A stretch of DNA of 64,000 nucleotides from a virus. The notes below the pieces were generated by a model. It worked only from the letters and a program-made list of their open reading frames with translations, had not been told where the DNA came from and made no database searches. The stretch is taken from the IMG/VR virus record IMGVR_UViG_3300022220_000003, positions 29,467 to 93,466 of that record, one strand, 5' to 3'. This document shows positions 1-64,000 of this stretch, piece by piece; within the stretch, counting starts at the first letter, position 1, and each line of letters starts with the position of its first letter. The position numbers and the translations under genes were made by a program.

Positions 1-31
1 TTGTTTGTGAACGAGGATATTTGTCGATACG

Positions 32-51
32 CTATGACAACCGAGTCATAG
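32..51. promoter_or_regulatory. Palindromic upstream box CTATGAC-N6-GTCATAG (candidate enhancer/operator)
   Basis: ctatgac aaccga gtcatag; same motif at 1905, 1973, 2039, 7019, 7098, 7175. Confidence 0.7.
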
Positions 52-111
52 TCCACGGACCACCCGCAGGCTATAACCTTATTTTATCGCGGGTTTGCGG
101 CGGCGGCAAGT

Positions 112-140
112 TGGCATTGGTGTTGCATACTAAGTATGCA
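112..140 (+). promoter_or_regulatory. sigma54-type promoter fused to the palindrome TGCATAC-TAA-GTATGCA
   Basis: TGGCAT-TGGTG-TTGCA matches the -24/-12 consensus with exact GG-N10-GC spacing. Confidence 0.75.
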
Positions 141-241
141 GTTAACGCAGTCGAGCAGCACATGGGACGGCGTTGGCAACCGACACGGGCCGAGAGCGGG
201 GCCGGACTGAGACAACCAACCCAAACCCAAAGGACACCACC

Positions 242-592
242 ATGTTGACTGCTACCATCACCCGAAAAGCCGAAGTCGCCTACTTGTTCACCCTGTTGGA
301 CGGCTGTCGAGCCTCGGATCCTGCGTTGTTTCGGCGTTTGCGGCGAGCCTATCGAGTACTCAAGGAGATCGACCTCGCTAACAACGCCGTGCTTTGCGAG
401 GTGGAATATGAGAGCGAGGACGTGCCGCAAACCGTGATTCGGTTTCGGGGCACCTACTTTGCGGCCAACGGAGTCGGGAAGTTTTCAAAGCAGACCGTAA
501 TCCATGCGGGCGGCGACCACTTCGCGATCTACCTCTCGGACCGGCCGGGGCGTTACTGTGGCCTCGAAGGCTACACGCTACCCCTGTACTAG
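242..592 (+). CDS. Hypothetical early protein, paralog of 7297..7668
   Basis: AAAGGA RBS before ATG 242; shares VEYESEDVP and F.I.LS..PGR..G with the 7297 ORF. Confidence 0.7.
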   Translation: MLTATITRKAEVAYLFTLLDGCRASDPALFRRLRRAYRVLKEIDLANNAVLCEVEYESEDVPQTVIRFRGTYFAANGVGKFSKQTVIHAGGDHFAIYLSDRPGRYCGLEGYTLPLY

Positions 593-750
593 GCACCGCG
601 GGTTGCTCGGCCCCACCTCGGGGCCGGGCGGCGGGGGTGCCACGAGGCGCAGCGGGGCTCGGTCCTGTTTTTTGTTCCTTGCGGGGCTTGCCTACCTTGG
701 GATCATGTTTACCACGTTGACACCTTGAGGGCGCTAGGGTAGGGGGTGGT

Positions 751-1014
751 ATGAGCGACCTGGAAAAGTTGATAACCGCCAAGGAAACCTACGATTCGAC
801 ACCTACAAATCTCGACCTCGAGGACGCGTTGGAATCCGTACTAGGCACCCTCGAGCTGGTGGCCCGGGCTCAGGTCGCGGCGGCGTTGATCCAAGCCAAC
901 CCGAGTTTTGTCGAGGCTCCTAAACTGTTGGCCAACACCGTCAACAAGATCACGCTAGCGCTGGCGTTCAACCAAGGGGAGCAAACGGAGCAAACGAACA
1001 ATGTCGACCCTTGA
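751..1014 (+). CDS. Hypothetical protein
   Basis: Genome-typical codon use; overlaps the next ORF. Confidence 0.6.
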   Translation: MSDLEKLITAKETYDSTPTNLDLEDALESVLGTLELVARAQVAAALIQANPSFVEAPKLLANTVNKITLALAFNQGEQTEQTNNVDP

Positions 1015-1228
1015 TAGTTCGGTGTGGGCCGTGAGCCGGGCCCTCGAGAAGCGCAACGAAATCGAGCTGCGTCGGGTCAAGGCCCTCGAGTTTCGAAACC
1101 AGATCGAGATCTTGCGGGCGGTGGTGGAGTATTCCAACGGCGCGGGTGGCCTTGGGTCAAAAGACCTCGCCGATCGGGCGTTCGAGATCCACCAAATGCT
1201 CAAGGAGCGGCCCTATGCCAGATCCTAA
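1001..1228 (+). CDS. Hypothetical protein
   Basis: GGAG RBS; operon-like overlap. Confidence 0.6.
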   Translation: MSTLDSSVWAVSRALEKRNEIELRRVKALEFRNQIEILRAVVEYSNGAGGLGSKDLADRAFEIHQMLKERPYARS

Positions 1229-1493
1229 AGCCCCCTCGGTGGCCCTGCTCGAGGAACAACGCCGCCTAAACCCCGATCTCGCGGCCATCTATCGCCACCT
1301 CCTTGGGATCCGTGAGGACCTCGCCGTGATCACCATGGCGATTCTATCCGAGCGGGTGATCGCCGCCGGCGTACCCCTCGAGGACGTGCCCGTGAGGACC
1401 GCTAAGCTCTATTCGACCTACCTCCACAATGTGCACACCATCCGAGAGCGCCCCGAGCCCCCCACCGGGGGCCGGGGGCCCGCCGGGCCCTAG
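1215..1493 (+). CDS. Hypothetical protein
   Basis: AAGGAG RBS before ATG 1215. Confidence 0.6.
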   Translation: MPDPKAPSVALLEEQRRLNPDLAAIYRHLLGIREDLAVITMAILSERVIAAGVPLEDVPVRTAKLYSTYLHNVHTIRERPEPPTGGRGPAGP

Positions 1494-1765
1494 CGGTAGG
1501 GTAGGCCGCGGGCCTTATTGATGGCCCGAGTTGCGAGCCTACGCAATTGGGATCCTAGGTGATAATAGTTGTTGACCGATCCGGCCTCGCGATACCGCTG
1601 GCCCCGATCGGAGATCCGCAACACGAGGGCGCCGGTGGTGTGCACATAAATGTGCCCGTCAAAGGCCTCAACAACGCGATATTCTTGGCCCCTCGCGTTG
1701 AACGTGGCCGAGGCGGTAAAGAGGGGAAGTTGAGCAAAGTTGGTGTCTGTGTTCGTTGTGGTCAT
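1490..1765 (-). CDS. Hypothetical early protein, probably leaderless
   Basis: ATG overlaps the end of the promoter palindrome. Confidence 0.7.
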   Translation of the reverse strand: MTTTNTDTNFAQLPLFTASATFNARGQEYRVVEAFDGHIYVHTTGALVLRISDRGQRYREAGSVNNYYHLGSQLRRLATRAINKARGLPYR

Positions 1766-1793
1766 GCATACTTAGTATGCAACACCGGTGCCA
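1765..1793 (-). promoter_or_regulatory. sigma54-type promoter plus palindrome
   Basis: Minus strand reads TGGCAC-CGGTG-TTGCATACTAAGTATGC-ATG. Confidence 0.8.
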
Positions 1794-1850
1794 GGTTTTC
1801 TGAGGTATTGGGGCCGTATTGGGGTGATACCGGTATGATACCACGCCTAA

Positions 1851-1863
1851 AATCAAGCACTTG
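1851..1863 (+). promoter_or_regulatory. IHF-binding site
   Basis: AATCAAGCACTTG is an exact WATCAANNNNTTR match, lying between upstream boxes and promoter. Confidence 0.6.
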
Positions 1864-1904
1864 CGGCCGGCGGGAGAGCTCGGAGGTGTGTGGGTGCAAT
1901 ACCT

Positions 1905-2058
1905 CTATGACTTAGGTGTCATAGTTGTACTTGGTTGATATTACTAGGGAAACCGGTGATTTTACGTATTTACTATGACATTAAAGTCATAGGCTACTTG
2001 GTTGTTTTTGTTGAGCAAAGGGCGTTTTCGGTGGTTTGCTATGACATAAATGTCAGGG
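1905..2058. promoter_or_regulatory. Three CTATGAC-N6-GTCATAG boxes (1905-1924, 1973-1992, degenerate 2039-2058)
   Basis: Palindromic boxes at 68 and 66 bp spacing between divergent promoters. Confidence 0.75.
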
Positions 2059-2118
2059 TTGGTTATTGGGCCGTTGGCTTCGAGCCTAGTTTATCGGGTG
2101 TTTGCGGGCCTGGCAAGT

Positions 2119-2147
2119 TGGCACCGGTGTTGCATACTAAGTATGCA
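2119..2147 (+). promoter_or_regulatory. sigma54-type promoter plus palindrome
   Basis: TGGCAC-CGGTG-TTGCATACTAAGTATGC-ATG, identical to the 1765-1793 copy. Confidence 0.8.
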
Positions 2148-2797
2148 TGACCAACACGAACAAAACCACCGCCACCTACGAGAGCGCCCGGCAACTAGTC
2201 GCCACCCTCCGCGGGGAGCTCGAGCAGCTCACCTTGTTGCCCTCCGACACCCTCGAGATCTGCGATCAGTTGGTTGCTCGTGTCGAGCTCGCCAAGGCGC
2301 GGGCGGATAGCGCGCCTAGCGATATCGTGAAGTTTTCGCGGCCCGAGCCCGAGAGCGTGCTCGAGCGTGAAAAGGCGGCGGCCCGCCGGGCGGGTGCGGC
2401 GGCGGTGGTTGAGGACGCCAAGGCCAAGGCCGAGTTTCTGGCCAAGACTGCAGTCAAGGGCCCTCGCAACCCCGTGCACTTGGTTGAGGTCGAGGAGGGC
2501 CACCACGTTGACGTGATCCCCCGCAAGTCGATTCGTCTGCACGGCTTGGACCGCAACCGCCGCAACGGCCCGGTGGCCTACGATCGGACCTTCGAGATCG
2601 GCGACTCGGCCGAATACGACAGCTATAACACCTCATTTATCGGCCGGATCGTGGCCATCGGCGCCAAGACCGTGACGATTGACACCAAGATGGGTGAGCG
2701 GCGGCGATTGAAGCTCGAGCAGTTCTCGTGGCGCAACCGCCACTTTGACCTTGAGACCGTGGCCCGCCGCAACGCCGAGGAAAGTTATTACATCTAA
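2147..2797 (+). CDS. Hypothetical early protein, probably leaderless
   Basis: 216 aa ORF starting at the promoter palindrome; typical codon use. Confidence 0.75.
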   Translation: MTNTNKTTATYESARQLVATLRGELEQLTLLPSDTLEICDQLVARVELAKARADSAPSDIVKFSRPEPESVLEREKAAARRAGAAAVVEDAKAKAEFLAKTAVKGPRNPVHLVEVEEGHHVDVIPRKSIRLHGLDRNRRNGPVAYDRTFEIGDSAEYDSYNTSFIGRIVAIGAKTVTIDTKMGERRRLKLEQFSWRNRHFDLETVARRNAEESYYI

Positions 2798-2813
2798 CCA
2801 AGGAGCCAACACC

Positions 2814-3239
2814 ATGACCACCAACGTACGCACCGAGCGCAAGTTTGAGACCTACTCCCGCGGGGCCGAGCTCGTGAGAGCTATCAAGGCCATGTGGGAG
2901 TGCAACGAAGGTGACCGCGGGCGGCCCGATGGTAACACTCGGATCAACACTCGTATTGAGGCCCTAGCGGCCGAATACGATTTGACCTCGGTTGAGTGGA
3001 TCTATTGGGCCCGCATCGCCATGGGGTTAACGAAACCCAATCAACTTTACCTTTGCCGCGGCCTCCCAACACACTGGGTTGCCACCGACGCCAACAATCA
3101 GCCTTGGCTGTTTCCGGCGGTGGCGGGTGGGTGGAAGCACCGAACGCGGTTCGTTAGCCACCTCGAGGCCTTGATCGAGACCGACAACCTTTACGCCACC
3201 GGTACGGGGTGGTGCAAGTCTGAGGAGGGTTCACCATGA
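2814..3239 (+). CDS. Hypothetical protein
   Basis: AAGGAG RBS before ATG 2814. Confidence 0.7.
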   Translation: MTTNVRTERKFETYSRGAELVRAIKAMWECNEGDRGRPDGNTRINTRIEALAAEYDLTSVEWIYWARIAMGLTKPNQLYLCRGLPTHWVATDANNQPWLFPAVAGGWKHRTRFVSHLEALIETDNLYATGTGWCKSEEGSP

Positions 3240-3637
3240 CCACCAAAACCACAATGTGGGAAGTCTACAACCCGAGCTCGGGGCACAGTCTAGGCCATTA
3301 CAAGGCCGAGAGCTCCGAGGAGGCGATCGAGGCGTGCTGCCGGGCGGCGGGGTACGGGTCGGAGGCGGAGGCCTCCGCGGCCACCGGCGGGCGGGGGGTG
3401 CTCCGAGCTCTCGAGGTTGAGGAGGTCGATCTCAACACCGACAACGGATCCAAAACGCGGGCATACCTAGACGAATCAGGGTTTGCGACCTTCGAACATG
3501 CCAACGCCGCGGGCGATCGGATGATCGTCAAGGCCAAGGGCAACTGCCTCGAGATTGTGCCCGCGTCCGGTTGTTGTCTCAAATCCAATGTGGAGCACGC
3601 CGGCCGGGCCGTCTATATTTGGGTGCAACCATGTTGA
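3236..3637 (+). CDS. Hypothetical protein
   Basis: GAGGAGG RBS; ATGA overlap. Confidence 0.7.
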   Translation: MTTKTTMWEVYNPSSGHSLGHYKAESSEEAIEACCRAAGYGSEAEASAATGGRGVLRALEVEEVDLNTDNGSKTRAYLDESGFATFEHANAAGDRMIVKAKGNCLEIVPASGCCLKSNVEHAGRAVYIWVQPC

Positions 3638-4032
3638 CCATGTTCGTTGTTGGGTGGCGCTGCGGGTGCGGTTGCGAGACCTTGCACCGCATGTATCTGA
3701 AAACCTCACAGGAGGCCTTGGCGCTAACGGTGCAGCTCCGCGATAGCACCGCCACCGAGACCTGGGTGTGGCGAATGCGACTCCCGCGGCGCAAGGAGGC
3801 GATCCTAGTGGCGCTCAACTACTGCTGTGGGGCTCGATATCGAGCTCGAGGGGGAGCTCGAGCAGCTCGCGCACCTAGTGCGATCCGATTGGGAGGCCGA
3901 GGCGGAGGCCGAGGAGCCGACGCACGGCGAGGGCCCGCCCGGTGGCCGAGGAGCCGACGCACGGCGAGGGCCCGCCCGGAGGCCGAGGAGCCGACGCACG
4001 GCGAGGGCCCGCCCGGTGGCGAGTTTCATTGA
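3631..4032 (+). CDS. Hypothetical protein, possibly frameshifted and repeat-expanded
   Basis: Overlaps the upstream stop; C-terminal part crosses the 37-bp repeats. Confidence 0.45.
   Translation: MLTMFVVGWRCGCGCETLHRMYLKTSQEALALTVQLRDSTATETWVWRMRLPRRKEAILVALNYCCGARYRARGGARAARAPSAIRLGGRGGGRGADARRGPARWPRSRRTARARPEAEEPTHGEGPPGGEFH
3907..4017 (+). repeat. Tandem repeat, 3 x 37 bp
   Basis: ggccgaggagccgacgcacggcgagggcccgcccgg(t/a) at 3907, 3944, 3981. Confidence 0.95.
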
Positions 4033-4039
4033 GTGGCCT

Positions 4040-4055
4040 TGGCCCGCGGATTGCA
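4040..4055 (+). promoter_or_regulatory. sigma54-type promoter of the Fis-HTH gene
   Basis: TGGCCC-GCGGA-TTGCA; ATG 4068 lies 14 nt after the -12 C, the same offset as at 2147 and 7297. Confidence 0.6.
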
Positions 4056-4067
4056 AGGAGATCGGAT

Positions 4068-4310
4068 ATGACGAAAAAGGTATCCAAAACCACCCGAAAT
4101 GGCCATTTACTTGGACGGTTAGTCCGTGACGCGGAAAAGGCCATTATTATCCAATACATAGCCAAGCATCGCGGAAACAAGACCCACGCGGCCGAGGCCC
4201 TCGGGGTGACGCACCGGCATTTGCAGCGGCGGTGCGTGGCGCTCGGTATCGAGGGGGCGGACCTCGAGGGCGGCAACGTGGGTGTTGTAATCGTGGGCGG
4301 GCTTGTGTAG
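4068..4310 (+). CDS. Stand-alone Fis-family (HTH_8) DNA-binding protein
   Basis: AEKAIIIQYIAKHRGNKTHAAEALGVTHRHLQRR fits the E..xI..aL....GN...AA..LG..R.tL pattern of Fis/NtrC C-terminal domains. Confidence 0.85.
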   Translation: MTKKVSKTTRNGHLLGRLVRDAEKAIIIQYIAKHRGNKTHAAEALGVTHRHLQRRCVALGIEGADLEGGNVGVVIVGGLV

Positions 4311-4348
4311 GCTCGGGCCTACTCCGGATTTTCGGTTTTCGCGCAAAG

Positions 4349-4373
4349 CCCCCGGCTCTAGCAGGCCGGGGGC
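4349..4373. terminator. GC-rich hairpin, possible terminator
   Basis: gcccccggc...gccgggggc just downstream of the Fis-HTH gene. Confidence 0.4.
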
Positions 4374-4541
4374 GCCTATGCTAGGGTGGAGCCGGCCCCC
4401 GCGTCTCAATTCATGGTGATCAACCGCCCGCGGTAGCCTAAGCCATTGCCAACGAACGTTGATCGGGGTGTGGGGGCCACCAAATAGGTCAGGCATTTTC
4501 TCTTGTGAAAGTCCATTGATTTCGGTGTAGTGTGGCGCGCT

Positions 4542-4844
4542 ATGTCGATAGACGATCAGCAATTCATACGGATTCCTGAGCCCCATATCGGCTGGGATAC
4601 GGGGCTACTGCTGCGGGTGGTGGCTGGGGAGCTCCGCGGGGCGGAGCTCCGCCGCGAGGTGGATTATATCCACGCGGTGGAGCGGGTCTCGGTGGACATT
4701 TCGCAGCAACTAGTGAGGACGGCGCAAGGGTCGGTGAGGTGGGCGTTGATCGATCTCGTGGTCTCGGGCCTACGACGGCGTTTGCTCGAGCTCTCGAGCC
4801 GGCCGGCGGGGCCGTTGCCTCCTCGGGGTTGGCCTTGCGCTTAA
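4542..4844 (+). CDS. Hypothetical protein
   Basis: 100 aa ORF with plausible codon use. Confidence 0.5.
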   Translation: MSIDDQQFIRIPEPHIGWDTGLLLRVVAGELRGAELRREVDYIHAVERVSVDISQQLVRTAQGSVRWALIDLVVSGLRRRLLELSSRPAGPLPPRGWPCA

Positions 4845-4945
4845 ATGAAAAAGTCCAATGATTCCAAGAGGTAACGCCATTTGGGGGTGCTGGTGGGGGT
4901 TTGGGCTTAAATAATGTGGGCGGTCTAGTTTGGCGCGGAGCCCGG

Positions 4946-5326
4946 TTAATCCTGTTGGTTGCGGTCGCGGTCTCGGTCTAGGTCGCGGTCGCGGTCGCGG
5001 TCGTTTGGTCTCGATTTGTTCCGTATCCGGGCCAGGAGTGGTCCGGTCTCGTTTTCGGGCGGGGTTTCGAGCGGTGGGAGGTGGTCTCGTATGCCCGGGC
5101 GCCTTGGGCCACTGTAGCGGCCGGTATTCATGCGTTCAAATGGCCAAATCGAGTAGGCCTGGCCCGTGTCGGACTCGGCGAGGTCTGGGGTTACTTTCTC
5201 GAGGGTGTGGGGCCTCGTTTTGCACTGGCATACCGGGCAACGGATCTTGGTGGTCACGAGGTGGCACCGGTGGCACGTAGGGGCCGTGAAATAGGATCCG
5301 ATCGTGGTGTTGACGGGGCTCGGCAT
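4946..5326 (-). CDS. Zn-ribbon protein with an Asp-Arg repeat tail
   Basis: CHRC...CPVC; GAGGTG RBS; tail DRDRDRDLDRDRDR encoded by a 6-bp repeat at about 4961-5003. Confidence 0.6.
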   Translation of the reverse strand: MPSPVNTTIGSYFTAPTCHRCHLVTTKIRCPVCQCKTRPHTLEKVTPDLAESDTGQAYSIWPFERMNTGRYSGPRRPGIRDHLPPLETPPENETGPLLARIRNKSRPNDRDRDRDLDRDRDRNQQD

Positions 5327-5424
5327 ACTGCACCTCGAGGGGTTGATTGGGGGCAGCTTATCACGGGCTCGGGTGGAGGTTTACTGGCATGGTGTGACGT
5401 CACGATGTGTCAGGTTGTTGTGTA

Positions 5425-5440
5425 TGCATACACGATGCCA
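5425..5440 (-). promoter_or_regulatory. sigma54-type promoter
   Basis: Minus strand TGGCAT-CGTGT-ATGCA(TAC), upstream of the 5326 ORF. Confidence 0.55.
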
Positions 5441-6003
5441 AAAAATAATGTTCTGGGTTATTGGGGGGTTAGGTGGAGGGTATGGCGGGCTTTGTCAGGC
5501 TGTTTGGATGATGTGGTGCGTCATTGAGGTGGGGTTGGCGGTTTGGGGTTATTTAGGTGGGTTGTTGTCGATTTGGTTGATTGAAAAAGTGGTGTGTTTG
5601 TAGGGGTTTACAAGGGGGGCTTGACGTGACTTGTCAACGTTTTTCGAGGCGTAACGATTACAGGTAGTTAGCTACTTATGTAAGTGGTTATGGAAGTGGT
5701 GGGATGTGTCGAGTTGTGACAGGTGGCGGTGTAAGTCGGTGTAATCGTTGCGGTATTGGTATGGGAGGGCGTGGGGGGTGATTGGGTGTCTCGATTTGTG
5801 GACAGTGTTGCGGTTCCGAGTGTCTTGATTTGTGGACAGGGGTGGCGAAATTTCGCCAGGGGGGTTTTGGGGGTTTTGAGGGGGTGGGGTGAGGGATTGA
5901 GTTAGGGGGTGGGTTTGCGGCGGTTTTTGGGGCCTTAGGGGGCTTGTCACGTGGTGGTGTAGGGTGGTGGGGAGGTGTTTCGGTTGGTGGGCACGGCGGG
6001 AGA

Positions 6004-6085
6004 TGTGCACCATTTTGGAGCAGTTGGTGAGGGGTGTGCACCATTTTGGAGCAGGTGGGGTGAAATGTGCACCATTTTGGAGCAG
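6004..6085. repeat. Three 20-bp direct repeats at 31-bp period containing NtrC-like boxes
   Basis: tgtgcaccattttggagcag at 6004, 6035, 6066. Confidence 0.9.
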
Positions 6086-6377
6086 TTACAGGTTGGTGAG
6101 GTTGAGGGTATAAGGTTTTGTTATAGGTGGGTAGTGTTTTTGGGCGGTTTACTTATGGGTTTTGGGGGGTTGGGGGTTGTTTGTGGGCGGCCCGCGGCGG
6201 GGTGGACGCGACCGGCCTCGGGCCGGGCCTGGTGCTGCGGTGTAGGCCCCGCCCGCACCTCCGCACCGCTCCGCCCCTAAGCCCCGTCCTGTGCAGCTCT
6301 CGAAGAGCTCCCCGGCCTCGATCTCGGTTCCCAGTGGTTCGTCCCTATGGGAGCTCGAGCTCGGCGAGCCGTGCGAC

Positions 6378-6725
6378 CTAACGAGGGCCAACACCGTACA
6401 CACGGCGGTCGAGGGCGATCCGCAGCTCGGCATGGACGCGTTTGGCAACCTCAAACTTGGTGGCCGCGTCGTTGAGCTCGGCGTTAGTCTCGCCGCCCAT
6501 GAACATGGCCCACAAGCTACCAACGCCCCCGGTGGCGTCTGCGATAGCTCGCTTACGCTCGGCCGCCTCCTCAACCTCGGCCGCGGCCTCGGCGATGGCC
6601 TTGGCGAGCTCGGCACGATAGATAAGCTCGGCGCTACGGTCGGTGCCCGCGGCGGCCCGGTAGGCGGCCTGGGTGTTCTCGACGACGGTGGCGAGGGCGG
6701 CGGCGGTGGTAATAGTCTTGGTCAT
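6378..6725 (-). CDS. Hypothetical alanine-rich helical protein
   Basis: GAGGA RBS before ATG 6725 (MTKTITTAAALAT...). Confidence 0.65.
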   Translation of the reverse strand: MTKTITTAAALATVVENTQAAYRAAAGTDRSAELIYRAELAKAIAEAAAEVEEAAERKRAIADATGGVGSLWAMFMGGETNAELNDAATKFEVAKRVHAELRIALDRRVYGVGPR

Positions 6726-6736
6726 GGTCTCGATCC

Positions 6737-6868
6737 TCAGAGCACCACCGCGGCGGCGGCCTCGTTGCGGGCGGCGAGCTTGGGGCGGCGGGTGCCCTCG
6801 CCACCGACAACCAAGACCACAATCGCGACCACCGCGATAACTGCCTTGATTGTCTTGTTGCGTGTCAT
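6737..6868 (-). CDS. 43-aa membrane-anchored peptide, probably leaderless (not in the ORF track)
   Basis: MTRNKTIKAVIAVVAIVVLVVGGEGTRRPKLAARNEAAAAVVL; ATG at the promoter palindrome. Confidence 0.6.
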   Translation of the reverse strand: MTRNKTIKAVIAVVAIVVLVVGGEGTRRPKLAARNEAAAAVVL

Positions 6869-6896
6869 GCATACTTAGTATACAACAACCGTGCCA
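6868..6896 (-). promoter_or_regulatory. sigma54-type promoter plus palindrome (variant -12 TTGT)
   Basis: Minus strand TGGCAC-GGTTG-TTGTATACTAAGTATGC-ATG. Confidence 0.65.
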
Positions 6897-6943
6897 GAGC
6901 TCGGGGGTGGCACGGCGGGTGCAACTCGAGGAGGGCGACACAA

Positions 6944-6956
6944 TATCAAGGGGTTA
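6944..6956 (+). promoter_or_regulatory. IHF-binding site
   Basis: TATCAAGGGGTTA, exact consensus match. Confidence 0.6.
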
Positions 6957-7018
6957 CGGGCCGAGAGCTCCCCGCCGAGCTCCCCGAGGGCCGTGTTTAG
7001 CGTGTAGGGCCAATACCT

Positions 7019-7194
7019 CTATGACTTAGGTGTCATAGTTGAGATTAGGGGCTAACTACTCGTAATGAGGGCGAAAATGCCAATTGGTACTAGACTACTA
7101 TGGCAATCATGTCATAGTTGAGGATTGGGCTAACTGCACGTAATAGCGAAAGAATCCTAGGTTAGACCGATTTACTATGGCATCTATGTCATAG
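7019..7194. promoter_or_regulatory. Three CTATGRC-N6-GTCATAG boxes (7019-7038, 7098-7117, 7175-7194)
   Basis: 79 and 77 bp spacing; 7011-7041 is identical to 1897-1927. Confidence 0.75.
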
Positions 7195-7227
7195 CTATGA
7201 TGCTCTGCGTTATCAAGGTGATTGGCC

Positions 7228-7240
7228 TAAGTGCTTGATA
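7228..7240 (-). promoter_or_regulatory. IHF-binding site
   Basis: Minus strand TATCAAGCACTTA, exact consensus match. Confidence 0.6.
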
Positions 7241-7268
7241 TTGTGTTGAGAGCTCCTCGCCACGGTAT

Positions 7269-7297
7269 TGGCATCAGGGTTGCATACTAAGTATGCA
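7269..7297 (+). promoter_or_regulatory. sigma54-type promoter plus palindrome
   Basis: TGGCAT-CAGGG-TTGCATACTAAGTATGC-ATG. Confidence 0.8.
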
Positions 7298-7668
7298 TGA
7301 GCACAACGAGAGGAAACGAGACAATGAACGCAATCACCACCGAGATCAAGTTTGCCAAGGCTGAGATGGCCGCGATTAACTTCCAAGGTGCAGGCCCCGA
7401 GCTTGGACGACGTTTTTGTCACCTCCGCCGGTTGGTTAAGCTGCTCAAGGAGCTCGATCGGCTCAACGGGTTGGGACTCGCCGAGCTCGTCACGGTTGAA
7501 TACGAGTCCGAGGACGTCCCTAGCACATGTGTTGTTTTTTGGGCGAACACTGATGCCACGGCCGATATCGTGGGCAAACGCTCGGGCCAAGAAGTTGCGC
7601 GGCTTTCATCGCGTGAATTCTTTATCGAGCTCTCGTTGGCCCCCGGGCGTATGCCTGGTTTCTTTTAG
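7297..7668 (+). CDS. Hypothetical early protein, paralog of 242..592 (alternative start 7324)
   Basis: Shared VEYESEDVP motif. Confidence 0.7.
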   Translation: MSTTRGNETMNAITTEIKFAKAEMAAINFQGAGPELGRRFCHLRRLVKLLKELDRLNGLGLAELVTVEYESEDVPSTCVVFWANTDATADIVGKRSGQEVARLSSREFFIELSLAPGRMPGFF

Positions 7669-7980
7669 GCCAGCCAAACCCCAACGGCCGAGACTGCACA
7701 AAAGTGGCCGTTGGCCTCGGAGGGGCTCGAGGGATCTCCAGGGGTTGCGGCGAGAGCTGCGGGCCGATCACAGGACGTCAACAGCCACTTTCCTCGAGCT
7801 CTGGCGCGGGAGCTGAGCTCGGCGAGCTCTGGGGAGGTAAGCGCGGGGGATCTTTTGTCCCACACCCCCCACTGGCAAAAAAACTGCGAAAATAGTTTTT
7901 TCCGAGGTACTGGCTCCCCCACCCACAAAACGCGACCAAAACCCACCCCCACTTATGTATACTTAGTGTACACACCATAG

Positions 7981-8130
7981 GGCCACCACCTGGTCACCTG
8001 GCACACCACCTGGTCGCCTGGCACACCACCTGGTCACCTGGCACACCACCTGGTCGCCTGGCACACCACCTGGTCACCTGGCACACCACCTGGTCGCCTG
8101 GCACACCACCTGGTCGCCTGGCACACCACC
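7981..8130. repeat. Tandem repeat, about 7.5 x 20 bp (gcacaccacctggtcRcctg), iteron-like
   Basis: Direct reading; R runs A,G,A,G,A,G,G. Confidence 0.95.
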
Positions 8131-8246
8131 GCCGCCACCGCCGCCTAGTCAACCTCACCGGACGATCGTGGGGCGGGCAAAAACAACAACTTTTGAAGGG
8201 AGGTCGCCAAGGGGGGCAAAAACAAGGTGCAGCGGTAAACCTAGTG

Positions 8247-8654
8247 TCAGGCGGCCGACTGCTCGAGGCCCACCGCGTCCACAAACGCGGCAAGGTTGGC
8301 CTCGGTGGTGTTGGACGGCTGCCAAGTATGCCCGAGCAGGTCCACCAAGGCTCGGAGGGATGCGGCGATGTTAGGTTCACCTCGCCGAGCTCCCCACAAC
8401 CAAAGGGCCCGCGTCCGAGGTGAGGCCTTAAACGTTGGAATCCTTACATATTTTGAGTACACCCGAACGCCGTTCCAAGTCTTGGCCCGCGGGTCGGACG
8501 GTTTGGACACCGCATCGGCTGTTTTGGGGTCACCGCAACACTCTAAAATCATTGATAAAAGCAGGTGGCACGCGTCGTCACAGCTCTCGATACCGTGCGC
8601 GTGCCCCCATTGTGCCAAGGTTTTAAATTGCTGGTCTGTCAATCTCATAATCAT
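8247..8654 (-). CDS. Putative tandem ribbon-helix-helix DNA-binding protein
   Basis: Two strand-helix-helix-like units (IMRLTDQQFKTLAQWGHAHG...; PTFKASPRTRALWLWGARRGEPNIAASLRALVD); divergent from the primase. Confidence 0.5.
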   Translation of the reverse strand: MIMRLTDQQFKTLAQWGHAHGIESCDDACHLLLSMILECCGDPKTADAVSKPSDPRAKTWNGVRVYSKYVRIPTFKASPRTRALWLWGARRGEPNIAASLRALVDLLGHTWQPSNTTEANLAAFVDAVGLEQSAA

Positions 8655-8850
8655 ATCAAGTAATTAGCTCATTTCTGGAGACCAAGTCAAGGGTGGCACG
8701 CTGTCACACGATCTACTCCTTTATGGAACAACATATATATGCACCGGTGAACCTACAGTTGGTAAGTCAACCACATGAGCTTCACCGGTGCATATATCTG
8801 TTATAAGTAAAAGTATAGAACAATAGGCCACGCGTGCCAGGTGTGACACA
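8654..8850. other. Candidate replication origin
   Basis: AT-rich intergenic DNA, 17-bp perfect inverted repeat 8735-8751/8781-8797, IHF match 8654-8666, directly upstream of the primase-helicase. Confidence 0.5.
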
Positions 8851-8984
8851 ACATTTATTCAAAACGTAAAATAAAACAGGCTGTCACGCGGTGTCACGCG
8901 TGTTTTGGTCCTGTGGATCCGTATTGCGTTATTCCCAACAGTTGGCCTAGTGTCCTTGCAGCTCAAAACCTCGGGGGTGATTGA

Positions 8985-11465
8985 GTGCCAAGGGACCTAA
9001 CCCTGCTCGTGTGGGGTGACATCAAATCGGGTGATCCCAACCAAGGTAACCTGGTGACTGCACCTTGGGTTGACTGGGTTAGCGTGCTATCCACCCACGT
9101 ACGCAGGTCAACCAAAGGGGGTCCGTGCGTTGTCTGCGGTCACATCCCCAAAGGTAAACCCCGTTTGCAAATCCACGTCGAGGCCACCGACACGGTGTGC
9201 CTTGATATCGATAAGGGTACCACCGAGGAGATCGGCGAGATCCTCGAGGCCTTTGCCCCGTATGAATACGTGGCCTATACGAGCTTTAGCCATGCTCGAT
9301 ATCAGCTCGGTACCAAGGACACCCCACCGGCCCCCGGTGAGCCGACACAAACCAAGCTGCGGGTGTTGCTACCCCTAGCCCGTCGAGTAAGTGCCAAAGA
9401 ATATGAGGGGGTTTGGCCGGTGATCCAGCAGTTGGCCAAGCACCCAATCGACAAGGCAATCAAGGCTCTCAACCAAGGGTACTATTTACCGAGCGCCAGG
9501 GTCGGGGCCCCGACCCTGGCCCACCACAACAAAACCGGCCGGTGGCTCGACCCTGACAACCTCTTGCAGCTCTCGGACACCCCCGCCGAGACCTCCACCG
9601 AGCTCCCCACCGTCGAGGTTTTGGGCCGGGTCGAGACAATTATCCGCAAGCTCGCCAAAATGATACGCTCGCACCCCCTCAAGGCGGCGGCCAATGCCTT
9701 GATCAACGGCGAGCCCCTGGACTTCGGTGATGGTCGCCACGATACGATTATCCGGTTGACGGGTTGGATCGCGTTCAAAACCGAGAACAAACCTCTGCAC
9801 CCAAGCGTAATCGAGGCCTTGTTCCAACGGTCGATTGACGCAATGCGTCTTGATCGACCTCATGACATGGCATCGGTGACCATCGACGCCGCCACCGCAG
9901 CCTACGAAACCGCAATCGCCAAGGCGATTGAGATCAAGGAGGCCGAGCGTAAGGAGGCCCAAAGTCATTACGCCGGCCCGGAGTCACCCGAGTGGCCCAA
10001 AGAAACCCTCGAGCGGTGCGCCGAGGCTCAAGAATCCACCGTCGAGCAACTCGCGTTTGTTGTGGTGCGAGACCGGGCGCACTACATCCTACAACCGGAC
10101 ACCTATTTTTGCGGTCCGTTCACTGAAAAGGACGCGTTTATTGAAATCATTCAAGCTTTGGGGCGATCCCCGGTGGAGCTTTACGAGGTCACCAACTCAG
10201 GCAACTATAAACCAAGGCCATTTTTTGAGCTGATACGCCGATATGGCAGGGTAGCTCAACAAGTGGTCGCAAACCTCGCAACCCAACGGACCTATTACGA
10301 TCGCGAGCACCGCACGATCCATGAGGCCGTTTGCCCTCGCCGCACCTTCGAGCCGGTTCACAACCCAAAAATAGACCATTGGTTGCGCCTATTCGCGGGC
10401 ACGCCTGCCAATTACGAGAAGCTCCTCGATTGGATGGCCTGTTGCCCCGATCTTAACAAGTTACTTTGCGCCCTCACCTTGGCGGGAGCTCCTGGCACCG
10501 GTAAAACCTTGTTTGCCCAAGGCATGGCCAGCCTATGGGCCGAGGGTGGAGCGGCGGCGAGCCCCGAGGTGATCCTCGGTAACTTTAACGAGGACCTAAC
10601 CCGATGCCCCCTCGTATTCGCCGATGAGACCCTGCCGAAAACCTACCGGTGGGAGTCGGTGACAACCAAGCTACGGGCCGAGATTGCCTCCTTGGTGCGC
10701 ACCCTCAACCGCAAGTATTACGCCCCCTTAACCCTACAAGGGAGCCTCCGTTTTATCCTGGCGACCAACAACCCGATGATTCTCGCCAGCAACATCAGCA
10801 CCGCGGCGGATCTCAACGCGGTGGCGGTGCGATTTCTCTACCTCGAGACCGGGGCCGAGGCCGAACAGTACTTGCTCACCCTGGACCACGAGACAAAGGA
10901 CGGCTGGCGTATACACCAAATCGCGGCTCACGCCCTTTGGCTCCAACAAAACCGAGCGGTGACCCCCGCGGGCCGTTTTTGGGTCACCGGCGATCTCGAA
11001 AAAATGCACCGCCTACTCGTGACCTCATCGGATTGGAATAGTTGGGTTTGCGAGTGGATCGTCAAGGGGCTGCTAGACGGCTATCGCAAGGCGGAGCAAA
11101 ACCAAGACACGGTGGGCCGGGTGATAGTCCAGGAGGGCCACCTCTTTGTCAATATCAGTGCAGTCGCAGATGGTTGGCCCATATACACCAACTATCCCAA
11201 TATCCCCCCCGACCCGCGCAAGATCGCCACGGCCCTCCGCTCGATCTCCCTGCAACCCAAGGCCGTCCAAGTTCGCACCCCCGGCGGGACGCGGCACCGC
11301 TACTTTGACATTGACCTAAACCACCTCGTGGCGTGGGCGGATGAGAAGGGGATCTGCGGAGCACCCGAGATCGAGCTCGCAATCCACCAAGGAATCACCG
11401 AGCGGCCCAAGATCGTCAATCTGAACGAGCACCGGAACAAAGGAAAGGATCAGCCACAGCAATGA
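8985..11465 (+). CDS. Primase-helicase (AEP-type primase, PriCT-like region, SF3 helicase)
   Basis: LDID, YTSFSH, KLRVLLPL; GRHD; Walker A GAPGTGKT, Walker B VFADE, motif C ILATNN. Confidence 0.85.
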   Translation: MPRDLTLLVWGDIKSGDPNQGNLVTAPWVDWVSVLSTHVRRSTKGGPCVVCGHIPKGKPRLQIHVEATDTVCLDIDKGTTEEIGEILEAFAPYEYVAYTSFSHARYQLGTKDTPPAPGEPTQTKLRVLLPLARRVSAKEYEGVWPVIQQLAKHPIDKAIKALNQGYYLPSARVGAPTLAHHNKTGRWLDPDNLLQLSDTPAETSTELPTVEVLGRVETIIRKLAKMIRSHPLKAAANALINGEPLDFGDGRHDTIIRLTGWIAFKTENKPLHPSVIEALFQRSIDAMRLDRPHDMASVTIDAATAAYETAIAKAIEIKEAERKEAQSHYAGPESPEWPKETLERCAEAQESTVEQLAFVVVRDRAHYILQPDTYFCGPFTEKDAFIEIIQALGRSPVELYEVTNSGNYKPRPFFELIRRYGRVAQQVVANLATQRTYYDREHRTIHEAVCPRRTFEPVHNPKIDHWLRLFAGTPANYEKLLDWMACCPDLNKLLCALTLAGAPGTGKTLFAQGMASLWAEGGAAASPEVILGNFNEDLTRCPLVFADETLPKTYRWESVTTKLRAEIASLVRTLNRKYYAPLTLQGSLRFILATNNPMILASNISTAADLNAVAVRFLYLETGAEAEQYLLTLDHETKDGWRIHQIAAHALWLQQNRAVTPAGRFWVTGDLEKMHRLLVTSSDWNSWVCEWIVKGLLDGYRKAEQNQDTVGRVIVQEGHLFVNISAVADGWPIYTNYPNIPPDPRKIATALRSISLQPKAVQVRTPGGTRHRYFDIDLNHLVAWADEKGICGAPEIELAIHQGITERPKIVNLNEHRNKGKDQPQQ

Positions 11466-11505
11466 CAACGCAAACAACGGGGCCCGTCCCTACGGGGCGG
11501 ATCGA

Positions 11506-12108
11506 ATGAATCAATCCATAAACCAATGGCTTCGCCTATTGGCGGGCAATGACGACAATCACCAAAAACTCCTCGATTGGTTGGCTTGTGCCCCCAATCT
11601 GGACACGCCTTTATGTGGCCTGATTTTTGCGGGCCCACCGAAAACGAGCAAGGGTCTGTTTTTGGCGTTTGTGGCGGGGTTGCGGGAAATTTGGAACGGC
11701 TGGCGCAGTATGCCCAATAATGACACCCCTATCCTGGTCTACCGAGACGATCCCAAGGCCCTGAGCACTATCGACCCCATAACCCTAGATGCCTACCCCC
11801 GGCGGCGTTTCGTGGTCGCCACCAACACCCCCGAGATCATGTTGGCCCATGTTCACGAGCGGACACCGTTAGAACAGCTCGAGCGGTGGTTTTTGTACAT
11901 GGAACCCACCGAGGAGGCGGCCGAGCTCCTCGAGGGATTCGAAGATTATCACCCGGTGTGGGGTGTGCGCCATATCACGACAGCTATCGAGACCTTGCAC
12001 CAGTATCACAAGGTGGAGCGGGCCGGGCATCTATGGGTTGAGGGTACCCCGGGCGCCATGCGCCACCTCACAACCCAACCACCTAAAGCCGTAGGGGTGA
12101 CCCCATGA
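11506..12108 (+). CDS. Degenerate paralog of the SF3 helicase domain
   Basis: WLRLLAG..KLLDWLAC vs WLRLFAG..KLLDWMAC; P-loop changed to GPPKTSKG. Confidence 0.75.
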   Translation: MNQSINQWLRLLAGNDDNHQKLLDWLACAPNLDTPLCGLIFAGPPKTSKGLFLAFVAGLREIWNGWRSMPNNDTPILVYRDDPKALSTIDPITLDAYPRRRFVVATNTPEIMLAHVHERTPLEQLERWFLYMEPTEEAAELLEGFEDYHPVWGVRHITTAIETLHQYHKVERAGHLWVEGTPGAMRHLTTQPPKAVGVTP

Positions 12109-12728
12109 GAATCATCGGACCGACCTACACGATATTGACCCCGATCAAAGGGGAACGGATCCTAGCGGCAATCGAGGCCGCGGGGCGTACGTGTTACAAA
12201 TCGCAAGAAAAGATCACACCCACGTCCTCCCAGAGGTTTGTCCAAATGATCCTCGAGCGGGGCCACGAATCGGTGATCGAGCACGAATCCGTTTCGGTGC
12301 GGATCACTTGTGACCGAGGGGTGTCTCACGAGATCGTACGCCATCGCCTAGCGTCTTACTCCCAAGAGTCGACTCGCTATTGCAACTACGCAAGCGCCAA
12401 ATTTGGTCAGGAGATCTCGGTGATTGAGCCCCCTGGACTCGGGGAGCTAGCGCGGGCGCATTGGGTCCAGGCCGTCAAAATGTGCGAGGGGCAATATTTG
12501 GAGTTGTTGGCCCTCGGGACACCACCGGAGATCGCTCGGTCGGTGTTGCCTAACGCCCTTGCCACCGAGATTGTGATGACCGCAAACCTCCGCGAATGGC
12601 GCCACTTTTTCAGGCTGCGGACGGCCAAGGCCGCACACCCTCAGATGAGGGAGATCGCGCGGCCGATGCTCGCCGAGTTTCGTCAGCGTATACCTGTGAT
12701 TTTTGACACCGTGGGGGTGACCCAATGA
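12105..12728 (+). CDS. thyX: FAD-dependent thymidylate synthase
   Basis: GHESVIEH; RHRLASYSQESTRY signature; ARSVLP; NLREWRHF..LR. Confidence 0.97.
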   Translation: MRIIGPTYTILTPIKGERILAAIEAAGRTCYKSQEKITPTSSQRFVQMILERGHESVIEHESVSVRITCDRGVSHEIVRHRLASYSQESTRYCNYASAKFGQEISVIEPPGLGELARAHWVQAVKMCEGQYLELLALGTPPEIARSVLPNALATEIVMTANLREWRHFFRLRTAKAAHPQMREIARPMLAEFRQRIPVIFDTVGVTQ

Positions 12729-12780
12729 AAACCTCAATCCCAAATCCACCCCACGGAGCGGGCCCAAAGGATCCACCACA

Positions 12781-12903
12781 ATGAAAGGTTTAGCCATGGG
12801 TTTGCTCACGGTCGTGGGCCTCGTGACCTCGTTTATCAATCCGCCGGTGGGGCTCATGCTCTTGACGATCGCGGGTTGTTGGTTTTGGTGGGAGCACGGA
12901 TAA
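12781..12903 (+). CDS. 40-aa membrane peptide (not in the ORF track)
   Basis: MKGLAMGLLTVVGLVTSFINPPVGLMLLTIAGCWFWWEHG; AAGGA RBS; TAATG overlap with the next gene. Confidence 0.5.
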   Translation: MKGLAMGLLTVVGLVTSFINPPVGLMLLTIAGCWFWWEHG

Positions 12904-13115
12904 TGAAAGTGAAGATCGGAAACACGGTTTATGACTCCAACGATCAGCCTATCTTGTTGGTCCTAGACAACCACGAAAAGAGCATGATCTCGAATATGCT
13001 CCCCCAGTGTTACAAATATTGTGCTTGTCCGCACGGTACCCCGGTGGCCGAGATCGAGCGGTTTATGGGTATCGATCACCTGAGCAAGCCCACCCCTGCG
13101 GGGCGGGCGGGGTAA
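12903..13115 (+). CDS. Hypothetical protein
   Basis: GGAG RBS, TAATG coupling. Confidence 0.6.
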   Translation: MKVKIGNTVYDSNDQPILLVLDNHEKSMISNMLPQCYKYCACPHGTPVAEIERFMGIDHLSKPTPAGRAG

Positions 13116-13119
13116 ATAG

Positions 13120-13599
13120 ATGCCTAGAAAACACGATCGCTGCACCGGACATTGCTGCGAAAAATTCACCCTCCGCCTATCCCCCGAGGAGCTCGCGGCG
13201 AGCTATCGGCATTGGCTCAATCGAGACGCCGAGCCGCTCGAAATGAACGGGACTAGGACTCCACCAATATACCGCGATATACATCTGATTGCGCCCATGG
13301 TGCGGTATCTCGGGTTCACCTACGATCACCCACCGCAGATCAATCCGTCCGATAACAGGCTACTAGGCAAGCCAAAAACCAAACAACATTACTACACGTG
13401 TAAGCACTTCAACCCCAAAACGCGGGATTGCACGATTTACGAGATCCGGCCGGCGATGTGTCGGAGCTATCCGGACTCGGGGTTGTGCAACTACGCCAAG
13501 TGTACCTGGAAGGCCAAGCGGGCCAAAAAGCAGACCGCGGCGGAGCTGCGCCGACGCAAAAAGGCAATCATGGCCAAGGTCAAGGAGCCCACCGAATGA
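13120..13599 (+). CDS. YkgJ-family (CxxCxxCC) cysteine-cluster protein
   Basis: CTGHCC ... CKHF...CTIYEIRPAMCRSYP. Confidence 0.8.
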   Translation: MPRKHDRCTGHCCEKFTLRLSPEELAASYRHWLNRDAEPLEMNGTRTPPIYRDIHLIAPMVRYLGFTYDHPPQINPSDNRLLGKPKTKQHYYTCKHFNPKTRDCTIYEIRPAMCRSYPDSGLCNYAKCTWKAKRAKKQTAAELRRRKKAIMAKVKEPTE

Positions 13600-14003
13600 C
13601 CGCCAACAAGTGGGAGGCCAAGCGCAAGGCCCAGTTTCTAAACCGGTGTATCCATTATCCGAGGTCATGGGAGGATACCCATTGCGCGGTAGGTGTGGAT
13701 CTTGACGCCATATGGGACAAATCCGAGCGGCCCTACCGGCGGATCTGCTACTCCCCCAAGGCCGCGATTCCCTGTGATAAACGAGAGCTCCCCACCGAGG
13801 CCGATTATGAGGCCTACCGTCAAGAGCTAGAAAACAGTCTCACCCGCATGGTCAAAATTGCCGAGGCTATTGGGGCCACCGGACAGAAGCAAGGCCGCAT
13901 CGATTGCCCTTGTTGTAACGGCGTAGTTGGGTTTTCAATCGCTAGCAATGGCCACATGGCCGCGGCATGCTCAACGGATGGGTGTGCCAAGTGGAGTGAA
14001 TAA
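13596..14003 (+). CDS. Cys-rich, putative Zn-binding protein
   Basis: CPCCNG...CSTDGC; AAGGAG RBS; ATGA overlap. Confidence 0.65.
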   Translation: MTANKWEAKRKAQFLNRCIHYPRSWEDTHCAVGVDLDAIWDKSERPYRRICYSPKAAIPCDKRELPTEADYEAYRQELENSLTRMVKIAEAIGATGQKQGRIDCPCCNGVVGFSIASNGHMAAACSTDGCAKWSE

Positions 14004-14006
14004 GCC

Positions 14007-15197
14007 ATGGCAACTGAACCTGAGATCATTGCATCATTAACCGCGGGCATGTCTAGTGCCTACGGCGAGCCCGAGGCCACCTATGAGGAGTTTGCAGGCG
14101 CGATCGCCCCTGCCATTGTATTGGGTGGCAGTGGTGCCGCTGGCGGCGACGTAACCGGGCCCGCGAGCTCGACTACCAACGGGGTGGTGGTTTTTGATGG
14201 TACATCGGGCAAGGTGATCAAAGGAGCCACCGCGGCGGTGGATTTCGGTGGTCAGAATATCACCAACGTGGGATCGATCGCTGGTCTCGTTCCAACGAGC
14301 CGCCAAATCAACAACGGCACCGGTATCAGTGGAGGTGGAGATCTCACAGCCGATCGGACCCTATCTGTCAACCAAGGAGCCCTAGATCCTTCCAATATGG
14401 ACAGCACGGGCGCCACCGATGGCCAATTGGCCACGGCCGATGGCCTCGGTGGTATAGCCTGGGAGGACGCCGCCGCTGGCGGCGGCGGCGACGTGTCCGG
14501 GCCCGGGTCAAGTACTGACCATGGCTTGGCGCGCTATCACGGAGCGACCGGCAAAATTATACAGAATAGCGGTGTTACGCTTAGCGACGGCAACGCCATG
14601 GTGTTCCCGTCGTCAGGGTCCATTAGCTGCCGTGGGTCCGGCAGTTACTCGGAAAAATTCGGCGTTGGCGCAGTCGCGAATGGAACTTCAGCAACCGCAA
14701 TCGGTAGGCTTGCCGAGGCGACGCATAATGATACGACAGTGGTTGGCGCACAAGCTGACGGCAAGGCGGCAAAGGCCTGCGCGTTCGGCAAGGGTGCATT
14801 GGTCAATACCGGCGCAATCAATTCGATTGCCATTGGTTACGGCACAGAAGCGAAAGGAAGTGCAACCAACTGCGTTGCGGTTGGTTATTATGCCGAAGCG
14901 TCGACCAACGTCGATCACAGTGGTGCGCTTGGTACCAATGCAAAAGCTGCCCATGACCAGTCTTGGGCCTTCGGTCGCGCGGCGATCACGACTGCAACAA
15001 ATCGCGTCACGTTCGGGCAAATCGGTACCGGTTACTTGCTCGAGCTGCAGTGCGGCGACGGCTTTGGCTGCTTCGGCGTAACACCCCCTGGATCACAGCC
15101 GGCCAAGATCAGCGACCCCACCGATTTGGCGTCATGCGTCACAGCCATTACCGCGATAATTGACGTTTTGGAGGGTGCGGGGCTCTCAAGTACATAA
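14007..15197 (+). CDS. Fibre/adhesin-like protein with YadA-head-like repeats
   Basis: Two GGDV.GP.SST...f.G.tGK.I repeats; about 14-aa S.AIG..A.A repeats; amphipathic C-terminal helix. Confidence 0.7.
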   Translation: MATEPEIIASLTAGMSSAYGEPEATYEEFAGAIAPAIVLGGSGAAGGDVTGPASSTTNGVVVFDGTSGKVIKGATAAVDFGGQNITNVGSIAGLVPTSRQINNGTGISGGGDLTADRTLSVNQGALDPSNMDSTGATDGQLATADGLGGIAWEDAAAGGGGDVSGPGSSTDHGLARYHGATGKIIQNSGVTLSDGNAMVFPSSGSISCRGSGSYSEKFGVGAVANGTSATAIGRLAEATHNDTTVVGAQADGKAAKACAFGKGALVNTGAINSIAIGYGTEAKGSATNCVAVGYYAEASTNVDHSGALGTNAKAAHDQSWAFGRAAITTATNRVTFGQIGTGYLLELQCGDGFGCFGVTPPGSQPAKISDPTDLASCVTAITAIIDVLEGAGLSST

Positions 15198-15245
15198 AGG
15201 CGTAAAGGGTGCCAATTACATTCGAGTAATAATCGAGGAGATACC

Positions 15246-15473
15246 ATGATCAAGGCAATCGAAGATCCGTCGAGTTTGCGCAAGCTCTACAGTGACTTGC
15301 AGGTGACCGGGGCCGAGGCCGCTTTGGCCAAAGCGCAATTAGACCTATACATCACGCGAGTCTACAAGGAGCACGACATGAGCCCCGAGACCCACGCGGT
15401 ATGCTTGTGGTGTGGCAAGTTTGTGCCCCGTGAGGCGGGTTGCGGTTGTCTCAAAAAGGATAAACCAAAGTGA
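15246..15473 (+). CDS. Small coiled-coil/Cys-rich protein
   Basis: GAGGAG RBS; CLWC...CGC. Confidence 0.6.
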   Translation: MIKAIEDPSSLRKLYSDLQVTGAEAALAKAQLDLYITRVYKEHDMSPETHAVCLWCGKFVPREAGCGCLKKDKPK

Positions 15474-15475
15474 GT

Positions 15476-15491
15476 TGGCACGTGCATTGCA
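15476..15491 (+). promoter_or_regulatory. sigma54-type promoter
   Basis: TGGCACGTGCATTGCA is a perfect TGGCACG-N4-TTGCA in an intergenic gap. Confidence 0.7.
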
Positions 15492-15552
15492 ACCTTATAA
15501 TAATCTCGCGCCGCGGTTTCCCCGCAACGCTCGAAACTGCGGGGGTGGGACC

Positions 15553-15747
15553 ATGACCTATAAACCAACCTTCCCCACCAACTCACACTGCGACCTGTGC
15601 GGCCACAAGGTGAGCTCCGAGGATCTCGCCGTATGCGAGAGGTGCAACCGGTGGGTTTGTCGGTTGTGTTGGAGTTTCGCTCTTTGTGATGAATGCTCGG
15701 CCATGACCGCCACCGGCGACGGGCCGTTTGGAGATTTAGATGATTAA
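15553..15747 (+). CDS. Small Zn-finger protein
   Basis: Four CxxC motifs. Confidence 0.6.
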   Translation: MTYKPTFPTNSHCDLCGHKVSSEDLAVCERCNRWVCRLCWSFALCDECSAMTATGDGPFGDLDD

Positions 15748-15979
15748 GAACGGTGCAACCATGGCCGAGCAAATGACCCAATGGCGCAAGGCCCACCCCG
15801 AGCACGATCCCCCACCACTCCCTCGAGGGCCATACCAGCCCAAGACCAGCCCCAAGGATCGGGCGGAATTCCAACGGCTCGCAAACGTGACCCTACGCCA
15901 GGAATGGGCGGAGCTCGTGGTCGATATCCTGGCAGACCTAGACCGGGCCGAGGCGGCCCTCAAACGGGGCGGTCAATGA
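15740..15979 (+). CDS. Hypothetical protein
   Basis: Shares PY.P.T...DLDRAEA.L with the next ORF. Confidence 0.6.
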   Translation: MIKNGATMAEQMTQWRKAHPEHDPPPLPRGPYQPKTSPKDRAEFQRLANVTLRQEWAELVVDILADLDRAEAALKRGGQ

Positions 15980-16296
15980 ACACCAAAGATCGAGATCTGA
16001 TTAGGCGATTACAAGCTTGGTTGGTAACCTCGCCACCCGAGCGAGCATTGGCAATCCCATGGAAGGACGTGGCCCGTATTCTAGCTATGTTCATAACAGA
16101 GCCAAAAAGGCCAGTATACGAGCCCGAGACCACCTCCGAGCAGCGGGCGGCCATACGAGACGTCTTGGCAAACAACCCACTATTGGACCGCGGTATGGTT
16201 GCGGTCATCAAGGATCTTGACCGGGCCGAGGCATCTCTCGGTATCGAAAATACCCCACCGTGGCAGAGTCTGGATCAGACCGAGGAAAAACCATGA
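15976..16296 (+). CDS. Hypothetical protein
   Basis: ATGA overlap; DLDRAEASL. Confidence 0.6.
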   Translation: MNTKDRDLIRRLQAWLVTSPPERALAIPWKDVARILAMFITEPKRPVYEPETTSEQRAAIRDVLANNPLLDRGMVAVIKDLDRAEASLGIENTPPWQSLDQTEEKP

Positions 16297-16330
16297 TCCC
16301 ACACCCAAAAACCATCCTTCGAGCTGAGGT

Positions 16331-16588
16331 TTGTATAGGGATAGGGCCAAGCCAGTGATCCAATACGTACTATACAAGAATCCCCTAGACTTCCCCGGCC
16401 GGTTTGTGGTGCGGCGGTGGCACATTGACGGGACGGCGCCAGGGGGATTCAGACCGGATCAACATGTGATGGCCAACTGCAAAACCTTGGAGGGTGCTCG
16501 GATGGCGATCCGCAAAGCAAGTCTGAACGCGGTGTGCATACCCCGCCACCCCACCGACGATCCCACGATCCGAGAGGTGTGGATATAA
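16331..16588 (+). CDS. Hypothetical phage protein
   Basis: YKNPLDFPGRFVVRRW...DDPTIREVWI; coupled to the next ORF. Confidence 0.6.
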   Translation: MYRDRAKPVIQYVLYKNPLDFPGRFVVRRWHIDGTAPGGFRPDQHVMANCKTLEGARMAIRKASLNAVCIPRHPTDDPTIREVWI

Positions 16589-16776
16589 TGTTAAGACGCC
16601 CACCCACCAACGTCGAGCGGCTCGAGAGCTGCAAGGCTCCCCATAATTTCCAGGCCTACACTGGCAACCCCTACCGGTGGCATTGCATCAAATGTGGCGG
16701 GAAGGTCTCGGAGGGCGAGGCGGTATGGTACGCCATGGGAGTCAAGCACGGTCGCGGCGAGGTGCACAGCAAATGA
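16588..16776 (+). CDS. Small Zn-finger protein
   Basis: C..H...CIKCG; TAATG overlap. Confidence 0.55.
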   Translation: MLRRPPTNVERLESCKAPHNFQAYTGNPYRWHCIKCGGKVSEGEAVWYAMGVKHGRGEVHSK

Positions 16777-17006
16777 ACCAGCCACAACGAGACCAGTGGG
16801 TCTATTTTGCGATCCTCGCGTTGTTAGCTGCAATCACTATAATTATTCTAGTTTTGGTGTTGCATCAGGAAAAAAGCAAGGATCGAAACCTCGAGGGGTG
16901 TTTGGAGTGGTGCTTTGCCCATGGGGCCTACGAGACCCCCGAGGAGCACCTCGATTGCACCGAGAGGTGCCAAACCAAACTGTTGGAGATCGCCCGTGAT
17001 GAGTGA
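16773..17006 (+). CDS. Single-pass membrane protein with a Cx3C-x14-Cx3C domain
   Basis: Hydrophobic N-terminus; LEGCLEWC...CTERC. Confidence 0.65.
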   Translation: MNQPQRDQWVYFAILALLAAITIIILVLVLHQEKSKDRNLEGCLEWCFAHGAYETPEEHLDCTERCQTKLLEIARDE

Positions 17007-17078
17007 CCTCAAAACCTATTGGTGGCTGGCGCTGGCCGTGGCGACCGCGATCGCAATGCCGCTGATCTTGGTGCACCG

Positions 17079-17318
17079 ATGTTAGCCAAGGTAAAAGAGT
17101 GGTGGCCGTGGGCGGTGATGACCGCGGCGGCGATCGTCCTATCCCTGGCGTTTTGGTATTTCGACAGGATCTGGCTGGCCCACCAAGACGAGCTCGAGGG
17201 GTGTCGCCACTGGTGTCATTCCCACCGAGACTACGACACCCCCGATAAATACGTGGGGTGTGTGCGAAAATGCAAGGAGGCTATCAATGGCTCACAAAGT
17301 ACACCTCCACCACAATGA
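17079..17318 (+). CDS. Paralogous membrane protein with a Cx3C-x14-Cx3C domain
   Basis: LEGCRHWC...CVRKC. Confidence 0.65.
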   Translation: MLAKVKEWWPWAVMTAAAIVLSLAFWYFDRIWLAHQDELEGCRHWCHSHRDYDTPDKYVGCVRKCKEAINGSQSTPPPQ

Positions 17319-17523
17319 CGGGGCAGCATGTGGGGCGATTTCGCTCAACACACATTGGCCCCGGACCGTGGGCCGGGTAGTATGGCCCGCGGTGGTCAAG
17401 GAATACAAGTGCAAAGCGTGCGATCGGTTGTATCGTCTGGACAAGTTGGGGACAACTCAGGCCGATAATAGACCAGACCCGCACCCACTAACGGTTTGCC
17501 TAGATCGCGAGTTATCCACATGA
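17287..17523 (+). CDS. Hypothetical protein
   Basis: AAGGAGG RBS; H..ACG..CKAC. Confidence 0.55.
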   Translation: MAHKVHLHHNDGAACGAISLNTHWPRTVGRVVWPAVVKEYKCKACDRLYRLDKLGTTQADNRPDPHPLTVCLDRELST

Positions 17524-19310
17524 TCCACGTATCGCCGAGCCAACTGGCCACGTTTAGGGATTGCAAGCGCAAGTGGGCCTACGGGTACATTGACGGGATC
17601 AAGCTCCCGCCGAAAAAAGAGCAGGCCTTTGGCCTCGAAGGCCACAAACGCAACGAAATTTACCTCCGCCGAGCTAAGTTTGTGGGCGAGGACGATGTGG
17701 GCAAGGTATGCCAACAGGGAATCAAGCCCGGGTATATGCCCACACCAGCCCCGGACCTTTTGATTGAGGCCAAGCTTAAAATCCCGATCCTCAATAACCA
17801 AGCCAACATGATCGGGTATATCGATTGCGTGTTGCCACCGAGACAAGCGGGCGCCACCTCCACCTTGGCCGTGGTACACGATTGGAAGTTTACCAAGGAT
17901 CTTCGGTGGGCCATGACCCCCGCCGAGCTCTACAAGGACGATCAAGCGGCGGTCTATTCGTATTGGGCGCACAAAAAATACAATGCCCGCAAGGTGGTGG
18001 TGCGGTGGGTCTATTTTTGCGGCCGGATCAACGCCAAGTCTGAGGACGGCCGGCCCCGTACACCGCGGGGTGTCAAAAAGGTGGAGCTCACGTTTACCGC
18101 GGCCGAGATTGAGGCCAATTGGCAACGCGAGCTCGAGGTGGCCAAGCAAATCCTCGAGGTCAGAAACACCTACAAAAAGGCCGATGAGGTGCCCGGTAAC
18201 GAGCTCGTCTGTGATAAATACGGCGGGTGCGGGCACCGAGAGCGCTGCCCCCTAGGCAACGAGGTGAGCCTCGAAGGCCTGTTTAACCAGTGGGATCGAA
18301 CCCACACCCCTGAAAATTCGGAGGTAGAAAAAATGAGTCAAGAGGATGTGATGGCCAAGCTAAAGGCCCATACCGCAAGCCTACGCCAGCAACAACAGAC
18401 CGCCACCGAGACCGCGGCGGCCGAGACCGCGGGGCCGGCCCCCGAGGTTGCCCCAGCGGCCGAGGAGGCCCCGCCGGTGGCAAGTGAAGAAGAAGAAGGC
18501 ATCAAAAATTCGCCACCCCCGGCGGAGCCTCCCCCACAGAATACAGGGATCGAGCACGTGGCGCAGCTCCAAAAACAATCGGGTCAGGTCGACCCCGATC
18601 CCCCACCGGCGGAGCCGGCGGCCGAACAACAACCGGCCGAGGGCCCAAACCTATTGGCCTCCCTTCAAGCCCAAACCGGGGCCACCGGTATCAATCCTCC
18701 CGAGGCGGCCAAGGTGGTGGTGCCCAAGGCGGAGGTGGCCCTCGCCCCCACCGAGATCATCGAGCAACCCCCCGCCACCGAATTGGCCAAGATACCCCCC
18801 GCGGTCACCAAGGAAGACCTGGAAAAGCTCACCAACGGGGCACCGGAGGAGGTGACACAACTATTGTGTGCGGGATCAAAACTTGAGGAGGTCACCAAGG
18901 CCCCACCTGCGGTGATGGGTGAGGAGGCCAAGCCCGCCAAGGATAAGAAGTCCAAGACCACCAAACCCAAGGCGGTCAAGGTGCCATTTGTGGTCTGTAT
19001 CGATGCGGTGCCCTCCAAGCTCACCAACGGGGCCCTCGGGGAGGTGATCCACCTATCCGAGTTTGTGGAGCCGTTCACCAAGGCGATCGCGAAGGGCCAC
19101 CGCTGTGATGAGCACCCGCAAGGGGTGGACCATTGGAACCTGATTGAATTCAACAAGGGGATCTCGATCCTTGCCCACCACGTTGGATCCCACCTCGACA
19201 ACAAAGGGTTTTCGGGGGTGCTCGTGGTGGATTCCTACACCGCCGAGGGCCGGGCCCTCACCGATGTTCTGATCCGGCGGGCCGACGCCGTGTTTAGGGG
19301 GGTGCGATGA
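17520..19310 (+). CDS. PD-(D/E)xK (RecB/Cas4-like) exonuclease with a long Pro/Ala/Glu linker and C-terminal domain
   Basis: SPSQL...C; E...GYID...DWK; Q...Y; C-x5-C-x5-C. Confidence 0.85.
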   Translation: MIHVSPSQLATFRDCKRKWAYGYIDGIKLPPKKEQAFGLEGHKRNEIYLRRAKFVGEDDVGKVCQQGIKPGYMPTPAPDLLIEAKLKIPILNNQANMIGYIDCVLPPRQAGATSTLAVVHDWKFTKDLRWAMTPAELYKDDQAAVYSYWAHKKYNARKVVVRWVYFCGRINAKSEDGRPRTPRGVKKVELTFTAAEIEANWQRELEVAKQILEVRNTYKKADEVPGNELVCDKYGGCGHRERCPLGNEVSLEGLFNQWDRTHTPENSEVEKMSQEDVMAKLKAHTASLRQQQQTATETAAAETAGPAPEVAPAAEEAPPVASEEEEGIKNSPPPAEPPPQNTGIEHVAQLQKQSGQVDPDPPPAEPAAEQQPAEGPNLLASLQAQTGATGINPPEAAKVVVPKAEVALAPTEIIEQPPATELAKIPPAVTKEDLEKLTNGAPEEVTQLLCAGSKLEEVTKAPPAVMGEEAKPAKDKKSKTTKPKAVKVPFVVCIDAVPSKLTNGALGEVIHLSEFVEPFTKAIAKGHRCDEHPQGVDHWNLIEFNKGISILAHHVGSHLDNKGFSGVLVVDSYTAEGRALTDVLIRRADAVFRGVR

Positions 19311-19394
19311 ATTGGGCGAATATGGGGCGAGAATTGATCGCAAGCCTGCAATCAATTGAGCGGGCGATCCGCGAATTGACGGCCGAGGTGCGCA

Positions 19395-21113
19395 ATGGGC
19401 GAGGCCTTCAACAAAGCATTGGGACTCCTTGGAGTGGACAGGGTGATCCCACAATCAACCCTCGGGCGCCTTTTGCGGGAGTCGGGACCGCAGAAAACAA
19501 CCGAGTTCCGGCGGATCCACAACCTACCGCGGCGGGAGTGGGAGACCGATCCGACGGTCGCGGAGCTAACACGGTTGTTGACGATCCACCTAAGGACCGC
19601 CAATGGAAGCATGGAATTGTGGGCCATACAAGCGGCCGGTTTGCGTGAGATCTACGAGGTGGGGGGCCTATTTGGCCCCATGGCTGTATCGGCCGGCAAA
19701 ACCCTGATCACGCTATTAGCCCCGGTGTTGCTCGAGGCCGAGCGCCCCCTGCTCGTGGTGCCCGCGGCCTTGCGCGAACAGACGAACCGGTTTGTGATCC
19801 CCGCCATGGCCGAGCATTGGCGGTTGCACCCAAGCCTGACGATCGTTGGTTATACCGAGCTATCCTTGGAGAAAAACGCCATGTTTCTCGTGAAACACCG
19901 GCCGGATCTCATCATTGCTGACGAGTGCCACCGCCTCAAAAACAAGCAGGCGGGCCGTACCAAGCGGTTTATCCGGTACATGCGGGAATACCCCGAGACC
20001 CGGTTCGTTGCCCTCTCGGGTACGGTAACCAACCGATCGATCAAAGACTACGCCCACATATTGCGGTGGTGCCTCGGTGAGCGCACCCCCTTGCCCGAGT
20101 CATGGCGGGAGCTCTCACAATGGGCCGATGCCCTAGACGTGCTCAAACCCGGGGAGGAACCGAGCCCGGCGGGAGCTCTCGAGGCGTGGGCGGTGGAGGG
20201 CAACGTACGCCACGGTTATCGGGATCGGTTGGTCCAGACCCCCGGGGTGATCGCCACCAAGGAGGGCGAGCTCGGGGTTAGCCTGCAAATCCTCAACCGG
20301 CGGCCGGCGGTGCCCGATCACGTGGCCGGGTTAATCAACACCATGCGCAACAAATGGGTGACGCCCTACGGGGAGGAGATCACCGAGGCGGTGGAGCTCT
20401 GGCGCCACGTGCGAGAGCTCGCGTGTGGATTCTACTATAGGTGGGAGCCACCGCCCCCGATCGAGTGGCTCTTGGCCCGCAAGGGGTGGAAAACCTACGT
20501 TCGCAACACCCTCCTACACAACCGCCGAAACCTAGACACCGAATTGCAGGTTTGGAACGAGGCGGCCGGGGCCAAGCGTCCCCCCGAGGAGTGGGTTAAG
20601 TGGGAGGCTATCAAGCATACCTACGAGCCCAACACCGTGGCCGAGTGGGTGAGCGATTACGCCATTGCAGACGCAACCGAGTGGTTCGAGGAGGTGGGCG
20701 GGATCGTTTGGACCGAGCACCGGGTTTTTGGGACCGAGCTCGCCATGGTCTCGGGGTATCCCTACTTCGGAGCCGGCCCAAAGGCCAACGTGGGGATCCT
20801 CGAGCACAAGGGCCCGTGCATAGCCTCGATCCGGGCCCATTCCGAGGGAAAAAACTTGCAACACCACCACCATGCCAATTTAATAGTCGCACCACCGAGC
20901 TCTGGAAAGACGTGGGAACAGCTCCTCGGCCGTACCCACCGCCATGGCCAACAGGCTGAGGAGGTGACCGCCGAGGTATATACCCAAGTGCCCGAGCTCG
21001 TGGCTAGTTTTCGCCAAGCCGTGCGGGATGCTCGGTATCTCGAGCACACCCTCGGCAGCCGACAAAAATTACTATACGCGGACATTGCGTTTGACTACTC
21101 GGGGGCCATATGA
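19395..21113 (+). CDS. SF2 (SNF2-like) helicase
   Basis: SAGKT, IIADECH, ALSGT, QLLGRTHRHGQ. Confidence 0.9.
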   Translation: MGEAFNKALGLLGVDRVIPQSTLGRLLRESGPQKTTEFRRIHNLPRREWETDPTVAELTRLLTIHLRTANGSMELWAIQAAGLREIYEVGGLFGPMAVSAGKTLITLLAPVLLEAERPLLVVPAALREQTNRFVIPAMAEHWRLHPSLTIVGYTELSLEKNAMFLVKHRPDLIIADECHRLKNKQAGRTKRFIRYMREYPETRFVALSGTVTNRSIKDYAHILRWCLGERTPLPESWRELSQWADALDVLKPGEEPSPAGALEAWAVEGNVRHGYRDRLVQTPGVIATKEGELGVSLQILNRRPAVPDHVAGLINTMRNKWVTPYGEEITEAVELWRHVRELACGFYYRWEPPPPIEWLLARKGWKTYVRNTLLHNRRNLDTELQVWNEAAGAKRPPEEWVKWEAIKHTYEPNTVAEWVSDYAIADATEWFEEVGGIVWTEHRVFGTELAMVSGYPYFGAGPKANVGILEHKGPCIASIRAHSEGKNLQHHHHANLIVAPPSSGKTWEQLLGRTHRHGQQAEEVTAEVYTQVPELVASFRQAVRDARYLEHTLGSRQKLLYADIAFDYSGAI

Positions 21114-21379
21114 CGGGTTTTGACAGCCACTGTTTAGATTGTGATAAACGGATCAAAGATGATTACGAACGCTGTTTTGACTGTGCACAGGAGTACCGCA
21201 ACGAGCCATTGAGAATAGAGGGCAAGCTATCCACGGAAACGGCCAAGGGACTCGGAGGAATCCTCGAGGGGTACGAGGACCGGATCAATTGGTTTCCCAA
21301 ATCGGTGGTGACTTACGAGGATGGGGCGTTTTGGGTTCCGAGGTGGCTCGCCGAGGAAAAAGGAATCGTCGCAATCTAG
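21110..21379 (+). CDS. Hypothetical protein
   Basis: CxxC pairs; WFPKS...VPRWLAEEKG. Confidence 0.6.
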   Translation: MTGFDSHCLDCDKRIKDDYERCFDCAQEYRNEPLRIEGKLSTETAKGLGGILEGYEDRINWFPKSVVTYEDGAFWVPRWLAEEKGIVAI

Positions 21380-21414
21380 CAACAGGCAACAGACAACAGA
21401 CAACAGACAACAGG
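21380..21414 (+). repeat. 5 x 7 bp CAACAGR repeat in the leader of the putative SSB gene
   Basis: Direct reading; runs into the AGGAG RBS. Confidence 0.85.
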
Positions 21415-21424
21415 AGCCTAGGCC

Positions 21425-21907
21425 ATGTCAGATTTCGATGGAATTGAGGACGCCGAATCAACCCGGCGATCTAACTACGTTTTACCGGGGCAATACCCGG
21501 TCCTATTTGTCAACGCCCTCAAAAAGATCCGCTCTCAAAAAACCGGGGATACCTTGTTTATCGCCGAGTTCGATATCCTCGAGAGCAAGGTGGATGAGCG
21601 CCCTCCGGGTATGGATATGTCATCAATATTCAATATATCCAAACACGGCAAAACCGCGCTCGGTAATATCAAGGGTTTGATCGCGGCGTGCCTCGATATT
21701 GAGGAGGCCAAGGTGGACTCGAAAACCGCGGATCTCGCGGTGAGCATTGAGAATCCGTTTCACGGTCGGTTGGTCCGATGTGAAGCGGTGGAGGTGACCA
21801 CCACCGCGGGGGCCCCGTTTACCAAGCCGAATTTTTACCCATTGCCCGAGGGGCTCCAAAGCCAATCTCTCGAGCTGCACGAAAAAGCCGGATTTGCGCC
21901 CTTTTAA
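21425..21907 (+). CDS. Probable single-stranded DNA-binding protein
   Basis: Position between helicase and polymerase; beta-rich; ends in PF. Confidence 0.5.
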   Translation: MSDFDGIEDAESTRRSNYVLPGQYPVLFVNALKKIRSQKTGDTLFIAEFDILESKVDERPPGMDMSSIFNISKHGKTALGNIKGLIAACLDIEEAKVDSKTADLAVSIENPFHGRLVRCEAVEVTTTAGAPFTKPNFYPLPEGLQSQSLELHEKAGFAPF

Positions 21908-21945
21908 ATAAGGGTCCTGCACCGGCCCCCCAATTCAACAGGGCA

Positions 21946-23883
21946 ATGGTGTGCGGGGGGCCGGTGTTTGGCTTGGAGGGCCCGCGAGTGGTTGGGATTG
22001 CTTTTGATCTCGAAACTGAGAAGTTTCGGCCGGGCCTAATGGCTCCGCCACCGGTGTGCCTATCGTACGCCCACGAGTCGACCAAAGGTCTCAAGGTGGG
22101 CGGCGATATCGCCACCTATGCGGCCTCGATTTTCCAATACGCTCTCGAAGGCCATGCTTACATTGTGGGCCACAGTGTTGCGTTTGATATGGCTGTTTTG
22201 CTGGCCCACCGGCCCGAGCTCGCCGATCTGATCTGGCTGCTCTATACAACCGGGCGGGTGCGGTGCACCCGGGTGCGGGAAAAGTTGCTCGATATTGCTG
22301 AGGGGACCCACGGCGGCGAGTGGGATGCCAAGGGCGAGAAAAAGATCAAGAAGACCTATGATCTCGCCGATATCGTGGCACGCAAGTTTGGCCGCAAGCG
22401 CGACAAGAAGACTTGGCGGACGGGTTACGCCGAGCTGCTCGAGACGCCTCTCGATCAATGGCCGCAAGGCGCCATCGATTACGCGGTGGACGACGCAACC
22501 GACACCCTCGAGCTCTATAACCACCAAGAGGATCGGGCGTACAACATGCGCTATCTGCTGCCTGATCAAGACAGCCAAACGCGGGCTGATCTCGGATTGC
22601 GCCTAATGTCGGTGTGGGGTGTGCGGACCGATGGCGCAAGCGTCGAGGCCCTCAAGGCGGCCACCGATAAACGATTCGAGGAGCTCAAGTTTGAGCTTCA
22701 AGCGGCGGGGTTGGTTCGCACTAAGCGGACCCCCAAGGGTAAAGAATCCAAAAATTTAGCCCAGACCCGGGAGCTTGTGGAGCGATCGTTTTCAGGGCCA
22801 ACGGTGCCAAGGACCGATAAAGGGGCGATCAAAACCGATGCGGACACCCTCGAGCTCTGTAATGATCCATTGGCCTCGGTGTTGCATGAATACGTGGGCC
22901 TCGAAAAATCGGCCGGGGCCTTTGTCAACAAGCTGCGGGAGGGGGCCGAGCTCCCGATCCATCCCTCGTTTAACGTGCTAGTCAACTCGGGGCGGACCTC
23001 GAGCTCTAGCCCCAACATTCAACAGCAACCACGGGTGCCCGGGGTGCGGGAGTGTTTCACACCGAGGCCCGGGTGGTTGTATCTCGCATGTGATTACGAC
23101 AGCCAAGAGCTCCGAGCGTGGGCCCAAGTGTGCCTCGATCTCGTTGGTCAAAGCACCCTCGCCGAAAAATACCAGGCCGATCCGGACTTCGATCCACACC
23201 TCGATTTTGCCGCGAGCAAAATGTTGGGGATCTCATACGAGGAGGCCCAAGTCCGCAAAAGGGCGGGCGATAAGGTCGTTAAAGAGTATAGACAACAGGC
23301 CAAACCCGCGAATTTTGGGTTTCCTGTCGGCATGAGTTACAAAACCTTTCGCACGTATGTGCGAGGTTACGGCCTCAAGATATCGGAGGATGAGGCCGAG
23401 GAGCGGCGTAGCCAATGGTACGCCCAATGGCCCGAGAGCCAAAAATACTTCGAGGAGATCAATCGCCAAGTGGGCCAGGCCGGGGAGGGTGATATTATCC
23501 AGCTCCGATCCGGCCGCAAGCGGGGCTTTTGCCGCTACACGGTGGCGGCCAATACCTATTTCCAAGGCCTCGCGGCTGACGCCTCCAAGCTCGCCCTGTG
23601 GTGGGTGACGCGGGCGTGTCACATCGATCAGAGCTCACCGTTGTACGGTTGCAGGCCGGTGATCTTTTTGCACGATGAGATCATAATGGAGGCCCCCGAG
23701 GCCTACGCCCACCTAGCAGCCCCCGAGCTCGAGCGGCTCATGGTCAAGGCCATGCAATTGTATGTGCCTGATGTGCCCTGCCGTGCCACCGCGGCATTGA
23801 TGCGGCGGTGGGCCAAGGGGGCCGAGCCCGCCTATATTGATGGCAAGTTGGTGCCGTTTGAGGACGTGAGGACCGCGGCATGA
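21946..23883 (+). CDS. Family A DNA polymerase with 3'-5' exonuclease (start may be GTG 21988)
   Basis: FDLETE, AFD, YAVDD; SGRTSS..PNIQQ; motif A DYDSQELR, motif B RQQAKPANFG, motif C HDE. Confidence 0.95.
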   Translation: MVCGGPVFGLEGPRVVGIAFDLETEKFRPGLMAPPPVCLSYAHESTKGLKVGGDIATYAASIFQYALEGHAYIVGHSVAFDMAVLLAHRPELADLIWLLYTTGRVRCTRVREKLLDIAEGTHGGEWDAKGEKKIKKTYDLADIVARKFGRKRDKKTWRTGYAELLETPLDQWPQGAIDYAVDDATDTLELYNHQEDRAYNMRYLLPDQDSQTRADLGLRLMSVWGVRTDGASVEALKAATDKRFEELKFELQAAGLVRTKRTPKGKESKNLAQTRELVERSFSGPTVPRTDKGAIKTDADTLELCNDPLASVLHEYVGLEKSAGAFVNKLREGAELPIHPSFNVLVNSGRTSSSSPNIQQQPRVPGVRECFTPRPGWLYLACDYDSQELRAWAQVCLDLVGQSTLAEKYQADPDFDPHLDFAASKMLGISYEEAQVRKRAGDKVVKEYRQQAKPANFGFPVGMSYKTFRTYVRGYGLKISEDEAEERRSQWYAQWPESQKYFEEINRQVGQAGEGDIIQLRSGRKRGFCRYTVAANTYFQGLAADASKLALWWVTRACHIDQSSPLYGCRPVIFLHDEIIMEAPEAYAHLAAPELERLMVKAMQLYVPDVPCRATAALMRRWAKGAEPAYIDGKLVPFEDVRTAA

Positions 23884-24323
23884 TGGTGGCGATCGACCCC
23901 GGCAAACACGCCAGCGGGTGGGCGGTGTTTTCGCGGCGGCGGTTGTGGGCTTGTGGGTTTGGCAATGATCACCACGCGATCCTCGAGGCCGCGGTGGGCC
24001 GGGTGGATCTCGTGGTGCTCGAAGTGCCTAGGGTTTATGACCGGCGGCGGTGGAAAGGTGACCCCAACGATCTGATCGATATCTCGATCGCGGGTGGAAT
24101 TTTGGCCGGGGCCTTGCGGGCCGAGCAGGTCAAGCCGATCCGGCCCCAAGACTGGAAAGGGCAGACCCCCAAGGCGGTGCAGACCGAGCGGACCGTTGCC
24201 AAGCTCACCAAGGCCGAGCTCGAAAAGCTCGAGGGGGTGACCACAAAAAGCAAGCTACACAACGTGATTGACGCGGTGGGGATCGGCTTGTGGGAGCTGA
24301 AACGATGCCAAAACGCGAGGTAA
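23880..24323 (+). CDS. RuvC-like Holliday junction resolvase
   Basis: VAIDPG, VVLE, P..WK, HN..DA.GIG. Confidence 0.8.
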   Translation: MMVAIDPGKHASGWAVFSRRRLWACGFGNDHHAILEAAVGRVDLVVLEVPRVYDRRRWKGDPNDLIDISIAGGILAGALRAEQVKPIRPQDWKGQTPKAVQTERTVAKLTKAELEKLEGVTTKSKLHNVIDAVGIGLWELKRCQNAR

Positions 24324-24535
24324 AAGCGTTCGATCAGCAGAATTACGAGGACTTGATCGTCTTGCTCCAAGAGGTGCAGCTCTCGATTGATGCAATCGCG
24401 GATCGGTATGAGATATCCCAACGGACGGCGTATCGGTGGCTAAGATACGCGAAATCTGACGGGTGGGACGTGATTAAACGGGGTTGTAACCCAACCCGCT
24501 ACCAATTGGCGGTGCCAACATGTCAAGCAGTCTAG
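24305..24535 (+). CDS. Winged-HTH DNA-binding protein
   Basis: SIDAIADRYEISQRTAYRWL. Confidence 0.75.
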   Translation: MPKREVKAFDQQNYEDLIVLLQEVQLSIDAIADRYEISQRTAYRWLRYAKSDGWDVIKRGCNPTRYQLAVPTCQAV

Positions 24536-25146
24536 CAGTGGCCGAGCAGGCCGAGGTGATTCAAGCGGCGGGGCCTCAGACCAAAGACGCGGAGGCGAGC
24601 CTCGATTTTATCAAGCGGCTCGAAATAACCACCGGGGCCGATTTCGCGGGCGCGGTGCGTATGGCGGCCCAAGTCAAAACCAAGTTTGGTGAGGTGGACG
24701 CGAAGCGCAAAGAGTACACCTCCAAGCTCGCCGAGATCGTGGACCAATTCAACGGCGAATTCAAACCGGGGCTCGAGGCCCTCAAGGAGGCCGAGAAAAC
24801 CCTCAAGGATAAGCTTGCGGGGTTTGCCAAGGCCCAAGCCTATACGCGGGCCCAAATGCTTCGCAAGGCCTCGGAGGCGGCGGAGGCCGGGAAGCAAGCC
24901 AAAGCAGACGCCATGATCGCCGAGGCGGCCGGGTACGGGGTGCCCGAGGTCAAAGGGTGCTCGATCCGGGACGTGTGGACCGGTGAGGTGGTGGACGCCG
25001 AGGCGATCCCCCGCGAGTATTTGATCGCCGATGAGAAGGCCCTCAAGGCGGTTACCAAGGCGAGAAAATGCGACCCACAGATCCCCGGGTGGCGGGCTTA
25101 TCCTCAACCCTCGGTGACGATCACGGTGTCACGGGTGCGGGTATGA
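24520..25146 (+). CDS. Coiled-coil phage protein (Gam/Gp157-like)
   Basis: Long helix then VD...IP.EYL..DEKAL...IPG. Confidence 0.55.
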   Translation: MSSSLAVAEQAEVIQAAGPQTKDAEASLDFIKRLEITTGADFAGAVRMAAQVKTKFGEVDAKRKEYTSKLAEIVDQFNGEFKPGLEALKEAEKTLKDKLAGFAKAQAYTRAQMLRKASEAAEAGKQAKADAMIAEAAGYGVPEVKGCSIRDVWTGEVVDAEAIPREYLIADEKALKAVTKARKCDPQIPGWRAYPQPSVTITVSRVRV

Positions 25147-25340
25147 TCGTTGAGGTGGACGCGGATAGGTTAGAGGTTGCAGGAAAAGAGGCCCGCAAGG
25201 CCCTCGCGGCCCTACGGTCCCAAGGCCACCCCGATGGGTGCTCGTGTAAACTTTGCACTGCGGGGCGTTATCTCGACTCGGCCTATAGGCGACTTGAGGT
25301 GAGCCTCAAGGATTCGAGCAACGGGCATGTCAGAGGATAG
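25143..25340 (+). CDS. Hypothetical protein
   Basis: ATGA overlap; H...CSCKLC. Confidence 0.5.
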   Translation: MIVEVDADRLEVAGKEARKALAALRSQGHPDGCSCKLCTAGRYLDSAYRRLEVSLKDSSNGHVRG

Positions 25341-26124
25341 ACGACGCACAAGGCGAGAGCAGCTCGATCGTTACCTTGAGGGGGTGCAAAAAGGTGAGGC
25401 GGATCTGGCCCTCCAAGCCGATCTCGAGCTCACCAACGCGGCCTTTTCCCACCTCAAAGAAAACGCCCTCGCAAACGAGATCGAGCGGATAAAGAGCACT
25501 ACCACCGAGCAGACTTATGTTGAATATTGCCTAGCGCAACGGGGTTGTATTGATGATTTAAACACCCTGCTCGACCAGTACCGCGAGGCCAAAAACGCCA
25601 GCGCCATCGTTGGGGCGGTCAAGGCGAGGTCGGACATTATCGACAAAATGATCAAGCTCGGTCAAGATTTTGGGATCATTGAAAAGAAGCCCGAGGAAAA
25701 ACGGATTGTGGCGGGGGTGGTGGTCACCCAGTTGAGCAACGAGGATCTAAAGGCGGCGATCGCCGAGCAGATCTCGAACCTAAACACGTTGGTGACGCAA
25801 TACGGCAACAAAAAGTTGGTGGACGTCGAGCCGGGCGATCTCTACCGCGAATTGCCCGAGCCTAGCAATGTGATCGAGGCCAAGCTCGAGCCGGAACCGG
25901 AACCGGCCCCACCGGCGGAGCCGGAACCGGACCCTGCCCCTGAGCAACCACCACCGGAACCACTTTCCGAGACCATATCCCAACGAGCCAGGCGAATATT
26001 GACGACACCACCGCCACCACCCAAACAACGAGCTTCAAAACGGGCGGAGTCCGATAAACGAAATCGAGCCAAGGCCAATAAAGTGCACCGAGGGCGCCGA
26101 GTTGTGAAGCCCCCGGTGCGGTGA
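25327..26124 (+). CDS. Hypothetical protein, possible terminase small subunit
   Basis: Helical core, Pro-rich and basic tail, upstream of TerL. Confidence 0.4.
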   Translation: MSEDRRRTRREQLDRYLEGVQKGEADLALQADLELTNAAFSHLKENALANEIERIKSTTTEQTYVEYCLAQRGCIDDLNTLLDQYREAKNASAIVGAVKARSDIIDKMIKLGQDFGIIEKKPEEKRIVAGVVVTQLSNEDLKAAIAEQISNLNTLVTQYGNKKLVDVEPGDLYRELPEPSNVIEAKLEPEPEPAPPAEPEPDPAPEQPPPEPLSETISQRARRILTTPPPPPKQRASKRAESDKRNRAKANKVHRGRRVVKPPVR

Positions 26125-26139
26125 TATTTGGATTAAAAC

Positions 26140-26155
26140 CGGCCCCAACGTTGCA
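26140..26155 (+). promoter_or_regulatory. sigma54-type promoter at the head of the packaging/structural operon
   Basis: CGGCCCCAACGTTGCA (GG-N10-GC, TTGCA), intergenic. Confidence 0.5.
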
Positions 26156-26187
26156 GATCAGAAGGGGTCTATCACGAGGAGTGAGAC

Positions 26188-26487
26188 ATGGGCAGCAGCA
26201 CAAGCAGAGTTATGCGGGGCGCGTTCGTTGGGACGGGCGCTGATATCGACATTGAAACCGTAGGTTTTAGGCCGCGATCGGTTCACCTGATCAATCAAGA
26301 CTCGGCCGACGAAATGTGGTGGCATAGCCACATGGCCGACGCCTCCGCGTTCAAACGGGTGACGGCGGGCACGGGATCAATTATCACGACGTTGGGGATC
26401 ACGCCCTTGGCGGCCGGTTTCACATTGGGCGCCGATACCGATCTGAATGTGGACGGTGAGACCGTGCTTTGGGAGGCCACCGAATAG
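26188..26487 (+). CDS. Small virion-type beta protein
   Basis: AGGAG RBS; Gly/Thr-rich. Confidence 0.65.
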   Translation: MGSSTSRVMRGAFVGTGADIDIETVGFRPRSVHLINQDSADEMWWHSHMADASAFKRVTAGTGSIITTLGITPLAAGFTLGADTDLNVDGETVLWEATE

Positions 26488-26554
26488 GGTGGTTTCTCGG
26501 CCGGGCGGGTCGGCTGATCCCCGCTCGGCCACTCATATTTTGAGGAGGTGACCT

Positions 26555-26926
26555 ATGGCCGAGACCTCAGGCAACCCCTTTGGGGCCCCAAGGTACGCTC
26601 GCCACCGATCCGGGGCAACCGGGGTGGACGCGGCGACGATCACCGATCGCAAGGTCGGGATCAATATGACCGAGTACACCCACGCCCATATACAGGTGAT
26701 CCCGTCCGGTGGTGCCAACCCCACGGTGGAGATCCTTTGGTGGAGTGAGGCGGCGGGCCGTTTTATTGAGGATCACACCCTAAACAGCAAAGGCGCCAAA
26801 GGCATCAACGTGCCGTTTGAGCTAACAGTGGATTGTCGTGGCCGTATCATGTTTGTGCGGTTTGACGCCTTGGCGGCGGGTAGTTGCGAGGTAATGGTTT
26901 CGGGATTCCACAGCAGCGCGATCTAG
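26555..26926 (+). CDS. Hypothetical protein
   Basis: GAGGAGGT RBS. Confidence 0.65.
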   Translation: MAETSGNPFGAPRYARHRSGATGVDAATITDRKVGINMTEYTHAHIQVIPSGGANPTVEILWWSEAAGRFIEDHTLNSKGAKGINVPFELTVDCRGRIMFVRFDALAAGSCEVMVSGFHSSAI

Positions 26927-26929
26927 CCA

Positions 26930-28396
26930 ATGCCCGAGCCGATCCCAATGCTCCCCAGCGGTGACGCCTTGGCCGACGCCGGGCGGGATGCATTGATCGA
27001 CTATTACGACCATTGCAAATCGATGGCCGGCGAGTGGGTCTATCGCCAGGTGGTGGATAACTGCCGGGCGGATATCTTGGCGGCGATCCTCGGGTATGAG
27101 GTGCAGCCGTTTCATTTGGCCCTGATGGTGTTTCAAATGCTGCACCCCGACAATTTGCAGCTCTGTTTTCGGGGTGCAGGCAAAACCACCGTTTGCACGG
27201 TGACCCGGGCGATCTTTATGCTGATCCGCAACCGGGACTTGCGGATCCTCATAGCCTCGAAAACCAAGGGCAACGCCGAGAGCATGCTCAAGGAGATCAA
27301 GGGACACCTCGAGGAAAACCAGCGACTGATCGAGGTCTTTGGGTTGTTTTACGATCCGGCGGTGGTGACCAAATGGGATAACACCGAGATCGAGATCCTC
27401 GGGCGCAGCCGCAAGACCAAAGAGAGCTCGATCATAGCAATCGGTGTTTCGGGTGCCTTGGCCTCCAAACACGTTGACGTGATCTTGGCCGATGACTTGG
27501 TGGACGAAGAAAACGCCCGTACCAAGTATATGCGAGACCGCGTCAAGCAGTGGTATTATCAGATCTTGGATCCGGTCCTCGAGCCACCCGAGCCCGGGTT
27601 TTTGCACCGCGGTGAGTTTCACCGGTTGGGGACCAGATATCATTTTGATGACCTATACGGGCATCTGATGTCGAATGAGCTCAAGGAGCACCACCAAGTG
27701 ATCCCCGCGCTCGACTCAAACGAGCGCAGCCCGTGGCCCGAAAAATTTCCGCCCGATTGGTTCAAAGCCAAAAAGGAAAAATCAGGTACGATTATATTCA
27801 ACGCTCAATACCAGTGCGATACCGAGGCAATGAAGGGCGAGATCTTCCAATATGACGATTGCCAACAGGTTTCGGCTGACGACGTGCCCGCGGGTCTCAA
27901 GGTCTACATGGGTGTTGACTTGGCGATCACCGAGCAGGAACAAAACGACATGTTTTGCATAGTGGTGGGAGGTCTAGACCAGGCCGAAAACTGGTATGTG
28001 ATTGACTATTTCGAGGGCCACCTCCGATTTGCAGCCCAAACCGCGGCGATCAAGCGCTACTACAAAAAACACGATCCTATCCGGGCGGCCATTGAGACCA
28101 ATAGCTACCAGGCGGCCCAATACCAGACCCTCAAAGATGAGGATCAGAGCTTGCGGCTTATGCCGGTGCACACCGAGAAAGACAAGATCACCAGAGCTTG
28201 GAAGGTCTCACCGAGGTTTGAAAATAAGCAGATGTTTTTCGTCAAGGGGGGCAATATCCACAAGCTGATCGAGGCGATCGTTTTATTCCCCTCGCATCGA
28301 TACAAGGACCCGTTTGACGCCTTGGACATGATGCTCAGGGCCAGCAAAGTGCGTCGACGCCGCAAGCGGCGACAACGTGAACCGGGGATCATCTGA
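26930..28396 (+). CDS. terL: Terminase large subunit
   Basis: RGAGKTT, ILADDLVD, GTRYH.DD, nuclease GVDLA...D..DA. Confidence 0.95.
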   Translation: MPEPIPMLPSGDALADAGRDALIDYYDHCKSMAGEWVYRQVVDNCRADILAAILGYEVQPFHLALMVFQMLHPDNLQLCFRGAGKTTVCTVTRAIFMLIRNRDLRILIASKTKGNAESMLKEIKGHLEENQRLIEVFGLFYDPAVVTKWDNTEIEILGRSRKTKESSIIAIGVSGALASKHVDVILADDLVDEENARTKYMRDRVKQWYYQILDPVLEPPEPGFLHRGEFHRLGTRYHFDDLYGHLMSNELKEHHQVIPALDSNERSPWPEKFPPDWFKAKKEKSGTIIFNAQYQCDTEAMKGEIFQYDDCQQVSADDVPAGLKVYMGVDLAITEQEQNDMFCIVVGGLDQAENWYVIDYFEGHLRFAAQTAAIKRYYKKHDPIRAAIETNSYQAAQYQTLKDEDQSLRLMPVHTEKDKITRAWKVSPRFENKQMFFVKGGNIHKLIEAIVLFPSHRYKDPFDALDMMLRASKVRRRRKRRQREPGII

Positions 28397-30186
28397 TGAC
28401 AGACAGCACCACCACCGCCACCCGAGTGAGCAACGCCACCAACAAGCGGGCCCTGCGGGCCGTTGTGATCGGCATGCGCAAGCGTGCGGCCGAGGTGCCG
28501 CACCCTAAAAACCTCGAGGAGGGGCGGCCCGAGCCGGGGCAATCCAAGGCCCTCACCGAGGACCCGTTCGAGGCTTTGACGGCCGAGGGTCGGTTGATTG
28601 AACCACCGTTTGACCTGCTCACCTTGGCCATGTTGCCCGAGCATTCGAGCGAGCTCGGCCAATGCGTCGAGGCCTACGAGGTTAATATCGAGGGGTTTGG
28701 GTTTCGGTTTGTGCCGCGGATCCGATCCAATGTAGATATGGCCAAGCTCGATCCGGTGTTGCGTGACGCAGTGCAGCTCGAAAAAACCGAGCTCGAAAAT
28801 TTTTTTGCCTACTGCTCTGGAAGGCTCTCGTGGGTTGAGACGCGGCGGCGGGTGCGAAAGGACCTCGAAACTACAGGCAACGGGTATCTAGAGGTGGTCC
28901 GCAACGCGGCGGGCAAGATCCAAGGGCTCAACCACCTACCAAGTTATCAAATGCGCCTTGGTGGCCTCGATCAAGAGGCGGTCAAGGTGGCATTGCCGAT
29001 TCACGAGCTCCAAACCGATGGGTCTATCAGGATTGTGCGGGTGCCCTCGTGGGAGCGGTTTCGGCGGTTTGCGCAATCACGATCTTTGTTGCTACGCCAT
29101 GCCACCCATGTGGGCCGATACGCGATCCGGTGGTTCAAGGAATTTGGGGATCCACGGGTGTATGACTACGAATCGGGCGAGGAGGCCAAGGGCGAGGATA
29201 TCGCCAAGCTCCCACCCGAGCGGCGGGCCAACGAGTTGATCCATTTCAAGCTTTACAGCCCCCGCAGCCCGTACGGCCTACCTCGGACGATTGGCAATCT
29301 ATTGAGTATCTTTGGCGCGAGAGCGGCCGAGGAGATCAACTACACCACGTTTCGCAACAACAACATACCATCAATGTTGCTCTTGGTATCCAATGGCCAG
29401 CTCACCGAGGGATCAATTGATCGGATCGAGAGCTTTGTCGAATCCCAGATCCAGGGGTCGGACAACTACAGCAAATTTTTACTCGTTGAGGCCGAGGGGC
29501 TCGGCGAGGAGGGCGAGGACACGGGCCACGTCAAGGTCGAGGTTGAGCGGCTTGTTGAGCAACAACACAAAGACGCCCTGTTCCAAAACTACTCGGGCAA
29601 CGCAGACAGCCGGATCCGGCGGGCCTTCCGATTGCCACCGATCCTTGTGGGCCGGGCCGATGATTACACCCGGGCCACGGCGGACACCTCGAGGCGATTG
29701 GCAGACGAGCAGATCTTTGCTCCCGAGCGCAATATCCACGACGATACGGTCAACCGGTTGTTATTTCCCGACATGGGGATCGTGTACCACAAGTACAAGA
29801 GCAACACCCCCAACACCACTGACAACGCCGAGCTAGTCAAGATCCTCGGCGGGGCTGAGAAAACCGGTGGCATGACCCCAAGGATCGCCCGGTTGTTGCT
29901 CGAGGATATTCTTGGCCAAGACTTGCCAGGGTTCCCGGCCGAGTTTGCAGACAAGGCCGATATGCCGTTTAGCCTGCTCATGGCCGAGGCGGTGCAAAAC
30001 AAGGCAGACCCGGCGGAGCCGGGGCAACAGGTAACGGCGATCAAGGCCTTGGACTTTATCGAAAAACTGACCGGTGGGGAGCTCGGCGAAATCGAGGAGG
30101 CCGAGCTCGCCAAAACCGCGGTGCAAATCAATCGGCACTTCGAGAAACGATGGCGCCGAGAGGTCAAGGCTAGTCTAGCGGGATAA
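28396..30186 (+). CDS. Portal protein
   Basis: D.ETTGNGYLEV.RN, ELIHFK, YGLP, F.NN.IP, AFRLPP..VG; follows TerL. Confidence 0.92.
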   Translation: MTDSTTTATRVSNATNKRALRAVVIGMRKRAAEVPHPKNLEEGRPEPGQSKALTEDPFEALTAEGRLIEPPFDLLTLAMLPEHSSELGQCVEAYEVNIEGFGFRFVPRIRSNVDMAKLDPVLRDAVQLEKTELENFFAYCSGRLSWVETRRRVRKDLETTGNGYLEVVRNAAGKIQGLNHLPSYQMRLGGLDQEAVKVALPIHELQTDGSIRIVRVPSWERFRRFAQSRSLLLRHATHVGRYAIRWFKEFGDPRVYDYESGEEAKGEDIAKLPPERRANELIHFKLYSPRSPYGLPRTIGNLLSIFGARAAEEINYTTFRNNNIPSMLLLVSNGQLTEGSIDRIESFVESQIQGSDNYSKFLLVEAEGLGEEGEDTGHVKVEVERLVEQQHKDALFQNYSGNADSRIRRAFRLPPILVGRADDYTRATADTSRRLADEQIFAPERNIHDDTVNRLLFPDMGIVYHKYKSNTPNTTDNAELVKILGGAEKTGGMTPRIARLLLEDILGQDLPGFPAEFADKADMPFSLLMAEAVQNKADPAEPGQQVTAIKALDFIEKLTGGELGEIEEAELAKTAVQINRHFEKRWRREVKASLAG

Positions 30187-31206
30187 ATGAACATCGGGGC
30201 CCTGTTTGATCAGGTCCGAGCCACCGATCAAGCCGTGGCCAAGGCTCTCGGGATCTCGGAGGTGGCGCAAATTGCCCGGACCGAGACGCGCCTCCGTGAA
30301 TACCTCTTGGCCGAGTGGCAGACCCGAGCCAACAAGGCGGCGGCCCAAGCCGCAACATTGACCCGCAAGGGGGCTACAGCTCGCCAAGTCAACGCAGCGG
30401 TGGCCATGGGTCTCAAACCGTGGGCCGAGGTGGTGGCCCCCCGTATGGATCGGGAGCTCGCCAAGGTCTACCGGTTGGCCAAGATCGCGGGATGGCGCAA
30501 AGCAACAGGCCAAACCAAGGCCCCGTTGACCTACGATACCCCGAATTTTGAGCAGATGGCCAAGGCCGCACCCCGTGAGGGATTTGCGGTTTTGCCTACG
30601 TTTGACAAGCTTGACATTGACACGGTTGACGCCCTCACCGAGCAACAGATGTTTTGGCTCGGGGCTCACTACGAGGAAAACGTGGGGGCCACGATAGCTA
30701 GCACCGTGTCGGAGGTGATGGCCCAAGAGGGGCGAAATCGCCAAGTGGCCGCGGTTACGATGCGAGAGCGGCTCGCCGAGACCTTGGGCCAGGTGGTGAC
30801 CCCGGCCGGGTGGCATGGGTCGGTGCGTCAATACATGGAAGGGGTGGCAGCCAATGCCGCCACCGTGGGCCGGGCCTATGGGCAAGTGGCCGCGTTCAAC
30901 GAGGCCGGTGTAACACGCTACGAGATCGCAAATCCCACCGATGAGAGGACTTGTCCGGTTTGCTCGCATATGGACGGTAAAAACTTCACCGTCGAGCAGG
31001 CCAACCAACAGATCGCGGCGGAGCTCAAGGCCGAGAGCAGAGACGATATCAAGTCAACACACCCATGGTACAACTATAAAGAGCTAACGAGTATCAGCCT
31101 CAAGGCCGGCAATGTGAGCCCGCAAGACTCCGCGGCCCTCGCCAAGGCCGGTTTTCCCTTGCCGCCATTCCATTTCAGATGACGTTGCGCCGTTGACGTC
31201 AGTTGA
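30187..31206 (+). CDS. MuF/SPP1 gp7-like head morphogenesis protein; in-frame TGA at 31180-31182 inside the HxxCRC motif
   Basis: DERTCPVC..MDG; PPFHFR-[TGA]-RCAVDVS-stop. Confidence 0.85.
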
Positions 31207-31221
31207 CGTCTAGGAGGCCCC

Positions 31222-33777
31222 ATGCAATTGAGCACGACCCCAACCCGCAGGCGAGCTCGCCGAGCTCGTGTTGTCAAAACCGTGACCTCGCAAGACCTCG
31301 CCACAAGCGGCAAGCTCAAGGATGCGGGTTTGCCCGGTGGGAGTGGGATCACCGAGTTGTGGGGTCTAGCGGTGAGCAAAACGGCGGCGGCCGAGCTCTT
31401 GGTGGGCAAGATCAACACTGTCGCCAAAACGACCGATTTGGACCTATCAAAACGCACGATGGTGGTGCTCGCCGAGGGCCGGGCCCTCGGGGAGGTGCAG
31501 CTCGGCAAAAAGGTTGAGGCGAGGACGTGGGCAATCAAATCGGCCAAGGTTTTTGACCGGCCCAAGCCCACCAACATACCGGCGGTGGCCAATGGTGTGG
31601 TTAAAGGGGTGCGCCTGCTCGAGCGGCTCAAGGCTACAGCAATAGAGGAACCGGTAACCAAGAGCCAGGCCAAAACCTACAATCCGCGGCCAGTGGTCGA
31701 TTCGGTGCTCTTGGCGGACGTGCGGGCCTTAAAAGAGTGGGGCGAGGAGGTGGCTTTCAAAAAGGCGCTCACCGAGGTGGAGCGGCGGGGCTTGCAGCTC
31801 CCCCAGCTCGAGCTTGCCCCCGATACCGATCCCGAGATCTTGACGTCCACCGAGCTCTTGGAGGCCCACCGAGCGCTACATGTGGCCAAGGGGTGGAGCT
31901 CCGAGGACGCGATCAACGTGCATGCCCAGATAGTGGCCGAGCTCGCCGATCGCGGCATGCCTCACCCCGAGCCACCTCCGGGCCTTGATCAACGCTCCGA
32001 GCCGTTGGAGCCGGGCGAGGTCCAGATCACAAAAGCAGCGGCCGAGGTGGCCTTGGCCGAGCTCGTGGCCTCGGTCGAGCAATATCCGGTTTTGGTCCAT
32101 AAACGTGTTGAGGGCCGGGCGGTGGTGGTGGCCAAGACCGGGGATCAAGTCAAAGTGGTCGGTGAGGATGGGACCGATCATACCGCGGAGGTGCCCGAGG
32201 TGGCCCGAGCGGTGGCAGCTCTCAAGGCCGAGGCGGTGGAGCTCGAGGGGGTGCTCGAGCCGTGGCACGGTGGCGAGGTGTTGCAGGTCCAAGATCTCGT
32301 TTATGCCGGCCGGGATCTTCGAGATTGGCCGGTATCCAAGCGGCTCGAGCGATTGGCCGAGCTCGGTATCGAGCAGGCCACCGCGTCAACGCCGAGCCGG
32401 CGGATACCTGTTAACGAGCTCCCCACAATCGAGGCCACAGACGGCGAGGCTCTCGAGCGGGCGATCCGTGTCGTCAAATCCTTACCCGGGGCGGCGGGCG
32501 TGGTGGTGAAGCCCGCAACTTCTATTGACCCGGGCGAGTGGCTCGAGCTCGAGGCCGAGCCGGTGGCCAAGGTTGCGCTCTCGGGGCCGGTGCCTTTTGT
32601 GTGGCGTGGGTCCGAGATCTTGATCGGTACCCCCGGCGGGCGGAGGGTCGAGCGGTGGCAGCTCGAAGGGGAAGCGGCCGAGGCACAGATCGCCAAACGC
32701 CGGGCGCCAATGTCGTGGGGTGCACTGCGGGCCGAGTCCACCGAGCGAGGGGAGGCGGAGCTCGGGGCGGTCAAGCCGTGGTGCCGCGAGTATTTTTTGC
32801 GAGGTGAGCAGGCGGCCCACCGGTTGGTGGTCCGCAAAATGCAGATCGGCGAGCTACAAAAGGCGGTCCATTCGTACACCCAATGCATGGTTTGCCGAGC
32901 GGCCCCTGTAATTGACGTGTTGTGGGCCGATGGCCGCGGCCGAGCTTGGTTTTGCAAGGGGTGTTATCCCAAATGGATCCACAAGGGCGGAGGCGCCAAG
33001 ACTCTCGAAGTGATTGGCACCAAGGCAATTATCGGTGGCCGAGCTCCCGCCAAGTATTCAGACCGCCACAACCGTGTCACAACCACCAAGGCCGCGAGCC
33101 CCCACGAGCTCGGCGAGTGGATTGTAATCCGTTCAAACGACCCCACGCCCATGGTGTTGCAGGCCGAATCAGTAACCAAGCGATGGATCCCACCGCTTGG
33201 TGTGTCAGCCTTGCCGCGATCTGTGGCCGAGCAAGTACCGCTTGATCTCGCCTATTGGCAAGCAGGTACTTTGGTGGAGGCCCGCGAGCTCCGTGATCAA
33301 CTTGTGTCAAAGATTGACAAGGGGGAGGTTGAGATCGATTACTCCGCGGCGTACACACCCAAGCCCGCGTCAGAACCTGTCACACAACCAACTACCGAGC
33401 CGGCGGAATTGTTTGTTTCCATTGCCAAAATTGACACCGACCGGCAAATCGTGACAGGTATAGTCTTAGAACCGGGCGAGGTCGATGCTCAAAACGATAC
33501 TATCACTGCCGAGGTTATCGAAAAAGCATCGATCAATTTTCTGTCCCGGTATAATTCCGAGACTCAACTAGGGTTTATGCACAAAATTTTTGGCGAGATC
33601 GGATTGCAGCTCGCCGCCAGTTGGGTAGCACTGAGTAACCAGACGCTTGGCGGCAAAAAGGTCAAGCGAGGCTCGTGGCTTATGAGCGTCAAGGTTGTGG
33701 ACCCCAAGTTGTGGGCTCGCGTCAAAAAGGGCGAGTTTGCGGGGTTCTCGATCGGCGGTGTTGCAAAGGTGCGATAA
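31222..33777 (+). CDS. Multidomain head protein: degenerate ATP-dependent ligase-like domain plus C-terminal XkdF-type prohead protease
   Basis: RQIVTGIVLEP...DAQND...MH...GSW...VKKGEFAGFSIGG. Confidence 0.8.
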   Translation: MQLSTTPTRRRARRARVVKTVTSQDLATSGKLKDAGLPGGSGITELWGLAVSKTAAAELLVGKINTVAKTTDLDLSKRTMVVLAEGRALGEVQLGKKVEARTWAIKSAKVFDRPKPTNIPAVANGVVKGVRLLERLKATAIEEPVTKSQAKTYNPRPVVDSVLLADVRALKEWGEEVAFKKALTEVERRGLQLPQLELAPDTDPEILTSTELLEAHRALHVAKGWSSEDAINVHAQIVAELADRGMPHPEPPPGLDQRSEPLEPGEVQITKAAAEVALAELVASVEQYPVLVHKRVEGRAVVVAKTGDQVKVVGEDGTDHTAEVPEVARAVAALKAEAVELEGVLEPWHGGEVLQVQDLVYAGRDLRDWPVSKRLERLAELGIEQATASTPSRRIPVNELPTIEATDGEALERAIRVVKSLPGAAGVVVKPATSIDPGEWLELEAEPVAKVALSGPVPFVWRGSEILIGTPGGRRVERWQLEGEAAEAQIAKRRAPMSWGALRAESTERGEAELGAVKPWCREYFLRGEQAAHRLVVRKMQIGELQKAVHSYTQCMVCRAAPVIDVLWADGRGRAWFCKGCYPKWIHKGGGAKTLEVIGTKAIIGGRAPAKYSDRHNRVTTTKAASPHELGEWIVIRSNDPTPMVLQAESVTKRWIPPLGVSALPRSVAEQVPLDLAYWQAGTLVEARELRDQLVSKIDKGEVEIDYSAAYTPKPASEPVTQPTTEPAELFVSIAKIDTDRQIVTGIVLEPGEVDAQNDTITAEVIEKASINFLSRYNSETQLGFMHKIFGEIGLQLAASWVALSNQTLGGKKVKRGSWLMSVKVVDPKLWARVKKGEFAGFSIGGVAKVR

Positions 33778-34725
33778 ATGGCAACCAAAGAGCAACTGAA
33801 GAACGCGCGAGAGTTACTTGATCTAGATGTCAAGGAAGTCTCGTTGGTGGATAAGCCCGCAAACCTGCGGGAATTTTTGATCGTGAAACGTCGAGCCGAG
33901 AGCAATCTCGGTGAGTTTGAGGTTGAGCCCTCGGTGGTCGAGTGGCTCGACAAAATGGCGGGCACCCCCGGGGCCCCCACTGAGTCAATCCAAGCCCTTG
34001 CGGCGGCATTAACAGGAGGCACCCCGATGGAAACTGTGGAAATGATCAAGGCTCGCCACGTTTACGAGGTTGAGGTCCAAAAGGCCGGGCAGACCGAGGA
34101 GACCCCAGAGCAGCTCGAGCAACGGCACGCGGCGGAGCTCGAGCAGGTCCAAAAGGCCGACGCCGACAACCCGGCCGAGCCCGAGGCCAAACCGGCGGAG
34201 CCGGCGGCCGAGCCAGAGACCAAACCGGCGGAGCCCGAGGCCAAACCCGAAACCGAGCCCGTGACCAAAAGCGAGCCGGCGGCCGAGCCCGATCTGGATG
34301 AGGAGCCGGCGGTCGTGATCAAACGGGATGGTTCGATCCACGTGGCGGGCCAGACCGTGCAAAAAGCCAAGACGTTTGGCAAAGCCAAAACCGCCACCCT
34401 GCAAAACGCGGTGCAGGCCTTGGCCAAGCTTTTGGGCGATGTGTCCGAGGACGCGCTCAAGTCCGCCATGGCTCCCTACATGGACCCATCCAAAAAGGTG
34501 GAGACCACCAAGGCGGCCGATACCGAGCCGGCGGCGGAGCCAACCCCGGCGGTGAACCCGGCCGAGTTGATCACCAAGGCGGTGGCCACCGCGCTCGAGC
34601 CAATCGCCAAGCGGCTCGAGGAGATCGAAAAAACTCGCAACCCGTCGCAATCGGTGGAGGGTGACGGCGGGACAGACAACCAATCGACCAAGGTCGAAAA
34701 AAGCATTTGGGCTGGAGTACTTTAG
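33778..34725 (+). CDS. Scaffold protein with an N-terminal EVSLVDxPAN protease segment
   Basis: EVSLVDKPAN; Pro/Ala/Glu-rich repeats; precedes the capsid gene. Confidence 0.75.
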   Translation: MATKEQLKNARELLDLDVKEVSLVDKPANLREFLIVKRRAESNLGEFEVEPSVVEWLDKMAGTPGAPTESIQALAAALTGGTPMETVEMIKARHVYEVEVQKAGQTEETPEQLEQRHAAELEQVQKADADNPAEPEAKPAEPAAEPETKPAEPEAKPETEPVTKSEPAAEPDLDEEPAVVIKRDGSIHVAGQTVQKAKTFGKAKTATLQNAVQALAKLLGDVSEDALKSAMAPYMDPSKKVETTKAADTEPAAEPTPAVNPAELITKAVATALEPIAKRLEEIEKTRNPSQSVEGDGGTDNQSTKVEKSIWAGVL

Positions 34726-34775
34726 CCTCTCGTGGCGAGGGCTAGTTTAGATAACACACCTGAGGAGGACAAACC

Positions 34776-35975
34776 ATGGCCGGTATCCCAAACGAGGAGC
34801 TGATCGCCAAAGCCGTGATCACCACCGATGCGCTCGCTGCAAGTGGCAAGCTCAACGACAAACAGTCAGAGACGTTCCTAGACTACGTGATCGAGGAAAG
34901 CGTCTTGAAAGAAAATGCCCGTGTGATCAAGTTCAGGGCGGAAAACCTCAACATCGATAAGATTGGCGTTGGAGGCCGTGTTGCATTTCCCAAAGCAGAA
35001 GCCACGGATCCGGGCCATCGTCGAGGGGTTTCGACTTCGCAGATCCAGTTGACCCCGCGCGAGATTATCGTCCCGTTCGAGATCGGGGATCTGTTCAAAG
35101 AGGTAAGCCTCGAGAGCCCCGAAAAAATCGAGACTCACATCATTCAAATGATGGCGAGGCAGCTGTCAAATGATATGGAGGAGCTCTACATCTTGGGCGA
35201 TACCGTGGGCCCCGCGATCCTCGAATCGGAGTACCTCGACAACGGGAGCGCCACCCAATACGTCAAGGACAGCTACTTGGCGTTGCAGGACGGTTGGAGC
35301 CGGTTGGCCGACGGGGCCAACGTGGTGGACGCCCAAGGTGCCAACATTGGGCTGAGCATTTTTGGCCAAATGTTGCGGGCGATGCCCACCAAATTCCGAC
35401 GCAACAAGCGAGCCCTGCGTTGGTTCTTGAGCCCAGATTTGTGGCAGCTCTACACCGAAAAGTTGAGCACCCGCGCCACCGCGCTCGGTGACTCCGCGGC
35501 CGGTGGTGGTGAGCATGGCCCCTATGGCGTGCGACCCGTCGAGGTGCCCTTGTGGTCACTCCAACCCAAGGTGGTGCAACACGTGACCCTAACCGGGACC
35601 ACGGCGGTTGCCTTGCGGTTTGGGCCGATCTCCAACGTGGTGGTGAGCACCGAGACCTTGGGCCAGACCCCCGAGACCCCCTACGCAGAGACCACCGATT
35701 GGGTGGCCGACTACACCGCGGGCACCATTGTCCGGGCCGGTGGTACCACGATTGGGTCCGGTGACACCGTCAAGGTGACCTACGATGCGAACCCGCAGGT
35801 TCTCTTGACCCACATGAACAACTTCGTTGTGGGGATCGGTCGAGACATCAAAATTGAAAAGGACAGAAACATCTACAAAGGTGTCAACGAATACGCGATC
35901 CATGCCAAGGTCGCGGTCCAATTCGAGGAGTTGACGGCGATCGTCAAAGGCAAAAACATCGGGACCAGCATCTAA
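34776..35975 (+). CDS. Major capsid protein
   Basis: Position and size; GKL...Q...F; E.L.I.GD; HK97-like C-terminus. Confidence 0.9.
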   Translation: MAGIPNEELIAKAVITTDALAASGKLNDKQSETFLDYVIEESVLKENARVIKFRAENLNIDKIGVGGRVAFPKAEATDPGHRRGVSTSQIQLTPREIIVPFEIGDLFKEVSLESPEKIETHIIQMMARQLSNDMEELYILGDTVGPAILESEYLDNGSATQYVKDSYLALQDGWSRLADGANVVDAQGANIGLSIFGQMLRAMPTKFRRNKRALRWFLSPDLWQLYTEKLSTRATALGDSAAGGGEHGPYGVRPVEVPLWSLQPKVVQHVTLTGTTAVALRFGPISNVVVSTETLGQTPETPYAETTDWVADYTAGTIVRAGGTTIGSGDTVKVTYDANPQVLLTHMNNFVVGIGRDIKIEKDRNIYKGVNEYAIHAKVAVQFEELTAIVKGKNIGTSI

Positions 35976-36027
35976 ACCGGCGAGAGTTTGCGGCGATATC
36001 CACTGCCATTGATTGGAGGATCTCAAG

Positions 36028-36375
36028 ATGGCACGCGAAAAAGTGCAACTGCGAGGCGCATCGAGTTACACCAGTATCTTTTCAAAAGATCGACCCTGGA
36101 AACGTAATGAAGTGCGCTTCCTTGTTGACCCCGTCAAGATCACGTATTACCGGCAGCAGGCGGAGTTTATCTGCACCTCGGTGGGTGACGCCGAGGGCGA
36201 AAACTCCGCGGGTGGGGCGGCGGCCGAGGAGCCTTATCGGCACACCTACGCCACGTTAACCCGCCTCACCAAGCCCGAGCTCGTGGCTTATGCCTCGATG
36301 ACTCACAGCCTCGATCTCGATGAGGACAACCGCAAAGATGACCTAATCGCCGCAATACTCGGGGCCCAAGGTTAG
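36028..36375 (+). CDS. Small protein with a C-terminal Rho-N/HeH-like domain
   Basis: LTKPELVAYA...KDDLIAAIL. Confidence 0.65.
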   Translation: MAREKVQLRGASSYTSIFSKDRPWKRNEVRFLVDPVKITYYRQQAEFICTSVGDAEGENSAGGAAAEEPYRHTYATLTRLTKPELVAYASMTHSLDLDEDNRKDDLIAAILGAQG

Positions 36376-36386
36376 GAGGTATAACC

Positions 36387-36719
36387 ATGCCATTGGTGCA
36401 AATCCCTGTTGGGATCGCGCCTTGCCAGATCGACGACTTCCCAGCGGAGATCGGCGAGGGCGAAAACAAGCGGCCGTTTGAGCGATCATGCCAAGGTGCT
36501 TTGTACATACAGCCAGCACGGACCAAGGTGCTCTCGGACGATGAGCTCGCATTTTTGCGGACGGCAAAGCAACACGCAAAGCTTGGAGCTCGGATCATTG
36601 TGGTGAGGGTTGACGTTGTGCCCGATACTTCAAGGCGGCCCACCGGTATGCGGGAGCACATGGAGAACCCGTTGCCACCGGCGGCCACGCCATCGGCGGA
36701 GTATGACCTAGACGGTTGA
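36387..36719 (+). CDS. Hypothetical protein
   Basis: AGGAGGT RBS. Confidence 0.65.
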   Translation: MPLVQIPVGIAPCQIDDFPAEIGEGENKRPFERSCQGALYIQPARTKVLSDDELAFLRTAKQHAKLGARIIVVRVDVVPDTSRRPTGMREHMENPLPPAATPSAEYDLDG

Positions 36720-36771
36720 GGTTGACTCCATTGGCACTAGGCCCGCTTGGCTACGGCCCAAGGGTAGCATT

Positions 36772-37152
36772 GTGCTCGAGATCCACACACGTGACGGCCA
36801 GACCACAAAAGTTGATCTGGGTAATCCGGACCATGCGAAAGAGTGGGCACGACGCATGGCTGATCCGAGGTATCAGGATACCATAACGGGGGTTACGGTC
36901 TCACATCTCGGGGTGCGTTATAGCCTATCGCGGCCATCTGATTTTAGCCCCGTCGCGTTTTCAGCCGAATACGTTGATCCCGATCCTAGCCGCAAGCTCA
37001 AGGGCGGCCACCGTGTAATTTGTCATGCCGGTGACATACGAGCGGCGGTTATGGTTCACCAACAACAACGAGCAGTGCGTCTCACGTTGCAGAAGTGGGG
37101 AAAACAGCGCTACAACCCCGGTTATGACCCCCTACGGGTACGGGAGGGTTAG
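36772..37152 (+). CDS. Hypothetical protein
   Basis: Fills the operon gap. Confidence 0.55.
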   Translation: MLEIHTRDGQTTKVDLGNPDHAKEWARRMADPRYQDTITGVTVSHLGVRYSLSRPSDFSPVAFSAEYVDPDPSRKLKGGHRVICHAGDIRAAVMVHQQQRAVRLTLQKWGKQRYNPGYDPLRVREG

Positions 37153-37155
37153 GCC

Positions 37156-38295
37156 GTGGCCCCATCTTTGCAACGACTCGATCAGATCCGTAACCCCGAT
37201 CAATATGATGACCAACTACCGGCGGCGAGCGTTGCAGCTAGTGAAACCACAGCCGAAACCCTCGAGGATCACAACAACGCCCTGATCTCGCAAATCAAGC
37301 GGATCTTGCGAGGGGACGGGGCGGGCAATTGGTTTGATAACCCGGCGGTCATAGGGCCCGGGTCCACCGATGCCTCGTTGGAGGCCCTTGCGGCTCGAGC
37401 ACGGCTTGAGGACAAAAATATCCTAACTTATCGGTTGCAGCTGACCGATCTCTTAGTACCCTCGGGCCAGAATTGGGTGGCATTTACGGCTGGGGCTACA
37501 TTGCCCGCGGCCAATATAGCGATCGCGGATAGCAGCCAAGGTGCTGCGGTGTCACAACTTGCCACCGCGGTGGATCAACACAGTCTTGAGATCAACGCTG
37601 GGCTCAACGCGTTAGAGCCAAAAAACTTGGTGCGGGTGTACGACGGTACCACGGGCGAGGTTTTGCAATCCGATGGGCGGGCGGTGTCTGCGTTGTTGCA
37701 GGTGGGTGTTGATGCTACTGACGGCAACCCGTTTGCAACTTCGGGGGATGATCAGGGCCAACTGTCGTTTGTGCGACCCAATGCCGCCTATACCGCTTTT
37801 GAGGCCGTACCAGTTGTTGACGTTGAATACGCTTCGATTGTGTACCGATACACGGTACGCGACGATTTGGTGGATACCCCAGAGGAATCTTTTCGGGGTG
37901 ACACGGTAACTGGCGGTGGTGGCCTTAGCCCCCATGCTTTTGGTGCGAGTTGTGACCCGTCGTTGGTGGTTGGCGAATGGGTCTACATTTCGGGGCCTAG
38001 TGTGGCGGGGTTGTACGCGGTGGACCGGGTGAATATCTCTGATTTTTCCAAGCTCCCTGCGGTGGGTGTTGTTTCACAAAAACCCACTGCGACCACTGCC
38101 TATATCCAATGGGGCGGCGAGATCCGAGGACTTGGGACGTTGACGCCTAGACGAGTTTATTTTTTGCAGGCCGATGCCACCGCGGGTTTAGCTCCGCCGG
38201 TGGGTGCGGGGCAATACGTCCAGCGGGTGGGTGTGGCATTGGATGCTAGTGTGCTACTAATTAGCCCAAACCTACATCTAACGAAACGGAGTTGA
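37156..38295 (+). CDS. Virion protein with a C-terminal capsid-cement/decoration-like domain
   Basis: G..VY...A.GVV...YFL...Q.VG.A, shared with the 38770 ORF. Confidence 0.65.
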   Translation: MAPSLQRLDQIRNPDQYDDQLPAASVAASETTAETLEDHNNALISQIKRILRGDGAGNWFDNPAVIGPGSTDASLEALAARARLEDKNILTYRLQLTDLLVPSGQNWVAFTAGATLPAANIAIADSSQGAAVSQLATAVDQHSLEINAGLNALEPKNLVRVYDGTTGEVLQSDGRAVSALLQVGVDATDGNPFATSGDDQGQLSFVRPNAAYTAFEAVPVVDVEYASIVYRYTVRDDLVDTPEESFRGDTVTGGGGLSPHAFGASCDPSLVVGEWVYISGPSVAGLYAVDRVNISDFSKLPAVGVVSQKPTATTAYIQWGGEIRGLGTLTPRRVYFLQADATAGLAPPVGAGQYVQRVGVALDASVLLISPNLHLTKRS

Positions 38296-38299
38296 CACC

Positions 38300-38725
38300 A
38301 TGGCAAAAAAGGGACCGCGAAAACGGTGTGATTCGGAGGATTGCCGACGGCTGCGGTTGAACGGATCAACCTATTGCCGTTTTCACCAATCCAAGCCAGC
38401 TAGCGCCGAGGTTGCCGACGAAAACGTGGTTAAACTTTCTGAACGTGATGCGCTGCGTTTTGGCAAGGTGGACGCTGAGGTACGTAATGCTATCCAAGGG
38501 CAAAAATTGATTGATTACGAAATCAACGTGGTACAGCAAAATGTGCGCCAAAAGATTGCCGAGTTGCAACAGCGCAAGGCGGAGCTGATCAACGTAGTTC
38601 GTGAATACCAGGGCAGCTATCAGGCTATTGTCCAAGAGATAGCCGAGACTTACGGCATACATGACCCCGCTAAGATGGCGATAGATCCAGACGCTGGGAT
38701 TGTGCGAGACTTGACGAAAGTCTAA
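38300..38725 (+). CDS. Coiled-coil protein with an N-terminal CCCH motif
   Basis: CDSEDC...YCRFH. Confidence 0.6.
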   Translation: MAKKGPRKRCDSEDCRRLRLNGSTYCRFHQSKPASAEVADENVVKLSERDALRFGKVDAEVRNAIQGQKLIDYEINVVQQNVRQKIAELQQRKAELINVVREYQGSYQAIVQEIAETYGIHDPAKMAIDPDAGIVRDLTKV

Positions 38726-38769
38726 CAAACCGGGGGTGCTAATACCCCACCTACCCAGGGAGTTTTGCC

Positions 38770-40497
38770 ATGGCAGCACGCAAGCCGTTATTTATGGACA
38801 CCGAGGGCTTTTCGGAAGAAATGGCCATCACTGATAGTATGACACTCGGCGGTCTCACCATGGGCGGTGCCATCGCCATGGGTGACAACAAGATCACGGG
38901 CCTTGGCGATGCGACAGCCGATGGTGATGCGATCGGGTATCAGCAAACGGGCGCCGAGCTTGGTGATCTCGCAATCACCAGCGGTGGAGATATCACGCTA
39001 TCCGGTGGCGGCGAGCTCACCGGTTTGCCCGCGACTCCCACCGGTGACACAGCGGCGACCTCAAAGGCCTATGTGGACGGGCTCGTGATCTCGGGCGGGT
39101 CTTTTAAAGAGGCTTTGCTACACGAGGGTCAGGTTGACAACTCTGAAGGCATTTTGGGCAGTATCGCGCTGGTAATGCAGGCCAACCCGGTGAGCGGTGA
39201 TGTGATCACGTTGACCGATGGCACCACCACGCGGGGCTACGGTGCGGGATCCGGTGGCGATGTGCAATACACGATCGGTGCTACCGCGGCCGACAGTATG
39301 GCCAACCTGGCGGCGGCAATTGAGGGTGATGGCTCCGCGGCGTGGGGTGGGTCGTTTACGACCGATCTAGACGCGATCGATTCGGCCGGGGTGGTGGTTA
39401 TCACCGAGGACGATAACGACGGAACGGCCTCGAAGGCTTGGGGTGTTTGGGCAACCCCCGCAAATGTCCAGGTGGTGGACTTCGGTGGCGAGAGTGACTA
39501 CACGAAAAAGACGCTGACCAACTTGCCCGGATCCCTTCCGGGCTCTACCAATTTCGGCCTTAACCGCACGCAATCGGCTTTGACCGATGGCGAGCTCCAT
39601 TACGTGCTCAACGATGACGTGGTGTATGGCTGGGATGATTCGGGCAATACGTGGCAGACCATGTCAGGCAGCGCCAGCATCCCAGACGCGACGTCGGCTT
39701 CCGGTGGTGGTACCAAGGGCAAGGTCACGTTTGACAGCGATAAGGGCTTGGTTGTCGTTGGCGGTGTGGCCGAGGTGAACATTGACGCGGTGACTTTGGA
39801 TTTTGATGGGGCGACCAAAAAGATCGAGGTTACCGGTGTACCTTCGCTCTTCGAAATTGGTGGTACTCCGGTGGGTGCCACGGTGACCGCGGCCAATTTG
39901 GACGATGTCACCGACGGGTCTAACGCGGATTCGTTGCACGTACATACCGGTACGGGCATTACGATGGACCATGCGGACCTCAACAACGTTACAACTGATC
40001 AGCACCATGCTCAGTCACATACGGTTGCAAGCCACAGCGATACCACCGCAACAGGCGCCGAGCTCGAGACGTTGACCGATGGGTCCAATGCAGACGCGTT
40101 GCACGTGCATGCGTCTGCAACGGCCACTGAGGCCCCGAAGGTCGAAAACACCTTGACCACCGCTACCGATGCCACAAGCAACGGTGATCCGGTATACGTC
40201 AACGGCAATTCGACAGTGGGCAAATCTTTGGCCAATGACGACGCCAAGTCTAGGGTGCTGGGTGTTATTCGCACAGGCGCTGGTGCAGCGGGTGCAACCC
40301 CTGAGGTGGTATCGCTTGGCATCTGTGCCGGGATCCTGTCGAGCGCAACGGCTGGGACTCCCTATTACCTCCAAACGGCGGGCGGTATTGGTACCAGCCT
40401 TCCGGGCGGCGGTAATCGGGTGATCCAAGTTGGTTGGGCCTACAACGCCGATGACCTTTGGATTGAGCTCAAGGACTACGGCAAAAAAGCTGCGTGA
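38770..40497 (+). CDS. Fibre/decoration protein with HxH motifs
   Basis: Gly/Thr/Asp-rich; TDGSNAD.LHVH twice; cement-like C-terminus. Confidence 0.7.
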   Translation: MAARKPLFMDTEGFSEEMAITDSMTLGGLTMGGAIAMGDNKITGLGDATADGDAIGYQQTGAELGDLAITSGGDITLSGGGELTGLPATPTGDTAATSKAYVDGLVISGGSFKEALLHEGQVDNSEGILGSIALVMQANPVSGDVITLTDGTTTRGYGAGSGGDVQYTIGATAADSMANLAAAIEGDGSAAWGGSFTTDLDAIDSAGVVVITEDDNDGTASKAWGVWATPANVQVVDFGGESDYTKKTLTNLPGSLPGSTNFGLNRTQSALTDGELHYVLNDDVVYGWDDSGNTWQTMSGSASIPDATSASGGGTKGKVTFDSDKGLVVVGGVAEVNIDAVTLDFDGATKKIEVTGVPSLFEIGGTPVGATVTAANLDDVTDGSNADSLHVHTGTGITMDHADLNNVTTDQHHAQSHTVASHSDTTATGAELETLTDGSNADALHVHASATATEAPKVENTLTTATDATSNGDPVYVNGNSTVGKSLANDDAKSRVLGVIRTGAGAAGATPEVVSLGICAGILSSATAGTPYYLQTAGGIGTSLPGGGNRVIQVGWAYNADDLWIELKDYGKKAA

Positions 40498-40522
40498 CCC
40501 TGATTAGTCTTGAGGTGGTGCT

Positions 40523-41110
40523 ATGGATCGGGTTCAGGTTCTCAAGGTCGAAACCGCCGATTTAGGTGGGGATGCGGCAGACGAGCGGCCTTGGCCCGAG
40601 CCCATAGCACCCCAAGAGGATGCTATTGAGGCTGCGGGGTACTATCTCCAAGACGCAAGCAATCGTGATGAGAATGTGGGGTTTAAACGCTCCGGTGACG
40701 ATGCGGAATTTTTTGACATCAATAACCCCACCCCTGTGACGTTGACGGATCTCGTTGCGGGGGCCGGGGGTTTGACCGAGAGCGCCCACCGGACCTTACG
40801 CCAATTGATCCATTTCGTTGACAACGGGCCGGCGGAGGGTTTCACGAGTGGTGCTTACAGGGAGTCCTTGCCTTCGGCTGATCCGTTTCCCACAACGGTG
40901 ACTTGGTGGGAAAGCTCGAGCAAATCCAAACGGATTGTGGAAAAGACGATCACCCGCAGCGGTGGAGGGGCCACCAACGTGACACCAACCCCCGTTGTTT
41001 GGGATATATACGATACTGACGGGACCACCAAACTTGCCACCGTGAGCGATGCGATCGCTTATAGTGGGGTTTTCGAGACTTCGAGGACTCGGACCATTAC
41101 GATTTACTAG
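40523..41110 (+). CDS. Virion structural protein
   Basis: GAGGTGG RBS; beta-rich. Confidence 0.6.
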   Translation: MDRVQVLKVETADLGGDAADERPWPEPIAPQEDAIEAAGYYLQDASNRDENVGFKRSGDDAEFFDINNPTPVTLTDLVAGAGGLTESAHRTLRQLIHFVDNGPAEGFTSGAYRESLPSADPFPTTVTWWESSSKSKRIVEKTITRSGGGATNVTPTPVVWDIYDTDGTTKLATVSDAIAYSGVFETSRTRTITIY

Positions 41111-41119
41111 GGCAAAGCA

Positions 41120-42283
41120 ATGAGCGAATCCCCCGCAGCAATACTTTATGATGCCAGTGGTAACGCCATGGCGGTGCAGGATGGTGTAGCTATCCCAGCC
41201 AACACCAAGGGCCTGTTGATCCATGGCAAAGATGGTTCGGGCAACGCGAGGGTGGCCGAGCTCGTGGCCGATGCGGGGATCTATCGTGTCCGGACCGAGA
41301 CCCCGCCAAATTTGGTTGATTCCAACAACAGCTCGGTCTCGCAACTTGGCGCCAGCGGTACTTTTGTTGGCACGGGTGTTGACTGCTCTGGGTTTTCGTC
41401 TGTTGCGGTGACGGTACACTCGGACAAAGACAGCGCCACCGATGGTATGGTGTTCGAATTTTCAATAGACAATTCCAATTGGGATGATTCGTACGCGTTC
41501 AACCTCGAGGCCTCCTCCTCGCAAACGCGGCGGTTTCAGTTCCCTGTGTGTGCCCAGTATTTCCGAATCAACTACACCAACGGATTGGAGATAACAACAC
41601 AGTTTCGGGTCCAGACTATCCTACACCGTGACAACATACTGACATCGATCCACCGGACCGAGGCCGTTGTCAAAGAGGATCGCTCCGCGCAATTGATGAA
41701 GTCTGCCATTATTGCCCAGCGCGAGGGGGCGACGATCCAAGATTTTTACCCGATACAGTCTGATGTGAGTGGTAACCTCAAAGTGACCACGATCGGGACG
41801 GATATTCCCTCGGATCCGACGCAGCTCGTGTTGCAGTTTTGTGAGAATGGCGGCTCAGAGGATTTGTTGGTGGACGGCTCGACTCCTGTGAATTTTGAAA
41901 GAGGGCCGACAACAACGGATGAGATTTGGTCGGTCCGAGAGTTGTTGCTAGCGTTTGCTGCGGACGACTTCGATTTTGACGGGGTTAGTTTTGGTCCGAT
42001 TGCGGCTCTCACAACCGGGGTATCAATACGCGTTGTGAAAAACTCGGTCACCACCGAGGTGTTTAACGTCAAGCAAAACGAGGACTTTTTAAGGTTGCCT
42101 GGTAGGCAACCCCTGGTGAACAACACTGGACCAAAAGACGTGCTTGGGGCGGCCCTTTCGTTTCAGGGGTTGGTGTTGGACCAGTCTACCGGGGACAAGA
42201 TACAAGTGGCCGTGCGTGATAACTTGACCTCGGTCAAACTGCAATACTTCACCGCAACATTATTCGCGGTCAAGGTGGTGTAA
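41120..42283 (+). CDS. Virion structural protein
   Basis: C-terminal domain paralogous to the 42286 ORF. Confidence 0.6.
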   Translation: MSESPAAILYDASGNAMAVQDGVAIPANTKGLLIHGKDGSGNARVAELVADAGIYRVRTETPPNLVDSNNSSVSQLGASGTFVGTGVDCSGFSSVAVTVHSDKDSATDGMVFEFSIDNSNWDDSYAFNLEASSSQTRRFQFPVCAQYFRINYTNGLEITTQFRVQTILHRDNILTSIHRTEAVVKEDRSAQLMKSAIIAQREGATIQDFYPIQSDVSGNLKVTTIGTDIPSDPTQLVLQFCENGGSEDLLVDGSTPVNFERGPTTTDEIWSVRELLLAFAADDFDFDGVSFGPIAALTTGVSIRVVKNSVTTEVFNVKQNEDFLRLPGRQPLVNNTGPKDVLGAALSFQGLVLDQSTGDKIQVAVRDNLTSVKLQYFTATLFAVKVV

Positions 42284-42285
42284 CC

Positions 42286-43281
42286 ATGGGCTATACAAAA
42301 ACAGCCGACGGCACGCGAATCGTTGCGACGCCAGAGTGGGCGCTTGGCCAACTGGCTTGCAAGCGGATCACCGATGGCAAGGTGTCAATGAAAGTTGACG
42401 GCTCGCCGAGCTCGGCAACTATCATCTGGAATGGGACCGGCGAAAATGATACCGGCGGCGATTGGACGCGCAGTGGTGAGGGGAGCGAATCCACAGCAGC
42501 TAAAAAAAGCGGAACGAACGGGCTCAACACCACCGTGACGAGCGAAAACGACACCTCGGTGTTTGACAACGGCTCCATGGTCGACGTTGACGGCACCTAT
42601 GGCAGTCTGCAGTTTTGGATTCGGGCCAAGGTTTACCCTGTGGGATCCGATCCGGTGGTGTTTTGGCGGGATAGCTCCAACGTCCTTGTTGGGGTTGAGG
42701 TGCACCTAAACGACTACGTCGAGGACTTTTCGGACGATACGGAATGGCACCTTGTGGCGATCCCTATTTCTGATTTTGCGCTAACCACCAACGTGCAAAA
42801 GCTTGTTTTCCGGTATGAGGGTGTAGGCGGCCAACGCTATTTCATTGACGATATCGAGCTCTACAGCACGGGAGGGTTTGTCTATCGAGCAGCGGCCACT
42901 GCAACCGAGGTGTACCACCTCAAAGATGTGATCTTGACCTTCGTTGAGGAGAATGGGACTTGGGACAGCGGGGATTTTACCGCGATCAACGGCGGGCTAT
43001 CGAACGGGTTGCTTCTGAGGCACCGGCGGTTGAGCACCGGGGAGGTGCTTTGGAAGATCAATTTCAAAAGCAATATCACCCTGTTTGGGCGGCTCAACGT
43101 TCTGAACGACGTTGAATATAGTACTTCGGTGCACCAATTCACGCTGGCCCTGGATCCAACCCCTGCGATGATCAAGGTGACGTCCGACGATGTGATCGAG
43201 TGGGTGGTTAGGGATGACTTGACCACAATCAACGATATTCGCTCGTTTTTGCGCTATGGCCGAGAGGAGGTGGCGGCGTGA
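42286..43281 (+). CDS. Virion protein with a CBM-like jelly-roll insertion
   Basis: SLQFWI...WHLVAIPISDF...YFIDDIEL. Confidence 0.6.
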   Translation: MGYTKTADGTRIVATPEWALGQLACKRITDGKVSMKVDGSPSSATIIWNGTGENDTGGDWTRSGEGSESTAAKKSGTNGLNTTVTSENDTSVFDNGSMVDVDGTYGSLQFWIRAKVYPVGSDPVVFWRDSSNVLVGVEVHLNDYVEDFSDDTEWHLVAIPISDFALTTNVQKLVFRYEGVGGQRYFIDDIELYSTGGFVYRAAATATEVYHLKDVILTFVEENGTWDSGDFTAINGGLSNGLLLRHRRLSTGEVLWKINFKSNITLFGRLNVLNDVEYSTSVHQFTLALDPTPAMIKVTSDDVIEWVVRDDLTTINDIRSFLRYGREEVAA

Positions 43282-44018
43282 CCGTCAACCTAAACAAGGT
43301 GCCCCGCAACTTGGATAACAAGCCGTTTATGGTGCCCGTGATTCACCACGATCATGACAAATTCATACATGCGGGGAGCTCTGATGATATTGCCAACGGG
43401 GTGCGGTGGGATGGTGATTTATTCGAGTTGACTCGCACCGATTCCGGTGACACGACGGGGACATTTCAATACTTGGAATGGGTCCGGATAGCGGGCGCGC
43501 ATGTTACGTGCACCGGCAATGTGGCAGGTGACCATGTGCATGGTAAGGTGTATGCACCCTCCTCGAGCCCGGCGGCGACCTCCAACCCCGGGGCGGGTGC
43601 GTACGATAAGTACAACCTTGGCACGGGGATGAATGTGTTTGTACCCAATGGGACGCAAACCGGTGATTGGGATCTGGACCTGTCAAGTCGACTAAACGCC
43701 AACTGTAATATCACCAAGGTGTGCCCGGTGACGGCTGAGGACGGGGACGGGTGGTTTGACTATGACTCCGACAGTGGAGACGTGACACTAAACGCGGGTC
43801 AGGCCGGCGGGTATAACTTGTTTGACTTCGATTTGGATTTGCTCCGGATCATTCCAAAGGCTCCCCTGCCATTTTCAGGGTATTGGAACCTGGCCCCCGC
43901 CAATGTGCGGCCAATGCTTTTGCTACCCCATTGGAAGCTCGAGGTGATCCTATCGCGGACAACAGGTGGTACGGTGTCCGTGAATTGGGTGTTGATTATC
44001 GAGAGGGCCACGACATGA
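43278..44018 (+). CDS. Virion structural protein
   Basis: GAGGAGG RBS; GTGA overlap. Confidence 0.55.
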   Translation: MTVNLNKVPRNLDNKPFMVPVIHHDHDKFIHAGSSDDIANGVRWDGDLFELTRTDSGDTTGTFQYLEWVRIAGAHVTCTGNVAGDHVHGKVYAPSSSPAATSNPGAGAYDKYNLGTGMNVFVPNGTQTGDWDLDLSSRLNANCNITKVCPVTAEDGDGWFDYDSDSGDVTLNAGQAGGYNLFDFDLDLLRIIPKAPLPFSGYWNLAPANVRPMLLLPHWKLEVILSRTTGGTVSVNWVLIIERATT

Positions 44019-44878
44019 CCGAGAAAACAGCGCTAGTCCTCTCGGGCGGTTCGCGGTTTGGAGCCTGGCAAGTGGGTGCGGCAAAACGCCTATACGAAAA
44101 GGGGTTGAAACCCAAGATTTTTTGCGGGGTGTCCGTTGGTGGGCTCAACGGCGCATTTTTGGCGCAATACGATCACGAGGTGTCGGCCTTGCAAGCGGTT
44201 CACGATTTGGCCGATCGGTGGCAACAGACTACAACTAGGGACGTTTGGCGCCATCACATACCGTTTGGGTATTTACACCTACCTTGGAAAAAGAGCCCAT
44301 ACGATTCGAAACCCTTGCGGCGATTGATTCGGCAGTGGTTCGATCCGGTTTTGGTTGAGGCGGCGGGCAACGAGCTCTACCTCGGGGCGGTATCGTTGGA
44401 ATCGGGCCGGTATCACGTGTTTGGGCTTGACCATATTGATCCGCATGCGGTCTTGGCCGCAAGTGCGGCCAACGCCATGTTTGAGCCCCGCGAGCTCCCC
44501 ACCGGCCTGTGTGCCGATGGCGGTTTGGTTTGTGCCACGCCCTTGCGGGCGGCGTTTCGAGCGGGAGCCACCCGGATCTACGTGGTGCTTACCGAGGCCG
44601 ATGTGATGGCCGAGCAGACCAAGCTTGATACGTTCGCCCAAATTGGGCCTCGCCATATTGCGATCCTAGCCCGTAGTGTTTTCGAGCTCGATATCGGTTG
44701 GGCCCTCGCCGAGAATAAATTGGCCGCAAGTGGAGCGGGCACCAAGCGCCACGTCGAAATCAAGGTTTTGCGACCGAGCGAGCCTCTCGAGGGCGATCCG
44801 TTGGATTTTGACCCCACCCGCTCGGCGGAGTTGATCAGGTGGGGTTACGAGGACGCCAAACAAGTGGTGGTGCAGTGA
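44015..44878 (+). CDS. Patatin-like phospholipase
   Basis: LVLSGG..FGAWQVG, nucleophile GVSVG, ASAA, DGG. Confidence 0.9.
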   Translation: MTEKTALVLSGGSRFGAWQVGAAKRLYEKGLKPKIFCGVSVGGLNGAFLAQYDHEVSALQAVHDLADRWQQTTTRDVWRHHIPFGYLHLPWKKSPYDSKPLRRLIRQWFDPVLVEAAGNELYLGAVSLESGRYHVFGLDHIDPHAVLAASAANAMFEPRELPTGLCADGGLVCATPLRAAFRAGATRIYVVLTEADVMAEQTKLDTFAQIGPRHIAILARSVFELDIGWALAENKLAASGAGTKRHVEIKVLRPSEPLEGDPLDFDPTRSAELIRWGYEDAKQVVVQ

Positions 44879-45228
44879 GTCAATTGGTTGACCTATTTTA
44901 TGGCGCGATTGTCGTGATCTTTGGGATCGCCGATTTGTGGTGGGTCGTCTATCGTACGCCGGCGGTCTCGAGGACCCTCGCCGCGTTTGGCTGGCGAGTA
45001 TCGGTCATGCCATTTGCTTGCGGGGCGTTTATCGGCAGGTTGGCCAGCGCCGAGCTCGGTCCAATAGGCGGTGACCCTCTCAAGGCAGCGGGTTTGTTGG
45101 TGGCGTTTTTCGTGCTCGTGTATGGAATCCATTGGTTTTTGCGTACGTGGTTGGAGCTCCCCAGCTGGTTTGGTGTTTTGTACGTGCCTTGTGGTATCGC
45201 TACAGGGATGCATTTTTGGCCGGTATGA
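44875..45228 (+). CDS. Multi-pass membrane protein (holin-like)
   Basis: 117 aa with 3-4 hydrophobic segments. Confidence 0.55.
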   Translation: MSQLVDLFYGAIVVIFGIADLWWVVYRTPAVSRTLAAFGWRVSVMPFACGAFIGRLASAELGPIGGDPLKAAGLLVAFFVLVYGIHWFLRTWLELPSWFGVLYVPCGIATGMHFWPV

Positions 45229-45236
45229 GGTGAGTT

Positions 45237-45545
45237 GTGGCCGAGGTCAGAGAATCGACGATCCGGGCCTTATCGGGTACCACCAACGGTATCAACAAGA
45301 TGTTTACCACGCCCACCGAATACCAGGCGGGATCGTTGCGGCTGGTCTGGAATGGTCAAGTTTATGAGCCTACCGATTCGACTTTTGGGTGGACCGAAAC
45401 CGGAACCAACGAGATCACGTTGACCACGGCCCCCCGGGCGGGGGATGTAATGCAGGCGTTCTATCGTGATTACACAGGAACCACGGTTGACCCCACCGAC
45501 GTGGTGGTTGGGTCACCATTCTACCCGGGGGAGCTCGGGCCATAA
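45237..45545 (+). CDS. Small virion beta-sandwich protein
   Basis: G..NG.N..FT...V..NG...ITLTTAP..GD. Confidence 0.6.
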   Translation: MAEVRESTIRALSGTTNGINKMFTTPTEYQAGSLRLVWNGQVYEPTDSTFGWTETGTNEITLTTAPRAGDVMQAFYRDYTGTTVDPTDVVVGSPFYPGELGP

Positions 45546-45555
45546 GGAGACGAAA

Positions 45556-45954
45556 ATGGAAAAGGAAAAGAAAGAAGCCCGGATCCAAGTAGCCAAGGCC
45601 GTGTTGCCTCTCGGCCCGAATCAGACATTGAAAGACTTTACCCGCGAGCTCCGCGAGGAGCTCAAACCGCCCCTAGGCAAAGCTCTAAAGCTCAAATGGG
45701 AATCAGGCGAGAATCAATCGGCTTACATGTATGTCGTTGACATTTTCGGCGATCATATCGTGGCCGAGGTGCACCAATGGCAAAAGGGCAAAGGCGGGGC
45801 GGACACCTATTGGCTTGTACCCTATGCAAGGGGTGCGGGCGGGTTTGCGTTTGGCGCACCGGTGGAGGTGGTCAAGGAGGTCCATTACGTGCCAAAGGTG
45901 TCGGTATCCAAACGCGTGGTGCCCGAGGGGCAGTTGTGGGCCGATATCCTCTAA
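45556..45954 (+). CDS. Hypothetical protein, possible internal head protein
   Basis: AAGGAG RBS; ends LWADIL like the scaffold's IWAGVL. Confidence 0.6.
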   Translation: MEKEKKEARIQVAKAVLPLGPNQTLKDFTRELREELKPPLGKALKLKWESGENQSAYMYVVDIFGDHIVAEVHQWQKGKGGADTYWLVPYARGAGGFAFGAPVEVVKEVHYVPKVSVSKRVVPEGQLWADIL

Positions 45955-45969
45955 CCGGCGGGGTTTAAA

Positions 45970-47082
45970 ATGCCATCGATCGCCAGGGGCCAAGAGAACA
46001 CCACCGATCGGATCAACTGGTTTGTGACGATCAATGGCAATCTAGCGGACGTGCATGAGATCGGATTTCGGATCCTCGATATCAGCGGGGGATTGCCAGG
46101 CACGCAAATTTTCCCGACAACCCCGGGCGATTTCGAGGACGTGACTTCGGCCCCCGGCAATTTTAGCGTGGGGTCGTATTACGCCTACGATAACACGGCG
46201 GGCACCGGGTGGACCCCAGAGCTAACCGCGAGCCTCGGTGACCACCGGATTGAGTGGCGGTGGAAAACCTTCGCAAGCTCGAGCTATCAGCTCGACGCCG
46301 AGGATTTTACGGTCCTGGTCGAATCGGCGGGGAGCTCAACGGACACCTATATCACGGTCCAAGATATCCGAGATGTGGGGATCACGGTAGCCATGGCCGA
46401 TGATCAGACCGTGCTTGACACGATCGCGATATGGCAAGAATTCATCGATCGGGCGTGTAGACAGTGGTTTAACCCTCGAGTTCTCACGTTGCTATTTGAC
46501 GGGACGGATTCAGATACGCTGCACTTTGGCGTGCCAATTATTTCGATCGACTATGTGCGGCTCAACAACGATACGGTCAACCTCAACACCGATTATTACA
46601 AGGTCTATAGCTCCCGCAGCTATCCGGACGATCGGCGCAACCCGCGGGTCAAGCTGATTCGTTCCGATCAGTTTCGAGACATATACACCGCTCCATTGAC
46701 GTGGGGCGATCTCCGGTTTCGCAAGGGGCGGCAAAACCAGACGATCAGAGGGACGTTCGGTTTCACCGAGTCCGATGGATCGGTGCCCAAGTTGATCCAA
46801 CGGGCCTTGACCAAGCTCGTGGTTGAGAAGCTCCAAAACCCGATATTCCATGACTACAGCACCGGACCCGCACCGGTGCCAGCTCCACCCCCGATCGTTG
46901 GCCCCATGACCTCGGAAAAAACTGACGATCACGAGCGCAAGTTTGGCCAGGCCGGCGGTGCAGTTTCGAGCCGGCGGCCGGGGCTTGCGGGGATCACAGA
47001 TGATCAGGAGATCCTCGGCATTATCAAGCTTTACCGAGCGCCACTAGGGATCGCGACCCCGGCCCATTGGAGCTACCAATAA
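45970..47082 (+). CDS. Head-tail adaptor with an N-terminal extra domain
   Basis: YITVQDIR...FIDRAC...FDG...GTFG...VP..I..A. Confidence 0.7.
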   Translation: MPSIARGQENTTDRINWFVTINGNLADVHEIGFRILDISGGLPGTQIFPTTPGDFEDVTSAPGNFSVGSYYAYDNTAGTGWTPELTASLGDHRIEWRWKTFASSSYQLDAEDFTVLVESAGSSTDTYITVQDIRDVGITVAMADDQTVLDTIAIWQEFIDRACRQWFNPRVLTLLFDGTDSDTLHFGVPIISIDYVRLNNDTVNLNTDYYKVYSSRSYPDDRRNPRVKLIRSDQFRDIYTAPLTWGDLRFRKGRQNQTIRGTFGFTESDGSVPKLIQRALTKLVVEKLQNPIFHDYSTGPAPVPAPPPIVGPMTSEKTDDHERKFGQAGGAVSSRRPGLAGITDDQEILGIIKLYRAPLGIATPAHWSYQ

Positions 47083-47483
47083 TGCCGATCCCAAACCTGA
47101 TCCACCCCGTGCCGATCACGGTTGAGAAGATCAGCCGATCCACGACGTATTACGATGAGGATGCCCGCGAGCCGATCCAGTTTGCAGACCGCCCCACCGA
47201 GACGATTATCGATGGCCAGGTTAAGTGGTTTGATGAGGCGGAGCTCGCCACCACCAAGGTGGGACCGGCGGAGGGCTCGGCGGGATATGTACTATTTCGG
47301 CAGGTGGATTTGACGGCCAAGGGGCTTGAGCTCGAGCAAAACGACCGGTTCACCCAGATCGGCCTACGTACCACCGATGTATACGTCAAAGCATTGCGGC
47401 CGGTGGGCCATTATCCGGACATTGGGGGCCACACCATGATCAAGGCCTACTTCGTGGATCGTCAACCCTCAAGGGTGGAGTAA
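47082..47483 (+). CDS. Head-closure/neck protein
   Basis: Position, size and TAATG coupling. Confidence 0.6.
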   Translation: MPIPNLIHPVPITVEKISRSTTYYDEDAREPIQFADRPTETIIDGQVKWFDEAELATTKVGPAEGSAGYVLFRQVDLTAKGLELEQNDRFTQIGLRTTDVYVKALRPVGHYPDIGGHTMIKAYFVDRQPSRVE

Positions 47484-48133
47484 CGCCAAGGGCGATCATA
47501 TCGTTTAAGGTCGACTCCGGATGGGGCCGGTTCAAACGTGCGGTTAGCCCCGGCGGTTTTAGTCGAGCAGCTCGGGCCGAGATCCGCAAAGCCACCCGCA
47601 AAAACGGCCTAATGGCCGTCAAACAAATACGGCAACTGATACGCGGTGGCGAGGGTGGTTATGCGGCCAACGCCGATCTCACCAAGGAGATCAAAGGGGC
47701 CTCGGTGCCTCTCGTGGGGGGCAAGGCGGACACCGGCGGGATCAATCTATTCCAAGCGATAAGCTCCACCATGCTCGACGATTACACGGTTTTCGCTGGC
47801 GTCAAGTTTGTCTCGGAAAAATACGACGTGGCCGCAACGTTGCATGATGGGGCGGTGGTCCCTGTTACTGAACCTATGCGGACCATGTTTAAAATGCTGT
47901 GGTGGGCCTCGGAGGGGTCGATCGACCCCGGGGAGCTCACCGGGCGGGCGGCGGAGCTCTGGAGGCTCAAAAAAGGCGGCTGGTATCCCTTGGATGATTC
48001 CACCACTGCGATCGTGATACCCGGGCGGCCGTTTATCGAGCGGGCGTTTGAGAGCGGCGAGATCAAGCGGGAGGCTCGCCGCAATTGGGAGTTTGCGGTC
48101 GCTCGAGCTCTAAAAATCCTGGCGAGGGGTTGA
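47483..48133 (+). CDS. Neck/virion morphogenesis protein (apparent ACG start)
   Basis: H.GA...IPGRPFI; frame open back to ACG overlapping the upstream TAA. Confidence 0.6.
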   Translation, partial: TPRAIISFKVDSGWGRFKRAVSPGGFSRAARAEIRKATRKNGLMAVKQIRQLIRGGEGGYAANADLTKEIKGASVPLVGGKADTGGINLFQAISSTMLDDYTVFAGVKFVSEKYDVAATLHDGAVVPVTEPMRTMFKMLWWASEGSIDPGELTGRAAELWRLKKGGWYPLDDSTTAIVIPGRPFIERAFESGEIKREARRNWEFAVARALKILARG

Positions 48134-48135
48134 CC

Positions 48136-49395
48136 ATGGCACGACGCATCAAACGACTGATCAAACGGTTCAAATTTGAGGAGGGCAACCGATTGCGGAT
48201 CGAGTTGACGTCAAACACGCGGTTGGATCCCCAAGCCCACCGCCTCAAGTTGTCGGAACCGTATCAGAGCTCGGGCATAGCCAAGACGTGGGTCACCAAT
48301 CCCCAATCGGTCAAGCAGTGGCTTGGATTCCAAGCGGTGATCCACCATGCCACGATCGGCGGATCCGTGGGCGGGGTGCCTGCCTCGGTGCCAATCACCG
48401 GGGCCAACTACCGTCTCACCGATGGCACAGACGAATACTGGCACAATGGGGCCTCGTGGGAGGTCAACACCACCGATTGGAATACTGAGGAGGAGGTGGC
48501 GGCCGAGATCTCAAGTTTCCCGGTGACCTCCCAACAACTCGGAATCGTGGTGCAGCTCACAACCACCGATACCGCATACACCCCCGAGCTCGAGGAGATC
48601 CGGGTGTTGTGGGGATCCGATATCGAGTTTCACGAGGATTTGGTCTATCGTAGCTTGGTGCGTTCGTTGCGCACCAATGTGCGGCCGATCGCCGATTATT
48701 ACCTCAAACCCGGGGCGGCCACCACAACGATCGACCTCGATACGTTCCCGCTCAAAACGCCGTATAACGTGGTTGCCATTGACTCGGTGTATGATCGTAC
48801 AGATGACCCAAATCGGCTTGTTGATCTGCTCGACTCGTACGACAGCGGAACCAACACGATAACGCTAAACGCCACGTTGCCACAAGATCACGTGGCGGTT
48901 GTGCGGTTTGTTTACGAGCCCGAGGTCTCGGTCACGACCAGCCAAGACTATCACGAGGTGGGCAAGGTGCCCGCGTTGGTGCTCGACGATATCGATTTTA
49001 TTGATGCGGCCCCTTTGGCGGTCAACGATGAGGTGGTCAACAAAGGGGACGGCTCGGCCGTCAAAGTGTATGCCCCTATCCAAGGGGATCTTGAGGTCAC
49101 CCTATTGGCGTTGACTGACAAGGGGGTGGACCAGCAACGGCTTAAGGCGGAGCTGCAACGATATTTTGAAAACAACCCGACCCTGCAAAGCACGGGACTT
49201 GACGAGGCCTATACGTTGTGGTTGATTGACGAATACGACATGCGGAACGTGCCGAGCTCGGCCGATATCCACACTGGCCGGGTGAGGTTTCGGATCCGAG
49301 ACGTCGTTGTCTACGCTAGAGATTCCGTCGACAGTTTTGGAGTGCAACGGTTTAAGCTCACCGGGACCGAGGATTACACCCTCGCGGGAGATTGA
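48136..49395 (+). CDS. Tail-completion/terminator-like protein
   Basis: Immediately upstream of the sheath gene. Confidence 0.55.
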   Translation: MARRIKRLIKRFKFEEGNRLRIELTSNTRLDPQAHRLKLSEPYQSSGIAKTWVTNPQSVKQWLGFQAVIHHATIGGSVGGVPASVPITGANYRLTDGTDEYWHNGASWEVNTTDWNTEEEVAAEISSFPVTSQQLGIVVQLTTTDTAYTPELEEIRVLWGSDIEFHEDLVYRSLVRSLRTNVRPIADYYLKPGAATTTIDLDTFPLKTPYNVVAIDSVYDRTDDPNRLVDLLDSYDSGTNTITLNATLPQDHVAVVRFVYEPEVSVTTSQDYHEVGKVPALVLDDIDFIDAAPLAVNDEVVNKGDGSAVKVYAPIQGDLEVTLLALTDKGVDQQRLKAELQRYFENNPTLQSTGLDEAYTLWLIDEYDMRNVPSSADIHTGRVRFRIRDVVVYARDSVDSFGVQRFKLTGTEDYTLAGD

Positions 49396-49410
49396 CCTTA
49401 GGAGGAGACC

Positions 49411-51699
49411 ATGGCCGTCAAGCGTTTTGGACCAACCCGCGGCGCGGGCGTTGTTGTAATCGAAAAAGAAGGCGAGAAAACGATCGAGGCCGGGGCCCTC
49501 GGTATGGTCGCCTACTCTGGCGTTTTGGAAAAGGGCAACCCGGGTGAGCTGATCCAAACGTTCAGCAAAACCGAATTTCTGAAAAAATGCGGTGGGCGGC
49601 TCACCGATTGGCAGACCCCCAATTGCGCGATCGACTTTTTCGACAACGCTGCGGGAGCCGGGGCGGTGCATTTGGTGCGGATCACCGATGGCAACGAGCT
49701 CCAAGCCGAGGCCACGTTGTACGCCAGATACGAGAGCCTTTTGACCCCAATGGGGACGATCAAGGCCAAAAACGGCGGCCGGTGGGGCGGCAAAAAGCTC
49801 TATTACACCGGGGACGTGGCCGCGTCTGGAGACATCACCGACACCACGTTGGACACCGGGATCACGACGTTCACCACCGACCAATGGGCCGGCGGTTATG
49901 TCGAGCTCGAGGATGTGCCAAACGTGCAGTTTCCGATCGTTGGCAATGATAACACCGGCGTGATCACCCTCGCGGCCGATCAGACAATGAAAACGCAGTA
50001 TGACGCGTTGAGCGGCTCGAGCCTCAGGTATTACCTTGTCCTCGAAAACGAGGAGAAGGAGGTGACGTTCAAGATCGGGGACGGCGAGGATCTACCGGAC
50101 ACCGAGTTTTCTCTCGAGGTGTATGTTGACGGTGAGACCGTCAAGACATGGCCAAACCTCAACACCGATTCGACCAATGGCAAGTATTGGGTGGACGTGA
50201 TCAACGAGGACACCGGCAACGACGAGATCGAGGTTGTCGACCTTTGGACCGGTGCCCACACGGCGGCGGTGCGGCCGGCGAATCACTATGGTGTGATTGA
50301 TACCGGTTTGACCGATACGGTTTTGACCGCGGAGATTTCTGATTTTCGGGTGACTCTGTCACCGACCGGGGCGAATCCGACATTTGGGCTTGGCACCACC
50401 ACCGATGCAATGGAGCCGCAACAGATCACGGTGACCATGTCCGGGGCGGCGGCGTTTGATGCGGTCTCGGATAAGTTTGGTGCTCTTGGCTCGGGTGCCA
50501 CCGATGCGTTGTTTACGCCAGACAACAAGTGGACCCCACCATTCACCATTACCGAGGGGGCCACACCCCTTGCCACGGCCGACGTCATTGTGATCAACTA
50601 CAAGCCGTTCCAACCCGATGAATTGATCGGCGGTCGGATCTATCCGGACAAGGAGAACGCCAAGAACGTCAACTATCGGATCGTTGACAACGACCACAAG
50701 ACGATCACCGCGGCGGATGGGTCTGACATGACCACCGACGGGGCCGACGGTGACACGTTTATGGTGGTGGCTCCGATGCCTTTGGCCGGCGGTCGCGATG
50801 GCAATGCCGATCTGATCGATGCGGATTACTCGCAACAGGCGTACGACGTGGACGCGAGCCCGTTCAACCAACTATTTGGCAAGAACTACGGTTTGATCAA
50901 GATGGCCACCCCCGGTATTTCCGCAACGGCCGTTCAAAAAGCGGGGTTGGCCTATGCCGCGGCGCGCAACTACCAGTACCGCTACGAGGTGCCATCAAAC
51001 TACACCACCGAGGTCTCGGCGATCGACTATATCAACGAGACGATCGGCCGGTCCGATTACGCGGTCTGTGCGTTCCCAAGTTGGGGATATGAGACCGATC
51101 CGGATTCCACCGAGGGGCGGTTGATGCTCGTTTCAATGACGGGCGCCATCCACGGCAGGGAAGCCAGAATTGCAGTCGATTATAAAGGCTATCATAAGGC
51201 CGGGGCGGGCCAGGACGCCACCCTGCCTCAAATCCTCAAGATCCCAACGGGCGAGACTGCTCTGAACGAGGAGATCCTCAACCCGGCGGGGTTGCAGGTG
51301 ATCAAAAAGATCAAGGGCAACTTCGTGATCTGGGGGGACCACACGCTGTACACCGATCCAACATGGAAATGGAAGCATCAACGCGAGCTCATGTCCTACT
51401 ATGAGAACGTGTTACGGGAGTCTTTCGATTGGATCGTGTTTATGATCAACGACCCGATCACCGAAAACCTGGCCAAGGTCGCGTTGCGGTCGTTTTTCGA
51501 GCCAGAATACGCCAAGCGGGCGTTGCGGGGGGATACCTTCAACGACGCTTGCGTGATCAAAATTGACGGCGAGAACAACACCAACGCCACCCGGGCGGCC
51601 GGTGATATGTACGCTGATTTGACCTTGCGTTTGGCCGATACGGTCGAGCGTTTCATTCTGCGAATGGGCAAGGCTGGAATCTTTGACGGGGCGGCCTAA
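49411..51699 (+). CDS. Contractile tail sheath protein
   Basis: GVVVIE, VRI, A...G.WG, LAGG.DG, IWG..T, VF..ND, NT. Confidence 0.92.
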   Translation: MAVKRFGPTRGAGVVVIEKEGEKTIEAGALGMVAYSGVLEKGNPGELIQTFSKTEFLKKCGGRLTDWQTPNCAIDFFDNAAGAGAVHLVRITDGNELQAEATLYARYESLLTPMGTIKAKNGGRWGGKKLYYTGDVAASGDITDTTLDTGITTFTTDQWAGGYVELEDVPNVQFPIVGNDNTGVITLAADQTMKTQYDALSGSSLRYYLVLENEEKEVTFKIGDGEDLPDTEFSLEVYVDGETVKTWPNLNTDSTNGKYWVDVINEDTGNDEIEVVDLWTGAHTAAVRPANHYGVIDTGLTDTVLTAEISDFRVTLSPTGANPTFGLGTTTDAMEPQQITVTMSGAAAFDAVSDKFGALGSGATDALFTPDNKWTPPFTITEGATPLATADVIVINYKPFQPDELIGGRIYPDKENAKNVNYRIVDNDHKTITAADGSDMTTDGADGDTFMVVAPMPLAGGRDGNADLIDADYSQQAYDVDASPFNQLFGKNYGLIKMATPGISATAVQKAGLAYAAARNYQYRYEVPSNYTTEVSAIDYINETIGRSDYAVCAFPSWGYETDPDSTEGRLMLVSMTGAIHGREARIAVDYKGYHKAGAGQDATLPQILKIPTGETALNEEILNPAGLQVIKKIKGNFVIWGDHTLYTDPTWKWKHQRELMSYYENVLRESFDWIVFMINDPITENLAKVALRSFFEPEYAKRALRGDTFNDACVIKIDGENNTNATRAAGDMYADLTLRLADTVERFILRMGKAGIFDGAA

Positions 51700-51730
51700 G
51701 GCCGGTTTTTGCGCAATCTAGGAGGCAAGC

Positions 51731-51952
51731 ATGGCAGCGACACTCAAAACACTGTTGGGCGAGGCCGGGGCCGGGATCGATGATTCCGTGGGCATCGATC
51801 GGCTGTATGACGTGGTCAAAGAATTGGCCACGGTTCAAAACGACCTCGTGGCGCAATTCAACCAATTGCGCACCGATTACAACGCGGAGACGGCGGCGGA
51901 TCACACCGATACGACGGCCACCGCGGTTACCGCAGCGGTAACGATCGAGTAA
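51731..51952 (+). CDS. Small coiled-coil virion protein
   Basis: AGGAGG RBS. Confidence 0.55.
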   Translation: MAATLKTLLGEAGAGIDDSVGIDRLYDVVKELATVQNDLVAQFNQLRTDYNAETAADHTDTTATAVTAAVTIE

Positions 51953-52003
51953 CTCCAACCGGGCCAAGGCCCTACACGGGGATCCTTTCCGAGGAGGTGA
52001 CAT

Positions 52004-52444
52004 ATGAAAGGCGCAATCTTACCGGGCCACGTAGGTCAAAACCGTTACAAGCTGCAAATCGTTGGAGCTCCCGAGCTCGTGTTTACCGAGGTATCGGGCC
52101 TTGAGTCCGAGACCACGGTGGTGGAGCTCCCCGATCGCACCCAAGCGAGTGGTGGCGAGGAGGCGGTGGGCGAGATCACCGCACAGCACCCGTTACACCA
52201 TGGCGTGGAGCGGGCCTATCTCGAGGCCTGGCTTGTGGCGGGACGTGATCCGGTGCAGCCCGGGTACAAGCGGCCGGCAACTATGACGTGGATCAATATC
52301 CATGGTGAGGTTGCGGGTGTGTGGTCAATCGTTGGCATGTTTTGCAACAAGCGGGTTTTGCCCGATGCGGAAATGGGCAACGATGGCGAGATGACCACGA
52401 TCGAGTGGACGTTTAAGCACGATAGCTGCGTCCCTCTTCCCTAG
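52004..52444 (+). CDS. Tail tube protein (T4 gp19-like)
   Basis: FTEVSGL..E...; size; follows the sheath gene. Confidence 0.85.
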   Translation: MKGAILPGHVGQNRYKLQIVGAPELVFTEVSGLESETTVVELPDRTQASGGEEAVGEITAQHPLHHGVERAYLEAWLVAGRDPVQPGYKRPATMTWINIHGEVAGVWSIVGMFCNKRVLPDAEMGNDGEMTTIEWTFKHDSCVPLP

Positions 52445-52503
52445 CAATTCCTGAACCCAGCGGGTGGGCTTGACAAGGCCGTGAGGCCGATTGGAGGTGA
52501 CCC

Positions 52504-53310
52504 GTGACAACGACCAAGATCCAGCTAAAAGAGCGGGGACCGCGGCTCCCTTTGGGACTGCCGGGGCCCGATGGCAAGTTCCAAACCGAGATATCCTGCA
52601 AACCGTGGCGGGGCCGTGAGGAGCGGGAGGTTGGGAGACTTCGAGGCGAGTCTCGAGGCGAGGGCAATTTCCCGACGAAGCTCCTAGCATATATGTTCGA
52701 GCGGGTGGGCCACCACGACTTTACGGCCATGAGCATGCCCGAGCGGGAGGTGGTGATCTCCCAACTGTTCTTTGGGGATGGTCTGTATGCATACGTTTGG
52801 TTGCGAACCCAATGCATAGGAGATCGGCTAAAGCTCGATCTCACCTGCCCCAATTGCACGTTTGAATTCAAGTACGAGGCGGATCTCGGTACGATTGAGG
52901 TTCGCACGGCAGAGGACCTCGAAGCGGTGCAATGGCAGTACGAGCTAAAGCACCCGTTTGAGATCCGAGGCAAGGAGGCCGCCGGTTTCGAGCTTGCGCC
53001 GAGCCGGTGGAGCACGATCCACCGGGCGGCCAAGACCGCGAGTGAAGGGATCCCAAACACCAACGCCACCAAAATGGAGATCATGCAATCATGCGTTGAG
53101 GGGGTGGTTGGGGCGGGTCCGGTGGTGCTGACGTCAACCGAGCTCGACGATATGGCCAAGATCGATATCGAGGGGCTTGCGGGCAAGATTGACGAGCACG
53201 AGATCGGGCCCGATATGATGGTGAACGAAAAATGCCCGAGGTGCCAGCGGCGGTTTCGGGTATCGTTGGATTGGGACTATGCAAGTTTTTTCGAGAGTTC
53301 CTCCCCATAG
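52504..53310 (+). CDS. Tail assembly chaperone / hub-assembly-like protein
   Basis: CPNC..ADL, CPRC, ..FF C-terminus; upstream of the tape measure. Confidence 0.7.
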   Translation: MTTTKIQLKERGPRLPLGLPGPDGKFQTEISCKPWRGREEREVGRLRGESRGEGNFPTKLLAYMFERVGHHDFTAMSMPEREVVISQLFFGDGLYAYVWLRTQCIGDRLKLDLTCPNCTFEFKYEADLGTIEVRTAEDLEAVQWQYELKHPFEIRGKEAAGFELAPSRWSTIHRAAKTASEGIPNTNATKMEIMQSCVEGVVGAGPVVLTSTELDDMAKIDIEGLAGKIDEHEIGPDMMVNEKCPRCQRRFRVSLDWDYASFFESSSP

Positions 53311-53486
53311 CCACCGGGGAGGAGTTCTTAGAGGAGGTGTTTGCGCTAACCTACTGCATACCGGGGATTACGTGGGAGGCGTGCCTCGACCTACGGCGAA
53401 ACGAGCGGTTGCACTTGTTGCGGTTGCTCGGTGACCAAAAACGAAGCGAGGCCGATAGCATGAAAAAGGCCACGCGGGGACGGTAG
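53286..53486 (+). CDS. -1 frameshift extension of the chaperone
   Basis: Slippery T TTT TTC at 53286-53292; -1 frame open to TAG 53486. Confidence 0.7.
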   Translation, partial: FFREFLPIATGEEFLEEVFALTYCIPGITWEACLDLRRNERLHLLRLLGDQKRSEADSMKKATRGR

Positions 53487-53488
53487 CC

Positions 53489-56400
53489 ATGGCGTTTGAG
53501 CGTATCGGGTTAGGCGGGATCCTACGATTTGACGAAAAGCAGGCCCTGTCCGGTATGCGGCGGGCGCAAGCTGGATTTGCTCGACTCCAAGGCAGCGCTC
53601 GAAAACTCGGGGCCGGTTTGGCAATGATGGGCGACGGCATGCGCAATGCCGGGATGGCCTTGTTACCTGTGACCGCGGGCCTTGGGTTTGGTGCGGTCAA
53701 GGCAGCCAAATTTGAAAAGCAAATGTCAGGGGTGGGTGCAATCACCCGCAGCTCGGCCGATGATCTCGCGGCTCTCACCAACGAGGCCAAAAAGCAGGGC
53801 GTTGAGTCCGTATTTTCGGCGCAGCAAAGCGCCGAGGCCATGGAATTTATGGGCCGGGCGGGTTTTGACACCAAGGAAATCATTGACGGCCTTGGTGGCG
53901 TGATGGCCGCGGCGGCGGCCGATGGCATAACCCTGGCGACCTCGAGTGATATCGTTGCACGTGTGGTCAAGGGGATGGGCCTGGAGATCAAGGAAGCTTC
54001 GCATGTGGCCGATGTTTTGGCGCTCACCAGCGCCAAGACCAACACCAACATAACGGCCCTCGGGGAGGCGTTCACATATGGCGCGCCTCAGGCCAAGGCC
54101 CTCGGGGTATCCCTCGAGGAAACCACCGCGGCGTTTGGTCTGATGGCGGATGCGGGTTTGCGCGGCTCGATCGGTGGCACCTCGTTTATGAATATGTTGG
54201 TCAAGTTGAGCAAACCAACGTCTAGGGGTGCTGCCTTGATCAAAAAGTTTGGGATCAAGCTCACCGACGCCCACGGACGTTTGAAGCCTCTTCCCGATAT
54301 TATTGGGATGTTCAAGACCGAGCTCGATAAGGTCAATGATGTGACCAAACGCGGGGCCATGATGGCCGAGATCTTCGGCCTCCGCGGTGCCAAGGCCTAC
54401 TCGGCCCTTTCGCTTGCGGGTCGTCAAAGGATGGCCGAGCTAACCGAGGACCTCGAGGCGTCGAGCTTTGGGCTCGGGGCGGCCCAAGAGATGGCCAACA
54501 AGCGGCTCGACAACTTCCTTGGAGCTCTGACCCTATTTGGTAGCTCTCTAGAGGCCGTGGCAATCGAGTTTTTCGGGCCGTTTCTGAACGTGTTCAAAGA
54601 GACCACCCAAGACATGACCGCGGCTTTAAACAAGGTCTTGTTTGCGGTCCAATCGCTCAAACAGATCCGAGAGCAGGCGGCCATGTCAGCAGTCAAGGCG
54701 GCCAAGCGAGAATCAACGGCCATTGTCGAGCAGCAAAAGCACTTGGCCAACTTGAGCCGGCGGGAGCAATCCACCGCCAAGGTCGGGATTGCGGCGATAC
54801 AATCGCGCATAATCGGCCAAGAGAAGCTTACCCGAGAGCAACAACGAGCCCGCTCGAGATCATTCGCGGAGTTTGTCAAAGGCAACTTGGCCCGTGAGAA
54901 GCTCACCAAGGCCGAGCGCAAAACACAGCTCAAGGCAATCGATGCGTTTATCAAGGCCAACGAGCAGGGCAAACTATCCGCGGCCGGCCGGGAGGAAATG
55001 GAGCGCCAATATCTGCGCACATTGGTGACCATTGGCGCCAAGGGCAAAAAGATCGGCCAAGCCGAGGCCCACCGGCGGGCCCAAAACCTCGAGACTTTGA
55101 TCCAACAACGGGCCGAGGTGGCCAAATTCGAGGCGGCGGCCGAGGCGGTAATCCTCCGCGAAGAAAAGTTGACCGAGATCGAGGAAAAACACGGGCGAAC
55201 GGCTCGACTGATCGCCGAGGGGGTGCTCCAAGCAATCGACCAGATCAAAGCCGGTTTTAAAACCGCGGTGGCGGCGGTCAAGACGTTTGGCGAGCGGCTC
55301 GGGGCGGCGGTGGGTGAGGGCAGGCTGTCGGAGTTTGCCCGTATTGCCACGATTGCCACCGTGGTGGCGGGAGCTCTAGCCCCGGTTTTCCTCGGATTTG
55401 CCGCGATCGGGTTTGTGGTCAAGGCGGCGGTGTTGCCCCAAATAATGGGCCTATTCAAGATCCTCTCGGCCCTCAAACCCGCGTTGACTGGGTTAATGCT
55501 GCTTGTCCGCGGGATGCTATCCATGGCGTTTTGGCCGTTAACCTTGGCCATCGGTGTGGTGGGCGGTGCGTTTTTGTTGCTTCGCAAGCAGGGCGAATCC
55601 GTGAGCCAGACCTTTTGGCGGTTGTGGTCCGCGGTCGAGGGGACCGTGGGCTCTTTTGATGTGTGGAAAGAGAGGGCGATTAAAGCGTTTGACGCTGTAC
55701 GGCAGGCATTGTTCGAGCTCCCCGGGGTGCTGATGTTTTGGCGCCAAGAGGGTGAGACCACCTTGGATGCGTTGAGCCGTGGATTTCGCATGGTGATTGA
55801 TGCGGCGCAGGCGATCTGGACCGAGGCCATAAAGCCGTTTTTGGTGGACTCGTGGGCGGTGGTGGTCGAGGCGGTGCAGCCTTTGATCGATACCGCTCGA
55901 TCGGTGAGCCAAGCCGTGCGGCTCGTGTGGTCAGAATTCAACGCCACCGAAAAAATCAAGGCCAGATTGGCGGGCCTTTGGGCGGTGTTGAAAACGGGCG
56001 CCGAGTTTGTTGGCAACGTGATCAAGGGTGTTTTTGACGTGGTGAGAACGGCGGTTTGGCCGTTGATCTCGGGGTTTGTCTCGGGGTTTGCTTCGGCCCT
56101 TGCCCCGATCCTGACGGTGTGGACCTCGATTTGGTCTAGCATGGTGACCATTTTTGACGTGGTCTGGTCCACAATCAAAAGTATCTTGACGGTATTCTCG
56201 GACACTTGGGGCGATATCGTTGATCTGTTTATCGACGATTCGGATCGGAGCTCCACCAAGTGGGCCGAGATCGGTCAGACGATCGGCCAAGTGGTGGCAT
56301 GGTTGGGTGAAAAGTTGTTGTGGGTGGTGGACGTGATCGGCTCGGTCGTGAAAACCGGGATCGTGCTCGTGGGCTACCTAGTGCGGGGCCTAGTCAAAAT

Positions 56401-57265
56401 GTTTGGCTTTTTCGTTCGCACCGGTTTGCCTGTCATGCTGTTGCCGTTCAAAGCCCTTTGGGACACCGTCAAAATAGTGGCGGGGGCGGTGATCGACTTG
56501 TTCGAGGGCAACTTTACCCAAGGCCTAAAACGGATTTTTCTGGCCTTGGTGGATATCGTTTTGCTCCCCACCCGCATGTTGATCAAGGGCATAGTGCAGC
56601 TCGCCAAGGCCATGCCGAGCCTAATGGGCAAGGTGATCTCGCCGCAAAACCTCGAGAAGCTCAACGAGTTTGCCAAGTTTGGGGTGTCCGGTGCACCAAA
56701 GGTCAAGCCCAAGGTGGTCAAGGCCGAGCCCAAAACCAAGCCCGTGCTGGCAGACAACGTGATCGACTTGGCCACCGAGCGGCGCAAGCGGCGCGGCCGG
56801 TTGACTATGCCTGCAATGGGGATAACAGGCGGGAGACCGGCGGCGGCTAAGATATCCGCGGATCTCAGCCCCAAAGTGGCCGAGATTATGGAGAAGGGAG
56901 GGATCAGGAGCGAGCAACGGGCGGCTCGGATCGCCCAAATGTTGGACGAGACGAACAAGGAGGCCACCCGCGAGAACATTATTGCAGCCAAAAAGGCCCT
57001 CGGCACGGTGTCACAACGGCGGCGCAAGGAGGCCAAGGACCGCGAAAAAGCGGCCGAAAAAGAGCTCCAAGCCAACGTCAAGATCGACGATAAGCGCCAG
57101 CTCGATATCACCAACAAGATGTGCGTTGACGGCGAGGCGGCCAACATTGCCACCTCTCGCCACAAACGAAACGTGTTTGAGCGCAATGGCGCCACCCACG
57201 AGCCTTATCTCCAAAAGCTATCCACCGAGACCGGGGTTAGAATGGCGGGCAATTCGAGGAGCTGA
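53489..57265 (+). CDS. Tape measure protein (TP901-like core)
   Basis: FEKQMSGVGAI...FSA.Q.A..M....AG...ADVLA...G..GS.GGT; Trp-periodic repeats. Confidence 0.93.
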   Translation: MAFERIGLGGILRFDEKQALSGMRRAQAGFARLQGSARKLGAGLAMMGDGMRNAGMALLPVTAGLGFGAVKAAKFEKQMSGVGAITRSSADDLAALTNEAKKQGVESVFSAQQSAEAMEFMGRAGFDTKEIIDGLGGVMAAAAADGITLATSSDIVARVVKGMGLEIKEASHVADVLALTSAKTNTNITALGEAFTYGAPQAKALGVSLEETTAAFGLMADAGLRGSIGGTSFMNMLVKLSKPTSRGAALIKKFGIKLTDAHGRLKPLPDIIGMFKTELDKVNDVTKRGAMMAEIFGLRGAKAYSALSLAGRQRMAELTEDLEASSFGLGAAQEMANKRLDNFLGALTLFGSSLEAVAIEFFGPFLNVFKETTQDMTAALNKVLFAVQSLKQIREQAAMSAVKAAKRESTAIVEQQKHLANLSRREQSTAKVGIAAIQSRIIGQEKLTREQQRARSRSFAEFVKGNLAREKLTKAERKTQLKAIDAFIKANEQGKLSAAGREEMERQYLRTLVTIGAKGKKIGQAEAHRRAQNLETLIQQRAEVAKFEAAAEAVILREEKLTEIEEKHGRTARLIAEGVLQAIDQIKAGFKTAVAAVKTFGERLGAAVGEGRLSEFARIATIATVVAGALAPVFLGFAAIGFVVKAAVLPQIMGLFKILSALKPALTGLMLLVRGMLSMAFWPLTLAIGVVGGAFLLLRKQGESVSQTFWRLWSAVEGTVGSFDVWKERAIKAFDAVRQALFELPGVLMFWRQEGETTLDALSRGFRMVIDAAQAIWTEAIKPFLVDSWAVVVEAVQPLIDTARSVSQAVRLVWSEFNATEKIKARLAGLWAVLKTGAEFVGNVIKGVFDVVRTAVWPLISGFVSGFASALAPILTVWTSIWSSMVTIFDVVWSTIKSILTVFSDTWGDIVDLFIDDSDRSSTKWAEIGQTIGQVVAWLGEKLLWVVDVIGSVVKTGIVLVGYLVRGLVKMFGFFVRTGLPVMLLPFKALWDTVKIVAGAVIDLFEGNFTQGLKRIFLALVDIVLLPTRMLIKGIVQLAKAMPSLMGKVISPQNLEKLNEFAKFGVSGAPKVKPKVVKAEPKTKPVLADNVIDLATERRKRRGRLTMPAMGITGGRPAAAKISADLSPKVAEIMEKGGIRSEQRAARIAQMLDETNKEATRENIIAAKKALGTVSQRRRKEAKDREKAAEKELQANVKIDDKRQLDITNKMCVDGEAANIATSRHKRNVFERNGATHEPYLQKLSTETGVRMAGNSRS

Positions 57266-57267
57266 TC

Positions 57268-58038
57268 ATGTTTATTCCGAGCGTGACTGATTACCTGCGG
57301 GTTTGGAACCTGATCAACTATGACACCCTCGAGACAATCACCGGTCAATTCCATGCCGAGGAGCTCACCCAAAACGTAGGCTCGGCCTACTCCGAAAAAT
57401 TCGCGCTAAACCGCGAGCACCCCGTGGTGCAGTTCCTACATGGTGAGGTTGAAACCGTTTCGTTTCGCGGCCGGTTTCACGCCACCACGTTCGTCGAGGA
57501 CGTGGTGGAAATCCTCGAAAAACTCAAGTCATGGGCCAAACGAGACGATGATCTAGAGCGGCCCCCGGTGCTCGGTTTTTGGGCGGGCGATTCACTCTCG
57601 GCCTATCTGGTCGAATGCACCATGAGATTGTCGAATATCGTCTATGACCGGCCCACGTTTCTTGGAGGCCTGCGCCATGTGACGTTTACCGTGGGCCTGC
57701 GGGAATACAAGAGCTATAGCCTCGAAGCCGGGGCGGTTGGCAACACCCGGTATCACCGAGCCCGCGAGTTTGACTATTACGAGAGCCTAGCACAGCTCGA
57801 ATATGGCGACGCGTTGGTTGGGGACGTGGTTCGCAAGCTCCACCCAAGCAAGCCGAATATCCAAGTAGGTGACGTGATCACGTTGCCCACCGCGAGCACG
57901 ATCCGCAAAACCAAAACCGAGCCCACCTCGATACCCCTCGAGACCGGATTCGGGCGAAAGGATACCCCGCAGCGCGCCCTACGGTTGCACATGCTTGAGC
58001 AGCGCAACCGGACCAAGGTTTCGTTTGTGGTCAAGTAG
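57268..58038 (+). CDS. Tail tube initiator (gpU-like plus LysM-like C-terminus)
   Basis: PVVQF..G....SF; LA..EYGD...I..GDVI.LP. Confidence 0.7.
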   Translation: MFIPSVTDYLRVWNLINYDTLETITGQFHAEELTQNVGSAYSEKFALNREHPVVQFLHGEVETVSFRGRFHATTFVEDVVEILEKLKSWAKRDDDLERPPVLGFWAGDSLSAYLVECTMRLSNIVYDRPTFLGGLRHVTFTVGLREYKSYSLEAGAVGNTRYHRAREFDYYESLAQLEYGDALVGDVVRKLHPSKPNIQVGDVITLPTASTIRKTKTEPTSIPLETGFGRKDTPQRALRLHMLEQRNRTKVSFVVK

Positions 58039-58040
58039 AC

Positions 58041-59192
58041 ATGCCCGCAACCGCCTACCATGACCTTGCCCCCCGCTACGTGGTGGAGATCGGATCGGCC
58101 GAGCTCTCGGACGCGATCCAGCCATATATCAGCCGGGTGGAATACGAGTCGGCGGACGGCATGGCAGATATGGCCAAGATCGTGGTCAACAACCCCTATT
58201 ACAAGCTCCAAGACCTCAAGATCTGGCAGCCAGGCAACGAAATGAGCATTTGGCTCGGGTACGGGTCGCAGCTCACACACATCGGCCGGGTTATATTGCG
58301 TCGAGCTCGGTGGAATTTTCCAGATAGTGACATGCCCTCGGTGACCGTGAGCGGGTACACCTTGGACGCCAAAATGATGGACGCCGAGCCAGACGTTGCC
58401 AAAGATAGGCGTTTCAAGGATATGAAATATTCCGACATTGTGGCGGCGGTGGCCACCCGAGACTACTATTATGACAAGCTCGAGATCGATATTGATGACA
58501 CCGAGGACGAGCCCAAAAACCGCCACCAAAAGGCGGGGATCTCCGATTATCAGGTCCTCAAAGGGTGCGCCAATCTGACGGGTTACTACCTTTGGATCGA
58601 TGGTGATGAAAACGGGGTGTGGACCCTGCATTTCAAAAAGCCCGAGGCGGTGCTCGACGCAGTGGACCAACCCGATCTTACGTTTCGCCACAACAACGGC
58701 GATCTGACGTCCCTATTTTCGTTCACACCCGAGCTCTTGATCCAGGGTGCCAAAACCAAATTGCAGGTCCAATTCAAACACCCTAGGACCGGCAAGGTGG
58801 TGACCCAAGAGGTGGAGGAGGATCTCGATAGTCCTGACGTGACAGCCACCGACGATACGAGCGAAGTTGACGCGGAGCACAAGGCGGCGAGCCCGATCAA
58901 GATCTTTTTTAATGACTTCAGTTTCACCACCGAAACCCGCAAGCGATTCAAGACCGCGGCCGAGGCCAAAGCGTGGGCGGTGGCTTGGTTCAAATCCCAG
59001 CGGGAGGCATTCATTACAGGCCAGGGGATCACGATTGGCCATGACCGTTTGATGTCTCGCCAAATACACACTCTCGAGGGGATAGGCACCACCCTCGAGG
59101 GGAGGTGGTATTTTTCGCGGGTCAAGCACCAGCTCTCGGAGTCTGACGGGTATATGTGCACTTTCAATGCCCGTAAACAGGAGTCGGCCTAA
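58041..59192 (+). CDS. Baseplate hub (P2 gpD-like)
   Basis: I.LGY; Q...SDY..L...A...GY; G.G....G.WY...V.H. Confidence 0.85.
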   Translation: MPATAYHDLAPRYVVEIGSAELSDAIQPYISRVEYESADGMADMAKIVVNNPYYKLQDLKIWQPGNEMSIWLGYGSQLTHIGRVILRRARWNFPDSDMPSVTVSGYTLDAKMMDAEPDVAKDRRFKDMKYSDIVAAVATRDYYYDKLEIDIDDTEDEPKNRHQKAGISDYQVLKGCANLTGYYLWIDGDENGVWTLHFKKPEAVLDAVDQPDLTFRHNNGDLTSLFSFTPELLIQGAKTKLQVQFKHPRTGKVVTQEVEEDLDSPDVTATDDTSEVDAEHKAASPIKIFFNDFSFTTETRKRFKTAAEAKAWAVAWFKSQREAFITGQGITIGHDRLMSRQIHTLEGIGTTLEGRWYFSRVKHQLSESDGYMCTFNARKQESA

Positions 59193-60238
59193 TGCCCGTG
59201 GTCACCGAGCGCTACGAGGCCGTTGTGACCTCGATCGAGGATGAGGAAAATCGCGGCCGGATCGAGGTGGCTTGTGTGGGCATCGGGGCGGACCCCACCA
59301 CCCCGATCGCGGTGCTTTGTGAGCCGGCCCATGATTGGGGTTGGTTTGTTATTCCTGATGTGGGCGAGACCGTCGAGGTTGAGGTGGTGGTGAGCTCCGA
59401 CCGGGATCAGGTGTGGGGCGAGGCCGCGCTCGAGGAGTTGAGCCCCGTTTGGCGCTCCAAGCGGTTTTTGACTGATATCGAGCTCGAGGACGATGCGGAC
59501 GGCTCGGTTTCTAGGCCGATCCATGATGACTTTTTGTCCACCAACTACGGCAAACGGCGGGGGTTTTGTACCCCGTGGGGCCACGTGCTTTTGTTTGACG
59601 ATACCGAGGGCGATCCTCGGATCTACGTCACCCACATGGGCGAGCAGCTCGAGCCGGGCGAGGCCCCCGAGCCAGAAAACTATACCCGGGTGGAGCTCGA
59701 GCCCGATGGCAGTCTAAAGATCGGGTTTTTGAATCGCCACCAACTGCACTTGACCACCGAGCAAGGCAACCTCCTGATCGCGTTTGACGGCGAGCCGGGG
59801 AGCGAAAAACATACCCTAGAGTTTGACGCCGAAACTCCCAAGTTTGAAATCAGCATGGCCGAGGGTAAGCACGTGCTTACCTTTGACGGCTCGGGTCCGC
59901 ACCTCGAAACAACCCACGATAGCGGGGCCGGGATCAAGGTCGACCAAAAAGACGGTGACACGGTAACCACGTTAGGCGATGGCGCGGTGAGCGCCACGAT
60001 CGCCGAGCACCTCGAGGCGTGGTTAAACGATGTTTACACCCCCGCGATCGCGGACATGCATGATAATCATATCCACCCTTTGCCCCAATTCATTGCGCCT
60101 TTGATCCCGCTCTCACCAATACCAACGATCCCTGGCGGTCCACCGGCCCCACCGAGCGAGGCTCCGGTCATGCCGGCAATGCTAGAGGATTATGACACTA
60201 ACATTACGAGCGGTAAGCTCGTGTTTCCGGACAACTGA
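59192..60238 (+). CDS. Baseplate spike (gpV/gp5-like)
   Basis: D.E.RGRI.V; GWFVIPDVGE.V.V; T..GH...FDD; tip HIH. Confidence 0.85.
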   Translation: MPVVTERYEAVVTSIEDEENRGRIEVACVGIGADPTTPIAVLCEPAHDWGWFVIPDVGETVEVEVVVSSDRDQVWGEAALEELSPVWRSKRFLTDIELEDDADGSVSRPIHDDFLSTNYGKRRGFCTPWGHVLLFDDTEGDPRIYVTHMGEQLEPGEAPEPENYTRVELEPDGSLKIGFLNRHQLHLTTEQGNLLIAFDGEPGSEKHTLEFDAETPKFEISMAEGKHVLTFDGSGPHLETTHDSGAGIKVDQKDGDTVTTLGDGAVSATIAEHLEAWLNDVYTPAIADMHDNHIHPLPQFIAPLIPLSPIPTIPGGPPAPPSEAPVMPAMLEDYDTNITSGKLVFPDN

Positions 60239-60240
60239 CC

Positions 60241-60615
60241 ATGATCGATTACGTCGAGGCCAAAAAGCGGATCCTGCTCGCGTTTTGTCGGGGGGTACTA
60301 AAAAAATATGGATCCCGACGATACGAGACCGAGGAGATCGAGGTTGAGCGGCCCGGGCCCTTGTATTGGGCCAAGGACGAGCGGTGGACCGATCCCGAGG
60401 GTGTCGAGCGGCGAGGGCGTATGTTGCGCAAGCCGAGCCGCAAGGTCAAAACCGAAGTGCAGGTTCCCCGGGGTGTGGTGGGGTCTGAGATCCTAGACTA
60501 CGCCGACGCCGTGGCCGAGGCCTATCTCGAGGTGTTGCGGATCGCCGAGGAGACCTTTGAGGGGCGGGCCGAGGGATTCTTGGCCGAGCTCCACCGAGAC
60601 AAGGAGGCCCCCTAA
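60241..60615 (+). CDS. Hypothetical protein
   Basis: Coupled ORF in the baseplate operon. Confidence 0.55.
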   Translation: MIDYVEAKKRILLAFCRGVLKKYGSRRYETEEIEVERPGPLYWAKDERWTDPEGVERRGRMLRKPSRKVKTEVQVPRGVVGSEILDYADAVAEAYLEVLRIAEETFEGRAEGFLAELHRDKEAP

Positions 60616-61004
60616 TGCCAACCGGATTGCGTATGCCAGTGGGAGTTGACGGGACGGGAGGCGCGGCCCTGAGCTCGAGGGACGTGCAAAACCTCAAGAT
60701 AATCAAGATCGCCCTATCCGATTGCGACTCCGACAACGCGTTTCAGGACATAGGTCTCGGCAATTGGATGATCTTCGAGATTGACGCCCCCGAGGTGCAA
60801 GCCCGGGCCCTCAACTTTATTCGGCGGATCTTCCGGCAGTTTCGAGCGGAGCAACGATACAAACTGCTCGAACGTACGATCCAATTCACCAAGACGTCCG
60901 AGGGGGAATTGGACCTCGAGTTCAAATACCTCGATATTGAGAGCGATCAAGAGGAAACCTTTAAGGCTAGCGTGACCGGCGGCGGGTTCGTCGGGGCGGG
61001 GTGA
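60615..61004 (+). CDS. Baseplate wedge protein (gp25-like)
   Basis: Size and position; IGLG...IF...I...F...E.R. Confidence 0.65.
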   Translation: MPTGLRMPVGVDGTGGAALSSRDVQNLKIIKIALSDCDSDNAFQDIGLGNWMIFEIDAPEVQARALNFIRRIFRQFRAEQRYKLLERTIQFTKTSEGELDLEFKYLDIESDQEETFKASVTGGGFVGAG

Positions 61005-61008
61005 CACC

Positions 61009-63174
61009 ATGGCAACCGAGATCACGACCCCCGATTTTGACTTTTCTGGGTTCTACTATGCCGAGATCCTGGAGGCGTTGATCCAGTACAAGCGCCAAAA
61101 CGTGCCCGAGCTCACCGACGAATCGGAATTCGAGCCGTTTATCCAACTTTTGCGCGGCACGGCCCTCGTGGGCCACCTCAACAACGTGTTGCTCGACCTC
61201 GTGGCCAACGAGAGCACCCTCCCCACCTCCAAGCTCGCCGAGACCGTGCGCAATATGCTGCGGTTGATTGACTACGAGTTGAGCCCGGCGACCCCGGCCC
61301 AAGTGGATCTCGTGTATGAGCTCGCCAAGGTGTTTCTGACCACCACCGAGGTCATACCCGAGCGGGCGCAAGCGGCCATCAAAAAAGTGGGTGATGATCC
61401 GGTGATCTACTTCGAGGCCCTCGAGGCCTTGAGTGTGGAGCGGACTGATCAGTTTAGCTACGTTTACGGCCTCGAGGCGGGGAGTTACACCGACCACACC
61501 ACCGAGGCTAACAGCGCCACCACCCCCGGCGACGATTGGAGCCCTTGGGCCACCCCCGCGGCGGGCGATGCGCTTTATATTGGGCACAAGCAAGCTATGT
61601 GGAACGAGATCACGGTGGGGCCGTTGACGGTTTTGGCTGCGGGGATCACCGGGGTGTGGGAGTTTTACGACGGCGAATGGGCCAAATCCGCGCCCTCCTC
61701 GGTGACCTTGGATGGATCCAACCTGATAATCGATTTGACGGCCTATTTGGGCTCTCAAAACCGACAGGGCGCCGTGGTTAGGGTGCAGTTCAACGAGACC
61801 GGGGCCTATGAGGACGTGAGCTCGACTTGGACCGGATCGGCGAATATTGCCACCGTGGGCCTGCTCGGGCAATCCAGCCCCTCCACCGAGGCCACCGATT
61901 ACACGGTGGGGGCTCAGTGGGAGCCCTTGCCAGATATCGAGGACGCCACCGTTGATTTTACGGTGGACGATGAGGTGATCGAGTTTTCATTGCCGCAAGA
62001 TATCGATCGAAACTGGATCGCGGGCGCGGTCAATGGGGCCACGGCCTATTGGTTGCGGTATCGGATCGTCGAGGTGTCGGTGGCCACCGGCCCCACGTTC
62101 CAACGCCTACGGCTCGATACGGGCAAGCAATACGTCTATCGCAGCGCCACCCAAGGACGCACCGTCAAGGATAGCCCGCTCGGGAGCTCCACCGGGCTCG
62201 CCAATCAAGAATTTGAATTGACCCGGGACTATTTCATAAACGGATCGGAATCGGCGTACGTTGACAACGGTTTGTGGACTCGGGTCGACAACTTTTTGAG
62301 CTCGAGCCCGACCGAGCTGCACTACACGATCGAGCTCGGCGACAACGACCGGCCCACGATCAAGTTTGGTGACGGCACAACGGGCAAGATCCCACCGCTA
62401 GGCGTCAACAACGTCAAGGTGGACCCGTACCGATACAACGCCGAGACCGATGGCAATGTCGGAGCCAACACGGTGGAGGTCGATAAAACGGGTTTATCGT
62501 TTGTCAACAAGCTCTGGAATCCCAGAGCGGCCACCGGGTGGGCCGAGGCCGAGGGGGCGAGCGAGACCTCCCTCGAGCAGGCCAAGATCGCGGGGCCCGC
62601 GAGTCTGAGGACCCGCGAGGTTGCGGTGGGGCCCGAGGACGTCGAGGCCCTAACCGTGGCCTTTGAGGATTCAGAGGGGGCTAGCCCGTTTTCTCGAGCT
62701 CTGATTATCGAGGAGGCCTATGGGGCGAAAACTCTCGGGGTGGTGGTTGTGGCGGCCGGCGGTGGCCAAGCAACCGCGACCCAGCTCGAGGCCCTCGAGC
62801 TCTACTTTAACGGCGATCAATATGCCTACCCGCCGGAAACAAAGCACCTCGTGGCCAACCAAGAGGTGACGGCCCTAAACCACACCCCCAAGGTGATCGA
62901 TATCGTGGCCACGGTTTACGGCGATGTGACGGCCGAGGAGGTCACCAACGCCTTGGCGGCGGTGCTACACCAAGAGGCCCTCAAGGCAGACGGTTTGACC
63001 TACGAGTGGGAATGGGGCGAGGATGTGCCCCGCAATCGGCTGATCCACGAGATTTTTGAGACCGATGAATCAATCACCAACGTGACCTTAACGAGCCCGG
63101 CGGCCGACGTCCCGTTGACTGCGAAAGAGCTCCCCGTTTTGGGGACCGTGATGCTCACTATTGTGGAGCCATAG
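61009..63174 (+). CDS. Baseplate J-like wedge protein
   Basis: PE.TD..E; L..IDY....ATPA; G.S.G..NQ.F; FGDG..G.IP; R...AV..ED.E. Confidence 0.9.
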   Translation: MATEITTPDFDFSGFYYAEILEALIQYKRQNVPELTDESEFEPFIQLLRGTALVGHLNNVLLDLVANESTLPTSKLAETVRNMLRLIDYELSPATPAQVDLVYELAKVFLTTTEVIPERAQAAIKKVGDDPVIYFEALEALSVERTDQFSYVYGLEAGSYTDHTTEANSATTPGDDWSPWATPAAGDALYIGHKQAMWNEITVGPLTVLAAGITGVWEFYDGEWAKSAPSSVTLDGSNLIIDLTAYLGSQNRQGAVVRVQFNETGAYEDVSSTWTGSANIATVGLLGQSSPSTEATDYTVGAQWEPLPDIEDATVDFTVDDEVIEFSLPQDIDRNWIAGAVNGATAYWLRYRIVEVSVATGPTFQRLRLDTGKQYVYRSATQGRTVKDSPLGSSTGLANQEFELTRDYFINGSESAYVDNGLWTRVDNFLSSSPTELHYTIELGDNDRPTIKFGDGTTGKIPPLGVNNVKVDPYRYNAETDGNVGANTVEVDKTGLSFVNKLWNPRAATGWAEAEGASETSLEQAKIAGPASLRTREVAVGPEDVEALTVAFEDSEGASPFSRALIIEEAYGAKTLGVVVVAAGGGQATATQLEALELYFNGDQYAYPPETKHLVANQEVTALNHTPKVIDIVATVYGDVTAEEVTNALAAVLHQEALKADGLTYEWEWGEDVPRNRLIHEIFETDESITNVTLTSPAADVPLTAKELPVLGTVMLTIVEP

Positions 63175-63182
63175 GAGACCCC

Positions 63183-63602
63183 ATGTCCAAGGGTTTGACG
63201 GATACCATCAAAGAGCAGCTCCTAGACAACATGCTAGGGGACTCCTCGGCCACCCCGTTGGCTCAGACCCCGATCTATGTCGGTTTGAGCACCACCGATC
63301 CGGGGAGTGACGGGACCGGTTTTACCGAGCCCACCGGCGGGGCTTATGCTCGCCAAAGCTCGGTAAATGATTCGGGGGGTTGGCCAGCGGCGAGCTCGGG
63401 GCAGAAAACCAACGGCGTGTTAATCCAATACCCGGTTGCAACGGCGGCGTGGGGGACGATCACCCATTGGGGGATATTTTTGGCCAGCTCTGGCGGCTCA
63501 CCGGTGGCTTGGGGGGAGCTCGATACCCCTCGAGCGGTGGGCAGCGGTGACCAATTCCAACACGGGGTAGGCAAGCTCGTGTTGACCTTTGCCAACCAAT
63601 AG
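63183..63602 (+). CDS. Tail-fibre-associated protein
   Basis: YVGLST.DP...E..GG.YARQ...WGTITH.GI. Confidence 0.75.
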   Translation: MSKGLTDTIKEQLLDNMLGDSSATPLAQTPIYVGLSTTDPGSDGTGFTEPTGGAYARQSSVNDSGGWPAASSGQKTNGVLIQYPVATAAWGTITHWGIFLASSGGSPVAWGELDTPRAVGSGDQFQHGVGKLVLTFANQ

Positions 63603-63611
63603 GGGCCCGCC

Positions 63612-64000
63612 ATGGCGTTGATTGACCCCGTCTGCACGTGTGACCCCTTGGTGGCTATAAGCGCCGAGGCTGCCCTCGTGTTTGACCCTGTGTGCACCGT
63701 CGAGCCGGCGGTGGACTCGGCCGGATCCGAGGGGGCGGTGATATTTGACGCCGTGTGCACAATCGATCCGGCGGTGGAGATCACCGGGGAGTTTGGGGAT
63801 CCATCACCCACGATCTCGGTTTCGGTGACCGGGGCCACGACGCTGCGGGTCAATTTTTCGGAGGCCATGGCGGCCACCACCGAGATCGATGATCCAACCT
63901 CGTATGGGGTTTCGGTCGAGACCGATGGCGCGGTTGGTGTGGCGGTGAGCTCGGTTACCCGCGAGGCGGTCACCAACCCCACCTACGTTGATCTCGTGAC
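63612..64000 (+). CDS. Virion protein, truncated by the window end
   Basis: ATG 63612, frame open to the end; LRVNFSE Ig-like segment. Confidence 0.55.
   Translation, partial: MALIDPVCTCDPLVAISAEAALVFDPVCTVEPAVDSAGSEGAVIFDAVCTIDPAVEITGEFGDPSPTISVSVTGATTLRVNFSEAMAATTEIDDPTSYGVSVETDGAVGVAVSSVTREAVTNPTYVDLV

Follow-up and report, generated by a model that had tools for sequence, protein, structure and literature searches.

Ten near-consensus sigma54 promoters probably precede the small early genes of an uncultured sediment phage

Which RNA polymerase, and whose regulator, would start transcription of the small early genes of an uncultured sediment phage? The window, a stretch of 64,000 nucleotides (G000:C1:29467-93466) from a viral record of 93,466 bp (93 kb) that is 92% complete, had been described in a sequence-only reading as carrying two cassettes and a lone site at 112. 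The motifs themselves held up and had even been understated, but the cassette count did not stand: the full record contains five divergent cassettes, homologous to one another and all situated at genome positions 24.9-36.8 kb; they comprise 10 promoters, 15 boxes and a 17-bp palindrome in 10 copies. The window start falls inside this array. The box at 32 (C3 box 3, 32..51) and the site at 112 are the right half of the third cassette (C3), cut by the window start, with the remainder at genome 29235-29497 and two further cassettes upstream of it. Exactly 10 palindromes (at most one mismatch) and 15 boxes were found genome-wide, every one within the five cassettes. The 31 bp said to be common to both window cassettes are evident from the sequence itself, as CAATACC...AGTTG around box 1. 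Judged by their motifs, the ten cores are probably near-consensus sigma54 promoters preceding the small early genes of the phage.

All ten cores point outward and each lies immediately 5' of an ORF. At their ends the cassettes carry a perfect inverted repeat, C1 has the opposite orientation to C2-C4, and paralogous genes are found behind different cassettes; together with the phage's integrase-family gene (a tyrosine recombinase), these features could be taken to mean that the cassettes are recombination or mobility units, such as tyrosine recombinase sites with IHF as accessory factor, for which transcription would not be primary. We regard this as very improbable: the boxes vary from copy to copy in their central 6 bp, although a tyrosine recombinase needs partner sites with identical overlap regions; two outward promoters that each adjoin a start codon account for the inverted ends; and ordinary homologous recombination suffices for the duplications.

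Scanning for TGGCAY-N5-TTGYA gave six exact matches in the window versus 0.10 expected from shuffled sequence: the five copies reported previously and a sixth at 15476. The -24/-12 element of C3R, TGGCATTGGTGTTGCA, was located by motif scan at 112..127 (+ strand). In C4, the left promoter (1765..1793, - strand) has its palindrome at 1765-1781 and the element TGGCACCGGTGTTGCA at 1778-1793, and the right promoter (2119..2147, + strand) has its element at 2119-2134, its palindrome at 2131-2147 and the nearest box centre at -96.5. C5L (6868..6896, - strand) comprises a palindrome with one mismatch (6868-6884) and the element TGGCACGGTTGTTGTA (6881-6896), and C5R (7269..7297, + strand) joins the element TGGCATCAGGGTTGCA to a palindrome. 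The form TGGCAY-N5-KTGYA is matched by nine of the ten cassette promoters. In C3L, AAGCAT replaces TGGCAT and the rest of the promoter is intact; since a sigma54 promoter without the -24 GG is expected to be inactive, C3L counts against the sigma54 reading. With a generic TGGCACG-N4-TTGCW score, the genome yielded 21 matches versus 7.8 expected, 14 of them inside the 13 kb that contain the cassettes. The GG-to-GC spacing of the cassette cores is constant at the sigma54 value and the T preceding TGGCA varies among the left promoters; from these two features of sequence, the cores do not fit sigma70. A further sigma54-like motif, TGGCCCGCGGATTGCA (4040..4055, + strand), matches 11 of 12 consensus positions and lies 12 nt 5' of the start codon of an HTH_8 gene.

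The middle of each cassette is occupied by three CTATGRC-N6-GTCATAG boxes, as the sequence-only reading had noted for the two that it saw; seven sites occur in the window versus 0.27 expected from shuffled sequence. Besides the copy at 32, these are at 1905..1924 (CTATGAC-N6-GTCATAG), 1973..1992 and 2039..2058 (degenerate, 2 mismatches) in C4, and at 7019..7038, 7098..7117 (79 bp past box 1) and 7175..7194 (77 bp past box 2) in C5. Their arms are conserved and their central 6 bp freely variable, as expected for recognition by a dimeric HTH protein. The shorter palindrome ATGAC-N6-GTCAT is a generic motif. Neighbouring boxes are 66/68 bp apart in four cassettes; in the fifth the intervals are 79/77 bp, one additional helical turn. 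Measured from predicted starts, the nearest box lies at 96.5 (three times), 98.5, 110.5, 116.5, 136.5 (twice), 147.5 and 158.5 bp, and nine of these ten distances are within about 2 bp of 96.5 + n x 10.3, the exception being 110.5. The IHF consensus WATCAA-N4-TTR had seven matches in the window versus 0.88 expected from shuffled sequence, and four of the eight exact matches in the genome fall inside the 1.9 kb that the cassettes occupy. We recovered the three sites already listed, AATCAAGCACTTG at 1851..1863 (+ strand; centre about -90 from the C4L start), TATCAAGGGGTTA at 6944..6956 (+ strand; about -80 from the C5L start) and TATCAAGCACTTA at 7228..7240 (- strand; about -61 from the C5R start). 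In the cassettes, each IHF site is found in the interval from a promoter to the closest box and runs antiparallel to transcription from that promoter; such sites occur only at promoters whose nearest box is at least 110 bp from the start.

Host genomes had been proposed as the place to find the box upstream of sigma54 promoters. A box-pair scan of 185,579 species genomes returned 18 matches, none with a sigma54 motif within 900 bp of the boxes, and no host enhancer was found. Some of the matches resemble operators at ordinary sigma70-type promoters. That in several bacterial matches this type of palindrome has the look of an ordinary operator would suit a reading in which a phage repressor has its operators in the boxes and acts through them as a silencer during a lysogenic or plasmid-prophage state, with transcription coming in part from overlapping sigma70 promoters and with the sigma54-like cores secondary or inactive. 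A temperate or plasmid lifestyle is possible given the integrase-family gene, ParA and an XRE-type HTH protein. In addition, CATACT overlaps the -12 element as the -10 hexamer CATAAT does in the dual sigma70/sigma54 promoter of glmY (PMC3045617); the right promoters have a weak -35 (CTGGCA or GCGGCA) 17 nt upstream, read from sequence; and leftward sigma70-like TTGCCA-17-TAAACT and TTGCCG-17-TAAAAT lie at the homologous place in C4 and C3. The boxes, however, are 96-280 bp from the starts and overlap no strong -35/-10 pair, the left promoters lack a -35 at the right distance, and a sigma70 scan gave only a weak excess (8 sites versus 3.1 expected). The one-turn increments in box spacing and box-promoter distance, along with the IHF sites, favour looping over a roadblock, and we consider the repressor explanation quite unlikely.

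A 17-bp palindrome, missed earlier, covers -13 to +4 and is essentially invariant across the ten promoters (one mismatch in C5L); at C3R it is TGCATACTAAGTATGCA (124..140, about -13 to +4). Under the sigma54 reading, this -12/+1 palindrome is probably an operator for a phage HTH dimer. Behind C3R, a leader of about 105 nt (138..241, + strand), predicted to form two hairpins and conserved in C2L, C2R and the relative L048, is followed by a gene of 116 aa without a Pfam family (242..592, + strand), which is paralogous to 7324-7668 and homologous to an L048 gene. The ATG of the 91-aa gene behind C4L (1490..1765, - strand) is built from the palindrome's last base plus TG, so that the predicted mRNA would be leaderless or nearly so. 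The ATG also adjoins the palindrome in the 216-aa gene behind C4R (2147..2797, + strand; no family) and in the gene for a 43-aa hydrophobic peptide behind C5L (6737..6868, - strand). It lies at the palindrome end in the gene behind C5R (7297..7668, + strand), which has an additional in-frame start at 7324 with a ribosome-binding site before it.

The stretch from -11 to +4 is normally unconserved in sigma54 promoters. A phage-specific promoter would fit the strong conservation of the palindrome equally well: the block of about 30 bp (TGGCAY-N5-TTGCATACTAAGTATGCA) could be such a promoter, conserved from -13 to +4 in all ten copies like those of T7-like or phiKZ-like phages, with a coincidental or convergent likeness to -24/-12 and with the boxes serving a phage regulator (XRE-type HTH or HTH_8). 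Transcription from it would fall to the host's RNA polymerase, redirected by some phage factor that escaped recognition, or to a likewise unrecognised polymerase of the phage. C3L retains the block without the GG, three small HTH proteins are phage-encoded, and a novel factor could hide among the early ORFs, the majority of which have no family. Similarly, a distant relative (a MAG contig, GC 74%) retains TGCATACT and, between divergent genes, six boxes, but has no correctly spaced GG-N10-GC. Against this reading, the phage has no detectable RNA polymerase or sigma family (no match to Sigma54_DBD, Sigma54_activat, T7-type RNA polymerase or Sigma70_r2 in the 92%-complete genome), and a second promoter class, at window 15476, genome 23858 and 26409, and in L048 and G001, keeps TGGCAC, TTGCA and the 12-nt register with different downstream sequence. 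Sites at -96 to -160, IHF and helical phasing typify looping activators, not T7-like promoters. Lastly, the sigma54-matching parts recur without the palindrome in unrelated box-bearing phages from IMG/VR. We judge a phage-specific promoter unlikely.

Related and unrelated viruses bear on the enhancer reading as well. L048, a metagenome contig whose HTH_8 protein is 69% identical, keeps the cassette order: a box comes first, then an IHF-like site, TGGCAC-N5-TTGCA, the palindrome, the 105-nt leader and the homologous gene, and after these two more boxes. Scanning IMG/VR for box pairs only retrieved three other high-GC viral contigs with sigma54-like motifs 25-240 bp from the boxes. In the complete genome G003, the ATG lies exactly 14 nt past the -12 C at both box-associated motifs, like in this phage; in G004, the boxes are downstream of the sigma54-like motifs, contrary to the enhancer reading. 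One box followed by a sigma54 motif was found at 21 IMG/VR loci and at 27 in the reversed-promoter control, which indicates no general box-sigma54 enrichment at that stringency.

The activator had been placed in the host or outside the window. No AAA+ activator or sigma54 gene is present in the entire 92%-complete genome, which speaks against a phage origin; if these are sigma54 promoters, the activator must be the host's. With neither sigma54 nor an ATPase activator encoded, the phage probably leaves its early genes idle until a host regulator acts, which only a very small number of phages are so far known to do. Overlooked earlier, the phage does encode an XRE-type HTH protein, an HU/IHF-like protein and two stand-alone NtrC/Fis-type HTH proteins (HTH_8), both above the Pfam cut-off. 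The XRE-type and HTH_8 proteins could occupy the boxes in place of a host activator. One HTH_8 protein, P0001 (80 aa; 4068..4310, + strand), is predicted to be a symmetric homodimer and is a candidate palindrome-binding factor: its model reached an ipSAE of 0.49 versus 0.00 for the best control, a mark reached by 20 of 30 proteins solved as one-chain pairs and 1 of 23 solved as single chains. Three runs share at least 66% of contacts, with pLDDT of at least 66. Because NtrC and Fis dimers have already been solved, this pass may mirror likeness to them.

On balance, the motifs and their geometry make it somewhat probable that the cassettes contain promoters for host sigma54 under the control of a host enhancer-binding protein. 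The enhancer-type layout claimed for the window is supported by the five repeats, the helical phasing and its retention in a relative; calling it a complete system overstated the case. Each cassette would be a bidirectional enhancer-promoter unit driving small early genes through host sigma54 RNA polymerase. The outward TGGCAY-N5-KTGCA core would bind sigma54 holoenzyme in a closed complex, silent alone, and the three CTATGAC-N6-GTCATAG palindromes would hold three dimers of a host AAA+ enhancer-binding protein, making one hexamer that loops the DNA to both promoters. Where the nearest box is at least 110 bp from the start, the IHF-consensus site may provide the bend, through host IHF or the phage HU/IHF-like protein. 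Transcription would start 12-14 nt past the -12 GC, in five promoters at the ATG or 1-2 nt 5' of it, giving leaderless mRNAs. The -13 to +4 palindrome may be the operator through which a phage dimeric HTH protein silences all ten promoters together, the likeliest binder being one of the two stand-alone NtrC/Fis-type proteins.

Such a scheme recalls several known systems. NtrC at glnAp2 and NorR at norVW are classical enhancer-binding proteins that form a hexamer from DNA-bound dimers; dimeric HTH_8 domains recognise palindromes of about 17-20 bp, the oligomer assembles more readily where there are multiple sites, and NorR requires three sites in a divergent intergenic region. In length and in its outer TGCA...TGCA, the phage palindrome equals the NtrC consensus TGCACC-N5-GGTGCA; the phage box and palindrome sequences nevertheless match neither the NtrC nor the NorR consensus, the boxes are 66-79 bp apart rather than about 30 bp, and the phage HTH_8 proteins consist of the DNA-binding domain only. 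As in the lambda CI/Cro type, each co-regulated early promoter has a symmetric operator, putative here, over its core, and the region also encodes small dimeric HTH proteins; in this phage the promoters are of the -24/-12 class and the candidate binder belongs to the Fis/NtrC HTH_8 family. Ceyssens et al. reportedly found in 2008 that the sigma54 promoters of Pseudomonas aeruginosa phage YuA serve the particle-formation and lysis region; the ten promoters described here serve the early small-gene region. YuA is a published sigma54 precedent that the sequence-only reading did not mention: it needs host sigma54 for its development, and one of its sigma54-like promoters (P015) has been mapped again (PMC5053324, PMC10914365). 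Like this phage, YuA has no RNA polymerase of its own; it uses host sigma54 promoters, as this phage would. For YuA, these two papers describe neither repeated cassettes with three-site enhancers nor a -12/+1 palindrome nor leaderless starts (PMC5053324, PMC10914365). A closely similar layout is that of GlrR (QseF) at glmY/glmZ in Enterobacteriaceae, where a sigma54 promoter consists of a -24/-12 core, three palindromes for the activator at more than 100 bp upstream and IHF consensus sites in between, and where a -10-like hexamer also lies over the -12 element (PMC3045617). The activator site there is TGTC-N10-GACA instead of CTATGAC-N6-GTCATAG (PMC3045617). In the phage, unlike at glmY/glmZ, the enhancer is common to two divergent promoters, its sites are 66-79 bp apart, and the unit is repeated five times with no linked activator gene.

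When the whole genome of the phage (G000) was considered, it was found to carry five homologous divergent cassettes, C1 to C5 (genome 24982-25333, 27485-27858, 29235-29606, 31231-31613 and 36334-36763), each consisting of two outward promoters, left (L) and right (R), and three CTATGAC-N6-GTCATAG boxes. There are fifteen boxes in the genome and none outside the cassettes. A 17-bp palindrome, TGCATACTWAGTATGCA, likewise has exactly ten genome copies (at most one mismatch), all within cassettes, and all ten cassette promoters face an ORF beginning 0-104 nt after it. A sequence-only reading had described two cassettes and a lone promoter at window position 112; these elements are real, but their extent was understated because the window starts inside the cassette array. 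Its five TGGCAY-N5-TTGYA elements (the window has 6 matches against 0.10 expected), CTATGRC-N6-GTCATAG boxes (7 sites against 0.27) and IHF matches at window 1851, 6944 and 7228 (7 matches to the IHF consensus against 0.88) were all recovered.

Read in the direction of the promoter, the ten cores have the form TGGCAY-N5-(T/G)TG(C/T)A, with GTGCA at C2L and C2R and AAGCAT at C3L. The first arm of the palindrome is the -12 TGCA, and the palindrome spans about -13 to +4. In nine of the ten promoters GG and GC lie one helical turn apart within TGGCAC-N5-TTGCW. A generic sigma54 score (TGGCACG-N4-TTGCW, matched at 10 or more of 12 positions including the required GG and GC) gave 21 matches in the whole genome against 7.8 expected from first-order shuffles, 14 of them within 23.8-36.8 kb. 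Evidence against a sigma54 assignment comes from C3L, which has AG for GG, and a phage-specific promoter merely resembling the -24/-12 element is an alternative that we hold to be improbable, if still a serious contender. The phage genome, 92% complete, has no match to a T7-type RNA polymerase, Sigma70_r2 or Sigma54_DBD, so host polymerase must be used. A degenerate eleventh promoter-like core, TTGGCATCGTGTATGCATAC, with ATGCA as its -12 element, was seen at window 5421-5445(-), some 100 nt ahead of the minus-strand gene 4946-5326.

The geometry of the boxes was examined with the 12th base past the -12 C as the assumed start. Box centres are spaced 66/68 bp in C1-C4; in C5 the spacing grows by exactly one helical turn, to 79/77 bp. 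The closest box is centred at -96.5 in C1L, C3R and C4R, -98.5 in C2R, -110.5 in C5R, -116.5 in C1R, -136.5 in C2L and C3L, -147.5 in C4L and -158.5 in C5L; in all promoters except C5R the distance agrees to about 2 bp with 96.5 + n x 10.3. The cassette boxes have the layout of upstream activator sites, namely palindromes about 80-200 bp upstream that are phased with the core. Scanning for WATCAA-N4-TTR revealed exact IHF sites at C3L, C4L, C5L and C5R and one-mismatch sites at C1R and C2L, that is, at every promoter whose box is at least 110 bp away and at none of the four with a box at -96.5 or -98.5. These sites invariably sit between box and core and run antiparallel to transcription, the single relative orientation that had been claimed for them, and four of the eight exact matches in the genome fall in the 1.9 kb of cassettes. 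Judged from these distances, the cassette geometry is what face-of-helix-dependent looping between enhancer and promoter would predict. The phage encodes a short tyrosine recombinase, and the cassettes could in principle be recombination units. The box arms are kept and the central six bases vary freely, and such variable central spacers ruled out tyrosine-recombinase sites; we give the recombination-unit explanation very little credence.

The start codons fall into three arrangements. At C1L, C4L, C4R, C5L and C5R, an ATG opens with the last base of the palindrome, an A lying 14 nt past the -12 C; C1L and C5R have an additional in-frame start with a ribosome-binding site 23-26 nt after the palindrome. 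At C1R and C3L, an ATG with a ribosome-binding site follows about 26 nt after it. C2L, C2R and C3R carry a conserved leader, about 105 nt long and predicted to form two hairpins (window 138-241; L002, a stretch of the phage genome, 8856-8962(+) and 8381-8487(-)), also present at 145-250 of L048, a 1,190-bp metagenome contig related to the phage; compensatory changes occur at 4 of 15 hairpin pairs among the four sequences compared. The early-gene family A5 had no relative in IMG/VR.

A second promoter class, WGGCAY-N5-TTGCAMCCTTATWAKA, keeps the GG-N10-GC register of the cassettes, followed by a TATAAT-like run, and is devoid of upstream boxes. It was found at window 15476-15505 and genome 23858(-) and 26409(-), and is kept in two relatives, at about 745-775 of L048, directly upstream of its HTH_8 gene, and at 6111-6140 of the primase relative G001. 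The register GGCAC-N5-TTGCA is common to both classes, and the second class has its own downstream sequence (ACCTTATWATA); the shared part is the sigma54-like one. The promoter at genome 26409 points into a tRNA-like gene on the opposite strand with an aberrant anticodon loop (ARAGORN; L002 7299-7368(+)).

Candidate trans-acting factors were sought in the phage. No match to PF00158 (Sigma54_activat AAA+) was found in the 92%-complete genome, so the cognate activator would have to be a host protein; of the two sources envisaged by the sequence-only reading, the host stands and phage DNA outside the window falls away. The phage does encode two HTH_8 (PF02954) proteins: P0001, of 80 aa and essentially this domain alone (window 4068-4310(+); 39.6 bits, cut-off 22), and a 100-aa protein (genome 17809-18111(-); 35.9 bits, cut-off 22). 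Neither is a full-length enhancer-binding protein, in which an AAA+ domain with the sigma54-contact loop is fused to the HTH. No longer homologue of P0001, and no full-length activator with its DNA-binding domain, was detected at E <= 1e-3; its closest relatives form three clusters of 63-77-aa proteins. Modelled as a homodimer, P0001 gave an ipSAE of 0.49 against 0.00 for the best control, with at least 66% of contacts agreeing among three runs and a pLDDT of at least 66; of proteins with solved structures, 20 of the 30 pairs of one chain attained the ipSAE mark, as against 1 of the 23 single chains, and the pass may reflect likeness to solved NtrC/Fis dimers. The P0001 gene lies on the same strand as C4R, about 1.9 kb downstream, with its own sigma54-like motif ahead at window 4040. 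Inside the ORF just upstream is a tandem repeat (37-bp unit, 3.2 copies, 96% matching, window 3903-4020). An XRE-type HTH protein (79 aa, genome 15601-15840(+)) and a HU/IHF-family protein (90 aa, genome 9474-9746(+)) are also encoded.

The site recognised by NtrC-type domains is 17 bp long and of the form TGCACC-N5-GGTGCA; the cassette palindrome matches it in length and in the outer TGCA...TGCA. Another element, TGCACCATTTTGGAGCA, is present as three identical copies 31 bp apart (window 6006-6084), against an expectation of 0.04 matches. Each copy is one base off the NtrC consensus, and they lie within about 950 bp of G/T-rich non-coding DNA (window 5340-6290). The two HTH_8 proteins and these two NtrC-format site classes would make an obvious candidate pairing.

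The record itself is linear, 93,466 bp long, an estimated 92% complete and 58.5% GC. The window covers its bases 29,467-93,466, and subtracting 29,466 from a genome coordinate gives the window coordinate. It encodes a primase-helicase, a family-A DNA polymerase, a portal protein, ParA, a radical-SAM protein, thymidylate kinase, a DNA methylase, a tail spike and an endolysin (PG_binding_1 + Peptidase_M15_4). A DNA search of the region against 50,697 deposited phage records returned no match, and portal and polymerase share only 24-36% identity with their counterparts in cultured phages. All sequencing runs containing phage DNA are sediment or estuary DNA metagenomes, none being on record as RNA. 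ParA is closest to plasmid genes of Gamma- and Betaproteobacteria (51-53% identity), phages of Rhizobium, Rhodobacter and Pseudomonas are among the best portal matches, and a protein with a T7 gp5.9-like RecBCD-inhibitor domain is encoded at 15837-16196(+) of L001, another stretch of the genome; these may be taken as weak pointers to a Pseudomonadota host. Pseudomonadota possess sigma54, IHF and NtrC.

Close relatives of the phage are scarce and fragmented. The primase of G001 is 67% identical, and its contig ends match phage sequences that flank the cassette-bearing region at 19.3-38 kb; G001 is devoid of the early region. At the start of its contig (L010 1-190) are six tandem copies of a 30-bp unit, GGTCGACCCACGTCGAGGCCAACCGTCGGA, beside the expected early-region position. 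L048 encodes a P0001 homologue (69% identical) and presents, in order, a box, an IHF-like site, TGGCACCGGGGTTGCATACTTAGTATTCA, the 105-nt leader, a homologue of the gene at window 242-592, the second-class promoter, the HTH_8 gene and two further boxes about 67 bp apart.

A scan of IMG/VR requiring only two boxes 44-66 bp apart yielded three further high-GC viral contigs (G002-G004), each with TGGCAC-type motifs 25-240 bp from the boxes, which lie upstream of the motifs in G002 and G003 and downstream in G004. G003 is a complete 43-kb phage genome unrelated to ours in protein content. In both of its box-linked motifs (L023 about 2900-2940 and 6932-6965) an ATG follows the -12 C at a distance of exactly 14 nt, which would be the same leaderless geometry as in G000. 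More distant is G005 C4, a 33-kb contig of 74% GC that is binned into a small MAG and came from a box-pair scan of species genomes (below); its DUF6011 protein is 41-47% identical. It has six boxes between divergent genes and keeps TGGCAC and GTGCATACT, outside the GG-N10-GC register, which counts against a sigma54 assignment. Between these two elements (L045 6590-6650) lies a GC-rich inverted repeat (CCCCGC...GCGGGG), which gives the impression of a hairpin inserted into what was once a -24/-12 core. The exact 17-mer palindrome had 7 matches in IMG/VR, all unrelated and AT-rich, and a promoter plus half-palindrome pattern had one unrelated match inside a coding region.

We then considered what might bind the boxes. 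G001-G004 have no PF00158 match, G002-G004 have no HTH_8 protein, HTH_3 occurs among those phage contigs in G002 only, and all-against-all BLAST of G000, G002, G003, G004 and G005 C4 found no protein common to all five. With no DNA-binding family or BLAST-detectable protein shared by all box-bearing genomes, the box binder would be a host rather than a phage factor, a conclusion that the absence of a common phage protein weakly favours.

On the host side, the sequence-only reading had proposed searching candidate host genomes for boxes upstream of sigma54 promoters. A box-pair scan of 185,579 species genomes, which misses imperfect or differently spaced sites, gave 18 loci, mainly in Bacillota and Coriobacteriia, none with a sigma54 motif within 900 bp of the boxes, and brought no host enhancer to light. 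In IMG/VR, a single box with a sigma54 motif 20-50 bp beyond it occurred at 21 loci against 27 with the reversed promoter as control; the stringency of this test is too loose, and a general association is not evident. Across the phylum of the MAG holding L045 the pattern was present in 0 of 401 genomes, an uninformative result as these genomes are only about 1 Mb. Several of the 18 loci look like operators at ordinary sigma70-type promoters, and ATGAC-N6-GTCAT is a common operator type, as a repressor-operator system with overlapping sigma70 promoters would have it. At the phage cores, only -10-like hexamers with spacers of 9 or 15 nt are available for a sigma70 -35/-10 reading, and the base preceding TGGCA varies at left promoters. 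The actinobacterial leaderless -10 (TANNNT) does not fit either; both were rejected because of these spacers and a start inside the ORF. We consider the repressor-operator explanation unlikely.

In the model that we favour, host sigma54 holoenzyme would occupy the ten cores and a host enhancer-binding protein would assemble on the three boxes of each cassette and fire the promoter on either side by looping, aided over the longer distances by an IHF-type bend. Transcripts of half the units would start at or just before the ATG. A phage HTH dimer would later take the -12/+1 palindrome, closing all ten promoters together. The sigma54-plus-enhancer core of this model is somewhat more likely right than wrong; the complete picture, including phage shut-off of the ten promoters, is considerably more doubtful.

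Sigma54 promoters are silent until fired by an ATP-hydrolysing activator. If the model is true, placing all early genes behind such promoters would make the onset of infection, or departure from a silent state, depend on one host signalling pathway, and would represent another form of host sensing than repressor-based switches. We propose only tentatively that the whole early programme is under host sigma54, with one host enhancer-binding protein, and with it a host physiological signal, deciding infection through five bidirectional three-dimer enhancers of turn-exact geometry, many transcripts leaderless, and NtrC relatives reduced to their DNA-binding domain closing the regulon via a 17-bp operator fused to the -12/+1 region. 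The cassettes, being compact, bidirectional and tightly phased, with a candidate operator and repressor, are of possible interest for genetic-circuit engineering.

Literature searches turned up no phage early region described as carrying repeated bidirectional enhancer cassettes. Phage use of sigma54 has been characterised as 'rare but not unprecedented' and exemplified by YuA (PMC5053324, PMC10914365), a precedent that does not describe enhancer cassettes of this kind. The closest described layout is that of the GlrR-dependent glmY/glmZ promoter (PMC3045617), where three activator sites and IHF sites accompany a sigma54 core that a -10-like hexamer overlaps.

Follow-up and report, generated by a model that had tools for sequence, protein, structure and literature searches.

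A 17-bp palindrome fused to predicted sigma-54-type promoters of a phage, as a candidate operator beside predicted near-leaderless starts

Introduction

Promoters recognised by sigma-54 are normally controlled solely from afar, by ATPase activators whose upstream sites lie about 80-200 bp from the promoter, and repressors bound to the promoter core are rare. In enteric bacteria, NtrC represses glnAp1 and glnL by binding over the promoter at NtrC boxes, which are 17-bp sites of the form TGCACC-N5-GGTGCA with a TGCA-N9-TGCA frame. The early promoters of phage N4 carry a hairpin, with a stem of 5-7 bp and a 3-nt loop, that is read by the virion RNA polymerase (RNAP), while the cI message that phage lambda makes from PRM is leaderless. 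Sigma-54-type promoters have been ascribed to Pseudomonas phage YuA (Ceyssens et al. 2008, as cited in PMC10914365), and E. coli has a class of 5'-uAUG mRNAs, in which a 5'-terminal AUG is accompanied by a downstream Shine-Dalgarno (SD) sequence (PMC4965119). Sigma-54 boxes in phages and leaderless layouts are both already known in the literature; what is new at the locus described here is a dyad fused to the promoter, together with a candidate repressor that consists of a DNA-binding domain only.

The locus lies in IMGVR_UViG_3300022220_000003, an IMG/VR virus record of 93,466 bp with an estimated completeness of 92%, of which bases 29467-93466 were analysed as one 64,000-bp stretch, here called the window; positions refer to the window unless given as genome positions. 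A preliminary description had drawn attention to a 17-bp palindrome over the melting region of its promoters, and had offered both an extrudable hairpin and a repressor operator as explanations. The recurrence of this 17-mer is real and non-random, and its most likely function would be that of an operator that overlies the cores of sigma-54-type promoters and is bound by a Fis/NtrC-type DNA-binding domain of the phage.

Results

Gene content and possible host of the phage

The phage, which is uncultured and has a GC content of 58.5% over the whole record, has the gene set of a siphophage, including a tape measure, family-A DNA polymerase, primase-helicase, helicase and PD-(D/E)XK nuclease; its large ORFs encode the primase-helicase, DNA polymerase, tape measure and tail proteins. 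It also encodes a tyrosine integrase (a 204-aa integrase-family protein), a ParA-like ATPase, a thymidylate kinase, a DNA methylase, a radical-SAM protein, a holin-like protein, and a lysin that combines PG binding at its N-terminus with an M15 domain at its C-terminus. Genes for sigma-54 (PF04552), an EBP ATPase (PF00158), a sigma-70-family factor or a T7-type RNAP were absent from the phage, as were matches to PF00940, for which the control genomes likewise gave none, and Rfam had no match across genome 20-40 kb.

Three sediment metagenome runs each contain most of the stretch and six more sediment and estuary runs only small shares, and no RNA runs are listed as containing it. The contigs of four DNA runs showed nothing beyond this phage, at low depth, and cross-mapped paralogous cassettes, and no natural variation was seen. 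No close relative emerged from near and protein searches of the phage collection, in which the best matches are 25-55% identical and come from many host groups, and two scans of 185,579 species genomes, one with an alignment of the primase and one with that of the D-R protein family described below, found no prophage relative. A single related viral contig, at ~70% nucleotide identity, lacks precisely the region of the cassettes and has no palindrome that recurs.

Full-length matches to the DUF6011 protein are best in phages of Brevundimonas, Caulobacter and Sinorhizobium, those to the M15 domain come from Rhizobium phages, and the order of the lysin domains, PG-binding first and catalytic last, is that seen in Gram-negative phages. 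Together with EBP-type HTH_8 domains, these are weak hints that the host may be Gram-negative, and possibly alphaproteobacterial. Some structural proteins resemble those of actinophages.

Ten predicted promoter arms at the ends of five divergent cassettes

The motif TGCATAC-TWA-GTATGCA occurs ten times in the whole record, in copies at genome 24982, 25317, 27485, 27842, 29235, 29590, 31231, 31597, 36334 and 36747. Five of these, and one degenerate copy, lie in the window, in which 0.06 would be expected by chance. Their placement, from -14 to +3 of all five main window promoters by sigma-54 numbering, is as first described, and each lies at a fixed spacing from a -24/-12-type box. The exact sequence TGCATACTAAGTATGCA stands at 124-140 (+), 1765-1781 (-), 2131-2147 (+) and 7281-7297 (+), and a motif search recovered both the single mismatch previously reported in the copy at 6868-6884 (-) and the degenerate sixth copy at 7956-7972 (-), which has three.

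The 17-mers are the outward ends of five homologous divergent cassettes, A to E, of 352-430 bp each. Every cassette is flanked by inverted repeats of 29 bp or longer, and the polarity of cassette A is opposite to that of B-D. An unbiased genome search for perfect palindromes with 7-bp arms found two recurring families only, the 17-mer and CTATGAC-N6-GTCATAG; the latter occupies the centre of the cassettes, with three copies in each, 15 in total, and none elsewhere in the genome. This anatomy, which was read directly from the sequence, comprises the following features in the window.

112-140, + strand: predicted promoter arm C-R, TGGCAT-N5-TTGCA fused to the palindrome at 124-140; no ATG at its end, and a leader of ~100 nt to an SD-led ATG at 242
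1490-1765, - strand: D-L ORF, 91 aa, with no SD and no other early start; an ORFan with an only moderate coding score
1765-1793, - strand: predicted promoter arm D-L, -24/-12 box plus the palindrome at 1765-1781, which ends in the A that begins the ATG of the 91-aa ORF
1905-1924, 1973-1992 and 2039-2058, no strand: the three central palindromes of cassette D, with centre spacings of 68 and 66 bp
2119-2147, + strand: predicted promoter arm D-R, TGGCAC-N5-TTGCA plus the palindrome at 2131-2147; the ATG at 2147 is the sole possible start of the 216-aa gene
2147-2797, + strand: D-R gene, 216 aa, with the strongest coding signal of the early region; an in-frame TAA (the loop) lies 9 nt 5'
4040-4055, + strand: eleventh sigma-54-type box, non-homologous and without palindrome, TGGCCC-N5-TTGCA; the ATG at 4068 is at an arm-like distance from the -12 C
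4068-4310, + strand: gene that closes the D-R operon and encodes an 80-aa stand-alone HTH_8 (Fis/NtrC-type) protein, the candidate operator binder
6737-6868, - strand: E-L ORF, 43 aa, hydrophobic and membrane-type, with a high per-codon coding score
6868-6896, - strand: predicted promoter arm E-L, palindrome with C3>T, which also changes the -12 GC to GT; ATG at 6868
7019-7038, 7098-7117 and 7175-7194, no strand: the three central palindromes of cassette E
7269-7297, + strand: predicted promoter arm E-R, box plus the palindrome at 7281-7297; the ATG at 7297 shares its frame with one at 7324 that an SD precedes
7297-7668, + strand: E-R gene, of 123 aa if read from the palindrome's ATG and 114 aa if read from the one led by an SD; database calls have the 114-aa form
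7956-7984, - strand: degenerate eleventh arm, probably decayed, TGTACAC-TAA-GTATACA behind GGCCC-N..-TGTG, adjoining 20-bp tandem repeats

Every copy of the 17-mer is preceded at fixed spacing by TGGCAY-N5-(T/G)TGCA, with the C of the GC placed at -12, and canonical sigma-54 spacing then predicts a start site at the G two bases 5' of the palindrome's final A. Eight of the ten arms match TGGCAC-N5-TTGCW in full, with the GG and GC doublets at a distance of exactly 10 bp; the departures are AG for the -24 GG in C-L, GT for the -12 GC in E-L, and GTGCA in both B-L and B-R. The same GG-N10-GC spacing recurs in two non-homologous box families: TGGCCC-N5-TTGCA at 4040, before the HTH_8 gene, and GGCACG-N4-TTGCAACCTTAT at window 15476 and genome 23872 and 26423, of which the copy at window 15476 is kept in the sole related contig. 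Furthermore, the central dyads are centred ~97-281 bp 5' of the outward start sites, in enhancer-like positions. No sigma-70-like site is positioned to serve the outward genes; weak, inward-facing matches lie in right-type arms. Since the phage has no sigma factor, EBP or T7-type RNAP genes of its own either, the arms are very probably host sigma-54-type promoters; both this usage of sigma-54 and the start site are what we infer.

The alternative, that the arms are read by an unrecognised phage factor or another sigma factor, or that transcription starts further upstream and the palindrome forms an RNA hairpin before the AUG, is improbable. Both the weak inward-facing matches and the actinophage-like structural proteins would suit such a reading, as Actinobacteria favour leaderless mRNAs and, to our knowledge, lack sigma-54. 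However, an 11-position sigma-54 consensus within a 35-bp element has a probability of ~1e-5 by chance, and its exact spacing is shared by two unrelated box families. The EBP-type HTH_8 domains, the lysin domain order, as in Gram-negative phages, and two accessory proteins that best match alphaproteobacterial phages also argue against it, as does the failure to find a sigma or RNAP gene in the phage.

Constraint on the palindrome

Across the ten arms, only 3 of the 170 positions in the 17-mer deviate from the majority base (1/70 in the left arm, 1/30 in the loop and 1/70 in the right arm). Outside the dyad, the corresponding counts are 2/50 in TGGCA, 18/60 in the spacer between the -24 and -12 elements, and 96/200 and 85/200 in the upstream and downstream flanks (~45%). 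This pattern of conservation was observed directly, with the ten arms, being paralogues, counting as a single invention retained ten times. Eight of the ten copies are perfect 7-3-7 dyads and two have one substitution each, and the chance that the right arm would be complementary to a fixed left arm, giving a perfect 7-bp dyad, is ~6e-5. The right arm (-4 to +3), which has no known part in recognition by sigma-54, varies no more than the -12 box does; hence, on these counts, the constraint on the 17-mer exceeds what sigma-54 recognition accounts for.

Constraint of this kind might arise with no separate ligand, were the block following -12 an optimal melting and initially transcribed sequence combined with an ATG context, homogenised by gene conversion, such that the dyad was merely a by-product. 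The core, ATACTAAGTAT, ranks within the 0.14% of genome 11-mers that are least stable, and is extremely AT-rich for a genome of 58.5% GC; the arms are paralogous, and the inversion of cassette A relative to B-D means that exchange between arms has occurred; and the conserved CA-rich codons following the ATG fit enhancers of leaderless translation (PMC9031893). We nevertheless consider this explanation unlikely, as conversion would homogenise the spacer and flanks too, whereas these have diverged; a perfect dyad would arise so rarely by chance; and the ATG is dispensable, with the five arms that lack it at the dyad end reading CATAA or CAGT while retaining the palindrome. The AT-rich core probably eases melting, which does not explain the symmetry. 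Against the operator reading, part of the conservation could stem from gene conversion among paralogues, and the melting region would need an AT-rich core too.

There is a very slight chance that the identical inverted arms instead mark recombination boundaries, acting as crossover points that shuffle or invert gene modules, through either homologous exchange or the tyrosine recombinase of the phage. The long inverted repeats bounding each cassette, the reversed polarity of cassette A, the break in the related contig exactly at the cassette region, and the 204-aa integrase-family protein all suit this possibility. However, tyrosine-recombinase core sites have a spacer of 6-8 bp, for which the 3 bp in this dyad are too short, and the contigs of three other runs contained only the cross-mapping of paralogues, with no alternative junctions. 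A role in recombination would be compatible with one as an operator.

The exact sequence of the 17-mer has seven scattered single matches in IMG/VR, consistent with chance; a search of IMG/VR for a sigma-54 box followed by TGCA-N9-TGCATG returned 37 matches, 0 of which were palindromic inside; and the pattern of box plus 17-mer had one match in JGI metagenome contigs, which was unrelated and of 33% GC. Within the genome, looser look-alike sites (including genome 23869, 24100, 26420 and 18397) were barely above chance, with 6 found against 2.3 expected, and one of them is not conserved in the related contig, both of which count against the operator reading. IMG/VR scans with the D-R protein, the D-R family, the HTH_8 protein and the HTH_8 family yielded nothing useful.

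Some independent support comes from two distant homologues of the D-R protein (42-46% identical), which have been called with an N-terminal extension, ...FGTLVAYLVG-M. When the phage's own DNA 5' of the D-R ATG is read in the same frame, it gives ...VGTGVAY*VC-M, such that the common pattern is ...GT.VAY.V.M, with the shared G-T, V-A-Y and V corresponding to GGCAC, TTGCATAC and GTA at identical offsets. In the phage of these homologues the loop would read TTA or CTN instead of a stop codon, and position 14 is G. Hence, in this distant phage, the -24 box and left arm are retained, as are a portion of the right arm and the ATG, all at unchanged spacing.

The hairpin alternative

The first explanation in the preliminary description was that the palindrome extrudes under supercoiling, as a 7-bp stem with a 3-nt loop, and pre-opens the -12 fork junction, so that the sigma-54 polymerase needs little or no activator. 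If true, this would be a bypass through DNA structure in a class of promoters thought to be strictly enhancer-dependent, providing leaderless messages at once upon infection. The perfect 7-3-7 dyad is indeed centred on the melting region, where the core is least stable; the predicted fold is recovered for the single strand, with -4.7 kcal/mol (z = -3.4); and the phage has no activator gene. Yet the 17-bp duplex has a stacking energy of ~-20.2 kcal/mol, against -4.7 kcal/mol for each strand, so that extrusion would cost a net ~+11 kcal/mol, junction penalties not included. Natural variants also lose the fold without compensation, at 0 kcal/mol in B-R (G15>A) and -1.2 kcal/mol in E-L (C3>T), although the rest of the promoter and the downstream operon are kept. 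The loop is not of the unusually stable GNA type found in N4, and the three enhancer-like dyads present in every cassette would be redundant if activation were bypassed. Additionally, region I of wild-type sigma-54 bars the entry of DNA, and activator bypass on melted DNA requires this region to be deleted (review PMC5095919). Hence the cost of extrusion, the fold-losing variants, the retention of the enhancer-like dyads and the block by region I together make such a bypass highly improbable.

Candidate binding proteins

Two small stand-alone proteins pass the Pfam HTH_8 cut-off, one at window 3942/4068-4310 (E = 9e-10) and the other, of 85-102 aa, at genome 17809-18117(-) (E = 6.5e-9), domain identities that were observed directly. 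By sequence, the nearest solved relatives of the 80-aa protein at 4068-4310 are the C-terminal DNA-binding domains of ZraR, NtrC1, NtrC4 and NtrX, as well as Fis. A structural model of this protein (7 sequences, pLDDT 77) predicts a long helix followed by a helix-turn-helix; it can be superposed on Fis and, with deviations of 0.6-0.8 A across 47-48 residues, the long N-terminal helix included, on the domains of NtrC4 and NtrX. In Fis/NtrC-type DNA-binding domains, the long helices pair to form a dimer (PMC11407668). The recognition helix is invariant in six stand-alone homologues, 68-88% identical to the 80-aa protein, and one of these homologues and one of the D-R protein both come from 12,153-bp contigs, which suggests that they are encoded on the same one.

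The 4068 gene ends the operon that begins at 2131, with a terminator-like hairpin 3' of it, and its own box lacks the dyad, a layout that suits an autoregulated repressor, for which it is a candidate. Pfam and PHROG scans found no CI/Cro-type repressor among ~50 early ORFs. As there are three families of sites (the 17-mer, the 20-bp CTATGAC-N6-GTCATAG, and three TGCACCATTTTGGAGCA boxes) but only two HTH_8 proteins, any pairing of protein with site is tentative.

The second explanation originally offered, a repressor operator with the geometry of an NtrC box, fits best: the right arm is invariant although sigma-54 does not need it, a strict 7-3-7 dyad lies over the promoter core, and HTH_8 candidates are encoded by the phage. 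The dyad is of a size for a dimeric HTH protein, and overlaps the core and start of the promoter, from -14 to +3. The binder is a candidate, whose identity we infer from its domain and position. Tentatively, and stopping a little short of calling it probable, we interpret the 17-bp dyad as an operator for a dimeric phage protein, lying over the core of ten paralogous host-sigma-54-type early promoters.

An operator for a host protein would account for the dyad's symmetry and position in the same manner, whether its ligand were a repressor of the LexA type, which would couple early transcription to host stress, or an NtrC-family regulator of the host, acting through its DNA-binding domain. Borrowing of host LexA is known among temperate phages, the core TAC-N3-GTA is similar to the LexA box reported for Bdellovibrio, TTAC-N3-GTAA, and the phage repressor is only a candidate so far. 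This is nevertheless unlikely, as the phage itself encodes suitable DNA-binding proteins; the two scans of species genomes found no prophage relative; and the 17-mer had only scattered single matches in viral contigs, with the one metagenome match to the box plus 17-mer being unrelated.

Predicted leaderless and near-leaderless starts

As first described, the last A of the palindrome is the A of an ATG in four of the five window copies (1765, 2131, 6868 and 7281), as it is in five of the ten copies in the genome; the ORFs that these window ATGs open have 43-216 codons. Four classes can be distinguished among the ten arms. Firstly, D-L (1765), D-R (2131) and E-L (6868) have an ATG at the dyad end, with neither an SD nor an early alternative start. 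Secondly, A-L (genome 24982) and E-R (7281) combine the dyad-end ATG with an in-frame ATG, led by a good SD (AAGGA, AGAGGA), that is 24 nt downstream at genome 24982 and 27 nt downstream at 7281. Thirdly, A-R and C-L have CATAA in place of CATGA, with an SD-led ATG ~27 nt downstream. Fourthly, B-L, B-R and C-R (124) have a homologous leader of ~105 nt. The distance from the -12 C to the ATG is about 13-14 nt in all five ATG-bearing arms, and also at the unrelated 4040 box.

The evidence is clearest for D-R, in which the first 29 codons contain no other start, leaving the ATG as the only possible one for the 216-aa gene; these codons score as coding, with 81.2 from this ATG against 66.1 from the next candidate start, and the N-termini of homologues coincide with it. 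The dual-start form is also found in relatives (MTTSKGAET-M and MNATQNGAEI-M). A search of the ESM Atlas with the D-L and E-R proteins yielded nothing usable. The codons that follow the dyad-end ATG are CA-rich (ACC AAC ACG AAC ...), and such codons enhance leaderless translation, which is lowered by added 5' nucleotides (PMC9031893).

Since canonical sigma-54 spacing puts the start at the G two bases before the ATG, the transcripts of the ATG-bearing arms would have a predicted leader of 0-2 nt, rather than being strictly leaderless, and near-leaderless expression would be predicted for about half of the operons. Whether the exact start is the G at -2 or the A of the ATG matters, because extra 5' nucleotides weaken leaderless translation. 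Hence the proposal of leaderless, SD-independent starts is well supported by the sequence for three genes, at 1765, 2131 and 6868, and most of all for the 216-aa gene at 2147, whereas it is ambiguous for A-L and E-R (7281), owing to the in-frame SD-led ATG 24-27 nt downstream.

Discussion

If the 17-mer is an operator, its binder would be a dimeric phage DNA-binding protein, for which the two HTH_8 proteins are the best candidates, and the 80-aa product of 4068-4310 the first choice. The left half-site is the -12 TGCA needed by sigma-54, meaning the bound protein may either compete with the polymerase or block melting, and all ten divergent operons could be silenced together. The 4068 gene would be read from the palindrome-bearing promoter at 2131, generating negative feedback, from which its own sigma-54-type box, lacking a palindrome, may offer an escape. 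The integrase and ParA-like genes of the phage make it possible that this repression serves as a switch from early to later expression, or as immunity. The same promoter geometry would place the start 0-2 nt 5' of an ATG, which opens the gene in five of the ten arms, such that their messages would be leaderless or nearly so.

Such an operator would represent a compact negative layer of control, in which a single dyad reuses the -12 element as a half-site on ten promoters, and the reader is probably a phage protein that is the mere DNA-binding domain of the activator family. The natural variants of the arms, which differ in ending with ATG, ATA or no ATG, in having a downstream SD or none, and in their arm substitutions, constitute a testable set for the path from a sigma-54 start to leaderless translation. 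The parts, being small and orthogonal, could also become switchable sigma-54 promoters in synthetic circuits.

The phage shares individual elements of this arrangement with several described systems. Streptomyces phage phiC31, like the phage described here, has about ten copies of a single early promoter, in its case a non-canonical one, and a recurring perfect palindrome of similar size, there the 17-bp site of the c repressor; the phiC31 palindrome, CCTACTCACGTGAGTAGG, and early promoter, GGGTTGCCGACTCCCTTAC, were read directly from its sequence (AJ006589). The palindromes of phiC31, however, lie beside or apart from the promoters, and its repressor is large and unrelated. Judged by that sequence, the phiC31 early promoters are not sigma-54-like. 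The closer parallel in promoter class is YuA, which, according to the account cited above, likewise uses host sigma-54 boxes and does not encode its own sigma-54 or activator; that account does not describe a dyad fused to the -12 element. The early promoters of N4 have stems and loops of the same dimensions, in a hairpin near the start site, but they need a giant virion RNAP and SSB; no such polymerase was detected in this phage, where the predicted hairpin overlaps +1 and carries the -12 box. As in leaderless and 5'-uAUG mRNAs, an AUG, rather than a GUG, is at or next to the predicted 5' end and is followed by CA-rich codons, and two arms pair the 5' AUG with an in-frame SD-led AUG, as in the E. 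coli class (PMC4965119). In contrast to the known leaderless cases, in which sigma-70 promoters have a -10 box ~7 nt upstream, the fixed partner here is a sigma-54-type -12 box. Finally, as with NtrC at glnAp1 and glnL, the candidate arrangement is an HTH_8-type dimer on a 17-bp TGCA-N9-TGCA dyad that overlaps the promoter core. Yet the promoters blocked by NtrC are sigma-70 promoters, and NtrC is a full activator, with receiver and AAA+ domains, whereas in this phage the targets are of the sigma-54 type, the half-site is the -12 element itself, and the candidate repressor is a phage-encoded DNA-binding domain alone.

Shared leader and further promoter-like boxes

Three predicted transcripts, those from the right arm of cassette C and from both arms of cassette B, have one conserved, roughly 105-nt leader in common (genome coordinates refer to the whole record):

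Window 141-241, leader of the right arm of C
Genome 27384-27484, minus strand, leader of the left arm of B
Genome 27859-27962, plus strand, leader of the right arm of B

This leader is predicted to fold into two stem-loops, with compensatory changes in four pairs, and carries the ribosome site AAGGACACCAMC-ATG; it had no match in Rfam.

Alongside the main sigma-54-type box there is a second family, GGCACG-N4-TTGCAACCTTAT(T/A)AT:

Window 15476-15505, kept in the sole related contig
Genome 23872, minus strand
Genome 26423, minus strand

Each of the latter two points into the end of a plus-strand gene and overlaps a loose match to the 17-mer promoter dyad.

Host and lifestyle

Four features upstream of the window bear on the host and the phage's lifestyle:

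Genome 26299-26368, 70-nt tRNA-like sequence whose anticodon loop is abnormal (ARAGORN)
Genome 18133-18170, TTGGAG-N16-TATACT, then 6 nt, then the ATG of a 62-aa ORF
Genome 7583-8197, minus strand, short tyrosine integrase
Genome 20382-21026, plus strand, ParA-like ATPase

The tRNA-like sequence, which Rfam did not recognise, may have come from a host tRNA gene as the remnant of an attP site, and if so could identify the host. The second arrangement is a putative sigma-70-type leaderless layout, which suggests a host with a general tolerance for leaderless messages. A temperate lifestyle is probable for the phage, perhaps with a plasmid prophage as its maintenance form.

Repeats and NtrC-like boxes

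Three repeated elements lie within the window:

4933-5206, G- and T-rich simple repeat (GGTCGC repeats)
6004-6085, three NtrC-like boxes TGCACCATTTTGGAGCA, spaced by 31 bp
7985-8125, seven 20-bp tandem repeats ACCACCTGGTCRCCTGGCAC, directly upstream of the primase-helicase gene

The simple repeat has strong GC and AT skews, and in read mapping attracts piled-up contigs of many organisms. The tandem repeats look like iterons, and may mark a replication origin; the related contig begins at the equivalent place with a 31-bp tandem array, unlike ACCACCTGGTCRCCTGGCAC. The NtrC-like triplet, inside a stretch of about 1.5 kb without a convincing gene, is a candidate third site family for the phage's two stand-alone HTH_8 proteins, each box differing by one base from the NtrC consensus TGCACC-N5-GGTGCA.

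Follow-up and report, generated by a model that had tools for sequence, protein, structure and literature searches.

Three phased NtrC-type boxes in an uncultured sediment phage as a possible remote enhancer for a host activator

The window analyzed here is a stretch of 64,000 nucleotides, bases 29467-93466 of the 93,466-bp IMG/VR virus record IMGVR_UViG_3300022220_000003, which is linear, about 92% complete and derived from an uncultured sediment phage with a genome of ~93 kb. Coordinates are those of the window unless marked genome. Besides a primase-helicase (8985-11465) and TerL (26930-28396), the phage encodes ThyX, a family A DNA polymerase, a portal and a MuF-like protease fusion, and its left arm carries genes for a tail spike, an endolysin, a short tyrosine recombinase, thymidylate kinase, a methylase and ParA. 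No cultured close relative was found, all matches in phage collections being below 30% identity.

Several metagenomes of sediment and estuary origin also contain this phage at low depth; its contigs there are short, identical and free of variation, and none spans the boxes described below. When relatives were sought with the primase-helicase, only two were obtained, G001 (67% identity) and L035 (49% identity), and the search of genome contigs gave no match. Neither relative covers the box region, as the sequence of G001 breaks just upstream of the primase, leaving the region absent, and L035 has a different control system. In L035, another repeated site (ATAGTGCAG / CTGCACTAT) occurs in 5-6 copies at 530-640 and 2290-2350, together with sigma-70-like promoters. 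Thus, the sigma-54 system of the present phage is not common to the whole phage group.

The locus under study contains three short boxes in a non-coding tract.

6004-6023, unstranded: box 1, a 20-nt core identical in all boxes, with a 17-bp imperfect dyad TGCACCA-TTT-TGGAGCA at 6006-6022
6035-6054, unstranded: box 2, the identical core, 31 bp from box 1
6066-6085, unstranded: box 3, the identical core, 31 bp from box 2

A sequence-only reading of the window had noticed these as three NtrC-like boxes phased three helical turns apart, which was confirmed. The 20-nt core (TGTGCACCATTTTGGAGCAG) occurs in three exact copies (6004, 6035 and 6066) with a period of exactly 31 bp, and is absent elsewhere in the 93-kb genome. 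Within it, the 17-mer TGCACCATTTTGGAGCA is exact at 6006-6022, 6037-6053 and 6068-6084. No further copy of the 17-mer was found in the window at up to 3 mismatches (chance expectation of 0.18) or in the rest of the 93,466-bp record, and none of 100 shuffles of the window gave three copies at that tolerance. The exact 17-mer is also present once each in three unrelated viral contigs, which is at the chance level.

The cores are identical at 60 of 60 positions, while the 11-nt spacers are alike at only 5 of 11. Since the spacers would still be alike after a recent duplication, the identical cores and diverged spacers point to selection on the cores. The sequence pattern thus argues for cores held by selection, or by conversion limited to the cores. 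Containing C and A, the boxes stand as preserved islands in a plus strand that is poor in both.

The published NtrC consensus is TGCACCAnnnTGGTGCA, of which GCAnnA and TnnTGC are most conserved (PMC8743547), and the Salmonella NtrC box reads TGCACC(A/T)4TGGTGCA (PMC4987338). Each of the phage boxes fits the published consensus, which may not be that of the host, at 16 of the 17 positions with the A/T centre included, bearing out the one-base difference claimed earlier. The sole mismatch changes TGGTGCA to TGGAGCA, a T-to-A change in the conserved TnnTGC that is the same in all three boxes. NtrC motifs vary between lineages, e.g. in Caulobacter. In the glnAp2 enhancer, the site centres at −140 and −108 are 32 bp apart (PMC5159524), and the 31-bp period is indeed close to that spacing, as had been pointed out. 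Where such an enhancer calls for at least two strong same-face sites about three turns apart, the array offers three at 31 bp.

Neighbouring genes were defined by coding-potential profiles and homologues, and the following features lie around the boxes.

4946-5326, minus strand: candidate target gene, encoding a 126-aa CxxC...CxxC zinc ribbon with an Arg-Asp repeat tail
5425-5440, minus strand: nearest sigma-54-like −24/−12 box, TGGCATCGTGTATGCA then TAC (PWM 11.7)
5441-6190, minus strand: box-containing non-coding tract, part of the region upstream of gene 4946-5326
6881-6896, minus strand: cassette E leftward promoter, TGGCACGGTTGTTGTA with palindrome
7269-7284, plus strand: cassette E rightward promoter, TGGCATCAGGGTTGCA with palindrome, ~1.2 kb from the boxes

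The zinc-ribbon gene is considered real, because a gap-free homologue at 81% identity keeps the cysteines. Its Arg-Asp repeat tail is encoded by a (GGTCGC)n hexamer run at 4957-5003, at which contigs from other metagenomes break or slip (one joint 'goes back 42'), suggesting copy-number variation of the run. From the other side, the cassette E leftward operon, which encodes a small membrane protein and a 116-aa protein, runs from 6868 down to 6378 and ends ~290 bp before box 3. Therefore, the ~1,050 bp between gene 4946-5326 and the operon end at 6378 are the upstream region of the zinc-ribbon gene. Inside cassette E, an extra sigma-54-like box (TGGCACGGCGGGTGCA, 6908-6923, PWM 16.7) faces rightward, back-to-back with the leftward promoter.

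The box at 5425-5440 lies 88 nt before the ATG of the zinc-ribbon gene and is a degenerate copy of the main promoter of the phage, scoring 11.7 vs 19-31 for the main promoters; only 31 genome positions score above 10. With a predicted start near 5414, the centres of the three boxes would be at about −600, −631 and −662. It had been claimed that the nearest sigma54-type promoter is this one, about 600 bp off, and the promoter held up as real, though weak. Both strands of 5441-6880 lack any further −24/−12 candidate, and no IHF consensus was found in the stretch separating the boxes from 5425-5440. A sigma-54 promoter in cis at the usual 100-250 bp is thus lacking, the nearest being 600-662 bp from the boxes.

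The tract at 5441-6190 is strongly skewed, with 15% A, 9% C, 44% G and 33% T on the plus strand. Its minus strand, which is the transcribed one and the sense strand of both flanking genes, is C-rich and G-poor with a C/G ratio of ~4.9. Such composition is typical of Rho-loading (rut) regions. By analogy, the tract may shield the zinc-ribbon gene against read-through transcription from the cassette E operon. It may serve as a Rho-loading insulator or, alternatively, form a G-quadruplex. The plus strand carries telomere-like GGGGGTTTTGGGGGTTTTGAGGGGGTGGGG. The tract also has the dyads TTGAC-N7-GTCAA and GGCGAAATTTCGCC, as well as a 25-nt repeat found at 5786 and again 34 bp on at 5820, and a weak TTACAG-17-TATAAG was spotted by eye just after box 3. 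No Rfam families or tRNAs were found in the tract, and the GC-rich stretch at 6190-6380 folds no better than shuffled sequence.

The phage as a whole has ~13 sigma-54-type promoters vs 0.2-0.8 expected; under a strict match, nine were found vs ~0.2 expected. Five divergent cassettes have outward TTGGCAY-N5-TTGCATACTAAGTATGCA promoters, with three CTATGAC-N6-GTCATAG palindromes between each pair. Beyond the cassettes there are additional −24/−12 boxes, one of them directly before the gene of a small helix-turn-helix (HTH) protein, P0005. From these matches, the early genes of the phage are predicted to run from sigma-54-type promoters. Neither a Sigma54_activat domain nor a GAFTGA motif was found in the six frames of the phage genome. 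Having sigma-54-type promoters but no AAA+ activator, the phage would have to use host enhancer-binding proteins, and from this presumed reliance sites copying host enhancers are expected.

Outside the present genome, TATGAC-N6-GTCATA arrays occur in four unrelated viral contigs (IMG/VR L089-L092), three of which have sigma-54-like boxes beside the arrays. This suggests, as judged from the motif, that the cassette palindrome is a second host activator site copied by phages. The palindrome found on the promoters themselves has one match in unrelated viral contigs, which is at the chance level.

Two stand-alone proteins of the HTH class in question are encoded by the phage.

4040-4055, plus strand: sigma-54-like box TGGCCCGCGGATTGCA (PWM 13.9), shortly before the P0005 ATG
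4068-4310, plus strand: P0005, an 80-aa stand-alone Fis/NtrC-type HTH (Pfam HTH_8, 39.9 bits)
genome 17809-18117, minus strand: P0004, a stand-alone HTH_8 protein in the left arm (above the Pfam cut-off)

The recognition helix of P0005 (HRHLQRRCVALGI) is invariant in six homologues, i.e. across seven sequences; searches of viral and genome contigs for P0005 homologues gave no match. When its profile was compared with structures, the best match was 2m8g (E 1e-5), and the DNA-binding domains of ZraR, NtrX and NtrC4 came next. Enteric NtrC was not found among the PDB matches of P0005. Upstream of its gene, 3.2 copies of a 37-bp unit, 96% alike, occupy 3903-4020 and end 20 bp before the sigma-54-like box. 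These repeats lie inside an open frame with a period that is no multiple of three, and may represent yet another type of triple upstream site, the third in this phage.

Recurrence of the boxes in other viruses was examined in IMG/VR using as the pattern a pair of NtrC-consensus boxes separated by 8-25 nt, with A or T allowed at the deviant position. Such pairs were found in 47 viral contigs, which form 8 groups without nucleotide similarity between groups, vs 1 and 2 contigs with two control palindromes of permuted half-sites. One family accounts for 36 of the 47, and some of the 8 lineages are doubtful, as the L072 array resembles a coding repeat of 30 bp, and L043/L077 resemble contigs of giant viruses. 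Each array has 2-9 boxes, and complete genomes have a single cluster of 3-4. Box spacings cluster at 19-21, 28-32, 35 and 41-42 bp, or about 2, 3 and 4 helical turns. The T-to-A variant is present in none of the 47 other viral arrays, though the pattern admitted it.

At the loci concerned (L037-L083), the arrays are phased and consist of perfect TGCACCAnnnTGGTGCA palindromes. The largest family, of ~65 kb and including a complete genome bearing terminal repeats, has its arrays in a control region of 900 bp, flanked on one side by the terminase operon and on the other by an operon that encodes a glutamine-synthetase-like amidoligase. Lineages F1 and L080 have relatives in culture (Caulobacter phage RW and Proteus phage RS51pmB), in which no boxes were found.

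The viral boxes are associated with sigma-54 promoters. Taking agreement at 10 or more of the 11 consensus positions as a match, the density is 0.32 per kb up to 400 bp from the boxes vs 0.04 per kb in the remainder of the same loci, an enrichment of ~8-fold to which three independent lineages contribute. With a reversed sigma-54 consensus as a control, the count near the boxes was 0. In L080, which is the clearest case, two boxes 32 bp apart are ~165 and 197 bp upstream of TGGCACGACCTTTGCT, which heads an operon running into TerL, and the relatives of this TerL infect Proteus, Stenotrophomonas and Ralstonia. Neither HTH_8 nor Sigma54_activat was found in the box-array contigs, with 45 of the 47 records searched.

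Because the site recurs in unrelated phages having no Fis-type protein or activator, and is associated with sigma-54 promoters, a host protein is favoured as its reader. An identical site in unrelated phages speaks for a host protein that is conserved and against phage regulators specific to single lineages, and NtrC is the proposed binder because the published consensus of this site is that of NtrC. We consider it the likeliest reading, while granting it somewhat under an even chance, that the boxes are a docking array for a host NtrC-type protein and act as a remote enhancer. Their position upstream of a real gene with a sigma-54-like box supports the NtrC-type reading.

We conceive that the phage would borrow host activators via DNA sites that copy the enhancer sites of the host. 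The array would dock three dimers of a Fis/NtrC-type HTH protein with high affinity on one DNA face, and its likeliest occupant would be host NtrC or a close NtrC-type enhancer-binding protein. Three dimers would make up one activator hexamer, with 31 bp corresponding to about three helical turns. Upon nitrogen limitation, phosphorylated NtrC on the array could then loop to the sigma-54 holoenzyme at a phage promoter. The nearest promoter so served would be 5425-5440, leading the zinc-ribbon gene 4946-5326; alternatively, the cassette E promoters, 0.8-1.2 kb away, would be within the reach of an NtrC enhancer. NtrC enhancers are known to act over such long distances. The suggestion of the sequence-only reading that the phage may sense host nitrogen status through NtrC is partly supported in that the sequence, dyad geometry and phasing of the boxes are of the NtrC type; the bound protein, the served promoter and nitrogen status as the signal are what we infer from there.

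Several observations weaken membership of the array in the glnAp2 type. The promoter is at 4-5 times the usual distance (100-250 bp in glnAp2 and other phages), and is a weak match with no IHF consensus in between. The shared T-to-A change affects a conserved position and is absent from the other viral arrays, and NtrC motifs are not universal, so that of the host may differ. The long promoter distance by itself lowers enhancer membership rather than removing it, given the long-distance action of NtrC.

The main rival to a host NtrC-type protein is the Fis-type protein of the phage itself, a serious alternative binder in a reading that we regard as possible though unlikely. The boxes could be the operator array of P0005 or P0004, with three dimers assembling upstream of the zinc-ribbon gene into a complex that has a repressive or an architectural role. 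Otherwise, the phage protein could compete with host NtrC, the two phage proteins being DNA-binding-domain-only anti-activators against it. Both proteins score above the Pfam cut-off, and P0005, encoded 1.7 kb from the boxes behind a −24/−12 box of its own, has a profile that fits the DNA-binding domains of NtrC-family activators best. Its invariant recognition helix implies a fixed DNA target, and the T-to-A change in all three boxes could mark a specificity shifted to the phage protein. However, a cognate HTH_8 protein does not travel with the site, being present in 0 of the 45 other box-array records, so this box type needs none. The genome also offers more numerous candidate targets, namely a 17-bp palindrome on ~10 promoters and 15 cassette palindromes, while the boxes overlap no recognizable promoter: the scanner found no sigma-70 consensus at the site, and no −24/−12 box is within 500 bp. 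Nor do the PDB matches of P0005, from which enteric NtrC is missing, speak for NtrC-like specificity.

Host NtrC, or another host protein, might instead be soaked up by the array as a decoy or landing pad that serves no promoter, replicating phage genomes titrating the regulator and blunting the nitrogen-stress response of the host. The lack of a sigma-54 promoter at the usual distance would suit such a decoy, as would three complete genomes (G032, G036 and G031) that have box clusters without a good sigma-54 match nearby. We judge it improbable. Three sites per genome make a small sink, the boxes of three other lineages adjoin sigma-54 consensus promoters, and exact three-turn phasing is needed for cooperative assembly of a hexamer but unnecessary for titration alone.

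Tandem dyad repeats at periods of two to three turns are typical of oriLambda, F sopC and lambda cosB, and the boxes could in principle be replication-origin iterons, terminase (pac/cos) sites or a partition centromere. The primase-helicase is 2.9 kb downstream, ParA is encoded, and in lineages F1 and L080 the boxes are upstream of the terminase operon. Replication or packaging iterons had been named as what would overturn the NtrC reading, and they are disfavoured by the following features, which fit these roles better.

7984-8130: 20-bp direct-repeat array, unit CACCACCTGGTCRCCTGGCA, 7.3 tandem copies
8655-8984: AT-rich region with a 64-nt hairpin (z = −5.0) and TGGCAC/TGTCAC repeats, directly upstream of the primase-helicase
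genome 20032-20340: four to five repeats of ~44 bp with CCGGTATGG and GGTATCATGCC motifs, upstream of parA
genome 20382-21026: parA

The array at 7984-8130 and the AT-rich region, with a small minus-strand gene between them, both carry TGGCACA. G001 has a repeat array at the position matching 7984-8130, and the TGGCACA motifs of the AT-rich region upstream of the primase-helicase are kept in G001 and L035. These two elements are the probable replication origin, and beside the primase-helicase they have the placement of origin iterons that the boxes lack. The 30-bp start array of G001, considered as an analogue of the boxes, corresponds instead to this 20-bp array. The parA gene has its own repeats immediately upstream, followed by a sigma-70-like promoter, which together are the probable partition centromere and operator, and the boxes are 15 kb from parA. 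Single CCGGTATCATACC copies are also present in cassettes C and D. With TerL 20.9 kb off, and with one terminase or initiator specificity common to unrelated phages being unexpected, we rate these origin, packaging and partition roles as very improbable. Whatever likelihood the above readings leave falls to some other function or to none.

In a literature search, no published description of phage-borne NtrC enhancers was found. What appears new here, as predicted from sequence, is a phage-carried NtrC-type enhancer array, remote from its promoter, in combination with DNA-binding-domain-only phage proteins. Tentatively, and with more doubt than confidence, we propose that several unrelated phage lineages copy the host NtrC enhancer without an activator, and that in the present phage DNA-binding-domain-only proteins compete for the sites. 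If so, the phage would run a competition switch between the host activator and viral DNA-binding-domain-only proteins. If host NtrC docks on the array, the phage would read the nitrogen state of the host, or silence the host response, via a borrowed enhancer, and this would be a concrete mechanism linking nutrient limitation in sediment to phage gene expression. The survey suggests that the array is no one-off, the 17-bp site occurring in phased arrays, often near sigma-54 promoters, in as many as 8 viral lineages, of which two are doubtful. Phages may commonly tie gene control to NtrC, and enhancer-dependent transcription driven by host activators may be an overlooked mode of phage gene control.

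Compared with known systems, the box array resembles those of other uncultivated phages (F1, F2, L080 and others) in forming a single cluster per genome, of two to four boxes or more in those phages, in a long non-coding control region with whole-turn phasing. Their arrays often have sigma-54 consensus promoters nearby, with neither a phage HTH_8 protein nor an activator, and their boxes are perfect GGTGCA palindromes, often 10-250 bp from the promoter. The present phage, with which they share no sequence, differs in its GGAGCA variant, its remote promoter and its two Fis-type HTH genes. Within the phage, the sigma-54 cassettes are similar to the box array in that each unit has three dyads, the promoters are of the sigma-54 type and the phage supplies no activator, and the upstream-site type of the cassettes, like the box type, recurs in unrelated viral contigs beside sigma-54-like boxes. 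The cassette palindromes differ from the boxes in half-site, in spacing (66-79 bp vs 31 bp), in their distance of 70-250 bp from promoters, and in occurring in five copies of the unit, whereas the NtrC-type array is single.

P0005 and P0004 share the HTH_8 class with Fis, with the A. aeolicus NtrC-family structures 2m8g and 4l5e, and with ZraR (1ojl). The C-terminal DNA-binding domains of enhancer-binding proteins, like Fis, act as dimers on 15-17-bp dyads. Unlike these, the two phage proteins are stand-alone products of ~80-100 aa and phage-encoded, and the recognition helix of P0005 differs in alignments from those of ZraR and Fis. Lambda ori and cosB, F sopC and the P1 iterons are also short tandem repeats, some of them dyads, with periods of ~20-43 bp, but the boxes, unlike such iteron and centromere arrays, adjoin no initiator, terminase or ParA gene.

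The closest comparison is with the glnAp2 enhancer. The phage has three identical sites, in contrast to two strong and three weak sites in glnAp2, and all its copies carry one changed conserved T. Its nearest −24/−12 box is 600-660 bp off, compared with 108-140 bp in glnAp2, and the predicted array sits on a phage genome without an activator gene. On the other hand, the boxes share with sites I and II of E. coli and Salmonella glnAp2 the 17-bp dyad of the TGCACCA-N3-TGGTGCA form with an A/T-rich centre, and in both systems, set in the context of sigma-54 promoters, strong sites follow each other at ~32 bp on the same face of the helix. The glnAp2 enhancer is read by dimers that build a hexamer, and by analogy the phage array is supposed to be read in the same way.
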